DNA from: Channa argus
Taxonomy: Eukaryota
DNA length: 57,606 nt
NCBI RefSeq assembly: GCF_033026475.1
Contig: NC_090210.1
Span: 20,187,894 to 20,245,499 of the forward strand
Direction of reading: 5' to 3'
Position numbers and translations under genes: made by a program. Shown here one piece after another: positions 1-57,606 of the stretch. Each line of letters starts with the position of its first letter. Within the stretch, counting starts at the first letter, position 1. Below the pieces are notes generated by a model, which searched no databases, was not told the origin of the DNA, and saw only the letters and a list, made by a program, of their open reading frames with translations.

Positions 1-176
1 TTAGTCATTATCAAATTACACGGGACAACTATTGGTCGTTTGACCTAAAAGGAAAGTCAGTGAGGAAAACAGAAATTGGACTTTTGAAGCAATAATTATT
101 GCTTCAAAAGGCTTTTACTCATTTTTAAAAATATACCCCTGCTTTGTAGAGGAACTCTCTTAGTACTCGAGCGTAC

Positions 177-377
177 CTGTGTGGCCGTCTGAGCAGTGGG
201 CAGTGATGATCTGGTCTTTGTTGCCGTCCGGGAGATCCTTGTACCAGGTGACCTGCACCACCTTCTCATCCCCCTCCGTCCGGTAATGACAGGGCAGCCT
301 GGTCTGACTCTCTGCCAGAGAGCGCAGGGAGGTGTTGAGCTCAAGAGGCTCCACAAAGTCGCCTTTCACACAGACCG
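177..377 (-). CDS. Internal exon of an Ig-like V-set domain, partial IgSF gene; encodes ...VKGDFVEPLELNTSLRSLAESQTRLPCHYRTEGDEKVVQVTWYKDLPDGNKDQIITAHCSDGHTG. Rest of gene lies beyond window start
   Basis: ORF 160..369(-) carries the B-strand Cys (LPCHY) and C-strand Trp (VTWYK) about 15 aa apart, typical of IgV. AG acceptor at 378-379 and GT donor at 175-176. Confidence 0.45.
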
Positions 378-1944
378 CTGAGGAGGGTAATCAAGGCAGA
401 AGTTGAGGGATTTAAAGATTTAGGACACATGTGGAGAGCAGTGAGCTGTCAAATGCCTAAACTATTGTGAAATTGATAAGAAGGTCAAATGATCAAACAC
501 AATTGTAATAATTAACTTCCAGTCAACAGACAAGTAAAAACACCAAAACATTGCTGAACTGGGGATGGTTTCCAATAGCTGGTTGAAATCAGGATCCAGT
601 TCCAAGTTGAAAAAAGGACCTAGATTTGTTAAATTCTGCCGTGAAACAAATCCCTCATTGAACCTTACGTTCATTTTGAGTGACCCTCCATGAAGACGGC
701 CGTGTGGCAACACTTCAACGTTTATGGGAAGATACTCACGGCAAAGAGGAGACGATGAGTCCTTTGCTTTAACATGTCAGTACTGTTCATCATGTAAAAG
801 AAAGAACGTGTGGATAACAAATTTCAGCCAGGACCAAAGTGGTGAAATGAACAACTGACCATTAGTGACGTCACTCGAGTCATGACACTAGTGTGTCTAC
901 AAACAAGAGCTGAGAAATTCGTAATTTTTAAAATTAAATCCACACAAGATTTTTACATTGCAAAGCTGCAGTTAATAATAAATAAATAAACCTCCAACCT
1001 CCAGTGGGTCAAGCTAATTCACCTCCTACCCAGCAGACATCGCTGGTCAAAGGCTTGGAGAGCATCAGTCCGTACAAACACAAAATAAAAGAAATAAATT
1101 ACTCAGGCAGAGTTTTTAAGGAGACATGATGTCCATCAACATAGTGACGATTACTGAATTCTTCCACTTTTAGTAAGACTAAAAAAAAAACCTCTGGTGT
1201 GGCTGTAGATCATGCAAAGAGGGAAAAAAACACAGAAAAACAGCAACTGAGTGAAAATGATCTAGTTTTCATTTTATATCCTCCATCCACAAGCTTTGAT
1301 AATAGATGGATGGACAGACCGATTGAATTTCTTGGCCTGATAAAACAAAGATCTGTGCTGAAGTACGTTCTTTCTTTCAGGACTACAAAAACAGATGTTT
1401 AAATATGTAAATGGTTTCAATCATTTCATAATGGTAACTAATGTATATTCCATAACGCATTTGGCGTAACATATACCACAGACAGGTGCGTGTAGAGGCG
1501 AACACTTTCACCAAACCTGTTTGTCTGTAGACATGCAGACAACGACAAAACATGCAAACCGCACAAAGAATGGATGGGGGGGCTGAACATACGATCCGAA
1601 TCCTGTGAGGCGACGGTGCTAAAAACTTTGACAATGGTGCTAAAAGCTTGAACAATGGTACTTTTATAAAGAAAAACAAAAAATTCTCACTTTAGACGCT
1701 AAAACGTTTCCTGTTTGTTCAGGAGCTAATGTGACACAGTCGGGGGTTCACAGGATTTTCAAAATCAGTGTAATGCTACAGGACATACATCACATTTCCA
1801 GTAAATGATTCTATTGTCTCAGTCCCCATCAGTATTCAGCAAGTAATATTTAATGCTGTGATGACCAACAGGTGTCAGAACACAGTGCCTGGCAGCTTGC
1901 TTCTGAAGGTTATGACAATATTTCTAATTTGAATCTGGAACTTC

Positions 1945-2115
1945 ATCATGCAGCTGACCCGCAGAGAGCCGCTTGGGGGTTCAGGCTCTTGCCCAAGGCC
2001 ACTTCAACATATGATGGGAGGGGCCCGGGATTCAAACCACCGACCCCACATTGGTGGGCGACCGCCCTCACTCTTAAGCCAGAGCCAACCTCTTTTTACA
2101 CTATGGCATCTCTTT
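1945..2115 (-). repeat. tRNA-derived SINE copy with B-box-like GGTCGGTGGTTTGAATCCCGG and conserved tail ...GTGGCCTTGGGCAAGAGCCTGAACCCCC
   Basis: Reverse complement shows tRNA-like box B and the 'cttgggcaag...ctgaaccc' motif common in teleost SINEs. Overlaps spurious ORF 1872..2351. Confidence 0.5.
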
Positions 2116-4282
2116 ACTTTTTTTGTTGCTTTGTTGATAAAATTCACCTCCTTGCATTTTTCCATAAAATACCTTCACATATAACCATAGACACAGTTTG
2201 TTGTGGTTGCTTTAAATATATTCATATTGATGCAGAACAGCATTTTAGCCATGTTGTTTTCCTCCATCGTTATGCTTTGATTTTAGAGTCAAAACTCCGT
2301 CCGGTTTTTATGTTTCTGCATATTCACGTTTCCTTCCCGTTAGACGAGTAGTTGCAGTGGGAGGCGCTAATGTAAAAATGTTGCTTTTCACACAAACAAC
2401 TTTTTTTTTAAATTTAATTTTAATTGAATATTGACTGTTAGAACCTCAAAATTCCAGTCTTTTGCAGCTTCCGTGCAGAAAGACAGCTACCAGCTACACA
2501 GACAACTCATCTGTTCCGCCCAACAACTAAGAGTGACTAAACATTTATCACATGTGGTTGAAAGGTCTACATGAAAACCTGGGACACCGACACAAATGTG
2601 AGTGATAAGGGTGTGTGAGAGGAACGCATCATCAACGCAAACAGGGAAAACCCAGCGCTGGCCTTTGATTCCTGGGATAAATTCTTTCTTCCTCTGTGGT
2701 TACTGATTCATGAGCTAAATTAATGATTAGAAAGAAGCTGATATGGGACAGGGACTCCCACAGATAAAGTCCCACACAGTCGCCACAAGGACACACTGGC
2801 GACGCAGGCAACAGGAGAAACAGGCCTCTACACACACAGAAAGTTTGAACTTGCTCAACAAAGACCTGCAGTATATGTGACCTAATTGTGGAGAAGCAAG
2901 GACAGAGGCAGTGTTGTATGAGAGGGTTAATAAAGGGAAGGAGACAGAGGGAGATGGACCTTATGGGAGGGAAAAGTCAAAAGACAGCAGAGTTTAGAAT
3001 GGACGTCAAGAGAGACACACATCAAAATGTAAGAAAGAGTTAAGCACAAACACTTTGACAAACATGGGTTCACCCCAACGTCACAACGCTGCTATTCAAG
3101 CTTTTCCTGTTCACTCTGACTGGCAGCGACTTTATCACACCTGTGGTTGCAGTTAAAAATAATAGTAGTCTAATACAGAACAAGCATTTGCTGGAGCGGC
3201 TGTGAGTTTTCATAGGTGGTCACAGCTTAATCTCAACAAAAGAAACAAAAACAGCCAAGTGGTTTTGGAAAGGAAAAAAAAAAAAGTCACGAAAACAGGA
3301 AGGCAGAGGTTGGGCCATGACTTCTAATTCATGTTGACTAAGAGTGAGAATGTGACTTGGCTACATTCTGTTATGGCTTGTCTTTGTCCACACCTGCAAA
3401 AAGATAAATTACTTCGCCAAAAAATATGTGGACGTGCAAACTTTACACCCATATGCAACAGTTGGTTGTCCAGAAAAATGGGCTTTTGTTTTTTGCTACA
3501 GGGACGGACTCCCATTCAAACACGAGGGAGGTCCAGCACGGATGTTGCTGATCCAGTTCGTCCCAAACGTGTTGGATGGAGTTGAGACTCCGAAGTCCTT
3601 CCACGAAAAAACTGGGGAAACACTGGTTTTGTGCAACAAGTAATTTTATGTGAAGTGTTGCCTGCTTATGACAGGTTGTATACAGTAAACAAAGAAAAAA
3701 GAAAAAACTGCTTCATGTTCCTTATTTACTGACATTCTGAGTATTTGTTTAGCCCCAAAGAGACAAAAATATCCCATGATACACAAGAAAAAGCAAATGT
3801 TAGTCATCAATACCGTTAATGTACGAAAAAGCTTGGTGAACATTACTCTGGAAACCCTGTATGAAAATAGCTCCAATCTCAAATCAAAAATAGACTTGAT
3901 TTTTTTTTCCTTGGAAGGAGACAAAAGACCCACAAGTTACTTCGGCCTCGCTTCATGTGCTTAGAGGAAGAATATTTACACATTAAAAAAAATAATTTAA
4001 AAAAAGTAAAAACACCACCATCATCATCATATTTTAGTCCCATGGCCCGTAAAGCAGTTTGCAACTTCTGCTTTGCAAGAACGTTTTATAGCAACTTTTC
4101 GAGAGTCTCATAAAAAGCACATTTAGCCTGAGACTTTGCCTGCTGTTGTATTCATCTTTATTTTCTGTGCAACTTTGAATGAATCCAGCAAAAGGGTTTT
4201 AAATATGTGGACCACCAAAGCGTGTGTGGGGGTCACGCTCGCCTGTGGCACAGTCCTGTAAACTAATATAATACACACTCAC

Positions 4283-4334
4283 CAGTTAGAAGAAGCAGTG
4301 CCACACACTTTGCCCTTTGCCCAGTCAACTCCAT
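4283..4334 (-). CDS. Candidate first coding exon (signal peptide MELTGQRAKCVALLLLT) of the same IgSF gene
   Basis: ATG followed by a hydrophobic stretch, ending in a phase-1 gtgagt donor at 4281-4282. This is phase-compatible with the 2-nt start of the V exon at 377. Confidence 0.3.
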
Positions 4335-6875
4335 CGTGGGTCCAGAAAGAAAAGCTGAGGTTAACTTCCTTCTCTGCTGTCAAAATGCCATGTCGAGCTT
4401 ATCAATACCCGATCAACTTCAGACAGTGCAGTAAGAGCGAGGAGTCCACAGCAGCCAGGTGCAGGTGTTTCCTATTGAACTTCAATGTAATGCTTAAAAA
4501 AGGAAAATCCTCCACCACCGTCCACGCGTAACATTTAGATCAGTGCAAGTTGCACTTTTCATTTTGACTCAAAGTTGAAGTCCTCAGCAGCAACAGCAGC
4601 ACAGAAGCAAAACTCTGGAAATTGTATTCGTTGTAACAGCAAAAACAGAAAAACAAAAACAAAAAAAAAAATCGGAGTCGCGTATGAACAAACAGAAACC
4701 AGTTTGCTTGTCACGCACAGGCAGGATCACAAAACACTGGTTTGTGTCCCTACACCTGTCTGGTAGCTCCGCCCACCTCACTCCTTTTATGACGCGCGCA
4801 CCGGAGCTCACCTGAGCAGTGGAGTTAGTCTTAGTGTACTTACCTTTATACAAAAAGTCACTTTTGGGGCACACGCTCAATACTTACAGATTAATAAAGA
4901 TTGTGAAGTATTGTTTGTGTAAGTACTTGTCTAGAAGTACTCACAACAGGTAGAGTGAGCTCTTGAGGTGCTATGTCAGAAAACCAAAAACTATGTGCAT
5001 CTACCACATTCAGGTGCCCACTGAGACTTAGGGAGGAAGCTGCAGAATATTTCCACCACTGTATGAATATGAAATGGTAATTTCCTATTGCGTCAGTCCT
5101 ATAGTGTATATCAACCAAAATCAGTTTTATACATTTTTATGTAGAAGCTTAGGAACAATAAACTAGCAGATCGCTATATAAACGTTTTTGTCATTTGATA
5201 TTAGTAGCATAACATGTACTTCTGATTATAGAAATCAGATATATATATAGTCACAAGTTGAAGTGTATATAATTGTAATTTTCCCGACTGACAGGGATTA
5301 GAACACAGTTCGTTGCAGATTTCTGCGTTTGCAGCTGCGTGGCTGTGGACCAGTCAGAGCGCTGTCCACCACAGCATTTACCAGCAGGTGGTGTTAATGT
5401 TGTGGCCGATGGGTGCGTGCAGCATGCGTAACACGAATTCACGCGCATGCATTTCTCAGGAAGAGCAGAAGGCAGGTTTATTTTGTGTGAAATTTATAGA
5501 CAGCTGGGCCTCCCGAAATAACCAGTTTACATCTGATAAGATGGTCCTGTTGTTTCAGCTGTTCACCTGATGACTGATTCCAAGTTGATGCAGGTCTGCA
5601 ATTACAGCAGCCAGCAACAGAAACCTGCAGGACAGTAGCTGCAGGACACGGGGACAGGAGGACACTCTACTGCATCTTGTATCTCCAAAACAAACAATGA
5701 TGAAGTGAAACACCACTGTTGCAGTCATTCACTATGAATAGTCAATAGAAATATAATTCAGCTTTAATACTTAAAATTATACTTGATATGCTTGAGTCCC
5801 AGTTATTTAATTGCAGGCAGGAGTCAAAGTGTAATAAAAATGCAGCAATTCCAAAGCCAACAAAAAGGTTCATTCAGGTAAATTTGTTGTTGGAAAAAAA
5901 AAATCATTCACATGTTTCACGCCTGCATCTTTAGTAAGAATCAAATATGAACAGAAAGATAAAAGCATACAACTCGCGTGGTGAAGTCTTAGTGTAAATG
6001 CCTCGTGTCGTGGCTCGGTGAGAACAGCGCACAGCCGGAACGCGCAGGCTGCCGTGAAGGTTATGTTCCTATGTAAAGACGTAGGTGAGACTTGTCACAT
6101 TAAATGTTTTGCTAAGAAAGTGTTTGTGGCTATTTCAAATAAAAACATTTTGAAGTATGAAAAGATTTTTTTTTTTTATTTATTTACAGTCTGGAAATCC
6201 TGAACAATAAAGTCACTTACTTTTTGTCATATTTTTAAGTTGCACACACATTTTGGGTTTTTTCAAATGTAACCCATTTAGACTTGGATCAGTCCATTTA
6301 AGGTTCTATACAAAAATAACTAACATGTAACATTGCAATCATAAACATAGTTATTATTTTTATTATTAATGTTAATCTTTAACAAACTGACATTTTATAC
6401 ACTAAAACATAAATAAAATAACAAATGCATTTTGAATGAAAGCAATGCTCAATAATGCATTATTGCAGTCCAGTTTGGGGAAAGCTTGTCATTTCACATT
6501 CTTTCACACAAAGTTAAGTAAAGTCTTCCTAAGTGAAAAAAGGGAACGAATGAACAAGACAAATTTAAACTTCTGTTTTTTCTTGTAATGTTACACCAGC
6601 TGTGAAACTCAAGGCCTTATGCAGTCAGGACCTAATGACGCACCCATTATCAGTTGCTACATTAATCTAACAGTTTTAACATGTCATGTATGCATTGGCA
6701 AATAAAAGTAGTATCTTTACAACAAAGGAAGAAAATGTATATTGTATATTATATGTAGAAATCGTATGCACAGGCCCGCTTCAGCTTAACACATCTTAAT
6801 ATACAGTATAAAGCTTTAAGATTTCAATGTGTGTTTTTGCGCACAGCATTGTCCCTGCACCAAAGTCCTCTTTCA

Positions 6876-6944
6876 TCACACGATAGCTGGCTTCTTCTTT
6901 ACTTGAAGGGTCTCGTAGGTGTCTGCGTTGCGAGTGGTCAGACC
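6876..6944 (-). CDS. fcer1g: Fc receptor gamma chain last coding exon: GLTTRNADTYETLQVKKKPAIV*, second ITAM YxxL
   Basis: Acceptor ccggcag|GGT CTG, stop TGA at 6876-6878. Homology to human FCER1G ...[20 protein letters not shown]. Confidence 0.75.
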   Translation of the reverse strand, partial: GLTTRNADTYETLQVKKKPAIV

Positions 6945-6986
6945 CTGCCGGACACAGACAAAATAAGTAAGAGGTGAGGTTAAAAG

Positions 6987-6987
<1 letters not shown>

Positions 6988-7017
<30 letters not shown>

Positions 7018-7018
7018 C
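6988..7018. repeat. Homopolymer run C(19)A(9) inside fcer1g intron
   Basis: cccccccccccccccccccaaaaaaaaa seen directly. Confidence 0.9.
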
Positions 7019-7143
7019 CCCACTACTGATAAAATCCTGAAGCAGTATGTCAAAGTACATTTCAGCAGAACATTGCTATGAACATTTCCTGCACTGACTA
7101 AGTGTGATGTTTTTTTCCACTTCTGACAGCCAGGTAGTTGTAA

Positions 7144-7174
<31 letters not shown>

Positions 7175-7259
7175 GCTTTCTACCATTGGCTATGCTGTAA
7201 GCTGCTGCTTTTCCAACATGTGCCATTTTTTTTTTAAGCATTACAATAATAAGTCTCAC

Positions 7260-7289
7260 CGCATAGATGCCTCCATCTGCAGGCTGCTT
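7260..7289 (-). CDS. fcer1g: fcer1g micro-exon KQPADGGIYA, first ITAM tyrosine
   Basis: Acceptor cccacag|AAG CAG and donor GCG|gtgaga, phase 0/0. Together with next exon forms the ITAM YAGL-x7-YETL. Confidence 0.65.
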
Positions 7290-8144
7290 CTGTGGGATGG
7301 AAACAGAAATGATTACAAAAGGTGCTTTAGCAGCAATCACTATAAGGCGCAAGATGTTAGGTATCTGACATATCTAGTTCCTCATGACAATGAGTCACAT
7401 GGGTGCAAATATGTTTGTTATATACTAAGAATTTAGGATTAATCCAGTCATGTACTTGTACATACTAAATAAGTCAATTAACAGGAAGTGGGATATGACA
7501 CAAGTGTTCATGTCAGGAAACACTGCTGGAAACTTTGAGTGTGTACAGTGTAGTAATGTAGGTTGGTGGTCAGCTCAAGCTTACAGGAAATGATAGACTA
7601 AGGTTGCTTTTAAAGCAGAAGTACTGAATTGAAGAGCAATATACCACAAAATAAATTCAAGTATAAAGCATATTTGACTATAACAACAATCCTGTTTTTT
7701 GCCCCCCACAACAACAATAATAGGAACTTTAATGTTACCTCAGATGTATTTTTGGTTGAAGTCATCTGTCAAAAACAAATCACAAAGCCCATTTTATTCT
7801 CCTGTTCACATATTATTCATCATCAAATGTAATTAGACAACGCGGGATTTAATCTGTAACACTGCCGGTACGTTTGAGAGGAAGACTTTACTTCTAAAAG
7901 TGGCTAGCCATTAACATTAAAGACCAACGTATTGATTAGGACAATATAGAGGAAGTTGTGTATCGTGCAATCTTCATAAGTTTTTAACACATAGTTTAAA
8001 TTAAAAAAAGGAAACGTCCTAAAGTTATTCCTCTAATCTCATCTTTGTGTGTGTCTAGTTTTTTTAATATTAACACAGCGATATAACAGTTGTACAATCT
8101 TCAAAATGGTGGTGTTGATTTGTGTTGCTCCCATTTCGTCTTAC

Positions 8145-8236
8145 CCTTAGCCTGCAGTATAGGACAGTGAGAATGATGCCGTAGAGGATGAGAATCCCAT
8201 CCAGGATGTAACATATAGTCATGTCTTCAACGGCCT
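8145..8236 (-). CDS. fcer1g: fcer1g transmembrane exon ...EAVEDMTICYILDGILILYGIILTVLYCRLR
   Basis: Matches human FCER1G TM segment [24 protein letters not shown] with the conserved TM Asp. Acceptor ctttgcag|AG, donor AGG|gtaaga. Confidence 0.8.
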
Positions 8237-8387
8237 CTGCAAAGTGAAAACGGCATTGTTTTCCACAGGAAAAAATGTTACACAGCGTTACACACATATA
8301 TACTACGTTACTACGAATATTCGGTACTACAGGTACTGTAAAATCTTCCTAAAAGAGCTTTAAAAAAATCCCTCTAAACTTCCTCAC

Positions 8388-8442
8388 CAGCCCCGGTGAG
8401 ACTGCTCATCAGAAAGGCGGCGATGAGCGACGCTCGCACCAT
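8388..8442 (-). CDS. fcer1g: fcer1g first coding exon, signal peptide MVRASLIAAFLMSSLTGA
   Basis: ATG at 8440-8442(-), hydrophobic leader, donor GCT G|gtgagg in phase 1, compatible with the AG-start of the next exon. Confidence 0.65.
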
Positions 8443-11400
8443 CTTACCAAGTGGACTGCAGATAAAAGGGAGGGTCTGTTTGTTGCTGCTTCGTCGGCTG
8501 TCGGCGATGTGTCTTCAAAAACCCCTGTGAAGTGAGATCTGTGAGCAGCAGGGAGCAGGAAGTCCGGGGCTCTCTGTCCGTTTTGAAGCTGCGAAACCAC
8601 ACGCCTACCACGCTACCATCCTCCCCTCAGAGAAGTTCCTCTAAAAGTCTTGTGAAAAACACTCTGCTGCTCTGCTTTGGTTATAATTTCTCACATCCAC
8701 CGACATGCAGCTTTCAACACGATTAATGGGAACAGAAAAGAAAATATGTAACAGAAAGTGGAACCTGTCTGCAACTTGGTCACACACAGACGGTCAGACG
8801 GGCATTTCCAAGTACATATTTTTCAAATAGCTTCAGCTGCTCCAACTTTGCTCACTTCAGAATAAGTGACAAAAAGAAAACATATAAGGAATAAAAGGTT
8901 TAATTATTGAAAATGCCTAACACACTATACAAGCTACAGTTACCAAAAGCAAGAAAATACAAGACAAATCTACATTGTTTTTTTTGTTGGTTTTTTTGTT
9001 TGTTTTTTTACAAGCCACTTGTTTTTGAAGTAAAAACATTCAGAAAATTGCATCATCATAACTTAGGCACCTTAAGATGATACAAATCAAGCCATTATAA
9101 AAAATGTTGGGGAGCTTGAAATAACTTTAGCATGCATTTAAAAAAAAAAAAAAAAAAAAAAAAAGCATCTCATTTTGATAACTGATAAAATGTCACACAC
9201 ATTTGGACTTTTTTTTAAAATGTAAAGGGCTTCTTTTAAAATCACGTTTTCACTGGAAAGAAAAGCAAACAGTCGTGTTGAGGCTCAACATACTGCAGGG
9301 AGACACAACAGGGCCCATCATCAACATCCGACGAGTGACAGCATTTACAGTTAAAAAAAAAAAAAAAAACACAAGTCAGGATGAGGACAGATGTGGCCCC
9401 AGGCTGCTCCTCCACATCTGGAAAGTAAGGCTGAGGGCAGGATGGAGGGCAGTGTGTTCACTGCACTTGTTTCAGCTCGTGGCGCAAGGCGAGGTGGTGA
9501 TACGCTACTGCTGCAGAGGGGATGTACAATCACACGTCTGGTTTGGGATTTTTATAGAAACGCATACATTATTTTTAAAAACCTTAACAAGTGAGTTCAT
9601 AGGTTAACTGCAGCTGCCTATTTAGTGCAGATTGCATCATGTGAACAGCTTAAAAAATAATAATAAAAAGAAATAAAAGTAGACTCATTAACACCCAGTA
9701 TTAACACACAATTATGTGGATTACAGGCCTGTGTATTCACTCCTGTATTAAAAAGTGATTTATATAATTTCTACTCATGCCATGATCTAAGGCTTCAGCT
9801 CGAGTTCTTATTTCACTTGTTTCCAAAGCTGTCGTTTACATCTTGTGGCCTGGAGTTGGTTTAGTTGTTATTGCGCAATACATATAGAATTTAGGTCACA
9901 TGCTAGCAGGAAGTCATTAGTGCAGATTTTTATCCCTGTCTCAAGTATTGGGTGTGGGAGGTTGTAAAGCTCCACTAAAGCACTAGGGATCACAAGGAAA
10001 ACAGCTAAACTTTACTGTAATTAATAGTGTGTCGATTACAGTCTCAGGTATTGATTTTTATAAAATAAAAAAAATAAAAAAATTTTTTTAAAAATCCTCA
10101 AATCAAAAATACAAAGATATTTAAATTAAAATAGTACAAAAATAGATAAAAGCAACAATTAATCATAGTTGGAATAATTAACTCACTATTTTGGCATTTT
10201 TGCTTTGAGACATAATTTCTCAAAAGTAGATTAAAAAACAAAAAAAAAAGTGTGTCAATCAACAAACTGATTAACTTGTTAAACAGTTCATTATAGACAA
10301 CTGAGCAACTCCAGGCACTAATGAAGGCCATGAGATGTGCTTGAAAGCTTTGGCAACATAAAACATTCGGACGCGAACATTTTGTGGCTGGAGATTCCAA
10401 GATCAACAACGAACCTTCGTGCTGCTTATTTCTTTTAGTAACATTTTGATCAGAGTTGTGCTTGGAAATATAGGAAATCTGTGCAGATATTTTTGCCGCC
10501 TGCATTAAACAGTACATCTCGTCTCTAAAGTCAACAAATGTCCTAAATAGACAAAGACAACAATGAATTGATCCCATTAACGAGTACTTATTCCTCTTTG
10601 CTGTAGAGTTTTCATTAAAGACATAAATAGCAAGCCACAGAATGACGCGTTCCTTCAATAGATGAGCATGTGGTTTGTTTTATCTTGATCAACATGAACT
10701 AGTCCAACTGCCAGAAACATGATATACTCATCTACTAAAAATGGTTTGCTACAACCTACAGTGTTTTAGCAGTTTTAGGAAATTGCGGTGTTTAAAAAAA
10801 AATTCGCTCTCTCTCTCTTAATATATATATTTATAGTTTGCTTTAACATCCTCATCCAAATAAGAATTGTATGTTAACACGAGGAGCTAATGCAGTCGGT
10901 AAGAGCAGTAACTTTAATCAATGAAATACCAGTGTAGAATAAAACTAGAGCTGCATATTAGACAATCACCCCCATACAGAATCTGGAGTTGAAACTATGT
11001 AGGAATGTACATCCAGATAAAAACATTTTGACCTTGAAAAAAGAAAAATGATGTATTATTCAATTCACATAATGCTACATTCTGTAGGTTTACTTAAAAA
11101 AAAAAAAGTCACCCTCTAATAAAAAACAGTTCTCAAACAAATCAATTCAGTGACAGGGAACCAAAAGGCAGTGGTACAGCAGCGTTATAGTCAGAGCTGA
11201 GCTCCACTTGGTCTGTTTTTAAGACCCCAGACAAAGGAAGTGACAAATGTGATGTAATCCTTCCCTCTTCTAGTGTTCACGTATTGAGTCAGCACAGTAA
11301 AGTAGTCCAGTGGTTACATTTAAAGAAGAACCAAAAAGGCAAATGTCCCCTTTAGAAAAAAAGGGAATTTTAAAGTGTGCTGTAAAGACACAACAACACA

Positions 11401-11673
11401 GGAAAGAAAAAGTCAAGGCATCTGTTTATTTCCAGATTTAGACAATCGTTTAGCTGATCACAGCTGATGCCAGAGCATCTGTGATAATCATAAAAGACAA
11501 GTGTGCAACAAAAAAATGTGACACCTATCTGCTCGAAAGCGTCTTTTGTCACACACACGGGGTGGGGGGGGTGGGGGGTAACGTTTAGACAAGAGTGGAC
11601 CACAAAGTCTCCACGTGTCCCACCACATCAGTGATCCAGAGGGCAGAGAGAGGACACAGTTTAGGAGATGTGC

Positions 11674-11934
11674 TCACACGGAGGTCTCGGACTGCAGCCT
11701 CATGACAAACTTGTGGCTCTTTGGATCGATGAACTCCTCACCGAGCCGCAGGAAGGGAAGCGGTATCACCGTGACCACCAGGGAGAAGTCCAGGCGTCGC
11801 AGGGAGAAAACCAGACCTTGGCGCAGGGCTGAGGTCACGGGCTCCTCGCTCACCAGAGTCCACTGGCGCCCCCTGCCGTTCTGCTGCTGGTACTGCATGG
11901 TGGGGCCGGGGGTGAGGTATCGCTCCAGGAAAGC
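11674..11934 (-). CDS. vangl2: Vangl2 last coding exon AFLERYLTPGPT...FIDPKSHKFVMRLQSETSV* with PDZ-binding ETSV
   Basis: ORF 11674..12066(-). Acceptor ctcctccag|GCT. C-terminus matches VANGL1/2 (…VDPKSHKFVMRLQSETSV). Confidence 0.9.
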   Translation of the reverse strand, partial: AFLERYLTPGPTMQYQQQNGRGRQWTLVSEEPVTSALRQGLVFSLRRLDFSLVVTVIPLPFLRLGEEFIDPKSHKFVMRLQSETSV

Positions 11935-12225
11935 CTGGAGGAGAGTTATCATGGAGTAAGTTTTTGTTTCTGTGTTCATACTGATGTACATGCAGTAATG
12001 TGAGAACAGCTCTGTTCTTTTTTCCCAGGACCAGAAACAGAAGTACAAACGTGGGTAAAACTGCAAGTGCTTGGCTCAAAAAGGACTCCACTGCAAGTAG
12101 AAGTACAACATGAATTTACACACTCTAAAAATTTACTTTAATCAGCCTCAAGAGCCACGTGTAAGTAAGGACTGTAAACGTGTCAAACAGTATATAAGAA
12201 GTAAAGAAGGTAAAGCACCTCTTAC

Positions 12226-12469
12226 CTTTGGTGTCATGTTGTGTGTGATGCAGAATTGCAGGTGTGTGAGGATGCTCTCCATGCTGTGGAAGGCCTGCTG
12301 CCGGGTCGTCCTCAGGTATTTCTGCATGGCTCGGGCCATTGGGGCGAAGATGGCCTGAGCCGCCTCCCGAGGATCCATCACCTCTCTGGGGTGCTTGGGC
12401 GACGAGGCCGCCTCGTCCTCGTGGAGACGCTTGATGTGAGTGAAGGCCTCTTCCACTGCCACGACCAAC
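12226..12469 (-). CDS. vangl2: Vangl2 exon (R)[15 protein letters not shown]...CITHNMTPK
   Basis: ORF 12148..12468(-). Acceptor ttccag|G TTG, donor AAG|gtaag at 12224-12225. Confidence 0.85.
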
Positions 12470-12908
12470 CTGGAAGGTCGGGAAAAAGCAGAGTTTTAGA
12501 TGTTGCCGGGTTCGTTATGAAGGTTTTTCTGGATGTTCAGTCAGTCAAACGATTCGTTTAATCATAACCCATTGAGTGTGGAGCTTGAAGAATATGTTGT
12601 AAATGTATGTTGTAGGAAAACACTTTTACTTCAGCTCATTAAACAAACGGTAAAAAAAAAAAAATTGTAAACATACATAATTTTGGAATTGGCTTGTGCA
12701 CTCAAACAATTGTTGTGCTGCCCACTACTCCCACTGTTCTGTTATGTGGTGCAACACCAGGCACACTGACACATAGGCTCAGACAAAAAAAAATAAATAA
12801 AAATCTTCTCTCCATTCCAGGATTTGTAATCTGGAGTCATCTCTCTGTGTATTTTCATTTGTTAGTTGCTCCACCAGTCTCACGCCATCAGATCAAAAGT
12901 AAATCTGA

Positions 12909-13020
12909 CCTGGCCTTGCGTTTGCGGACCCTGCGGTCCATCTCGGCCTCCTCGTAGTAATACTCGTTGTGGGAGTTGTCTCTCCTCCTGGCAGCTGCTG
13001 CTATCATGGCCCTGGACTGA
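12909..13020 (-). CDS. vangl2: Vangl2 exon (G)[36 protein letters not shown]
   Basis: Acceptor caacag|GT CAG, donor GCC AG|gtcaga. Phase links the preceding G and the following G TTG. Confidence 0.8.
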
Positions 13021-13261
13021 CCTGTTGAGTTATTTGTGGTGTTTTCTGCGTGCAGAAGAAGGAATTAGTGGATCTGCATTTCAGTATTTCAGATCACATT
13101 CAACAGAGAGCAAGAGCAAAGAGAGCAATTTAACCTCAAACAGATCTATGAAAAGTATATTTAGCCTCCGCGTATTAGACACACATACAGCGTGTCAGGC
13201 ATCTTTTTCAGAAGTAGACCAAAGAATGACAGCGTCAGAGTCATAGCGAAGTTGTATGTAC

Positions 13262-13395
13262 CGTCCAGGGAGTAAACCTTGAAGCCGGTCATCTTCTTGG
13301 ACAGGATAGACTTGGGCAGGTTGAGCAGAGCAGGGTTGTAGACGGTGAAGTCACTGTAATAACGGTCCAACACCCAGACAGCTGCCCTCTGGATG
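13262..13395 (-). CDS. vangl2: Vangl2 exon (S)IQRAAVWVLDRYYSDFTVYNPALLNLPKSILSKKMTGFKVYSLD(G)
   Basis: ORF 13161..13412(-). Acceptor ttttag|C ATC, donor GAC G|gtacat. Confidence 0.85.
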
Positions 13396-14450
13396 CTAAA
13401 ACACAGAGACAATCATCACGTCACTGTAAGAACAGGACAAACTCAAATGTAGGACAAAAAAAATAAATTAATTAAAAAAAATAAAAAAAAAACAGGGTGA
13501 TGTCTTGTTCAGATGTTTTTCCTCACTTTCAGTTTCTATTGTCTGAATGTTACTACCGCAAGTGAATACACTCAAAATCACATTTCCTCACAAAAGAACT
13601 TTCTTGAACTTCATTATATTTCATGTCCCAGATGTTAAACAAACTGCCGCGGTATATGACAAAGGCCGAGCTGCCATTTAATCCAGTGTCTGTACGCGGG
13701 AACAGATTCAATCATCTGATGTTTAATGCGACAGGAGGGAGCACAGATGAAAACCCAGCATCTGCATTTTAAGAATTTGGGTCTAAAAATGAAATTAATT
13801 CTAGGATGAGCTGAACATTGATAGTTTCCCGATGGAAAAGACAACATTTCTGTGGGTTTTGAGTCTCTTTGCATCGGGGAGATTCAAAAATAAACCCTAA
13901 AGATCCAAAAGTAACAACAAAGTCTAAACAAAAGGGCCTGTGAGGTCCCACAAAATGGCAATGATACATCCAGTTCCTTTTTTTTGAATGAATGCTGGGA
14001 TGAGACCTCAATCAAATAAAAAATTTAAAAAAAAGCACTGGACCGTAAATGACTAACAAAAGCTGTTGGACTGTGTCGGAGAGCCAGAACAGTTCAAAGA
14101 TGGGAAGATTTATTGGTTGGTTTTTATAAACCACTAATTCTTATTTTCCTTTGTTAAAGGAGCCATAAAATGCAGAATTTCAGGTTTAAATAATATCCAC
14201 TCTGTTTCTGACTAACAAGTACGCGGAAGCCTGTGAGATTGGATGAGCACGACTGTGTAAACTGTGGGTGTGTGGAGCCAAAGCGAAGTTTGTGTTTGGA
14301 CTGATGACATTCACACGTAGGATTGTTGGGAGCTTCAACAAAGCAGGAAGAGATTTTGTTTTCCTGCGGTTTCTTGTGTAAATTTGCCAGCAACATTTAT
14401 TTCGGATTTTTCTGGTAATAAAAGTATCAAGAACTTTGTAGTTAACTAAC

Positions 14451-15058
14451 CTGAGGTGGCCCACGTTGTAGAACTTGCTGGCCCCGTCTGTGCTCCGAAC
14501 CACCTTGAGGCAGAAGGCTGGCTGCAGGTGTCGGACCTCCAGCAGAACCAGAGCAAGGTATTGGATGAAGAGCAGGGCGTCCACCAAGGAGGCAGCGTAC
14601 TCCACGATCCCCCTGTAGTCCCTCTCCCTGGGCTCCAGCACCCGCACGCCGTAGAACAACCAATAGGAAGCCACGAACAGGAAAACCAGTACCATTAGCA
14701 GGCAGCGGAAGACGAAGAAGCGGGGGAGTGTGGCGCGAGGCGGGCGGAGAAACAGCGCCCACGAGGAGATGAGGAGGACCAAAAGCTTGAAGGCCAGGGA
14801 GACGTATAGGCCTTCGCAGGGCGTGCCGCAGGGTTCTAAAGCGTCACGCCACAGGACCTGTGGGAGGATGAGGAAGGCTAAAGGTGTGACCAGAGCAAAG
14901 AAGCTGAGACATCCTCCCAGAGCTGGGCCGATGAAGCGTTTGCACTCCAGCGGAATGGACTCCTCCAAATCTTTGGAGACGCGGGTCAGGTCCTCGTTGG
15001 AGATGCTGTGTTCTGAGGTGCCGGTGACGACCGTGGTCGTCTCTCCCCAGTTGTCATC
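14451..15058 (-). CDS. vangl2: Vangl2 large exon [18 protein letters not shown]...four TM helices...[18 protein letters not shown]
   Basis: ORF 14186..14968(-), 260 aa, near-identical to VANGL TM core. Acceptor gtgacag|GAT GAC, donor CTC AG|gttagt. Confidence 0.9.
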
Positions 15059-15799
15059 CTGTCACGCAAGGAAAATTAAAGAATAATTTCAAAACCATTT
15101 CAAAATTCATGATACAAGTGTAATGCTTCATTACTTTTTTAAAAAAGACGCTTCTTCAGTTCACTGAGGACCAACAACATCTCCTCCTCTCTGAAACCAC
15201 GCCTCTTCAATATTTTAAGACTCAGTTGTACAAGTTACACAATTGAGACGTCAGGAGTCCAAAAAGAGGAATCCACATCACGCAAACAAAAAGAATATAC
15301 ATCATAAATGTATCTACAATAAATACAGGCCAGGTGGCAGTTTAGAGGGCGACTCAATAACGCTCGGGTACAGATTTGTTTATTCTAAGAAGTATAATAT
15401 TCTACCACAGTGATAACACACAGGACAGAAAAGGATTTTTCCCCCCAACTAATACATAGAAAATAAAGTATGTGGTAAATGAGCTAAAGTGACTCAAATG
15501 TGACCCATGACTCTTCGCCAGTGCACTACGCTTTTTTTCACCACAGGTTTGTACCCGTCTTTATCTTGAGGTTGTGGCATGATAACAGAAATGCTGCATG
15601 ACACGGTTTAATCTTGATAGATTTGCTTTGAGACCTGCAGCGGTCTGCACCTCATTGTGGTGCATTAGATGGAGGAAGAAATGAAATCAAAATTAAAGGA
15701 GTAGCTGAAGCACCAAACAAAGACTTTAAAAACAAGCCTTTATTATCTTACAAACCCTGAAGGCCTCGGGTGCAGGCCATTGATAAGAGGTTGACTGAC

Positions 15800-15923
15800 C
15801 CTGTCATCTCCGCGAGTCGACTCTGCATCGAGCAGCGGCTCTCCTGGAGTCTGGATGGTGACCGATTTGTCTCCCCGGCTGCTGCTGTCTCGACTCTTCG
15901 AGCGGTGACGGTCTCTTCGGTCC
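15800..15923 (-). CDS. vangl2: Vangl2 exon (R)DRRDRHRSKSRDSSSRGDKSVTIQTPGEPLLDAESTRGDDR
   Basis: ORF 15743..15940(-). Acceptor ccatcag|G GAC, donor AGG|gtcagt. Matches VANGL2 N-terminal region. Confidence 0.85.
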
Positions 15924-16223
15924 CTGATGGACACAAGCACAGAACAGGGTTTAAGGTCGGTGAGGCAAGTTCCTTAGTTTAATAACCCGAATGAGATTTG
16001 AGGTCATTTTCCCTCAGATTCTTGTCACAGATTTATTCCTCGTCATTGACCTATTCCTGCTTCTCCAGCTAAGCCCAAGTTTTGTTGCGGTCTCGGGAAA
16101 ACCACACAAATATATCAGATTTTCATGACTTTGCATTTCATTGTGCAGAAATCCAACGCTACACCAACGAAAACACACAAAGTACTAAAAGAACTTGTAC
16201 GTACGTGAACTGAGCGACTCACC

Positions 16224-16294
16224 TGTGCTTGCGTGAGCTTCGGGAGTGCGACGACTTATATGAGTAGCCCGAGTACTGCGACTCGTTGTCCATG
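16224..16294 (-). CDS. vangl2: Vangl2 first coding exon MDNESQYSGYSYKSSHSRSSRKH(R)
   Basis: ATG at 16292-16294(-), donor CAC AG|gtgagt. Matches the VANGL2 N-terminus MDTESQYSGYSYKSGHSRSSRKHR better than VANGL1. Confidence 0.85.
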
Positions 16295-16700
16295 TCTCGG
16301 GTCGGCGGTGAGCGGGCTTTACGAGCCCCACCTCCTCCCCCAGTGCCGCGCTGCTCGCCGACTCCTCCCAGCTGGCTCTTGCGCTCAGAGATGGATTTGG
16401 TGGAGAGAGCCAGGGGCAGCTTGAGAAGGTCAACCTTACTCCTGAGGGAATCTATCTTGGAGGCTGATGAGGAGGGAGCAGGAGAAGGGAGGCGGGAGAA
16501 CGGGGAAGAGGCTACAAAGAGGAAGAGAAGTGGAGGAAGAGGGATGGGAGAGGATGGTGGGTAGGAGAGTCACAGCAGGGTAGAGCTGTGGCGGCCGTGG
16601 TCTGAAAGAGACGGACATAGACGAGATAAACGAGCTGAACACGCGTAAAACAGGCCCAGTTTGAGCTACTGGGAACAAGTATATAATTTATACATGGAAA
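16295..16700 (-). promoter_or_regulatory. vangl2: GC/CpG-rich 5'UTR and putative promoter of vangl2
   Basis: High CpG density immediately upstream of the start codon. The spurious ORFs here are GC-driven. Confidence 0.4.
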
Positions 16701-18119
16701 CTGACTGGAGATCACTAGAATACGGAACAAGACACATTAGTACCTTTTCATTCTTCAAGACATTCTCATAGTCGACCATCTAGATAGACTTCAAGGGCCC
16801 CACAATCTATTGTGAGCTTCCTTTTCATGTTACACACGTTAGTCTTGGTATAAACCACAAGATAAAAATCATTTGGAAATACTTCCTTCACAGCAGGCAT
16901 TCAAAGAGCACATTAAAGTCAAAGCACAACCCTCCACAAAAACTAAAATAAGAATAAATTTGAAGAAAAGCACATCATTACTCTAATACACTGAGGTTTT
17001 GCCGGTACATTCTAACAGGGGTCTGGTTTGGCTCACAGATAATGGGGACTAATTAATTGTTTCTGCTGGTGCTTCTGCCTTAAGTGAAGCATAGTTAAGC
17101 ATAGATGATAAATGTTTTGCCTTATTACTTGCTTACAGAATATACTTTATTTGTTGTTAAGCGAGTGATTTCTGTCATGTCAGCATTAAAGGATGGGTTC
17201 ACCATCTATCATGTCGTGTTCTCAAACAGTTAGGAGACCATATGAGCACTGACACAGGCTTTACTGCACTCATTCCTCCTCCCGCTTATCTGAAGACAAT
17301 ATGAGGCTTCAACATTGTACACTGGACACATTATGAAGATTTCTAACAATATTTGATGAGACAGAAATACGAAATACGAATACGAAAACTCATTCCTGTG
17401 GATTCTGGCCCCCCATCACTTCACACTGAGAGATTTTTATTTATTATTATTATTTTCTACAGCAAATGAGTCTAAACCTTTTTTGTCCAATTTACAGCCC
17501 CAAAATCCCACAATATTCTAATTTCAGTTGTATAAAGCAGCAAACATTTACAACATAGAAGCTGAAACAAGCATTAAAAACGATTAATAGCCAATTGTTT
17601 CAGCTAAAGTAAATGAAACGTTTTGATGCACAATAGTCGGCAGGAGCAGCACAGAAATGGGATTGGCATCAGGTTTCAGGAAGGAATATAAGTCAAACAT
17701 GCTTTTCAACCTGTTTAGTTCTACATCTTAATTACGTTTTAAATTAAGAGAAGCTGGTAAAAGGTCTCTGAAATCAAGACTGGAGTCAAGTTTGGGTGGA
17801 GTGGTCATAGGGCTTCAAGCATAGACTTAATTTAAAAAGAATTAATTGTCAAGGGGTTTGAGCTCAGGTTTAAACAAAACTTTTTGATGCACAATAATGA
17901 TCACAATGTTTCCAGGTCAACCATGAATAAAACCAAGAGAGAAACACACACAAAAAAAACCCCTGCATGTTCTGGTATGAAAATTATTCAACCAGTACCT
18001 CGAGGATCAGAAGGATTAGGATCCAGTTTCAGGAAGACATATCAGCCAGATTAATTATGACAAAAAACAAAAAAAAAAAAAAAAACAACACATCAACAAC
18101 AACTTGAAAGTAAGAGTCC

Positions 18120-18240
18120 ATGCGTGGGTGTTTGTTCGTGTGGGAATCAAACCTCTGGCTGTGACAGTGAGAACTGTGAACCATCGACCAAGTGATACTC
18201 AAACATGTGAAGCCACTAAACTGAGGCTTTAGCTTCCGCT
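18120..18240 (-). repeat. Possible tRNA-derived SINE fragment (GGTTTGATTCCCACA box-B-like, TTTAGTGGCTTCACA box-A-like)
   Basis: Box A/B-like motifs on the minus strand. Weak call. Confidence 0.25.
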
Positions 18241-19175
18241 TTGGGTTTTTCCTATCACGTATTCCAGGTCTCGGCCAAGGTTAATCATCACAAAACTGCA
18301 TCTCGTCTCGCTGCTTTAGCCGACGTTAGCTCGGACACAATGGCAGCCATATTGCATTACTGTGTTTTCACAAAACTTGTTTGCCCTCTCCCTCCCTCTC
18401 GCGGTCTCACATTCCCTCCCGCACTCCCCTCGTCCCCAGGGAAACAGGGCCTCTCCGCTGCCATGGTGATGAAAAAGGGCGTTCAGCTGGAGGGGGATTG
18501 GAGGTTGACAGTTGCCGTGGAAACCTGACCTCAAGCCGCCCTCTGCCACTCGAGAAAGGAAAAGAATTTGCCAAAATAAAAGTGTTGGCATGACGGATGT
18601 TGTACTGTCATATGCTGGTTAAGTAATAAAGGGAGGGTGTGGCTCGTTGGCTTTGATTGGTCCTCTGTGGGAAATGGAGAGGGGCGTTAGCTGCCTTCAC
18701 TGTCTTTATTCGAGCCTGGATTCATTTTATGTGGCCTCTATGCTCCATCAGTGTCATTGTGTTGAAATCCACTTCCCTTTGAGCTACATACTGTACAACA
18801 AGGAATCTGTCAGTGCGATTTCTGCCAATTTATCTACATCAATTTACCCCCCGCCCCCCCATCCACTCCAAAACTGCCTTGAAATTAACCAGACCAGAGA
18901 TTTTGCAGCCCTGCAGCCATGTGTGAAACCTCATCAACATACTTTCTCCAAACCACAAAACAGTCTCTTCCTGCTGCATCATCATCATCATCATCACCTT
19001 TTACCTTGAGTATCAGTCAAGAAATTAGCATCTTGTCCGCAGAGATGTGATATTGTTTTCTTAAAGAGCAAACATATGATTCAAACGCTCACCACATTCC
19101 TCTGCAGCAGAAAGAAACTTCAAAGCATCACCCAACATAAGACATTTCTCTAAAGTGCAGGACTTTTTTTTTTTT

Positions 19176-19300
19176 GTCTTTTCAGCTTATCCCGTGAGTT
19201 CAGGGTCACCACGGCGGATCATTGTCCGCATGTTGATTTGCCATAGTTTTTACACCGGATGCCCTTCCTGACGCAACCCTCCCTTGGCAGGACTTTGAAA
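19176..19300 (-). repeat. Interspersed repeat copy 1 (cggcttatcccgtgagttcagggtcRccacRgcggatcattgtccgcatgttgatttgSca), poly-A-tailed element on minus strand
   Basis: About 80-85% identical copies at 48474-48560 and (inverted) 55040-55112. Confidence 0.7.
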
Positions 19301-22300
19301 TGAGGAAGGAAAATTAAGAAAATGTCAATGTTACAAATGTGACCGTCTCAGCTGCTCTGCATCTCAAGCTCAATTATTAATCACTGCTGATTCACATGGA
19401 AGAGAAGATTTAAGTGGAGGGGGAAAAAAAAGGAGGAGGACACAAGCATTCCCAGACAAACCACATATTTTTAGACAGACAAAAGACAAAATCTAAATAG
19501 TGTTTTGAACTAATGGCTGTGGATGTTGAGCTGGAACTTGCTCACGCAGACAGAAACGTTGACCAAAATAACAATCAGAACTCATCAGTGGTCTTAATGT
19601 TTAGCCTCCCATCTTTAAAAAAATAACAATTACAGCAATGCGGGCTGCATTTTAAAAGGGAAAACATTAAAAACAACAACAACAAAGAATCTCAGATTTT
19701 AAATAGACGTTTAAACTAGAAGCCAGTGACCACTGAAGGTGCAAAAGCAACATGTTGGCCCCAGAAAATACTGTTCATAAGATGTTCATAAAGAGCTTAC
19801 CACCTTAGTAAATAGGGTCTTTCGTGTGTTTATGAGTCTCAGAACCTTATTCTATAATTTCAGGGTAATAATCTCCCATTTCCTGGGCACAACTAAAAAT
19901 GACAGCCCTCTGCTGGCACAACAGCTACGTTCACAGATTCACCTAACTCAAGTAGCTTCAGCGTCTTCGGGCCATGAATATAAACAACAAATTCCAAACA
20001 TCTTATGTTATGTTTTAGGTTTTTTTTTTTTGGTGCAGATTATTATTAAAGTGCTTGAGCAAGACGGTGGTGGCTTAGACAACGAACCCAGAAAAGAGAA
20101 TCACGACCATCTAATCAACAGAGGAATGAATAAAAAATTAAAAACAAAACAAAAAAAAAAAAACACAACACATTATTGCTGCACCCCAGAGTCAAAGAAA
20201 CAGACCGACAGAACAGAAAGATCTAACAGTAACAACTTTTTTTATGCCTAACAGAGAATATAGATATTTAGCTACAGTTCAGAGTCTAGTTTAATAAATT
20301 ACATATGTTACGAAGAAATGTTTCCATTCTGGGCCAGATGATTGACTTGTGTCCTAAATTCATGTACGTCTGAGTCAGGTTTCAAACAATTCCAACAATG
20401 ACTTTGGACACAGTACATTCAGGGCTTCAAGGCAGCAATGAATGAAGAATGTCTCTCAGTCTTTCTGAACCTCAACGCGAAACAGAGGATTGACAGTTTT
20501 CAGAACGAGGGACTGACAACGTTCTGCACTGACCTCTCAGGTGGAGGACATCTTGTCAACATGACAGCACGGCACTTAATGACTAACACCTGCCACCAAA
20601 CAAAACAAAAAATGTAGTTGTCTTTTAAACGACAGCATTCATTCACTTATTAAATCTTTCAAGAGGAGCTAAAGCTTGAACAGAGGGAAGAAGCTGGTTT
20701 ACAGTTCTCACCTGATTTAGCCTGAACACATTTGCAGGTTGCTACGTCTCATGTCTGCACTTCAATACATTTGTCTAAGCCTGTAAAAAAAAAAAAAAAA
20801 AAGTGCCATTTGAGAAAAAATTAAATTAAAACCTTCACCCTAAACGTTCCATATTCTCCCTCTCTCAGTAATTTCTGCCCCTGACCCTTGAACTCTGAAA
20901 TAAACCAGCTTGTTTACCTGCCCCTCACTCTGTCGGCTTGTTCCGTAAGAATATGACTGAACACTTGATCTACAAAGGTGTGGTCCGGTGCTGAGATGGA
21001 TTAAGTTTCCTATTCAGTATCCTATGGCCTACTTAATGAACCACACCAGGACTCTTCTCATCAACATCAGGCAGCAGCAGTAACGATAGATTTACTCTCC
21101 AAAGTGCATCAGTGAGACGTACAGCCTTTAAGTAAATACACAGCATCGGCTGTAGTATTTGATCCATGTCGCCATTAAAAAAAAAACAAAAAAAAAAAAC
21201 GGCTCCTTTCTTTTCATCTTACCATTGGCCCCCAGCAGCCCTTGTTTACCGAACAGTAGTGTGACTCCTCAGCTCATTTCTGCATTTCTTTTGCACGTCC
21301 TGATGCAAGAAAATCACCCTTGTACACATCACTCTTGGCTGACTTCAACACAGCAGTCCAGTAATCTGTGTGTGCATGTGTGGTCTGAGATTGAACAGTC
21401 CTAATGTTGAGCTTTCAGGCTGAATGGCTTTACGGTTTGTGCAAAAGAGTGTGTAGAACCATTTCTTTTTTAAACTGATCTAAGTGCCCGTCCCTCAAAA
21501 ACAAAAAAAAAGACTTAATGACCTCAATCTTAAAAAAAAATTAAAAAAACACCCGAATTTGCTAAATGAACAAATAAGAACAGACACAAAAACAGACATA
21601 ACCACAAGCACACAAAATTCCCCATATTTTACAGAGGATGTGGTCTTGTTGTCCTCACTGGTAACGACAGCCCTGATTATATGCAATTTACTTTGAGCAA
21701 CCTCCAGCCAGAAATTATAACAACAAATAAAAAGTAATCATGCAGCCCACTTGGCTGGTTATCAAACACCAAGTTTCTAAGCATTGTTTACTTATTTTTA
21801 TTGTCAGTCTTAATTTACATAATAACTTTGCATGAATTTGATTTAGGAAAAGTTTGATTATGATCACTATATGTTAAGAAACACGGTGTTTCAGTAAAGC
21901 AGGAAAATGTAGTTATGATTTCAATTTATCGAATCAAAAACTTGCATTCACGTTCTTAGCACTTTAGAATGGGCATTTATGCACCTTTGAGTTATGGTGA
22001 TTAAATGTATTGCTCTTACTGGAAAATGAAAGCATTCACCTTTAACCGCCTATTCTGAACTGATGCATCTTTCTGTTTTCCTTCACGTTTCCATCACTTT
22101 GTCATCTGCATTTCTAATGTAAAATTGCAAATAAATAAATAAAAACGTAAAAAATTCCAAATATTCTGTGACTAATAAAGTGTTGCTGCAAACATGCAGC
22201 TCGAGTCACAAGACATAAAACTAGCAGATGTAGGATTTTACAGCCTCTATTCTCCCCAAGGCAAAAAGAAATCAAGCTGTCATCAAACATTCTGAGCTTC

Positions 22301-22597
22301 TGGCACAAGACAGCAGCTGTCTGGGTGGAAAAGTAATCTGGACCATCTCTGAAATGACCAGCTCCATTCAAAAGCCATTTGAGGCCTGATATACCAACTG
22401 TGAAAATAAGCATGCACACACAAAAACTCAGGCTCCATCGGGGGAAGAGGCTCATCAGTGTGCCAGGGCCACACACACACACGGGACTGACCGCCACCCA
22501 CTGCTGCCTGTGACAACATCAGTAAAACCAGAGAAAAACAAGCCAACTGCTACTGTCAGCCTTAGTGCACACATGGCCAGCAAACCGGAGCAGGTGT

Positions 22598-22599
22598 CG

Positions 22600-22640
<41 letters not shown>
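22598..22640. repeat. (TG)n microsatellite, about 20 units
   Basis: ctgtgtgtgtgtgtgtgtgtgtgtgtgtgtgtgtgtgtgtgtac. Confidence 0.95.
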
Positions 22641-23799
22641 GTGCTGGGATTCAAACACAAATGGCCACACGGGCTCCGTCTTCAGATCCCAACAAAGTAG
22701 AGCAGAGACATGAAGTGGCTTAACAAACTCAGATGAGATTGATGTGGTTCAGACACAAAACTCTCCCAAGCCTCAGGAAGCTCTCTTCAACAGCAGATGT
22801 TACTTCTGAATTATCGGTTTCTGTGCATGAAATATCGACGGGTGCACAGAACGCACTGCCAGAAGAGAAAAAGTTGGGTTTAAAGTCTTCAAATTGGTAG
22901 TACTTTGACAACAAACAAGAAAACGGATAAATATTTAACATTGGAAAAGGACAGGAAAAGTATTGTCATGGTTTTTTTTATAGATATTTCAGAAACAATA
23001 ACTGATTAGTTTTTTTGTTGGTTTAAGATTTTAAAGGGTCTGTTCCCCGAAATCACAAGCAAAGCCTTTTTCGCCATTTACACTCCAACAAAAAGCAGAT
23101 ATCAAAGCATGTTTTAATGATTTTTAAATAGAATGGTCATCTATGAAGGCTTCAGACACAGTTTATATTTACACACCCCCCTGATCCTAACCAAAATTAT
23201 GTTTTACCCTTTAATTCACTGATGTTTGAACCAGAGATGAAACAATCAATTAACTTACCCACTTTAGGAATACAGACGGAATCACTGTAGCAATTTAATG
23301 GTGCTGATTTAACACATGATCGTATTCGATAGTCAAGTGACATTTTGCCAGTAAAGAAGGAAAACCGTGGTTTGCTCCCGGGGTTTTGATGAACATAACC
23401 AGGACACACTGGCTGAAGACTGACTAAAGTCTTATTAGGCAGAAATTGCCAAATATTCACTGGATGCAGCTGCTTACTTTCTATCAATCACTGTGGATTT
23501 TGGGTAGAGGGGCCTGTTCATTTGACCCAACAACCCCCCGTCCTTACTTTCTGGCATTTTATGGAGAAAGGAAAATACTAAGACCAAGCTTAAGATCCCC
23601 CTGACAGCAGACGGCATCGATTATCCCAATTCCCAGTGATATGAGGCATCTCCGACAAACTACAGCCTGACATACTTACACTGAAGCTGCTGCAGAATCT
23701 GCAGGGAGTTTATCGCAGCACGGTAAGTCGCGGTTTCTATCACCATCACGTGCCCTCTGGATGGAGCAGGTTATAGCGATAAGGGGCATCACCTCCGAC

Positions 23800-24900
23800 G
23801 TGGATTTATGGCACTATTTACTTTTAGGCGCAAAGCGAGGCCCGTAACCGCTCCCGCAACTGTTTCTGTTTGACTTTAATGGCGCACCAACGTGGAAAAA
23901 AAAAAAAAACGTTTGGACACATTTTAGATCGAGTCTGTGGTGACACGGATCAAGAGTCAAGCTCATCAATAATTTAACAATATTCCACATGCACAAAGGG
24001 GCCACCAAGACGCTCGGCTGCTGCGAGGAAACACCCGCTTTTAGGGGCCAAAATAAAGAGTTGTGCGACCTACAAAGATTAAAAAGGGAGGGTGTTGTAG
24101 GAGAGCAGGACAATGGGAGGCTCCCAGGCCCGCACTGGTGGCGTCCTGATGCCCAGGGATCCAAGCGCTGGTTCCCCTTTCGGTTTCCAAGCGGGACGCC
24201 CTTGCAGTCAATGAATGGACGCGCTCACATTCCCACCAGTCCTCCGCCGAGGCGAACATCCCAAATCGTCGGCCTACAGTCGAGCAGGACGCATCGCTCC
24301 CTGGATCCCCTTCTCCACCCTCCGGTAGCGTCTCTGAAGACAACGCTTCTTCCTCGAGCTCAAAATCCGTGCCGAGAGCTACGTGGCCGCAGCGGGAACA
24401 ACAATGGGGCCGATGAGGGTCCTAAACTTCCCTGCGGTTTCACAGAAAAAGGCGACCATCGCGTCCTCTCGACTATTGTTTGAGAAAACCGGAGATCTCC
24501 GGCGCCCCACATCCTCCCTTCCCTCTCCGCAGCGCACACGCACCCACAACCAGCCCCATGACAAGCATTTCAAGACATTTCCCACAGAAAAAGTACTACT
24601 TACTTATTCCAGATTGTCCATTCAGGTATTTTTCACTTTCCACTTTCCTTCCACTCCGCCGTAGCAGCGTGCGCCCCGCCTCCGCTCCAGTTTGGCCCCT
24701 CCTCTGTGTTCCCCTGGGGGCTGAGGGAGGCACGGCCTGTGAAACCGGAGGTTCTGCCGCAGCACAAGTCAAACCGCGCTGCGAGGTCTGTCCTTACTTT
24801 GTGCACTCGGTGGACAACACCGAGAAGCTTCATGTCACAAAAGTAAGTGTCTCCTCTGGCTCATAAAACACTTTAAGGGCCGCTGATTGGATAAAGTCCT
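23800..24900. promoter_or_regulatory. Orphan CpG island in the vangl2-ncstn intergenic region, candidate promoter or first exon of an unannotated transcript
   Basis: Dense CpG (many cg, gcgc, ccgg). A plus-strand ORF (24480..24866) ends at AAAAG|gtaagtgtc. No homology recognised. Confidence 0.3.
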
Positions 24901-24952
24901 CCACCACCACAACCACCACCACCACCATCCTCCTCCTCCTCCTCCTCCTCAT
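24895..24952. repeat. Compound triplet repeat (CCA)n(CCT)n
   Basis: ccaccaccacaaccaccaccaccaccatcctcctcctcctcctcctcctc. Confidence 0.9.
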
Positions 24953-25974
24953 CACAGTTTTAAACACAGTCTGAGATTTATGGTCGTTGATGATTTGTGT
25001 CAAATTATTTAGGAAACTACAAAGATTTGACTGAATGTACACAGCTACCCAAAATTATTTGATAATTTGTGTTTTAACCTCAGAATATTTATATGACGAT
25101 GCAGTTTGAAGCTGTTCAAAGGCATCAGTGGGTTATAATAAGTACAATTACTAAGTACTATTAGCTTGGCAATTACTTAAACCTAAATATTTTAAGTCAA
25201 TTTTAAATTGAGTTTCTTAGCATTATTTAACTAATTACAATATATTGTACAATTATAAACATATGAACACATCATCTTTAAGTTGAACTAACCTATTTAT
25301 TAGCTTGGATCACACATGGTTGACTTTTGTGCTTTTGTTGGGACTGAAATAATTTTTGAATACTTACAAAAGTGAACAGGTAATTTTATTAAGATCTTGC
25401 TGATGGCGATCGTTTTAGAGATTTTCCTGTCCTCTGCCTCTGACAACGGTGGCAGACTGACCTCAGCAGGAAGTTTCAATATTAGCCAAGCAACAGATGG
25501 CCTTTTCCAGGCAATGCGGTTAATGTTAGGGGCAGTCATTGGTCAAGGTGATGGGCCCATGAAACATCTCAAAATAAAAAAGTTGACAACGTCCGGTTGA
25601 GGTTAAAAGACGACCGTCTTTGTCTGCAGCAGCTGCCTCTCCAAAAGCTGGCCCCTCCTCATCTGAGCCCAATAAGTTCAGAGAACATCTTAGAGAAGGG
25701 TTGAACTGAGGGATGAGCTGAGGGACCCATGTGAGACAATGTCCCTGTGAACTTATTTTATAAACTGCAACTGGAACTGTCCAAAATGTGTCAAAAACAT
25801 TATAGCTTTATTTACATCTTGTGTGTATATTTATATGTATATCTATATATATACTGTATGTTTGCACAGACTCCCACAATCTGAACTGCCATCTTGTCCA
25901 ACTGTAGCAGCAATAAGTTTAAGAAACTGATTCCTGTATGACTATCAGTGTCTCACATTGTTTTGGAGGAATTT

Positions 25975-26450
25975 CGGTCCATTCTTCTTTACAGTGTCGC
26001 TTCAGTTCATTGAGGTTTTTCTGCATTCACTAATGCACAGCTCTCTGAAGGTCCCACCACAGCATTTCAATTCTAATGATTTACCGATGTGCTTCCGATC
26101 ATTGTCCTGTTGAATGACACAATTTCGACCGAGCTTCCACTGTGGGACAGATGGCCTCACATTTGCCTCTAAAATACTGGGGTGCCCCAATAGTATTGGG
26201 GGTTTCTGCTGAAATCCTGTTTGATTTTTAACCAAACTTGGCACTGGGCATTAAGACCACTCAACTTCCCTTTGGTCTCATCTGTCCACAGGACATTGTT
26301 CCAGAAGACCTGTGGTTTGTTTAGGTTCAGTTTTGCAAACCTTTCTCCTGGCAACTGTTCCAAACAATTGCGCTTGTTCCTCCTTCTAATTGTGCTGTCA
26401 TGTACTTTAACATTTAACAAGCTCAGTGAGGCCTGTAGGCTCTGAGATGG
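25975..26450 (-). mobile_element. Degenerate Tc1/mariner-family transposase remnant
   Basis: Minus ORFs 26169..26420 (…NVLWTDETKGKLSGLNAQCQVW…) and 26002..26244 (…CVIQQDNDRKHIGKS…) resemble Tc1 transposase motifs (WSDETK…, FQQDNDPKHTSK) with frame disruptions. Confidence 0.6.
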
Positions 26451-28618
26451 AGCTCTGTTTTTTTATTTATTTATTTATTTAGCATTTCTCTCTGTGCTGT
26501 TCTGTCTTACATTGGTTTGAATGTACTGGTACATCCACTTCTGGGAAGATTGGCAACTGTCTGGAATGCGTGTGAATAATCTTTCTCACTGTAGAACATT
26601 AACTCCACATAATTAGGAAATAATTCGATAAATCCTATGGAAGCGGTAAGGACTTAGAATTGCCCACAAATTGTTTTTCTTTTGGATTAATTTATCCTAA
26701 ATAAATAATGACACAGTGAAAGCAACTATATGACCTGCTAATCGGATGATTTGTTTTTACACCAAAAAAATCCCCTAAAACAAAAGTGGCAGTGCTAACT
26801 TTTGCACGTCACCGATTACTCCATCTACTTTTATTTTGATACTGAATTTTTATATTTCAGCTTTTTATTTCCCCACTTTTTTTGAAGAACCTGAAGTTTC
26901 AGGTTACTTACTTTCAGGTTACTCAGATACTTAGAAACTTGTTTCTCTTTTCATTTTTTTAACAACCATGATTTAAAAACACGTAGGATGAATTTTTACA
27001 ACTGAAATAAATATTAAAGTGAAAAAACTGTCATAAAAGACAAACTAGGCTCTATTATTATGCTACATGGAACGTTGTGAGGGGGGGACCGTCCGTCTGT
27101 CGTTGAGCCGTCTCTTATCACTCAAGAGTTGTTCCTTATTCAGATCTTAAAGGTGAAAGAATAGAAATATATTAAAGTTTAAACAGACTGAAAAATGTTG
27201 ATCCTCCCGAATTTGTGATCATTTGCAAAAGACATTATTCTACATTTTTGTATAATATAATCTTTTTCTCTTGATGTGCCCAAGACTCAAGGCTTTCTTT
27301 TAAAGGGTTACAAGGTTAATACATTTGAGAACCAGTGGTTTAGATGATACATATGAAGACACGTTTCTGTTTGCAAACAGCCATTCATGCATCCAAAGAT
27401 CTTCCTCTTAGTGATTTAGGTGTTCCTAATAAAGTGGTCCCAGTTTAAAATTATATATCCACTTTATTATCAGAGCACCGTACATAATTATTCCTTTTCT
27501 CTAAGCAGGAAGTAGCATCTCCCTGCACATTCGGTGGATGATTCCTTATTGTAACAAGAAGAAATTACTGTTTGATAAAGGCTGACGTGCTGCCAACCCG
27601 GTTTGTTTCCTATTTTTGTGTAAAATGCTGTAAAAGACAATATGGAAAAAAGCCGTTTATTTCATCATCAAGGCATCACAATTAGTAATTCATCCAGCCA
27701 TTAAATGAACACTCATCCACAAAATTAAAACCTTGTGTGTTTTGTCACAATTTTCAGAATTAAAACAAACTTTGTGGAAAACCTAAAAGAGTGCACAACC
27801 AGTACCAGCAAATTTTCAATGTCAAAACATAGGATTTTCTCACTGGATTTGAAAACAGTGGCAGCTGATCGATACGGATTGATTATCAGCAATGCCACAC
27901 TTGTATGTTTGGAAACTTATCCTCCACACAAATATCCCAATATGTGAACTTACAGTGGGTTTACACATTCAGAAAAAACCTAATGTGTAACTATTTATAT
28001 TGGGATTGAATTTTATAAATATTTTTGATGAGAATTTTTTAATTTAATTCCCTAGATATTTATCCACTTTTCAAGACCTTCACCACATATTTTCAGATTC
28101 TGCAAAACCTTAAATTTATATTTTACTACTCAAAAAAGTGGTCTCTTATCATTAGAGCTGAGTGATAAGTTAACTTCATTAGAGAAGACAGCTACAGTAT
28201 TGCACAAACACAGCAATTCTCACACACACCTGTACTTAATTGATCATAAACACTGAATCACAGTCAGATGTTCGCACGCACACGCACACACACAGTTCAA
28301 TGCTTAGTGCCGATGACACAGTAAACAAAACATTCTCTTACAATAAAAAGGGAAAAACAATAACCTAAAACAAATGAAATATAGACATCTTTTCACTGGC
28401 AGGGCCTGCTGGTGCCTGACCAGTGTTTTCAGACCCTGATGAGTCCAGATCCATCCAGGTCAATCCAGTCTGGTCCAGTCATCATGTCACACCTCACCTG
28501 AGTGAGTCCGTAAACATGGAGTGATCATCCAAAAACCCTTCTGCTGCTCTGACTAACCTGTCTGTGTACCTACTCATTGTGTGTTCTAAAGAAAAGACCC
28601 TGTCCATGTATGGTTCGG

Positions 28619-28655
28619 ATAAAAGAAGAAGAAGAAGTAGTAGTAGTAGTAGTGG
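28619..28655. repeat. (AAG)n(AGT)n trinucleotide repeat in ncstn 3'UTR region
   Basis: aagaagaagaagaagtagtagtagtagtagtgg. Confidence 0.9.
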
Positions 28656-28684
28656 TTGTTGGCTTGCAGGGTCCTCAATGTGGT

Positions 28685-28807
28685 TTAGTAGGTGGCACTG
28701 GTGGGCTCCCTCCCTGAGCTGAAGAGTATGTCGGCCTTCGAGCTGATGAAATATGTTAGCAGGAAGGAAGTTAGCAGCACGCCAACACCCACGCCGAGCG
28801 TTAACAT
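28685..28807 (-). CDS. ncstn: Nicastrin last exon, TM and tail MLTLGVGVGVLLTSFLLTYFISSKADILFSSGREPTSATY*
   Basis: Acceptor cttctag|ATG, stop TAA 28685-28687. Matches human NCSTN C-term [39 protein letters not shown]. Confidence 0.85.
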   Translation of the reverse strand: MLTLGVGVGVLLTSFLLTYFISSKADILFSSGREPTSATY

Positions 28808-29860
28808 CTAGAAGAAGAGAAGGGAGATTTAGCTCCATGTAGAACGCCTGCACATTATCAATGACCATCGAACCTACAAACAAACAAAAAAAACGAATAC
28901 ATCCAGCCACCGGTGCTAATACACACTTTTTTCCACTTCAGACAGTTGGCAATTAACGTGGCATCATAAGTAGTTATAAAGACAAGACATAAACACAAGC
29001 AGCGCAACCAACTACGCTGACACTAACTTGCTGAAAGCAATAACATGTTTATGTTTATACCAGAGGAGCAATATACATTGTACACGCAGGTTTCAAACGA
29101 TTCTTTAACTGCTACACCTATTAGTTTCATTTCTTTTTAATGTGATGTGGTGAGAAACTTGTTGAGGCTTGAGCTATTATAAATATAGGTAATCCATCAC
29201 TGTCAACATGAGCCAGCTAAGAAATGCTTTCCAAGGTAGAACTAACAGAACGTGTTACACAGACGACAAATAAAACTAATTTTGCCCTGTGATATATCAG
29301 GAATCAGGAATAATAAAAAAAACATAGATACTGTGAAAAGTATCTAGTAAGTATTTGTATGTTTCACATTTAAATGTTGTTAGTTCTAACAGATAACTTT
29401 ACAGTCCCTGCATTCAACAAATACTGCTTTTTGATAGAAAGTCAAACAGGAGATGTTGATAAAGTGTTTCTCAACTCTGCAAGTTCAATTTCATACCCTG
29501 TTAATATGTCCAACAAAAACCCCAAAATGCTTAAGAAAATAAAAACTAACCAACAGTTTGGTTTCTTAATAACCAAACAATCTGTCTGGACAACTATCAG
29601 CTTCCCTCGATATATAACTAATACATCAGTGCTTGGTTTTGATGGCCTACTTTATGTTCCAGGCCTCACCATGATTATTTTCTCTATACACCCACATAAC
29701 ATTGGTTTGTCTTTACAACATATCATTAAAGTCATAACCTACAGTATGTGAATTAATTATAATCCATTATGATAGAAAAATAACAACAAATTGCAAATTG
29801 TGGCTCTTTACATAAATCTTTGTACCGTGTTTGACACTGATGAGCGAAGTGTAGACTTAC

Positions 29861-30073
29861 CTCCAGATCATGACTGGCAACCAAAAAAATGCGTCCTTTG
29901 ATGCTTTTCCACCTGGACTCTGTCCACGTTGAGTAATCTGTGGAGGTGTACTGTCGCAGGTCAAAGGCTGGGGACAGGGCTTTGGATTGACGAACTGTGG
30001 AGCGGACGCATAAACCCTCCTTTTGTGTACCGTTGGAAGGTGCCACACCCTGAACCCACGTGTAAAAGTACAA
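29861..30073 (-). CDS. ncstn: Nicastrin exon LYFYTWVQG...[25 protein letters not shown]
   Basis: ORF 29753..30073(-). Acceptor ttcctcag|TTG, donor GAG|gtaagt. Confidence 0.85.
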
Positions 30074-30581
30074 CTGAGGAAGGGGGAAGGATGGATCACA
30101 GGGTGATGGAGGGGGGAGAGAAATACACTGTTATTTAGGAATGAGTGGGAAGTGTGTCAACCAAGTGCTAATAGATGGAAATGCTCATGATGTATTTATA
30201 TTCTGTCAAAAACATATTAGCCATTTTATGTGCACTTTTATCTTGTTGGTGTCACTTTGTCTTCAGTCATATTTCATGTCATCCCCCAACCTTTCTCTGC
30301 ACTGCTGAGTTTAAATCTAGTTGATAACATTTACACACTTTAAATTAGTAAATTGTAATTAATCAGATACTGACTGAAAACTTCCAGTGTCTTGAATATG
30401 AATGATTTTCTTGTAAACTGAAAAAAACATTAGTTAATAAAATAACAACTCACCAAAGGTTATTTAAAGACCTTAAATATTGTACAGATTTTCAAATTAG
30501 ACTAGTCTTGCTATCATATAATTTCTCTCAGAGAAAACCAAATGAAATGGAAACAAAAGTCAGAGAGTCCACGCGTCTTAC

Positions 30582-30745
30582 ATGTTTGCTCTCTTTGTCG
30601 TCCTCATCCTCTCTCTGGTTCTTACAATTGCTCTGGGTGACGTTGACAATGCTGCCTGTCAGATTAGCCAGAAGGTGCTGGACCAGAAAACTCGATTCAC
30701 TCGGCTGTTGGTACACACCGACGTAGAAGTTTGTGGGCCTGTCAG
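30582..30745 (-). CDS. ncstn: Nicastrin exon (T)DRPTNFYVGVYQQ...LLANLTGSIVNVTQSNCKNQREDEDDKESKH
   Basis: ORF 30528..30851(-). Acceptor tctctcag|CT, donor CAT|gtaaga. Confidence 0.8.
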
Positions 30746-30991
30746 CTGAGAGACAGAAGACGGAAGAATTTCGTTTTGTTTTAGAGGATTTAGCTGTGTC
30801 AGTCAGCATAACATTTTTTTTAATAAACACAAACAGGAGTAAAAGACCCAAAGCACAATAGTGACAATCATAAATTCTCCAGAAATATCAAACTGATACA
30901 AAAAGGGCATCATCTGTCTATCAGCAATGACTATTTTCCAACACTTTAATATGAGTTTACTTAAAATGTTTAGTTTTTTCGCTCAACTTAC

Positions 30992-31079
30992 TCAGGTGAG
31001 TGACAAATTCTGAAGGGATAAGTTGCTTGATCCATGAGTTATTTGACCGAACAAGGAAACTATACAACATCTGGGTTAC
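30992..31079 (-). CDS. ncstn: Nicastrin exon VTQMLYSFLVRSNNSWIKQLIPSEFVTHL
   Basis: Acceptor ctctcag|GTA ACC, donor CTG A|gtaagt. Matches human [21 protein letters not shown]. Confidence 0.75.
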
Positions 31080-31470
31080 CTGAGAGAGAGAAAACAAAAA
31101 CACGTTTCTGTGTCAGTTCTGCAAGATTAGAAATACATTTAGGTAAAATGCTTCTGTTTTTGATAAAATAGCTGTATCAGATATTTATTTAATAGCACAT
31201 TTCAAATTATTGACGTACAAATAATAAATCATCAAAGTATTAGAACCAGTGAAATTATTTAAAATAAAATAAACTCCAGCAGGTGAGAGTCTAGACTACA
31301 ATTAGATCAGGGATGTAAAGGACAGAGTGAAGGATAGAGGGGCTTAGTCAGTCAAAAGAAAAGGGGGAGTTGGGATAGTGCAAATATACTTTATATAGGA
31401 ACAGTGGGCTTGTAAATAAGAAAGCTAGAGAGCATTTATTTACTCCGTAAATAAAGTCAAACAGTCTTAC

Positions 31471-31569
31471 TAGTTTAGCGTCTGCAGTGATGCTGCTCAG
31501 ATGGCTTTCGGTTCCTCCTGCCTGTGTGTACAGAGTCCTGGCCACCATGGTTGCCACTTCAGTCAGACT
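31471..31569 (-). CDS. ncstn: Nicastrin exon SLTEVATMVARTLYTQAGGTESHLSSITADAKL
   Basis: ORF 31348..31557(-). Acceptor gttatag|AGT, donor CTA|gtaaga. Confidence 0.75.
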
Positions 31570-31897
31570 CTATAACATGTATGAAGAGCACAACTTTCTA
31601 ACAGTAGCCTAAACAATAGCACCTCAGAGATTACTTTAATACTGCAAGTTGGGTTTTCACTTTGAAAAAAACTCTCAGACTACTGACTATAGTTTGAAAA
31701 CAGTGAGAACAGCTTAGATTGCAACTTCCAAACAGATGTTTAAAACGAAATTTTCATCTGAAAAGTATCATGATCCTGAAATAACTCTCTCTTTATTCAA
31801 GAGCACACAACTACGATTGAAACAGCTCAGGAAATGCTTCTGCAAAAATTCCAAAACTGCGTGAAGCCAAAGTTGTTAACTGACTTTGCCAACTTAC

Positions 31898-32000
31898 CTT
31901 TGCAGTATCAGTGACATATTCTAGCTGCTCCTCTGGCGTCATGTTTGGTGGATAAGATATGTTCAGGTATTCTGCATTATCATACATGCTCTGATAAAAC
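31898..32000 (-). CDS. ncstn: Nicastrin exon (R)[34 protein letters not shown]
   Basis: ORF 31811..32044(-). Acceptor ttgtgcag|G TTT, donor AAG|gtaagt. Confidence 0.8.
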
Positions 32001-32110
32001 CTGCACAAGGAAGAGAGAAATACTATATCAGTTTCTTTATACAATAGACTGAACCATCATGATGGATAATTACAGCGTCCAGCTCCGTAGGTCAATAAAC
32101 CCCGAATCAC

Positions 32111-32280
32111 CTGTTGGTGAAAGTAGAGCGGTGATCGTCGATGACAATTCCGGGAATTGGTCGAGCTCGCAGGAAACGCTGAAAGGATGAGGGTGGGAGT
32201 GGTTGAGAGAAACCAGGCTCATCCACGGTCACATTTAAACCTGTGGCAGCTGTGTGCAAGTTTCTGAGGAGCTTATTCAC
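32111..32280 (-). CDS. ncstn: Nicastrin exon VNKLLRNLHTAATGLNVTVDEPGFSQPLPPSSFQRFLRARPIPGIVIDDHRSTFTN(R)
   Basis: Acceptor ttgtaacag|GTG, donor AAC AG|gtgatt. Matches human ...[25 protein letters not shown]... Confidence 0.8.
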
Positions 32281-32587
32281 CTGTTACAAACAAGAAGAAT
32301 GTTATTCTTGGCAAATTTTATAAAATTTTGTTGAGCCGTAGTGCTTAAGGATATTTCACAAATGAACCTTGTCAGTTCCTGTTTCTGTCTGAATACTTGC
32401 TTTACTACGGATCTTATGAGAAACAAAACCTATTTTCTATCAAATTTATTTTAATTTAAATGTTATTCTATTATTGTAATTGCATAAATGTATTTTCCTT
32501 TTTTCTCCAGAAGCAATTGTGCATAAGTTCCTGTGGTGGTAGAGCAGTGCTGAATGAGAAGAACAGAATCTTTAAGCAGATACAAAC

Positions 32588-32665
32588 CTCTTCGTTGACA
32601 CTGTTGTTCCTCCTCGACACAGGATCAGAGTGAAGCCACAAAGTTGTGTTAGAACGAAGTCCCAC
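32588..32665 (-). CDS. ncstn: Nicastrin exon VGLRSNTTLWLHSDPVSRRNNSVNEE
   Basis: ORF 32471..32665(-). Acceptor cactatag|GTG, donor GAG|gtttgt. Confidence 0.8.
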
Positions 32666-32954
32666 CTATAGTGAAAAAAAAAATTCAACAATCTGATAAT
32701 GACATAATGATAACTACAAATAATTTACACCTACTGCAAAATTTACAGTGACATTACAGTAATAAAGGCCAAGCACGTGTCATTTACCATTACCGATACA
32801 AGACACAGCTACAACTACACTGACAATGCGTTTAAGGTTCTAAGGTCATTAGGTCACTTAATTTAATGAATATTTTTATCAGGACTAAGTATTTTTGGTA
32901 CACACTGAAATTTTTTATGTACAAATACACAACATGTTAAAGGAAAATACACAC

Positions 32955-33059
32955 CTGTCCAATCTCCAGTACTGAGTGAACATTGTCCAGGTCCACTGCA
33001 AACTGATTGTTCTCCATATCGTACACCATCCTCGAACTGCCGATGTAGTCAAAGGTTTC
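32955..33059 (-). CDS. ncstn: Nicastrin exon [35 protein letters not shown]
   Basis: Acceptor tccctag|GAA ACC, donor CAG|gtgtgt. Matches human [20 protein letters not shown]... Confidence 0.85.
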
Positions 33060-33184
33060 CTAGGGACAAAAGAGTCAAACATGTCTCAAACCAAACGGTT
33101 AGGTGTGGTAGTACACTTAAAACAAAAAAAAACAATATATCATTTTGATTAGTGAAGCATACACTTGATGTGTAAACAACTGAC

Positions 33185-33337
33185 CCCTTGAAAAAAGGCG
33201 TAGATGATGGTGCGGTTAGGTTGGGCCTCCTGTGTGACGTTACGGAGAGCGTGAGCAGCTGCAAGCAGAGTGATGAAGCCTGAGGCGCTGCTCTCTGCTC
33301 CTGGAGCGATGTCAAAGAAGAAGGACCTGCTGTCCAA
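33185..33337 (-). CDS. ncstn: Nicastrin exon LDSRSFFFDIAPGAESSASGFITLLAAAHALRNVTQEAQPNRTIIYAFFQG
   Basis: ORF 33149..33394(-). Acceptor ctctgcag|TTG, donor GGG|gtcagt. Confidence 0.85.
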
Positions 33338-34043
33338 CTGCAGAGGAGAGAGTTCAAGACACGTGTTTCGACTATAGCAATGTTTTCTGTGCACTGTAGA
33401 ACAATTCCGTTCTATCTTAATCTTGTTGTAAATGTTACCCGATCATTAAGTTAATAAAATGTACGATAATGGTCAAAAATGCCTTTGGAAATGTTCTAAA
33501 CACCTTAGATTTGAGATTTGTGACCCACAGTCTAAAACTTAAAGACACCCATGTTTGGAAAACATGTTTTATTTTAAAATGCACATCTGAGCAGAGGCCA
33601 GCATGACACACACATGCACGTGTTGCCAACAAGTTTTGGTTTGGCCCCACGGAGACCTGATCTGTGTCAGTGTGGTATTACATGAAGAGGCACAAGATAA
33701 AGAGACCAAATGTAGTACTGCTTGTGCAGAGCGATGAAAAAAAAAGGGCTCCCGCGCCCCAGTCACGTCTATTTACTTGTTTGTTGTTACAGCTCTTGCT
33801 TGTTTCGAAATATTTGCACAGGAACAATAGTACAACACTGACTGTAAGATGAATGCAGACCTTAGTTTGGACATTTATACTGGAACATTTACGAAGTGAA
33901 TGACATCACTGCAGATAATGGCTTTAGAAAGCCGCATGCTAATATGGAACACATGTGGTTCTGTGTGAACGGTTGATACAGGCCTATTGTATTACTTTTA
34001 CTTGCGCTTATGAGAAGATGGAGAACTCTTCTGGGCTACACAC

Positions 34044-34156
34044 CTTTGCTGCTGCAATGACCACACTCTCCCACATCTTGTGGCCTTTGGCTGTGTTGTT
34101 AAGAGGCCTGGTGGAGGCCCAAATATTTACATCCCCCAGTGGGTCACATACCATAT
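34044..34156 (-). CDS. ncstn: Nicastrin exon (D)MVCDPLGDVNIWASTRPLNNTAKGHKMWESVVIAAAK, divergent segment
   Basis: Acceptor ccttttag|AT ATG, donor AAG|gtgtgt. IVCDPLSDYNVW conserved, remainder weakly conserved, phase-consistent. Confidence 0.6.
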
Positions 34157-34307
34157 CTAAAAGGAGACACGCACACATACACACACAAAAATGAAATGAG
34201 AAAACATAGCATAATCAGACTGTTATCTTGTATTCGATCTACTGCAACTTATATCACACCTTAAATAACTATTGATTAATCATATTTACTGATCACGTGT
34301 AAAATAC

Positions 34308-34452
34308 CTGGGCTGATGCTGTAGTTGATGTCATTTCTCCTCATGCAGGTGGCTGTGTCCGTGACAGCAGACATGTGGGAGTAGAGCTGCATGGCACACA
34401 GTGGATACTGAGGAGCACTTCCGTTCACAGGACGGTTATGGTCTAGGTAACA
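34308..34452 (-). CDS. ncstn: Nicastrin exon [48 protein letters not shown](G)
   Basis: ORF 34276..34494(-). Acceptor gttcacag|TGT, donor CCA G|gtattt. Confidence 0.85.
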
Positions 34453-34918
34453 CTGTGAACACAGAAATAGTTTACACATATGAAATCTATTCATGTGTAT
34501 GTCTGTTACAGAATCACAGAAACCACAGTAACATTTTAGTATTTCTTAAATAGCTGTCAGTCCTCCAAACAAGTTATAACGTATACAGCTGCATTCAGCT
34601 CATGGCTTAAGGACACACAGGCAGGTTTGGGCACATTTATACTACCTACCATATTTGGGATTAAATTTTTCACTTACACTGTGGCTCCTGTGTGTATCAA
34701 ACATAATACTCTCAGTTTGCAGATACAGTCAGTTCCCCTTATCTACCCTGACTTCTAACCATCAACAAAGTTCCAGTTTCAGTTCCAGTTTCAGTCTTAC
34801 AAAAATAAAAAGGAAAGCCTTGAAATTATTAGCAGTATTTGTATCCCAAAGACAGATGTTTTAGCAAAACACTAATGGTATTAACAGACAAAATAACATC
34901 TTATGGTTTCATATTTAC

Positions 34919-35064
34919 CTGGCGTATGACCCGAGTGTCATTGTCATCTTTCAGAGAGAAGATGGGAAAGTCAAACTCCTCATAGGACAAACCATTTCCC
35001 AGAGGGTTCCACATTGTCACATTACAATGGGCCATTGTTGGATCGTATTTCTCTGAATAAACAC
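34919..35064 (-). CDS. ncstn: Nicastrin exon (G)[48 protein letters not shown]
   Basis: ORF 34901..35134(-). Acceptor ctctcag|GT GTT, donor CAG|gtaaat. Confidence 0.85.
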
Positions 35065-35270
35065 CTGAGAGAAACACACAAAGAAAACAGCAGCACTTAC
35101 TCCAAAGGGTGCGGTCATGGAACGTGTATTGCATGAGGTTTTTTTAAAAGTCACGCAAATAAAGCTGTTCCCTCATTTTTAATAATAGCCCACATAAAAA
35201 GAAAAAAAATTAATTTCTATAAGTGGTGTGATACTGAAGAATAAGTCTTAGCATGTGAGACCACACCCAC

Positions 35271-35392
35271 CTGTGTTCTCGTTGGGACAGGCTGTGTGTG
35301 GGGAGAAGCCCTCAGCTGGGTTCGTGTTTGGCGCCACAACAGCGACGCCTGCCACCCTGCCAGAGCCGCTCTTCAACTTCATCATGATGGAT
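35271..35392 (-). CDS. ncstn: Nicastrin exon (R)SIMMKLKSGSGRVAGVAVVAPNTNPAEGFSPHTACPNENT(G)
   Basis: Acceptor ctcatcag|A TCC, donor ACA G|gtgggt. Matches human RDLMEKLKGRTSRIAGLAV... Confidence 0.75.
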
Positions 35393-35911
35393 CTGATGAG
35401 CCGACGGGAGGCACAGGACAGAGGAACCGATACAGGTACAAATACATGTCAGACATAGGTTTAACATGTGGTTCAGCTTTCTTTCCTCAGGCTTATACAG
35501 GTAGAGTTAGCTCAGTTACTCTCAGTTTATGACAGACTGGAGTTTACTGCCACATACTGATGTTTAAACTCAAACATCTAATATTATAGTTCAGAATTAC
35601 TAACCTATATAAGGTTTCAAAGAAACACCTATTCTCTATATTACATACTGTAGCACTAACTATTCCGTAAGTTCAATGTTTCAGTGGGTGGGCCTCCAGA
35701 AGTGAGACGATTATCTGTCATTATGGCTGTGTTTCAAATTACACCGTGTGAGAAGACACAGCTCCTTAATTTATTTCAACTGGGAAGTGCATTAAGGACA
35801 CCCAGGACTTGCACCAAAGGGGGCCGTGGGCGCAGCCACACAGTCGGTCTGAGCAGAGTCTTTAACAGATTGTACGTTATCCAGCTGCAGAGGTAGATGT
35901 GTTAACTGTAC

Positions 35912-36035
35912 CTGTTAAAGAGCGGGTACTCCAGAATAACCATATAGGGAGAATTGGGACCAGTGCGCAGGACCCAGTCCAGGTTGTCCTCCGACTCGAG
36001 CACATGGAGCACACCAACATTACCTGACAAAGAGG
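35912..36035 (-). CDS. ncstn: Nicastrin exon (S)SLSGNVGVLHVLESEDNLDWVLRTGPNSPYMVILEYPLFN(R)
   Basis: ORF 35902..36120(-). Acceptor ctcttttag|CC TCT, donor AAC AG|gtacag. Confidence 0.8.
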
Positions 36036-36479
36036 CTAAAAGAGGCAATGAAATATTAGGAAATATGCCACCAGCTATAACAATTTTATCAAATACATTT
36101 TTTAGAGCTGGTCTATCCATGTTTGTCCACCTCTTCTTTACTATGATGTTCTGGGATTAAACTTTTGGATGGAACACGGACAAGTGCACAGGTGTGGTTT
36201 TTGTGGAATGACAGCAGTTCATGCAACAAGCAGCTTGTTAATGAAAGAAAAATGCTTGTTTTATCCTCAACTTGACTGCGTTGATCCTTAGATTACAGCT
36301 GTCAAAACAACTGAACTACCTGAAGCAACCTTTCTGAAAACACGGGTTTTGGTAGACTGCATAATCCACTAAAAGACACACATATGGCTTGGGGACACAC
36401 AAAAGAACAAGTGTCCCAGATTCATCCTGGATACTTGTGATGAGCACTAAGCACTGCTTTAATGTGTTGCTTTACTTAC

Positions 36480-36581
36480 ATTGGCATCCTATTTGATGTG
36501 TTGCATTGAGCAGTCGCACACATGGGACAGTGTAATTGAGATTCACATAAATCTTCTTTTCCACTGAATTACAGCTGACAC
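36480..36581 (-). CDS. ncstn: Nicastrin exon (G)[33 protein letters not shown]
   Basis: Acceptor tcttgcag|GT GTC, donor CAA T|gtaagt. Matches human [30 protein letters not shown]. Confidence 0.8.
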
Positions 36582-38226
36582 CTGCAAGAGAAGAAATACT
36601 AAGAACTGCACAAGGAGCATTTTAACAGACTAATAAAAAATTCTTTATACAGACAGAAAACCAAATTTCTGCGAAATCATTGGTCATAAAAACTTAACAA
36701 AAGTTCAATCTTTTGAAACACACACTTCCAATTTTAATTGCAAACAAGTATAGGGACAATATGTCGAGATATGAACCTACATTTACGGTTCATAGATGAA
36801 TCCCTACTGACCAATAATGCTGTTACGCTGCTTTTTTTTCCTTGCTTGGCTTCTTAAAGAATCACTAATGAAGTCTTGTTTTCCTGTTCATACATTAAAC
36901 TTAAAATGAGTGTGATATAGATTAAGGAGAGGTTGCCTTTGAATCAACTAAACTGAGACTAAGCGCTGGTGAGAAAGTGAAATTACTCTGCAGGTCTGAC
37001 TTGAAAGATGATGATGCTCTTCTCTTATTATAAGATTGTTGTATTAAACCAAATGAATTGTGTGGTAAAATGCTAACTTAGACAAAATTACTCTGAGAGA
37101 GACTGTTCATGTTACTTTAAGTACATTTGTTTAAACCAGCTAGTCTTTACTCTAATGAAGAGTAAACAACGAAGGCCTGTTATTTTTAACAGTATTGCTG
37201 AGACTTATACTTAACAAAAAGATCTGAGTACATCTGCAAAAAATGTTTTTTTAGTGCAATTCCAAATGTTGGCCATCTTAACTGCTTCATAAATAGTTTG
37301 GCACTATTTTAGAAATATGGTGTATTCTTCCTCAGGTTTGATATGTTTGGTCCACAATAAACATTGTAATAAAGTCAATGAAATAGCCATGCATGCAAAA
37401 AAAAGGAAAACATATCCAATGTAAAGGAATTTTCAGAATTTCCTGCCGCTTTGTCCACGATATGATGTTTACTTGCATGTCAAAAGTATAAACGATATAG
37501 TTTTAAAAAGACTTGGAATCTTTTGGTCAGTCAGTGTTTCAAGGCAGATTTTTTTGTGTGTTTTTTGTTTTTTTCTATTAAAGCTTGGTTACTTGGTCCA
37601 CCCACATAATTTACTACAAAAAAAAAAAAAAAAAAAAGCTCAGAAAAGCGGCACAAACGTAAAATCTAAACTTGATCAAACTGCTACATTAGAAAGTCGT
37701 GGTGTGCCGAATTTGGCAAGAGTCGTTAACGATTTTAAAGTGGCTTCACTTGTGTTACGTGAGATTAGTGACAATCAAAATAGTCGTAAAATATAACATT
37801 AATATATCTTAGAGTTTAAGGTTAATTTGCTTAATACCTCCGGCGTCCGCAGCAGGGGAATCACGAGCAGTCACGCTGATGCGGAGTTGCTCATATGAGA
37901 AAGCCCCAATCTATGCCTACTTCAGCGAAAAGTAATACAAAAAATTTAGCAGATGGGCTTTTTTATTATTTATGAACCCTCTGTTGGTGTAAAGGTGTCA
38001 GGAATTGTTGCAACACCGAGCCCCACAGTAAATGTAGTACTTAAAAAAAACGCCATTTGACGTTAAAGGCAAACAGGGCAGCTCTTGCTAACGCTAACTA
38101 GCTTAGCTTTCGGGAGGCTCCGAGCACAAAGAAGTCATCCAGCTAACCGCCGGGGCAGAGACACCACCTCCGCACATTAACAGATACGTGTACACACACA
38201 TTCAACACTGCTAGAAAACCACTTAC

Positions 38227-38284
38227 CGACGAAAACCCAACAAACTAGCAAATTAATAATCAATTTGTTCGACAACATATCCAT
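38227..38284 (-). CDS. ncstn: Nicastrin first coding exon, signal peptide MDMLSNKLIINLLVCWVFV(G)
   Basis: ATG 38282-38284(-), hydrophobic leader, donor GTC G|gtaagt. Phase joins GT of next exon. Confidence 0.7.
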
Positions 38285-38460
38285 CTTCCTGGTTTGAAAA
38301 GCAGAAAAACACAACAGGAAGTGTTGACATGGAAAACGTCCGGGTTCCGCTTCTGATTCCGCTCCCCTGAAAATAGGACCGACTTCTGTTAAAATGGCAC
38401 CTCTGGGTCTTCGCAGCGGGCTTAGTTTTTTTTATTTTTCTTTATTATATATCTAAAACA
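38285..38460 (-). promoter_or_regulatory. ncstn: Putative ncstn 5'UTR and core promoter (ETS-like CAGGAAG/CCGGAA motifs), about 450 bp downstream of copa poly(A) signal
   Basis: Position relative to the ATG. cacttcctg and ccggaaccc motifs. Confidence 0.35.
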
Positions 38461-38819
38461 CACATACCATTAATTACCTAATTTCCCCTTTTTCCACTCA
38501 CTGCTCGATCTTATAAAGAAAAAGTCATGACATACAAGGGTGAGTCAACTTTAGACTCCCTGTATCCCTCTGATCTGATGACTCAGCCCTGTGATGAACT
38601 TTGAATAATTTTGTACCACAACACACCACAATTCTTTTAGTATCATTAGCCACAAAGTAACCACAGTGGCTTCCAAATCGCATCAAAAACACAAAAGACA
38701 CAGGTGAATTACTGTTCATAAACAGACATTTTTATTTGTATTTTAACCCCAGATACACAACAGCACTGCTCATTTTAATTATTCATGTCATACAAGGCAG
38801 AAAAGAAAAAACTGTGAGA

Positions 38820-38829
38820 TTTATTTATT
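38820..38829 (-). terminator. copa: copa polyadenylation signal (AATAAA on minus strand), about 190 nt after stop
   Basis: Plus-strand tttatttattt, reverse complement AAATAAATAAA. Confidence 0.5.
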
Positions 38830-39015
38830 TAGCTCTACTAAAACCACAGCACAGAGACGAGGCAGCAGCAGTTACAAGAAAAAGCTTTTTGCAGGATAGT
38901 TGGTGACTGGACTTAGATACAGAATTACAGAAGTTTAACATCACTGTGAGCAAGCATTTGTATATTTTACTTCTAAGTGGATGTGTTCTACTGAAGATCT
39001 TCTCTTCACGTCCTC

Positions 39016-39075
39016 TTAACGGAACTGAAGTGGACTCACACGCAGGCCGATCACATCCTTGCCAATCTCTGTCAC
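39016..39075 (-). CDS. copa: Coatomer alpha last exon VTEIGKDVIGLRVSPLQFR*
   Basis: Acceptor tttcctag|GTG, stop TAA 39016-39018. Identical to human C-term except I->V. Confidence 0.9.
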   Translation of the reverse strand: MTEIGKDVIGLRVSPLQFR

Positions 39076-39598
39076 CTAGGAAATAAGGTGACATTTCAGG
39101 TTACAAGCCCAAACAGTGGAAAATACAATCAATAAACTTTTTGTGACCTATGTTTTTTTAACAGATACTGACAGCACTAACCAAACCCAACCTCAAACTG
39201 ATAATTCTGACTGAATCCAACCTTAAGATAAGTTTGTATCTTAATACACATTACAACAACCACTCCTACAACTTTTGAGTTTAGTTTATTAAGCTTGTTT
39301 TTTTTTTATGCTGACAGAGTCAGAAATATGCCAATTTACTTTTCGGTTTGTCACTGACCACATAATACAAGCTGGTGTTGTGTACTTTCCTGAAAGGTAT
39401 CATGACAGAAAACTGTTGAAATGCAATAATCACATTTTAAAAATGCAAATGCAAAAGTTGATGCCAAATTGTCTCCACTCTTTCATCAATCAGAAATTCT
39501 TGAAAACATTTTTACAGTAAAAAAAAATGTCTATGATAAATGTAATAGTTATTTTTAGCCATTCTAGTTGTAACATGTTGTTCTGAATTCCAACTTAC

Positions 39599-39793
39599 TT
39601 GTGTGACCCTGCAGATTTGGCCTTTGTATGTAGGACAGTAGCAGGCTCCAGACAGAGGGCACTTCTCAACAGGGCGTCCGCGATACAGGGGGACAAACGA
39701 CGCAGCACACATGTCAAATGGATTGTGGGGATCGTAGTTCAACTGGTGGGCATCTGTCAAAGTCTTCTCACAAGCCGCCAAAATCTTGCGGGT
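39599..39793 (-). CDS. copa: copa exon [65 protein letters not shown]
   Basis: ORF 39512..39874(-). Acceptor ctatccag|ACC, donor CAA|gtaagt. Confidence 0.9.
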
Positions 39794-39908
39794 CTGGATA
39801 GCAGTGAGACATTTATAATTATGAATTCCAAGTCCAAAACTGTCAATTTGAAAAACTGAAAACGTTAGTGTCAATGAAAACTGCAGTCAGGGATGTTGCA
39901 AATCCCAC

Positions 39909-40070
39909 CTGCTGTGCAACATCAGGCTTTGGCCCCAGTTCAAGCAGGCGCCGGGCAAACCCAGCAGCTGTCTTGAAGTTACGCAGTTTGAAGAAGAGGT
40001 TTAGAGCTGTGCGCAACACCAGCACCATGTGGACTGGCTGGAGGTTACAGTGGGTGAAGTAAGCAGCCAT
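39909..40070 (-). CDS. copa: copa exon [54 protein letters not shown]
   Basis: ORF 39843..40070(-). Acceptor ctgacag|ATG, donor CAG|gtggga. Confidence 0.9.
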
Positions 40071-40214
40071 CTGTCAGAAAGAACACACACATTCTTTAGA
40101 ATATTCTGCTTAAGAATAAAACAGATGTAACAGAATTAATCACAACAGATTAAACCGAACAGAGTGACACATATAGGTTAGATAAGTGGGTCTACATAAA
40201 GCCCAGATCTTCAC

Positions 40215-40325
40215 CTCGCAAAGCCTCTTCTGCTGTTCCAATGTGTCTTTAGGCAACTTCTTCCTCTCGGTCTCCATGGTCAGACCCACTATGTACTCTT
40301 TGCAAATTGTGATCAGCTGCTGAGC
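40215..40325 (-). CDS. copa: copa exon [37 protein letters not shown]
   Basis: ORF 40140..40340(-). Acceptor gtttcag|GCT, donor GAG|gtgaag. Confidence 0.9.
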
Positions 40326-40557
40326 CTGAAACATAAACAAATGCTAGTCATTCAGCGGACTTTGCACATTTAATAAAGTCAAAATTCTCAATAACTGCAT
40401 CTGAAACACATTATTTGATAGTTTTATGGTATGTAAGCTGGGGTAGAGTGGTATTAACAAAAACCAGCAACACGCGCAGCCTAGATAGTATTTCTCATGC
40501 AATCTTTTTACTCCACTTTGAAATTAACTCAGAGCCAAAGCATTTCCTCACTCTCAC

Positions 40558-40740
40558 CTCTGTAATCTCCTGCTTGTTATCAACCACCAGCAGAGGAATT
40601 GACAGCAGGATGGTTCTAAAGCGCTCAACAGCTTCCTCAAACCGTCCAGCAGTGGTCAGCTGGTAGCACTGCTGTAGGCGGGAGATGAGGTCAGAGAGGC
40701 GCAGGCCCACTGCAGGCAGTCCCTGCTTTGCCCCACAGTC
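40558..40740 (-). CDS. copa: copa exon [61 protein letters not shown]
   Basis: ORF 40495..40710(-). Acceptor tttag|GAC, donor GAG|gtgaga. Confidence 0.9.
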
Positions 40741-40918
40741 CTAAAAATAAACAAATCATTTGTATAATGGTTGGAAACAACAAGGGAGGACCAGGATACA
40801 TTTTTACTATGAAGTGTCTGAGTCTTAAGAAAACTGGAATATGAAATACAGTACTATTAACAACACGCTGTGATCCTTAATAACAGATGACAAACAAACT
40901 AAGCTAAACTAGTCGTAC

Positions 40919-41059
40919 CTTCCAGTTTCTCTGAGGATGACTGCGCAGGCAGGGCAGGGAAGGCAGTCCCAAATAACAGGTGCGCCCCCTGGACAGAGAT
41001 TGCATGAAAAGCGACTTGTAGGGCCCAAAATTCACAACTCCCACCTGGTCATGCAGCAG
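40919..41059 (-). CDS. copa: copa exon [47 protein letters not shown]
   Basis: ORF 40904..41149(-). Acceptor actacag|CTG, donor AAG|gtacga. Confidence 0.9.
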
Positions 41060-41153
41060 CTGTAGTAGAGAAGGACAACAGCAAATGTAGGATACAATGC
41101 ATAAAATAATGTCACAGCCAGTCATAAGAAATAATATCAAACTGTGCACATAC

Positions 41154-41300
41154 TCTCATGGCAGTTTCAAAGGAGCCAGCCAGTATGTGGTCCACAGGCA
41201 GCTGCGAGTTGTTGCACCACATCTGGGCTGGACTCATGCCCTTTGTTGGTGGAACAAAGAAGCCATCCTCAGCTCCTCCACCTGCTCCAGTCGGTATGTC
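41154..41300 (-). CDS. copa: copa exon [49 protein letters not shown]
   Basis: Acceptor caacag|GAC, donor AGA|gtatgt. Matches human [49 protein letters not shown]. Confidence 0.85.
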
Positions 41301-41500
41301 CTGTTGATTAAGAGAAAGACAATGCTACAGTACCACAGTAAAATAAGCAACAGTGCTGAGAAGATTTGGAAGAGAAGTTACTTGAGAATAAATAATTGAC
41401 AACATCGCACATTAGTCATCTGACAAGAATTAAGCAGGAGTTGTTTGTGTTTAGCATTAAACCTGATTTATTAACAGTATAATGTTTTGGGTCTCCTCAC

Positions 41501-41604
41501 CAGCTCTGGAGGGAGGTCGAGGTCTTCTTCCACCTCCCAGCCTCCTCCCTCCTCTTTCCCAACTCCTTCATCCCCTAATCCTTCAGGGGCATCCATGAAG
41601 CCAT
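41501..41604 (-). CDS. copa: copa acidic-linker exon (D)[34 protein letters not shown]
   Basis: Acceptor tctgtcag|AT GGC, donor CTG|gtgagg. Confidence 0.8.
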
Positions 41605-41721
41605 CTGACAGAGACAGACAAAAGGGATAATCAATTTATTTAATCAATTTTTTTGAGCGTTAGAAACACTGATGACGTGGTTCAGTCTGTTTGCTGAAAG
41701 GTTAAAGTATGTTTAGTTTAC

Positions 41722-41811
41722 CTTCATCCAGTTGAAGCTCTGCATCGTCTCCCCAGCCCTCGCCTCCTGAAGCATCCATGTCCAGGTCAGCAGCCATCTG
41801 ACCTGCCTTTC
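41722..41811 (-). CDS. copa: copa exon (G)KAGQMAADLDMDASGGEGWGDDAELQLDE(D)
   Basis: ORF 41702..41890(-). Acceptor aatatag|GA AAG, donor GAA G|gtaaac. Confidence 0.8.
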
Positions 41812-41930
41812 CTATATTCAAAAACATTGTTTTCATTATAGCAAAATCAGTTGCCAAAGATTTCCACATAAATTTCATTTGAAATGCCATTTTTCAACAC
41901 TGCATGCATCTATGAAGGCCGGCGACCCAC

Positions 41931-42054
41931 CCTTTGCTGCAATGGCTCCCTCGAAGAAGCCCTTTGATACAGTGAGCAGAGGCCAATTAGTGTCCAGAGG
42001 GTTGATGGGTGGAGGTGGCTGCAGCAGTTGTGCATTGGGATCAACCTCTGGCAC
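41931..42054 (-). CDS. copa: copa exon [41 protein letters not shown](G)
   Basis: Acceptor ttttag|GTG, donor AAG G|gtgggt. Confidence 0.85.
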
Positions 42055-42248
42055 CTAAAAGACATGGGATTCAACTTATTTTAATGAAATTAGGTATTTA
42101 TTCACAATGCTTGCAGTGCATCTACTTTATATAAAACAAAACCACACATTAAATGCTGTGCTACATTAAGAAAAAACCTAGAGAATGGACTGCTATTATT
42201 TTAAACTACATGTTGTCCACGTTAATGTGTATATTGTCCCAAACGCAC

Positions 42249-42337
42249 CGTCTCCTTTTCCAAGTCAAAAGTCTCCATAAGTGCCTCGGCCTCTTCATCC
42301 AGACCATGGGTGGCTGCAGTCAGGTAGGCCAGAGACT
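42249..42337 (-). CDS. copa: copa exon (K)[29 protein letters not shown]
   Basis: Acceptor tttgcag|AG TCT, donor ACG|gtgcgt. Confidence 0.85.
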
Positions 42338-42430
42338 CTGCAAACATGCACACAAACAGTTACAGAATTATTCCCTGTTTTAGATCATGCATAAGAGTGA
42401 ATGAGTTATGAAGGGGAAAATTGAAATTAC

Positions 42431-42526
42431 TCTGTCCACAGTTCTTCAATATGCGGACCCTCTCACTGACATCTCCCAGGTAAAGAGCTGCTTGATAGTG
42501 ACCGCTCATGTCCTTCCTGATCTCAG
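42431..42526 (-). CDS. copa: copa exon (A)[31 protein letters not shown](K)
   Basis: Acceptor tctgcag|CT GAG, donor CAG A|gtaatt. Confidence 0.85.
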
Positions 42527-42668
42527 CTGCAGACAAAGAGTACTCAGATATGAAAGATTCTTAACGACAAATCAATCATATGGTAAATATTCTTCACGAC
42601 AATACTCTTAAGACAAATCCTCCACTAATCGAAACAACAAATCTTTTATTACAGCCATCATCACTCAC

Positions 42669-42858
42669 CAATCTTCATCATCTTGCGCAGCTTGAGCAGG
42701 TTGCCAGTGATGAGATAGAGGAAGGTGAGCTTGTCAAAGTTCTTGGTCCTCTGGTAGCACATTTCCACAACCTGGTGGTGACCCTGCAACAGTGCAGCCT
42801 CACCCAGACGCTCCCAGCAGCTGCGCTCATCCAGGGCCTTAGCTGCCTCCAGGGCCAC
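42669..42858 (-). CDS. copa: copa exon [63 protein letters not shown](A)
   Basis: ORF 42661..42858(-). Acceptor tttag|GTG, donor ATT G|gtgagt. Confidence 0.9.
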
Positions 42859-43069
42859 CTAAAGTGTGAAGAAAAGACATTTAATAGGAAGTAACTTACA
42901 CCTGGATATCATTAAAAACAAAAAGACAAAGCAAGACGCTATAGGAAAAATGCAATGCCATCTTGGCTTATGTGTTTGCATAAACTCCACAAATGCATAC
43001 AGAAAAATTACAGGATTACAGAATTTAGAAACTGGGTACATGTGTTCAATTAAAAAACAAGATAGATTA

Positions 43070-43258
<189 letters not shown>

Positions 43259-43381
43259 TCAGAACTGGCGCTTGGAAACTAAACTGAAACTAAGCATGCA
43301 CAGTAACAAGACATTTCATTTCCTCTGCTGCAGATCTTTGGTATAAACAAAATTTTGCATTTACACAGATAATGGTCATTA

Positions 43382-43573
<192 letters not shown>

Positions 43574-43966
43574 TTACAAGTCGTCAAAAACATCCAATCA
43601 CAAGATGTAAATCACATTTTAACAGTGAAAAAAATATTCTTGATTGCAAATTCATTTTAAACGACTAATTAAATGTAACTTAAAAAACTAAAATGTTGTT
43701 TAACAAGCATAGCTGTGTTACTGGTACCTCTGTTCTATAAAAAGCTTTTTAATCTTTGAAATCAGATCAGTGAAAACCTAAAAATAGTGTGTCAGTCAGT
43801 CAAGCTGGTACATTTTGGCTTCCTATGTCTGCATCTCCAGTAACTATTGTGCTATCTCAGCAAGGTCTTATTGTGTACCATTTACCGCTGCAGCCATTTA
43901 CCAGATTATGACAGACTCAGGTCAAGTGTTGTGTTAAATGAGATAACTCTTCCCAGCAGCACATAC

Positions 43967-44105
43967 CCAGACGTCAGAGCATATTTGATGTGGTTGGAGG
44001 TGGTGTAGATAAAAACCCCGCTCTCGTCCCAGGCTCCACTCTTCACGCGAATGTTTTCATGAATGTTGCAAAGACTTTCCAGCTTACGGTTGCAGATCAT
44101 GATGG
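43967..44105 (-). CDS. copa: copa exon (A)[45 protein letters not shown](G)
   Basis: ORF 43906..44130(-). Acceptor cactgcag|CC ATC, donor TCT GG|gtatgt. Confidence 0.9.
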
Positions 44106-44262
44106 CTGCAGTGTGAAAAAAGAAAGACAAAGAGATTTAGACACAAAGATTTATTCGAAATTATTCCAGAATGTTTTTAAGCTTCAACATATTTAGGAGA
44201 TAAAGATGTTGTGGCTCTGCATTAAGTGCCCTTGCCTATACACAAAGGTATTATCTACTCAC

Positions 44263-44488
44263 CGTGTTTAGCCAGCAGAGCCACGTGGCTGGTGTCAGCG
44301 CTCCACACCACGTACTTGACCTTGGCAATCTTGACGGTGGCCAGAGAGCGTTTTTGCTGTACATCGAACAGCGTGACACCATCAGCATCACGCAGCAGCA
44401 ATGAACCGGTTCCGGCGTAGAAGATTTCCTCGCAGCTTGGCACCTGAACTTTCTTCACAATTTCATTCTTCAAGTTCTTAATCAAAAG
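44263..44488 (-). CDS. copa: copa exon [75 protein letters not shown]
   Basis: ORF 44255..44494(-). Acceptor ttttgcag|CTT, donor CAC G|gtgagt. Confidence 0.9.
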
Positions 44489-44751
44489 CTGCAAAACAAA
44501 AGAAACTTATTAGAAAACCACATTTCAAGCTAATTTCTACTACAACACATGCTAAACACAAAAAAGAATTACATCTTTAGAGCATCACTTTCAAACTCTA
44601 CATTTTGGATTCGACTTTATGCAACTTAATTCCACAGACTTTCAATAATCAAATACACAGCATAACACTATTCAATGATTTATATCATAAAACTAAATTT
44701 TGCAACACAAAGTTCTTTTAAAAAAGAACTTTGACGACATTGACACACTTA

Positions 44752-44889
<138 letters not shown>

Positions 44890-45070
44890 CTATGTTACTT
44901 CCTTCACAAAGTAAAGCACATTTAAAATTTGTTGCATCCAAATAGCAAAATATTAGCAATTATACAATAAATCATATGACATGATATCTAACTACAGTCA
45001 CACTACAAAAAGATAAAATATAGATGCAAAGTAAGGTTTGGTGTTTACGGGAAAAATAATAAAAATTTAC

Positions 45071-45146
45071 CATCAGGGTTCTGAGAGTCACTTTCTTTAG
45101 GAATGGAGTATAGGTCATAGGTGCTATTCTCCAGGTTGGTCGCCCT
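45071..45146 (-). CDS. copa: copa exon [25 protein letters not shown]
   Basis: Acceptor ctgcag|AGG, donor GAT G|gtaaat. Confidence 0.85.
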
Positions 45147-45248
45147 CTGCAGGATGTAAAGTGCATAACATCAAAAACATGGAAGACAATTCCACTGAAG
45201 TGTCAGTACATATGGTAAGTATTAAGTGTACGATAGTATTTGAACTCA

Positions 45249-45425
<177 letters not shown>

Positions 45426-45428
45426 CTA

Positions 45429-45686
<258 letters not shown>

Positions 45687-45982
45687 TTAAAATTTACAAT
45701 GTAAATAAATTATTTGGAATCACCGGTTAGAAATCGTCAAATCCCACGAAAGGGGGCCTGAATTATGCAAAAAAAGTCTTCATATTTTCAGGAAGAACAT
45801 GAAATATGCACAAGTGTGGTCTTTAGTGAGTATAAATTCTGTTTTTACATAAAAACAAATCCGAAATAAGAGGAACATTTGTGAAAAAAAATCTTTGTTA
45901 AAAGTGCCTAAGAGAGTTTTAAGAAGATATATTTAAGAACAGTGAATGAGGTTCAATACTTTTTATTACTAGACCAGTGTCA

Positions 45983-46294
<312 letters not shown>

Positions 46295-46435
46295 TCATAT
46301 CAAGTATATTTAAGTAATATAAATAAATATGTCTTTGATGATGGCCCTTGATTTTCTATTTAAGTTAAAAGTTTCCATTTTAATGGTTACTGGGCATTAG
46401 CTTGTTGGGGACGTAACTTTATTTGTTAAACTTTA

Positions 46436-46570
<135 letters not shown>

Positions 46571-46928
46571 TCAAGGCGTTAAGACACACAAACTCAAACA
46601 CAACTCTTTCAACTGTTCAGATACAGGCTTACTGAAACTATAAGTAAACATTATTCTTTAGTCTACGCCTTTAAAAAAAATGTGTATTTTAACAAAAGAC
46701 AGCTGGAAAGAATACTGTAGAATACTAGTGATGTTACTAATGTTAAAGCCAACTGAGGCAGTTTAGTCTTTACTTCGACAGGGCTTTTTTTTTGGAGTCA
46801 AGACTCAAAAACACACTGTTGATTAGTTTTGCAAATATATATAATTATAATTTATAATTTAATAAATCCAATAAATTAAGCTGGAATTTTCCATGAACAT
46901 AACTATACACATGTAAGTTGCAACTGAC

Positions 46929-47038
46929 CTCAAGGACATGTTTGACAACAGCATCTGAGGCTCCGAACAAGTCAACACCAGAGATGCCGCGCACCTCTGT
47001 CTCAACAGCGCCTGGGGACAAGTTCTTCTTCCTCAGAC
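46929..47038 (-). CDS. copa: copa exon (G)[36 protein letters not shown]
   Basis: ORF 46845..47051(-). Acceptor ttccag|GT CTG, donor GAG|gtcagt. Confidence 0.9.
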
Positions 47039-48473
47039 CTGGAACCAACATTCAGTGCACAGCGTGCAAGGGGGAGCCATGTTTATGTTACACAAGACAT
47101 AAAAACAGTCGGAGAGAAAGGCAAACGATTAAAATAATCAAACAGGGAGCAATATATTGGGAGAAAAGAAGCAGGAAAGGGTAATATGTGGAGAGGAGAG
47201 ATAACTGCTGGACTACTGAACACACACATGGATGAAAAACACCAACACAACCTCTGCTCTCTCTCAATTCCCACCAACTTGAGTCTGTAAACAATCATGG
47301 ATGTAGGAGTATTGTTGATTGGGTTAATGAATCACTGGCAAACAGGTGAAAATCACATTTGCTTATGATTTGATTGGACAACACAGCAAGGTTAATGATT
47401 ATCTGCCAGACTCAAAACGTGATCGGGACAACAAAATGTTGAGAAAACACAGCTTGCATTTGTGATTCCTGCCATTTAAAATTTTGTGGTAAACAGACAG
47501 CTCAACAGCATGAAGAAATGACAGAGTGAACGAAATGGCACTAGGAACCCATGTGCAGATGTGGATGTTTCCAGGGAGAACATGGGAAAAGGAGGACACA
47601 GAGAATGCGTGTGGACTTGGCTGATGGGGGTGGGGTTGGTCGGAGATGTAAAGAAGTGCTCTGATGGGGCGTTGTCAGTAATATGAGCTTAGGAGTTTGG
47701 CTTGACTGATTAGTGTTTATGTCACATGCTGAGTTAGGAATCTTACATTTACATTTAAGGGTTAGGAGAAATGTTTAGCACTATTATGATTATGGCTACA
47801 AACGATATAAACACCATTTCATGTTTCATGCTAGTTTCAGTAGTACAGTCAGTCATGCCAATATCATGCAAGAGGTGTATTAACAATATTTTAGTGCTGT
47901 TTTAGTCTAAATGTTTAAAACCAGCTAATACTTTCAAACCAGCTAGTGGTTGATTGTTGCAGTTTTTCTTGATGCAATTTAAGCCACCAGTAAAAAAAGC
48001 CCAGAATACAAAAGGGCTTCTCATAATGCAAAGGCAAGTGCAAAGTCACACTTCCTAAAAAGCTACATGGACGCTGCGCGTGTGACTTAGGCGGACAGCA
48101 TGAAAACTGTACACCCTGATGTCATGCGATCCAACAGTTCATACAAACTGTGTGGATAGATGCAATCATGCTCAATGTTAAAAAATGTGAAAGCAAACAT
48201 ATCAATCAGAACAAGAGAATGTTACAGATAAAAAGCGTATGAAGGTCAACATGTAAGAAAGGGGAGATGCAAGCAAATTAATGGTTTAGTTTTGAACATA
48301 AATACACATAAAATACAAAAACACCAACAGCAAATATTTTAGGTGCATGCACAGACACAGAAACACTTCTCCGATTTCTATTTTTACTACACCCTATACC
48401 TCTGTAAACCCATTTGTTCGTTAAGAAGTGGAGTGTTTCATTCACAAATACCACACTATTTTTTTATTTTATT

Positions 48474-48560
48474 TATTTTTTGTCCTTTCGGCTTATCCCG
48501 TGAGTTCAGGGTCGCCACATACATAATTGTCCCCATGTTGATTTGGCACACTATAAATAT
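48474..48560 (-). repeat. Interspersed repeat copy 2 (same family as 19176-19300) in copa intron
   Basis: ttttttgtcctttcggcttatcccgtgagttcagggtcgccaca...ccccatgttgatttggcac. Confidence 0.7.
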
Positions 48561-48675
48561 GATAAATAAATGTGCTAGTTTATGTCCCTGTCGCTTTCTA
48601 TCAGGTGAAGTGTTTCTGCAATGAGCCCACAGAGAGATGTCCTCTACAAGTAGCAGACAAAGAAGAGGAGATTCA

Positions 48676-48927
<252 letters not shown>

Positions 48928-48993
48928 CTAGACATTATAGAACAAAATATTAATACTTTTAGTTTTAACATTGCCATTTATAAAATGACTTAC

Positions 48994-49070
48994 CAGACGC
49001 AGGTCCTGGACTGCCAGTTCCAGATGCGAATGGTCTGGTCATCTGAGGCACTCAGAATCCAAGGATACTC
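48994..49070 (-). CDS. copa: copa exon EYPWILSASDDQTIRIWNWQSRTCV(C)
   Basis: Acceptor ctatag|GAG, donor GTC TG|gtaagt. Confidence 0.9.
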
Positions 49071-49116
49071 CTATAGAAAAAAAAAAACAAACAAAAAAAA
49101 AAACAGCATCTTATTA

Positions 49117-49320
<204 letters not shown>

Positions 49321-49847
49321 TTAGATATGTTTTGCAAAATAAAACAAGCAAAAAAGCCTATGAGACACACCATTAAACACGTACAAAAGCCTTTGGTTGT
49401 TAGGCCCTAGTCGAACATGCCATTTCACACTGTGGTTAAAAGCTCCAACTGACCGTGTGCACAGATGTTTTCTCAAGTTCTTGTGCTTCATATGTGCATG
49501 GATAACATAACTATAGTAATTGCTATTGATGTTGCTGTTCTGCCTAGATGGAACGTGCTGTATGGGGTGCATGGGGAACACAAAACCCCTACAAACCAGA
49601 AATACAACCTATCATGTTGTGAAAAATTAAATGTTTTAACTATTTCACTGGAGTCATTTCATAGTATTGCCAACCTACACAAATGTTACTCAAGGTCTCC
49701 CTACTACTCTGCAAGTAACGCTAATGTGCAAGTGCGTTTAAAGACTCCCAGGTAGATGCTTTAATGAAACTAAATGAACATCATGAAAGATACATACAAA
49801 CGACAGCATTTTAGTGCCGAAAAGGCTTTGCAGCGAGTATTTAATTA

Positions 49848-50018
<171 letters not shown>

Positions 50019-50095
50019 TATATTCTAAAAAAAACAAACAATAAACAATACAAACACTTTCCAATTAGTAATTATACTGATATGCACATCAGCTA

Positions 50096-50290
<195 letters not shown>

Positions 50291-50295
50291 TCAGA

Positions 50296-50392
50296 TTACT
50301 AGATTTTTGCTTGCCTTGTACCTCACTTGTAAGTCGCTTTGGATAAAAGCGTTTGCTAAATGACTAAATGTAAATGTAAACTATACTTTAAC
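50296..50392. repeat. Teleost repeat tail motif ...gtacctcacttgtaagtcgctttggataaaagcgtttgctaaatgactaaatgtaaatgtaaa (copa intron 1)
   Basis: Related copy at 57330-57400 (tgtacatcgcttgtaaagccactttggcctaataacttaaaatgta). Confidence 0.55.
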
Positions 50393-50651
50393 GTTATCAA
50401 ATGGTCCAGTTAATTTACTCTACCGTTAATAGTGCAGTTTGATACGTTAGCTAAGATGGCTAACAGAATGGTCGTGTCCATTAAAGCTGCGTTTGGGAAC
50501 AATATGTGACATGAACGACCTCAAAGAAGAGTCTGTGTTACAAATATTTTCACACGTTAATAGTTTCCAAAAAACAGACATAACTTCCAAATATCAAATA
50601 GGAGTCTGCTAACGCTAGCTTTTCAGCTAACTGCAGCTGGCCAACACTTAC

Positions 50652-50691
50652 CTTTAACACGCGCCGACTTTGTTTCAAATTTAGTTAGCAT
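50652..50691 (-). CDS. copa: copa first coding exon MLTKFETKSARVK(G), start of xenin-like peptide
   Basis: ATG 50689-50691(-), donor AAA G|gtaagt. Identical to human COPA residues 1-13. Confidence 0.9.
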
Positions 50692-50900
50692 TGTGCCTGG
50701 ACAATTGTACAGGCTGAAATTTTAATGCTTCAATAAAATGAAGCTCCGCACTAAACTCAAACGTATATAAAATTTTCAAGAGAAATGAATTCAGTCGGCC
50801 TGGTCGCCTTCGCCCATTTAGCTGATTCTCCCTTTTCCTGACACGTAGCCCGTTCTGTCTTCCGGCTGTGAACAATAAAGTTGCAAGTGAAACGCTGACG
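50692..50900 (-). promoter_or_regulatory. copa: Putative copa 5'UTR and core promoter
   Basis: Immediately 5' of the ATG on the minus strand. CCGGAAG (ETS) and TGCGTCA (CRE half) motifs. Confidence 0.3.
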
Positions 50901-53193
50901 CAGAAAGCTCCACGGCGAATGCACATAGAAATACAATATGTAGAATTTCACTGTCAAAGTGCCTTACAGAGCAAAACGTTAACGTGCCAATTCTAAAAAC
51001 GAATTTCTACACCTGCTGCCCTGGGCTGGTCCACAATGAGCCGGTAATTAGGAACTACTGTACTTTTTACTATAATTTGTGATCACTTAAGTTACTTTTG
51101 GTTAGGTAAGGACTTTCACTTTCAAATGGGCATCACTTCACTGTAATAATGATACTTTTACTTTAACAGAAGATTTGGGTACTTCTGCCACCACTGCTCA
51201 ATGGTACTATTAACTGCATCGGGTTCACTGAAGTTTCAAATGCTTGTTAGATGCATTGCTTTTTCAGAAACTTACATACTCAGAAGTTTCTTAGTAAGGT
51301 ACTTGTACGTTTGTGCTAAAGTAGATTTTCTCACTCCTGGTCCTCAAGGACCCTTGTTCTGCTGGTTTTCCAGCTATCCCGACCTTACCCACTTCTAATT
51401 ACTTGGATCAGGTATGTTCTGTCAATTTGTATTTTCCAGCTTCCGATTGACGGAACACCTGATCCAGGTAATCAGCAGGGAGAAGTGCAGAGATAGTTAC
51501 AAAACAATCCGAGCTGGGATCCCTGGGATTGAGAACCTCAGTTTTAGACTCTGTACTGAGCCTCTATATATACTGAGCTTCTATAACCAAATTTTTATAT
51601 GTATCAATAACGGCTTTTTACAACTTACTAGTACACATGTAAAACCAGACTGATAATTCAAAACCACAAACACATTTTGCAATATATTATTTTATTTCAT
51701 ATATTTACAAAATAGTGTCAAATAAGAGGCTGCATTTTTTAAAATGTTGTTCTGGGCATGTTTGCTTTGGCCCTGAGAGTTAAATGGATTGCAACTCCCT
51801 CATGAAGAGAACCACAGGGTTTTGTGGAACTTCAACAGCAGCCTATTTCTTTTGTGTTAAATGTAAATCTGATCACTATTCAGTGCTGAAACCATTCACA
51901 GCAGCTCCCCTTTATGATACAGTTATTGATGAGATTATGGTCAGGTGATTTCTAGACCTCTATGTAGCAAGAGCGGGAAACTTTTGTCCACTGGCAACAG
52001 CACCCTGTAAACAAACCCACCAACCTCAGCCAAAATGTGCTAGGTAGCCAACAGTGCATATACATGAATTGTATGCTTGTTTGTCTTCTCATGTGACACA
52101 TTGTAATGTTTAGTACTCTGTTAATCACCTTGTCTAGTAAGAACAATGTATTTTTTTATTATAGAGGGCACATGATACAAGTTCTTACTGTCAAGTGGCA
52201 GACACTCATGAATACCACTCAAGCGGTTTCCTTTCTTAGCAGGGAAACCACAACAAAGAAAACACCGCTCTGCACATTAAAAACACTTGGAATTGCAAGG
52301 GAGGAAATTTGCACAGCAAATCTACACTATAATCATCACTGTAATCACACTACAGGGATCTGGAAATCATCTCAATAACTTTAAATCAATACCTGGGAAT
52401 AGGGCTGACACTTGAGGAATGGGTCTCGTTAAAAGTCTGAATTACAGTAAGTGCTGGGAACGTCTCATAAGGTGCTAAATTCTCTCGTCGTTTTAATACT
52501 TTAAACAACTAGCTAACATAATCTAATTTGTTTACAGTTTCTTTACACGTTAATATTGTTAATTAATTAGGTCAAACCCTGTACAGCGTCTACGCACACA
52601 GCTTTGTGTTCAAGTGTATCGAAATACCAAAAATGATACCTAACATAACGTGAACCTGGCGTGATCTTGCAAAAGCAAACTACTTTAAAACTACAATATG
52701 AAGTGCTTAGCTAAATGATAGCAGAATCAACACTTTATGAGACTTAAACTTACTTAAAGACATTTCCAAAGGCACTATTTATACCCGTGATGTGGTTTGA
52801 TGGATTTCACCATGAGGCTAAACAGTACGCAATAAAACACTATGAGAATGGCAGTGGTATTTTCTTTTTTAGAAAAAAAAACAAAAAAAACAATAGAGGA
52901 CCCATGGCAATCGCTGAGAAATTAATGCAGATATCTTGAAATATTCTCAGTTGTGCGTTCAGTGATTTTTTTAAAGAATTGACTCTTTGTGTGTGTGGCT
53001 CTTGTTGGTTTTCTTGCTTTCTCCTATTGTTTCCACACACCTTCTTCTTTAGAGAGAAAAGTGTCAACTGCCTGGTCACACTCCTGCCTGACATTTGTTT
53101 CACTCCGTCAACCCTCCCTCACTTCTTCATTGCTGACACACACAGAGTAACCCTCTGGCTCAAGGGCTTGTGATGGACCACACCGCTGCCTCC

Positions 53194-53280
53194 TCACATG
53201 ATGGAGCACTGCTCTGTTGCCCCTAACCCAGGGCCTCCTGGTAGATTGAGTGACTCCATGTCAAAGTTAAACCCCGGGGG
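53194..53280 (-). CDS. pex19: Peroxin-19 last exon PPGFNFDMESLNLPGGPGLGATEQCSIM* with CaaX farnesylation box CSIM
   Basis: Acceptor ctctccag|CCC, stop TGA 53194-53196. Matches human ...PPGLNFDLDALNLSGPPGASGEQCLIM. Confidence 0.9.
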   Translation of the reverse strand, partial: PPGFNFDMESLNLPGGPGLGATEQCSIM

Positions 53281-54047
53281 CTGGAGAGAAAGAAGAAATT
53301 GAGAGAAACTGTCACATTCAAACAAGTGATAACATACCATACACCAAATAAATTTGATAAATTCCTCCCTTTATTCTGAGTTGATTTGGGCATTTGAGGG
53401 AATATGATTTTTATGGAGTATGATGACTTGATAGCAATAATGAGTTTTTATATTACTTCTGCCCCATGTTATTTAGGACCTCTGTTTGTTAGTTACTGAT
53501 TTACAAATTTCAATACAGCATTGAAAAATGTCATCAATTACTGGGATATTCCACATGGCCCACTCCTTGTCTTAGTTGTCACATCTCCTTTACATAGTAG
53601 TTCCAAACATACTGCAGTTAAAAAGTAAGTGCTGAAAACAGACTGTCTGTAATAAATGGCCGGAACAGACTTTTCAACTAAACCCTTCATTTGAAGCTTA
53701 TCTTGATTGTTTAATATAAAATCAATTATGGTGGTGTACAGAACAGAAATGATGAACATTACCGTGGCCCTGACTGTAGGTACAAGCAAAGTTGGAAAGA
53801 AAAACAAAACAAAACAAAACAACGGCATGCACTTGCACTTTTCCTTGAGCACGGAGTTTGTGTTACTTATACCACCTGAGGAGAATGTGCATGCACCACA
53901 AAGAGTTACATGGAAAGAATGTGTATTTTGTTTCAAGGTAAACTGGAAAGCATAACTAAAAATATCATGACAACCATGATGTAAAGCCCTTAGACGTTAG
54001 ATGAATGGAGCATTAAAACACGTTACTGACTAATGTCACTTATACCT

Positions 54048-54072
54048 AACACACACACACACACACACACAG
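54048..54072. repeat. (CA)n microsatellite in pex19 intron
   Basis: acacacacacacacacacacacag. Confidence 0.9.
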
Positions 54073-54093
54073 CTGAGAGCTGTGTGAACTTAC

Positions 54094-54138
54094 CGCATCA
54101 CCTGCTAACTCTTTAGGTGGCTGTCCAAGGTCCTGCAG
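54094..54138 (-). CDS. pex19: pex19 exon LQDLGQPPKELAGDA
   Basis: Acceptor acttacag|CTG, donor GCG|gtaagt. Matches human LQDLGHPPKELAGEM. Confidence 0.8.
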
Positions 54139-54386
54139 CTGTAAGTACAAGTATCTGTGGTGAGTTTATTTGTGAATAAACCATAGTCAATGCTATCCAC
54201 GACCAGTGTAATATGGGATCTTCATAGCAGTAGATATTTAATGAAGGCGTCTGCATCATGTAAGGACTTTATTGGTAGCAATAATAATTAAATGCAAATT
54301 TACAATCCAAACATTCCAGAATACTTTTTTCAATTTTAGTCACAATTAACTATTCAAGAAGTCAGATGCAGAGTATTAGTGTCTAC

Positions 54387-54557
54387 CTGTTGCATCAGGT
54401 CCATGATCCTCTCGAACACGCCTTCTTTATCCTTTGGCCCCTCTTCCTCCTTCTCAAAGTGCTTACAGATATCTCCCATGATTTTAGCCTGCTGTTCATA
54501 GCGCTGGTAGTCTTCTGGGCTAAGGCTTGGCTTATTGGCATCCAACCACTCTGGGTA
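54387..54557 (-). CDS. pex19: pex19 exon YPEWLDANKPSLSPEDYQRYEQQAKIMGDICKHFEKEEEGPKDKEGVFERIMDLMQQ
   Basis: ORF 54354..54608(-). Acceptor ctcccag|TAC, donor CAG|gtagac. Confidence 0.9.
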
Positions 54558-54640
54558 CTGGGAGGGTGAGTAACAGTTACAAATACTGAGAGGGACACTA
54601 AAGACCACAGTAACACCTGTTTAACACAAAAGAGGCATAC

Positions 54641-54811
54641 TTTTGTAGTGATCTCTTTGAGTGATGGATAAAGCACTTCTTTAGAGAGAAGATTCTGCAT
54701 GATGGACTGCATGATGGGCAGGATGTTTCCATCTTCGGCTCCTTCGCCACCCTCATCTAATCCCAGGCCTTCTAGAGCCTTCACAAGATCATCTCCAGCT
54801 AGTCCAGAGGT
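54641..54811 (-). CDS. pex19: pex19 exon TSGLAGDDLVKALEGLGLDEGGEGAEDGNILPIMQSIMQNLLSKEVLYPSLKEITTK
   Basis: ORF 54395..54784(-). Acceptor ctttcag|ACC, donor AAA|gtatgc. Confidence 0.9.
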
Positions 54812-54900
54812 CTGAAAGCAAACAAAGCCCAGTATATCCAGTCAAATAATTGTTTTATTTGTATTAAACAGATAAAAAAAAACTTCTTTAAATCACCAAC

Positions 54901-54986
54901 CTGCAAGTTGTCTGCATTTTTAGCCAGGCCACGAAGGGTTTCTTTAAGACAGGAAGTGAACTCTTGCTGAGATGCCGTGTCTGTGC
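54901..54986 (-). CDS. pex19: pex19 exon (G)TDTASQQEFTSCLKETLRGLAKNADNLQ
   Basis: Acceptor gtgtag|GC ACA, donor CAG|gttggt. Matches human SDMTSQQEFTSCLKETLSGLAKNATDLQ. Confidence 0.85.
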
Positions 54987-55039
54987 CTACACAGAATTCA
55001 AATATGTTAGTCTACGGTTCAAGCGCAGTAGAAATTGGT

Positions 55040-55112
55040 GAGGGTTGCCAAATCGACATGCGGACAATGATCCACTGTGGCAACCCTGAACTCACGGGAT
55101 AAGCCGAAAAAA
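55040..55112 (+). repeat. Interspersed repeat copy 3 (inverted relative to copies 1-2, ends in A12) in pex19 intron
   Basis: caatgatccactgtggcaaccctgaactcacgggataagccgaaaaaaaaaaaa. Confidence 0.7.
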
Positions 55113-55197
55113 AAAAAAGTCTACATGAACAACGTGGTATGGCATATGAATTAGGGGGTATGTGAAAAACAACTACAATACAAAGTGTAAGCCTTAC

Positions 55198-55360
55198 CAA
55201 CTTTGCCTGCAGCCTCAGACAGTTTTTGGAAGTGCTCCAGTAATTCTGGCTCTTCCTGGGCCAACTCAGTCATGGCCTTCTCCCACTCCTCCTTGGCTTG
55301 AGCAGCCATTTCCCCCTCAAACAGAGTCTCAAAAAGCTTGCAGTCCTCTAGTAGGGGTGG
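55198..55360 (-). CDS. pex19: pex19 exon PPLLEDCKLFETLFEGEMAAQAKEEWEKAMTELAQEEPELLEHFQKLSEAAGKV(G)
   Basis: Acceptor gtgtag|CCA, donor GTT G|gtaagg. Matches human ...AEFEKAMKELAEEEPHLVEQFQKLSEAAGRVG. Confidence 0.85.
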
Positions 55361-55558
55361 CTACACAAATAATCAGAATAACAAACTTGCAGGAATTTGC
55401 AGGAAGACTTTCAAACTTCCAAAAAAATAAATGGAAACCCAATTTTAACCCCGCCAGACCTTATAATTGTGGACATATCAATATACTTTTAAATATGGTT
55501 AAGTGGGTAAGGCAAGTGAGGCGGTGACTTCATTTTTAAAAACATACAGTATACAGAC

Positions 55559-55647
55559 CTTTTCCGCACCGCTGGTAGCTGAGGAGGAAGCAGCTTCAGG
55601 TTCCCGGGTTGGAGGGGCCGCTGTCTTGTCAAAGTCATCCAATGCAC
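55559..55647 (-). CDS. pex19: pex19 exon (S)ALDDFDKTAAPPTREPEAASSSATSGAEK
   Basis: Acceptor ctttcag|GT GCA, donor AAG|gtctgt. Matches human SALDDFDKAKPSPAPP. Confidence 0.8.
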
Positions 55648-57061
55648 CTGAAAGAAATATGACCACATCAGCCAGTGAACTTTATGTCTAAGTCTACGAG
55701 ATAGTCTGCCAAATGTCAGAACTCACAAATTATTGACTTATTCCCATCAGCACATGCCGCATATTCCAACTAATTATACTAACAACCACAGTATGTTGGA
55801 CAAACATAGCTAAACTTAGTGCATTAATATGACAATACAAGATATGCTTCCACTTCATTACAGTATATTTCAGAGACAAATGCTGTACTTTTTACTTTAC
55901 TATGTTTACAAAGATAGTTGGAAATAAGTATTACCCTTTAGATGGAATGACATAATAATCACATTAAAAAAAACAAACTATGCACCGTTCAAGATTAGAC
56001 CAGTGGTTCCCAGCGATACGGCCAGCGTCACTGTCATTGTCAGTTTGTTCCAGCATTTACTTCTTTTGTCATAGGTAGAATGACTGGAAAACAAAACCCT
56101 TCTGAAACAATGGGTTACTGTTGCTCTTTTACCAGCTGCCCTGATCTCTACCTCATATTGGTGGCGTTTGTGCTAGAGAGGGTAAAACTAATTCGATGCA
56201 TGAGTGCAAACAGTTGTTGACACAGGTTTGTGGTACAACTTGCAAATTTATTTCACATCTTCTTTGTTACCCAACCATCTCCAAATTACATCGATAGCTC
56301 CTTTTTTTTTTGGCTTTTTGTTGTGTTTGTAGGCTCAGAAGAGATGCCCACCTAATGCAATACATCCAATCACGTCATCACAAAATTGTCAATATCACAA
56401 TTATATATAGTTAAAATTTAAAGTTTGTTTAGGTAAACTTTGTATGCAGTGCTTTAAGTTGCAATGCAGTGTATCTGATCTAAGTAATCTCAGTAAAGCT
56501 AGTTCTATTAACGTCATCACTGCTCATAGTGCGTCGTTCCCAGTAAAACGTAAACACCAGTAGTTGAACCAGTTATCCTGCTCATACACAAGTTACACAA
56601 AGGCGACTATACTCTGTGATAGCAAAAAAAATATGCGTAAAGTTAAAATCAGCAGTTTTTCGTTTTGTTTAATAACGGCGTTCCAGTAAAAATAAATAAA
56701 TATATAAATAATCCAAGGGCAAAGACGCAATGTGTGAAAACAGCTCGGTGCATCTGCTATCTTAGCTAAGTTAGCAACATAAGGCGATTTATCACAAAGT
56801 CACAAGCAACCGAAAACTTTCTTAACCTCTTGTGTTTATTTGGGGGGATGCTACGACCACCTGGCTTCACTGTAAGTCATAGCTGTCAGCTGCTTTATCG
56901 ATTTTTGGGACTCGACCCGGACATCCACTCGAGCACATGAGCTAGGTTACCCCCGGCACACATACACGGGAGGAGCACAGTCTCCCGTTGTAACATCACA
57001 AAAATCCGTACTGTCGTCGGCAACACGACAACGAATGTATATGCGTATTATCATCACTTAC

Positions 57062-57125
57062 TGTCCAACAATTCGTCCAGCTCTGCATCGTGTCCAGCGG
57101 CCGACTCTCCCGTTCCCGACGCCAT
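57062..57125 (-). CDS. pex19: pex19 first coding exon MASGTGESAAGHDAELDELLD(S)
   Basis: ATG 57123-57125(-), donor GAC A|gtaagt. Matches human N-term ...ELEELLESALDDFD. Confidence 0.75.
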
Positions 57126-57207
57126 GATGTTACCTTCTCCAAACACCGAGCCACCGAGCACGTCTCTAAAAAATGACGTTTCTGTTGGAAGAACGTCGCC
57201 CTAATAA

Positions 57208-57215
57208 TGACGTCA
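57208..57215. promoter_or_regulatory. pex19: Perfect CRE palindrome TGACGTCA about 85 bp upstream of the pex19 ATG (putative promoter element)
   Basis: aataatgacgtcatgcccc seen directly. Functional role is inferred. Confidence 0.3.
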
Positions 57216-57329
57216 TGCCCCCACTCTTTAAAGATGGCTTCACCTGGCGGAAGATAATTAAATTACACACAAATAAAAGTAAAATATTAGTGAGCAACAT
57301 TTTTTCAGCAAATAATACATTATAAGTGC

Positions 57330-57400
57330 TATTTGCTTGCACTGTACATCGCTTGTAAAGCCACTTTGGCCTAATAACTTAAAATGTATTTCTATTGAAA
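57330..57400. repeat. Second copy of teleost repeat tail motif (cf. 50296-50392) upstream of pex19
   Basis: tgtacatcgcttgtaaagccactttggcctaataacttaaaatgtatttc. Confidence 0.5.
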
Positions 57401-57606
57401 TAGTTTCTCATTAACATGTTGTCATGCTCTTCTGCTAAAGTGTCACTTTCTGGTTGAGTGAGACACATTTAAACAGACAGATGTAGTGAGACACTGGTAA
57501 AGCCAGAGACTGGACCTAAACTTGCAGAAAGCAGAAGCAATAAATGCAAAATACTTACTCTGATGTTTTATTTAATCTAAATTGAACCCACACACACACT
57601 CACATG

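What the first reader, a model, noticed from the sequence alone, without database searches (positions are those of the whole stretch)
23800..24952. Orphan CpG island with a candidate 5' exon and an adjacent (CCA)n(CCT)n repeat where tetrapods carry NHLH1
This roughly 1 kb stretch has very high CpG density, unlike the flanking AT-rich DNA. A plus-strand ORF (24480..24866) ends at a strong donor, AAAAG|gtaagtgtc. A 58 bp compound trinucleotide repeat follows immediately. No homology was recognised. It could be the promoter or first exon of an unannotated or lineage-specific transcript (lncRNA or fast-evolving gene) occupying the position vacated by nhlh1.
Basis: seen in the sequence. Interest (0 to 1): 0.6.

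Follow-up and report, generated by a model that had tools for sequence, protein, structure and literature searches.

The report
CpG-island promoter of vangl2
The CpG-rich kilobase is not an orphan: it is the ordinary, well-conserved CpG-island promoter and short non-coding first exon of the planar-cell-polarity gene vangl2, which is read on the opposite (minus) strand and spliced across an 8-kb intron.

Summary
The window is Channa argus (snakehead) DNA. On the minus strand it carries pex19, copa, ncstn, vangl2, a CD3-zeta-like exon and an Ig gene. Positions 23600-24900 are the largest CpG island in the window, and a (CCA)9(TCC)8 repeat sits at 24901-24950. The interpretation does not hold. 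Two vangl2 mRNA contigs from a related fish begin with about 45 nt that map to 24647-24604 on the minus strand. They then continue exactly at the acceptor of the ATG-containing exon (16601). The junction has an invariant donor, GGAATAA|GTAAGTAG. This exon and the roughly 50-100 nt upstream are the conservation peak of the island, at 90-94% identity to Channa striata and Micropterus. The rest of the island (first-intron side) stays at about 72-75% identity to Micropterus over 1 kb. The plus-strand ORFs are no longer than chance. They have no family match and are broken by stops and frameshifts in the orthologous DNA. The plus-strand donor is not conserved. No nhlh1 remnant is present. Only about 3 kb separates the ncstn 3' end from vangl2 exon 1. 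Verdict: an ordinary promoter island of a known gene, of low interest. Not shown: TSS and exon-1 use in C. argus itself.

The parts
23600..24900 (.). CpG island (GC about 0.54, CpG obs/exp about 0.8-1.2). It spans the vangl2 core promoter, exon 1 and the first ~1 kb of intron 1.
   Evidence: composition; conserved vs Micropterus and C. striata from about 23859 to about 24913
24604..24650 (-). vangl2 non-coding exon 1 (minimal extent). The 3' end at 24604 is fixed by the splice junction. The 5' end (TSS) is not determined and probably lies within 24650-24730.
   Evidence: Transcript contigs L003 nt 23-67 and L006 nt 22-68 map to 24647-24604/24602 on the minus strand (89% id, E about 3e-9) and then continue in exon 2. 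The block is 90-94% identical across species.
24596..24603 (-). Exon 1 splice donor, GGAATAA|GTAAGTAG. It is invariant in four fish genomes.
24651..24730 (-). Conserved GC-rich, TATA-less core promoter (GGGGCCAAA..GGAGCGGAGGCGGGGCGCACG..GCTACGGCGGAGTGG). It contains a GC-box-like GAGGCGGGGC (motif reading is my inference).
   Evidence: 90% identity in bin 24650-24699; sequence read directly
23859..24595 (-). Intron-1 part of the island, with highly conserved patches (e.g. 24400-24449, 24100-24149 and 23950-23999 at 88-90% vs Micropterus). Inferred to be promoter-proximal regulatory DNA.
24901..24950 (.). (CCA)9(TCC)7.7 microsatellite, which reads (GGA)n(TGG)n in the vangl2 sense. It lies about 250 nt upstream of exon 1 at the upstream edge of the promoter. 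A trinucleotide repeat with different units (TGA/TGG) sits at the same place in C. striata and Micropterus.
16602..24603 (-). vangl2 intron 1 (8002 nt). It contains conserved non-coding blocks at 22218-22617, 20945-21080, 19456-19639 and 18191-19034.
16223..16601 (-). vangl2 exon 2. Its acceptor is TCTCTTTCAG|. It carries the 5' leader with the in-frame near-cognate ATA at 16455-16453 (Vangl2-Long, 54-aa extension) and the canonical ATG at 16293.
   Evidence: PMC11065751
11674..15923 (-). Remaining vangl2 coding exons: 15923-15800, 15058-14451, 13395-13262, 13045-12910, 12469-12226 and 11934-11674. The spliced product is 525 aa and identical to Channa argus Vangl2 (XP_067330997.1, KAF3698673.1).
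24480..24866 (+). It is a chance ORF antisense to vangl2 exon 1 and promoter, and is not part of the functional unit.

Best explanation
The island is the CpG-island promoter of vangl2, which is read on the minus strand. RNA polymerase II starts at one or several sites in a conserved, TATA-less, GC-rich core at about 24650-24730. It transcribes a short non-coding exon 1 that ends at 24604, with donor AATAA|GTAAGT. This exon is spliced across an 8.0-kb intron to exon 2 (16601-16223). Exon 2 holds the rest of the leader, including the AUA-initiated Vangl2-Long extension and the canonical ATG at 16293.

The island continues about 750-1000 nt into intron 1. The conserved patches there most likely act as promoter-proximal regulatory sequence and keep the region unmethylated, as is typical for developmental genes.

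Shown: CpG-island composition; gene order and strand; the exon1-exon2 junction in mRNA of a related fish; an invariant donor; conservation peaking on exon 1 and the core promoter.

Inferred: the exact TSS; use of this exon in C. argus itself; the regulatory role of the intronic part; the chromatin and methylation state.
For:: seven minus-strand coding exons with canonical GT/AG sites give a 525-aa Vangl2.

that product is 100% identical to Channa argus Vangl2 (P0238, XP_067330997-9).

RNA-derived Logan contigs L003 and L006 carry a full spliced Vangl2 ORF that is 98% identical. Their 5' UTRs map to exon 2 starting at the 16603 acceptor. Immediately 5' of that they map to 24647-24604 on the minus strand (89% id, E=3e-9), the only match to that segment in the window.

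the boundary is a GTAAGTAG donor, invariant in C. argus, C. striata, Micropterus and L011.

identity peaks at 24600-24699 (0.90-0.94) and falls to about 0.56-0.60 further upstream.

the whole island aligns with Micropterus (72-75% over 0.9-1.1 kb) and with another fish assembly (74.6% over 0.9 kb). In Micropterus and C. striata it lies at the same distance and orientation upstream of vangl2; the L011 contig carries no vangl2.

GC skew in the vangl2 sense is +0.41 to +0.54 across 24699-24500, as expected just downstream of a CpG-island TSS.

no other gene lies between the ncstn 3' end (stop about 28687, poly(A) signals 27661/27468) and vangl2.

human VANGL2 also has promoter/5'UTR CpG islands (PMC3668461).
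Against: The exon1-exon2 splice is shown only in another species' transcripts (SRR28040484 and SRR28040458, species unknown), not in C. argus RNA.

Those contigs start with adapter sequence, so the true 5' end is unknown and only about 45 nt of exon 1 are documented.

GenBank models of C. argus (P0118) and C. striata (P0264) place upstream exons at 18.4-19.0 kb instead. RefSeq lists three accessions for the same protein. Alternative first exons are therefore possible.

A more distant fish transcript (L007) has a 5' UTR that does not align to the island.

No CAGE, chromatin or methylation data could be consulted.
Confidence: 0.9

Rival explanations
1. The island is also, or instead, the start of a plus-strand non-coding transcript. 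This would be a divergent or antisense lncRNA from a bidirectional CpG-island promoter that uses the GTAAGT donor at 24843.
For: The donor core is consensus. The C. striata GenBank annotation places a 218-aa no-Pfam gene on that strand over the orthologous island. Two same-species Logan contigs (L001, L002) cover 23850-24910 unspliced, and two other C. argus genomic ORFs are not on record. Those libraries might therefore be RNA or an enrichment assay rather than plain WGS. CpG-island promoters are commonly bidirectional (general knowledge).
Against: The donor is GCCAGT in Micropterus and the segment is deleted in C. striata. Identity there is 0.56 and 0.00 respectively. An exon at 24480-24842(+) would start inside vangl2 intron 1 and run antisense through exon 1, which is not the geometry of a divergent promoter transcript. 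There is no spliced plus-strand transcript evidence. The C. striata model has no domain and fits an ab initio call on a GC-rich ORF.
Confidence: 0.12
2. The plus-strand ORFs (24480-24866, or 23989-24483) encode a lineage-specific or fast-evolving protein.
For: ORFs of 128-164 aa exist. The 164-aa ORF was called as a gene on Logan contigs.
Against: ORF lengths are within chance for this composition (41% and 16% of simulations). There is no Pfam match. The orthologous DNA in Micropterus needs frame switches and carries in-frame stops, and many indels are not multiples of three. The similarity covers only the conserved exon-1/promoter DNA block.
Confidence: 0.02
3. The island is a minor or alternative vangl2 promoter. 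The main C. argus TSS would lie nearer the coding region, in the conserved GC-rich block at 18.2-19.0 kb or directly upstream of exon 2.
For: GenBank gene models use exons at 18991-18943 and 18548-18411 with canonical splice sites. That block is conserved (76-81%) and moderately CpG-rich. Three RefSeq accessions share the protein. Transcript L004 does not reach exon 1.
Against: The only transcripts that extend beyond exon 2 (L003, L006) join it to the island exon, not to the 18-19 kb block. The extra GenBank exons supply an ATG to an ATG-less open leader, a typical predictor artefact given the Vangl2-Long ORF. The island is by far the strongest CpG island upstream of the gene.
Confidence: 0.12

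Closest known systems
Human and other vertebrate VANGL2 5' region (promoter/5'UTR CpG islands; non-coding first exon, ATG in exon 2)
   Same: There is a CpG island at the 5' end. A short non-coding exon is spliced to an ATG-containing exon that also carries the conserved AUA-initiated Vangl2-Long leader (PMC11065751). Human promoter/5'UTR CpG islands are described in PMC3668461. That human exon 1 is non-coding comes from my own knowledge and was not tested here.
   Different: No sequence-level comparison with tetrapod exon 1 or promoter could be made with these tools. Intron 1 here is 8.0 kb. The upstream neighbour is ncstn rather than NHLH1.
Generic vertebrate CpG-island promoters of developmental genes
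   Same: TATA-less and GC-rich, with positive GC skew downstream of the start. The island extends into intron 1, the promoter-proximal sequence is strongly conserved, and conserved non-coding blocks lie in the first intron.
   Different: Nothing unusual was found. Chromatin state (H3K4me3, Polycomb, hypomethylation) is untested.
Orphan CpG islands and lncRNA promoters
   Same: CpG-island composition, and no protein-coding potential of its own.
   Different: An orphan island by definition lacks an associated annotated gene start. This one supplies exon 1 of vangl2.

Membership tests
CpG island (Gardiner-Garden/Frommer-type criteria) | At least 200 bp with GC >= 50% and CpG obs/exp >= 0.6 | tested here: met
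   23800-24952 has GC 0.542 and o/e 0.81. Consecutive 200-nt windows pass across 23601-23900 and 24001-24900.
Promoter plus first exon of vangl2 | Sequence from the island is found at the 5' end of vangl2 mRNA, spliced to the next exon | tested here: met
   L003 and L006 (related species) join the homologue of 24647-24604(-) to exon 2 at 16601. Not tested with C. argus RNA.
Promoter plus first exon of vangl2 | Same strand as, and upstream of, the coding exons, with canonical GT donor and AG acceptor at the junction | tested here: met
   donor AATAA|GTAAGTAG at 24604/24603; acceptor TCTCTTTCAG| at 16603-16602.
Promoter plus first exon of vangl2 | Orthologous element at the same position in other species | tested here: met
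   C. striata and Micropterus carry the block 8-9 kb upstream of vangl2, at 90-94% identity on exon 1 and the core promoter; a further fish assembly also carries the block, though its contig holds no vangl2.
Promoter plus first exon of vangl2 | Mapped transcription start (CAGE/5'RACE) and active-promoter chromatin in this species | not testable with these tools
   No expression or chromatin data are accessible. The library type of L001/L002 is unknown.
Protein-coding exon on the plus strand | ORF longer than expected by chance | tested here: not met
   a stretch of >=146 aa arises in 41% of simulations, and >=179 aa in 16%.
Protein-coding exon on the plus strand | Reading frame and splice donor preserved in orthologous DNA | tested here: not met
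   stops, frame switches and non-3n indels are present. The donor is GCCAGT in Micropterus and deleted in C. striata.
Protein-coding exon on the plus strand | Similarity to a known protein family | tested here: not met
   no Pfam hit; only 4 unnamed ORFs over the conserved DNA block.
Orphan CpG island / independent lncRNA promoter | No association with the 5' end of a known gene | tested here: not met
   the island provides vangl2 exon 1.
NHLH1 gene or remnant | bHLH-coding similarity | tested here: not met
Known structured RNA (Rfam) | Match at the gathering threshold | tested here: not met
   0 matches in 17000-30000.

The most novel reading that the evidence does not exclude
Besides driving vangl2, the island fires in the other direction in Channa. 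This would give a snakehead-specific plus-strand non-coding transcript that uses the unconserved GTAAGT donor at 24843. The unspliced same-species contigs L001/L002 could be its trace.
Probability: 0.1. Interest if true: 0.15.

Novelty: already known. Interest (0 to 1): 0.08.

Why it matters
It matters mainly as a correction. An apparently gene-less CpG island that lies 8 kb from the nearest coding exon, on the 'wrong' strand for the ORF that catches the eye, turns out to be the standard non-coding first exon and promoter of a well-known developmental gene. It shows that CpG islands in compact fish genomes should be tested against 5' UTR exons of neighbouring genes on both strands before being called orphan. 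It gives usable coordinates for the snakehead vangl2 promoter, exon 1, intron-1 conserved elements and the Vangl2-Long leader. It does not open any new biological question.

Tried and rejected
(1) nhlh1 remnant: tblastn found nothing.

(2) Structured RNA: there is no Rfam hit in 17-30 kb.

(3) Coding potential of six island ORFs: no Pfam hits.

P0118 is not on record. The route through the listing of cluster members gave P0238 and the C. argus locus L005, but gene ranges there are CDS-only, so UTR exons could not be read from the annotation.

(5) I tried to decide whether the same-species contigs L001/L002 are DNA- or RNA-derived. Look-ups of an intronic ORF and of the big-exon genomic ORF found nothing, which leaves the library type undetermined.

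(6) The first 132 nt of L002 match nothing in the window or in L005, and the junction is not a canonical splice site. This is left unexplained.

(7) The 5' UTR of a more distant transcript (L007) does not align to the island, so it neither supports nor contradicts the result.

(8) ORFs at 26005-26462(-) look Tc1-transposase-like by eye but have no Pfam support.

(9) The bacterial promoter/terminator scanner and the phage, plasmid and E. coli collections were not used because they are irrelevant to a fish genome.

Full report
**Observation**

The stretch is a real CpG island. Positions 23800-24952 have GC 54.2% and CpG obs/exp 0.81. The whole window has GC 40.3% and obs/exp 0.48. Consecutive 200-nt windows that pass the usual criteria run from 23601 to 23900 and from 24001 to 24900, the longest such run in the window (finer profile).

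The compound repeat is (CCA)9 at 24901-24927 followed by (TCC)7.7 at 24928-24950.

The plus-strand ORF 24480..24866 exists only as a TTG-start ORF of 128 aa. It reads through the proposed donor rather than ending at it.

Stop-free stretches of this size are expected in DNA of this composition. A stretch of >=146 aa occurs in 41% of first-order Markov simulations of the island. A stretch of >=179 aa, the longest observed, occurs in 16%.

**Surroundings**

Stop-to-stop ORFs show recognisable exons on the minus strand throughout:
- an Ig V-set exon at 163-390;
- a CD3-zeta/FcR-gamma-type exon at 8073-8348;
- vangl2 at 11.7-16.4 kb;
- nicastrin (ncstn) at about 28.7-38.4 kb;
- copa at about 39.5-50.3 kb;
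- pex19 at about 54.3-55.7 kb.

I assembled vangl2 from seven coding exons with canonical GT/AG sites. The ATG is at 16293 and the stop at 11674. The 525-aa product is identical to Channa argus Vangl2 (P0238; KAF3698673.1, XP_067330997-9). A second C. argus assembly (L005, GCA_004786185.1) is colinear with window 26264-1662 at 99.66% identity. Its annotation has no gene in the 10 kb upstream of the vangl2 ATG.

The ncstn stop codon lies at about 28687. Poly(A) signals are at 27661 and 27468. Only about 3 kb therefore separates ncstn from the island. No NHLH1-like bHLH sequence is detectable, and there is no Rfam family in 17-30 kb.

**What the island is**

The protein search returned full-length, spliced Vangl2 ORFs from Logan assemblies of sequencing runs, that is, transcript contigs. 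Two of them extend 5' of the ATG exon. These are L003 (SRR28040484) and L006 (SRR28040458), whose Vangl2 is 98% identical to the Channa protein.

In both, the 5' UTR maps to exon 2 beginning at the acceptor TCTCTTTCAG| (window 16603-16602). The roughly 45 nt immediately 5' of that map to window 24647-24604 on the minus strand. That match has 89% identity and E about 3e-9, and is the only match to this segment in the window.

In the window this segment is followed directly by GTAAGTAG. The junction is therefore 24604|16601 and intron 1 is 8002 nt. Both contigs begin with Nextera adapter sequence, so the true 5' end is not known.

**Conservation**

I fetched the orthologous loci of Channa striata (L008) and Micropterus salmoides (L009, L010). 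In both, the island aligns at the same distance and orientation upstream of vangl2:
- C. striata: two blocks covering window 24763-24208 (75%) and 24003-23910 (83%);
- Micropterus: 24913/24714-23859, at 72-75% over 0.9-1.1 kb.

A contig of a further fish assembly (L011, GCA_028748405.1) aligns to 23936-24766 at 74.6%.

In the multiple alignment, the best-conserved part is exon 1 with its donor and the 50-100 nt upstream of it. Bins 24600-24699 are 90-94% identical to both species. Identity falls to about 0.56-0.60 further upstream. GGAATAA|GTAAGTAG is invariant in all four genomes.

On the intron side, patches at 24400-24449, 24100-24149 and 23950-23999 remain 88-90% identical to Micropterus.

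GC skew in the vangl2 sense is +0.41 to +0.54 across 24699-24500. That is the usual polarity just downstream of a CpG-island start site; this link is established knowledge and an inference here.

The microsatellite sits at the upstream edge. C. striata and Micropterus have a trinucleotide repeat with other units (TGA/TGG) at the same place.

**The plus-strand reading**

- None of six island ORFs hits Pfam.
They cover 43-48% of it, which corresponds to the conserved exon-1/promoter DNA block.
- Against Micropterus DNA, both plus-strand ORFs need frame switches and contain in-frame stops. The alignment is full of indels that are not multiples of three.
- The plus-strand donor is GCCAGT in Micropterus, and the segment is deleted in C. 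striata.
- The C. striata GenBank annotation does place a 218-aa product without any domain on that strand. I read this as an ab initio call on a GC-rich ORF.

**Mechanism**

This is the CpG-island promoter of vangl2. Transcription starts on the minus strand in the conserved TATA-less GC-rich core at about 24650-24730. That position is inferred from conservation and from the 5' limit of the transcript contigs.

Transcription produces a short non-coding exon 1 ending at 24604. This exon is spliced to exon 2 (16601-16223). Exon 2 carries the conserved in-frame near-cognate ATA at 16455-16453, 162 nt upstream of the ATG, which gives a 54-aa extension. This matches the Vangl2-Long isoform described for vertebrates in PMC11065751.

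The intronic kilobase of the island is most likely promoter-proximal regulatory DNA; this is an inference. Human VANGL2 likewise has promoter/5'UTR CpG islands, whose methylation silences the gene in colorectal cancer lines (PMC3668461).

**Caveats**

The splice is documented in a related species, not in C. argus RNA.

GenBank models of C. argus (P0118, 660 aa) and C. striata (P0264, 652 aa) add ATG-bearing exons at 18991-18943 and 18548-18411. These are probably predictor artefacts of the ATG-less open leader, but alternative first exons cannot be excluded. RefSeq lists three accessions for the same protein.

Two same-species Logan contigs (L001, L002) cover almost exactly the island and are unspliced. 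Two other C. argus genomic ORFs are not on record, so these libraries may not be plain genomic sequencing. Their type could not be determined. A plus-strand or read-through transcript is therefore not excluded. The first 132 nt of L002 remain unexplained.

**Verdict**

The composition and the repeat are real, and the ORF is chance. The island is neither orphan nor lineage-specific. It is the ordinary, conserved promoter and first non-coding exon of vangl2 on the opposite strand. Novelty: already known in kind and attached to a known gene. Interest: low.

Noticed in passing
window 16455-16293 (minus strand), vangl2 exon 2: The leader upstream of the vangl2 ATG is an open, conserved reading frame. 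It starts at a near-cognate ATA 162 nt upstream and gives a 54-aa extension (IDSLRSKVDLLKLPLALSTKSISERKSQLGG...). This is the teleost counterpart of the AUA-initiated Vangl2-Long isoform (PMC11065751).
   Followed up: partly
window 18991-18943 and 18548-18411 (minus strand): GenBank gene models for C. argus (Q8A73_015461, 660 aa) and C. striata (652 aa) extend Vangl2 N-terminally with extra exons here, which have canonical GT/AG sites. They are probably predictor artefacts that supply an ATG to the open leader, but they could be alternative 5' exons. The block 18191-19034 is 76-81% conserved.
   Followed up: partly
window 22218-22617; also 20945-21080 and 19456-19639: These are conserved non-coding blocks in vangl2 intron 1. 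The first is 83-84% identical to Micropterus over about 400 nt, about as conserved as the coding exons. It has no Pfam or Rfam match and is a candidate enhancer.
   Followed up: no
L001 (= window 23850-24910) and L002 (nt 133-1003 = window 23986-24856): Two same-species Logan contigs from SRR36132357 and SRR36132372 cover almost exactly the CpG island and nothing else was found for C. argus. The library type is unknown (possibly RNA or an open-chromatin/ChIP-type assay). L002 nt 1-132 match nothing in the window, and the junction is not a splice site.
   Followed up: partly
L008 2880-4478 (Channa striata; corresponds to window about 23990-25460, plus strand): The C. striata annotation calls a 218-aa, domain-less gene on the strand opposite vangl2 over the orthologous island. 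It is most likely a spurious ab initio model.
   Followed up: partly
window 26005-26462 (minus strand): ORFs here contain motifs that look by eye like a decayed Tc1/mariner transposase (..VLWTDETKGKL.., ..QQDNDRKH..). They lie in the spacer between ncstn and vangl2. Pfam gives no significant hit.
   Followed up: partly
window 28807-28688 (minus strand); 27661 and 27468: The ncstn last coding exon (…SKADILFSSGREPTSATY*) and candidate poly(A) signals are here. The 3' UTR is 84% identical to C. striata down to about 27583.
   Followed up: partly
window 8073-8348 and 163-390 (minus strand): A CD3-zeta/FcR-gamma-type transmembrane exon (PF11628, E=1.8e-12) and an Ig V-set exon lie downstream of vangl2. 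They match the neighbours annotated in C. argus, C. striata and Micropterus.
   Followed up: partly
window 56800-57200: A second strong CpG island (obs/exp up to 1.59) lies upstream of the pex19 coding exons on the minus strand. It is presumably the pex19 promoter.
   Followed up: no
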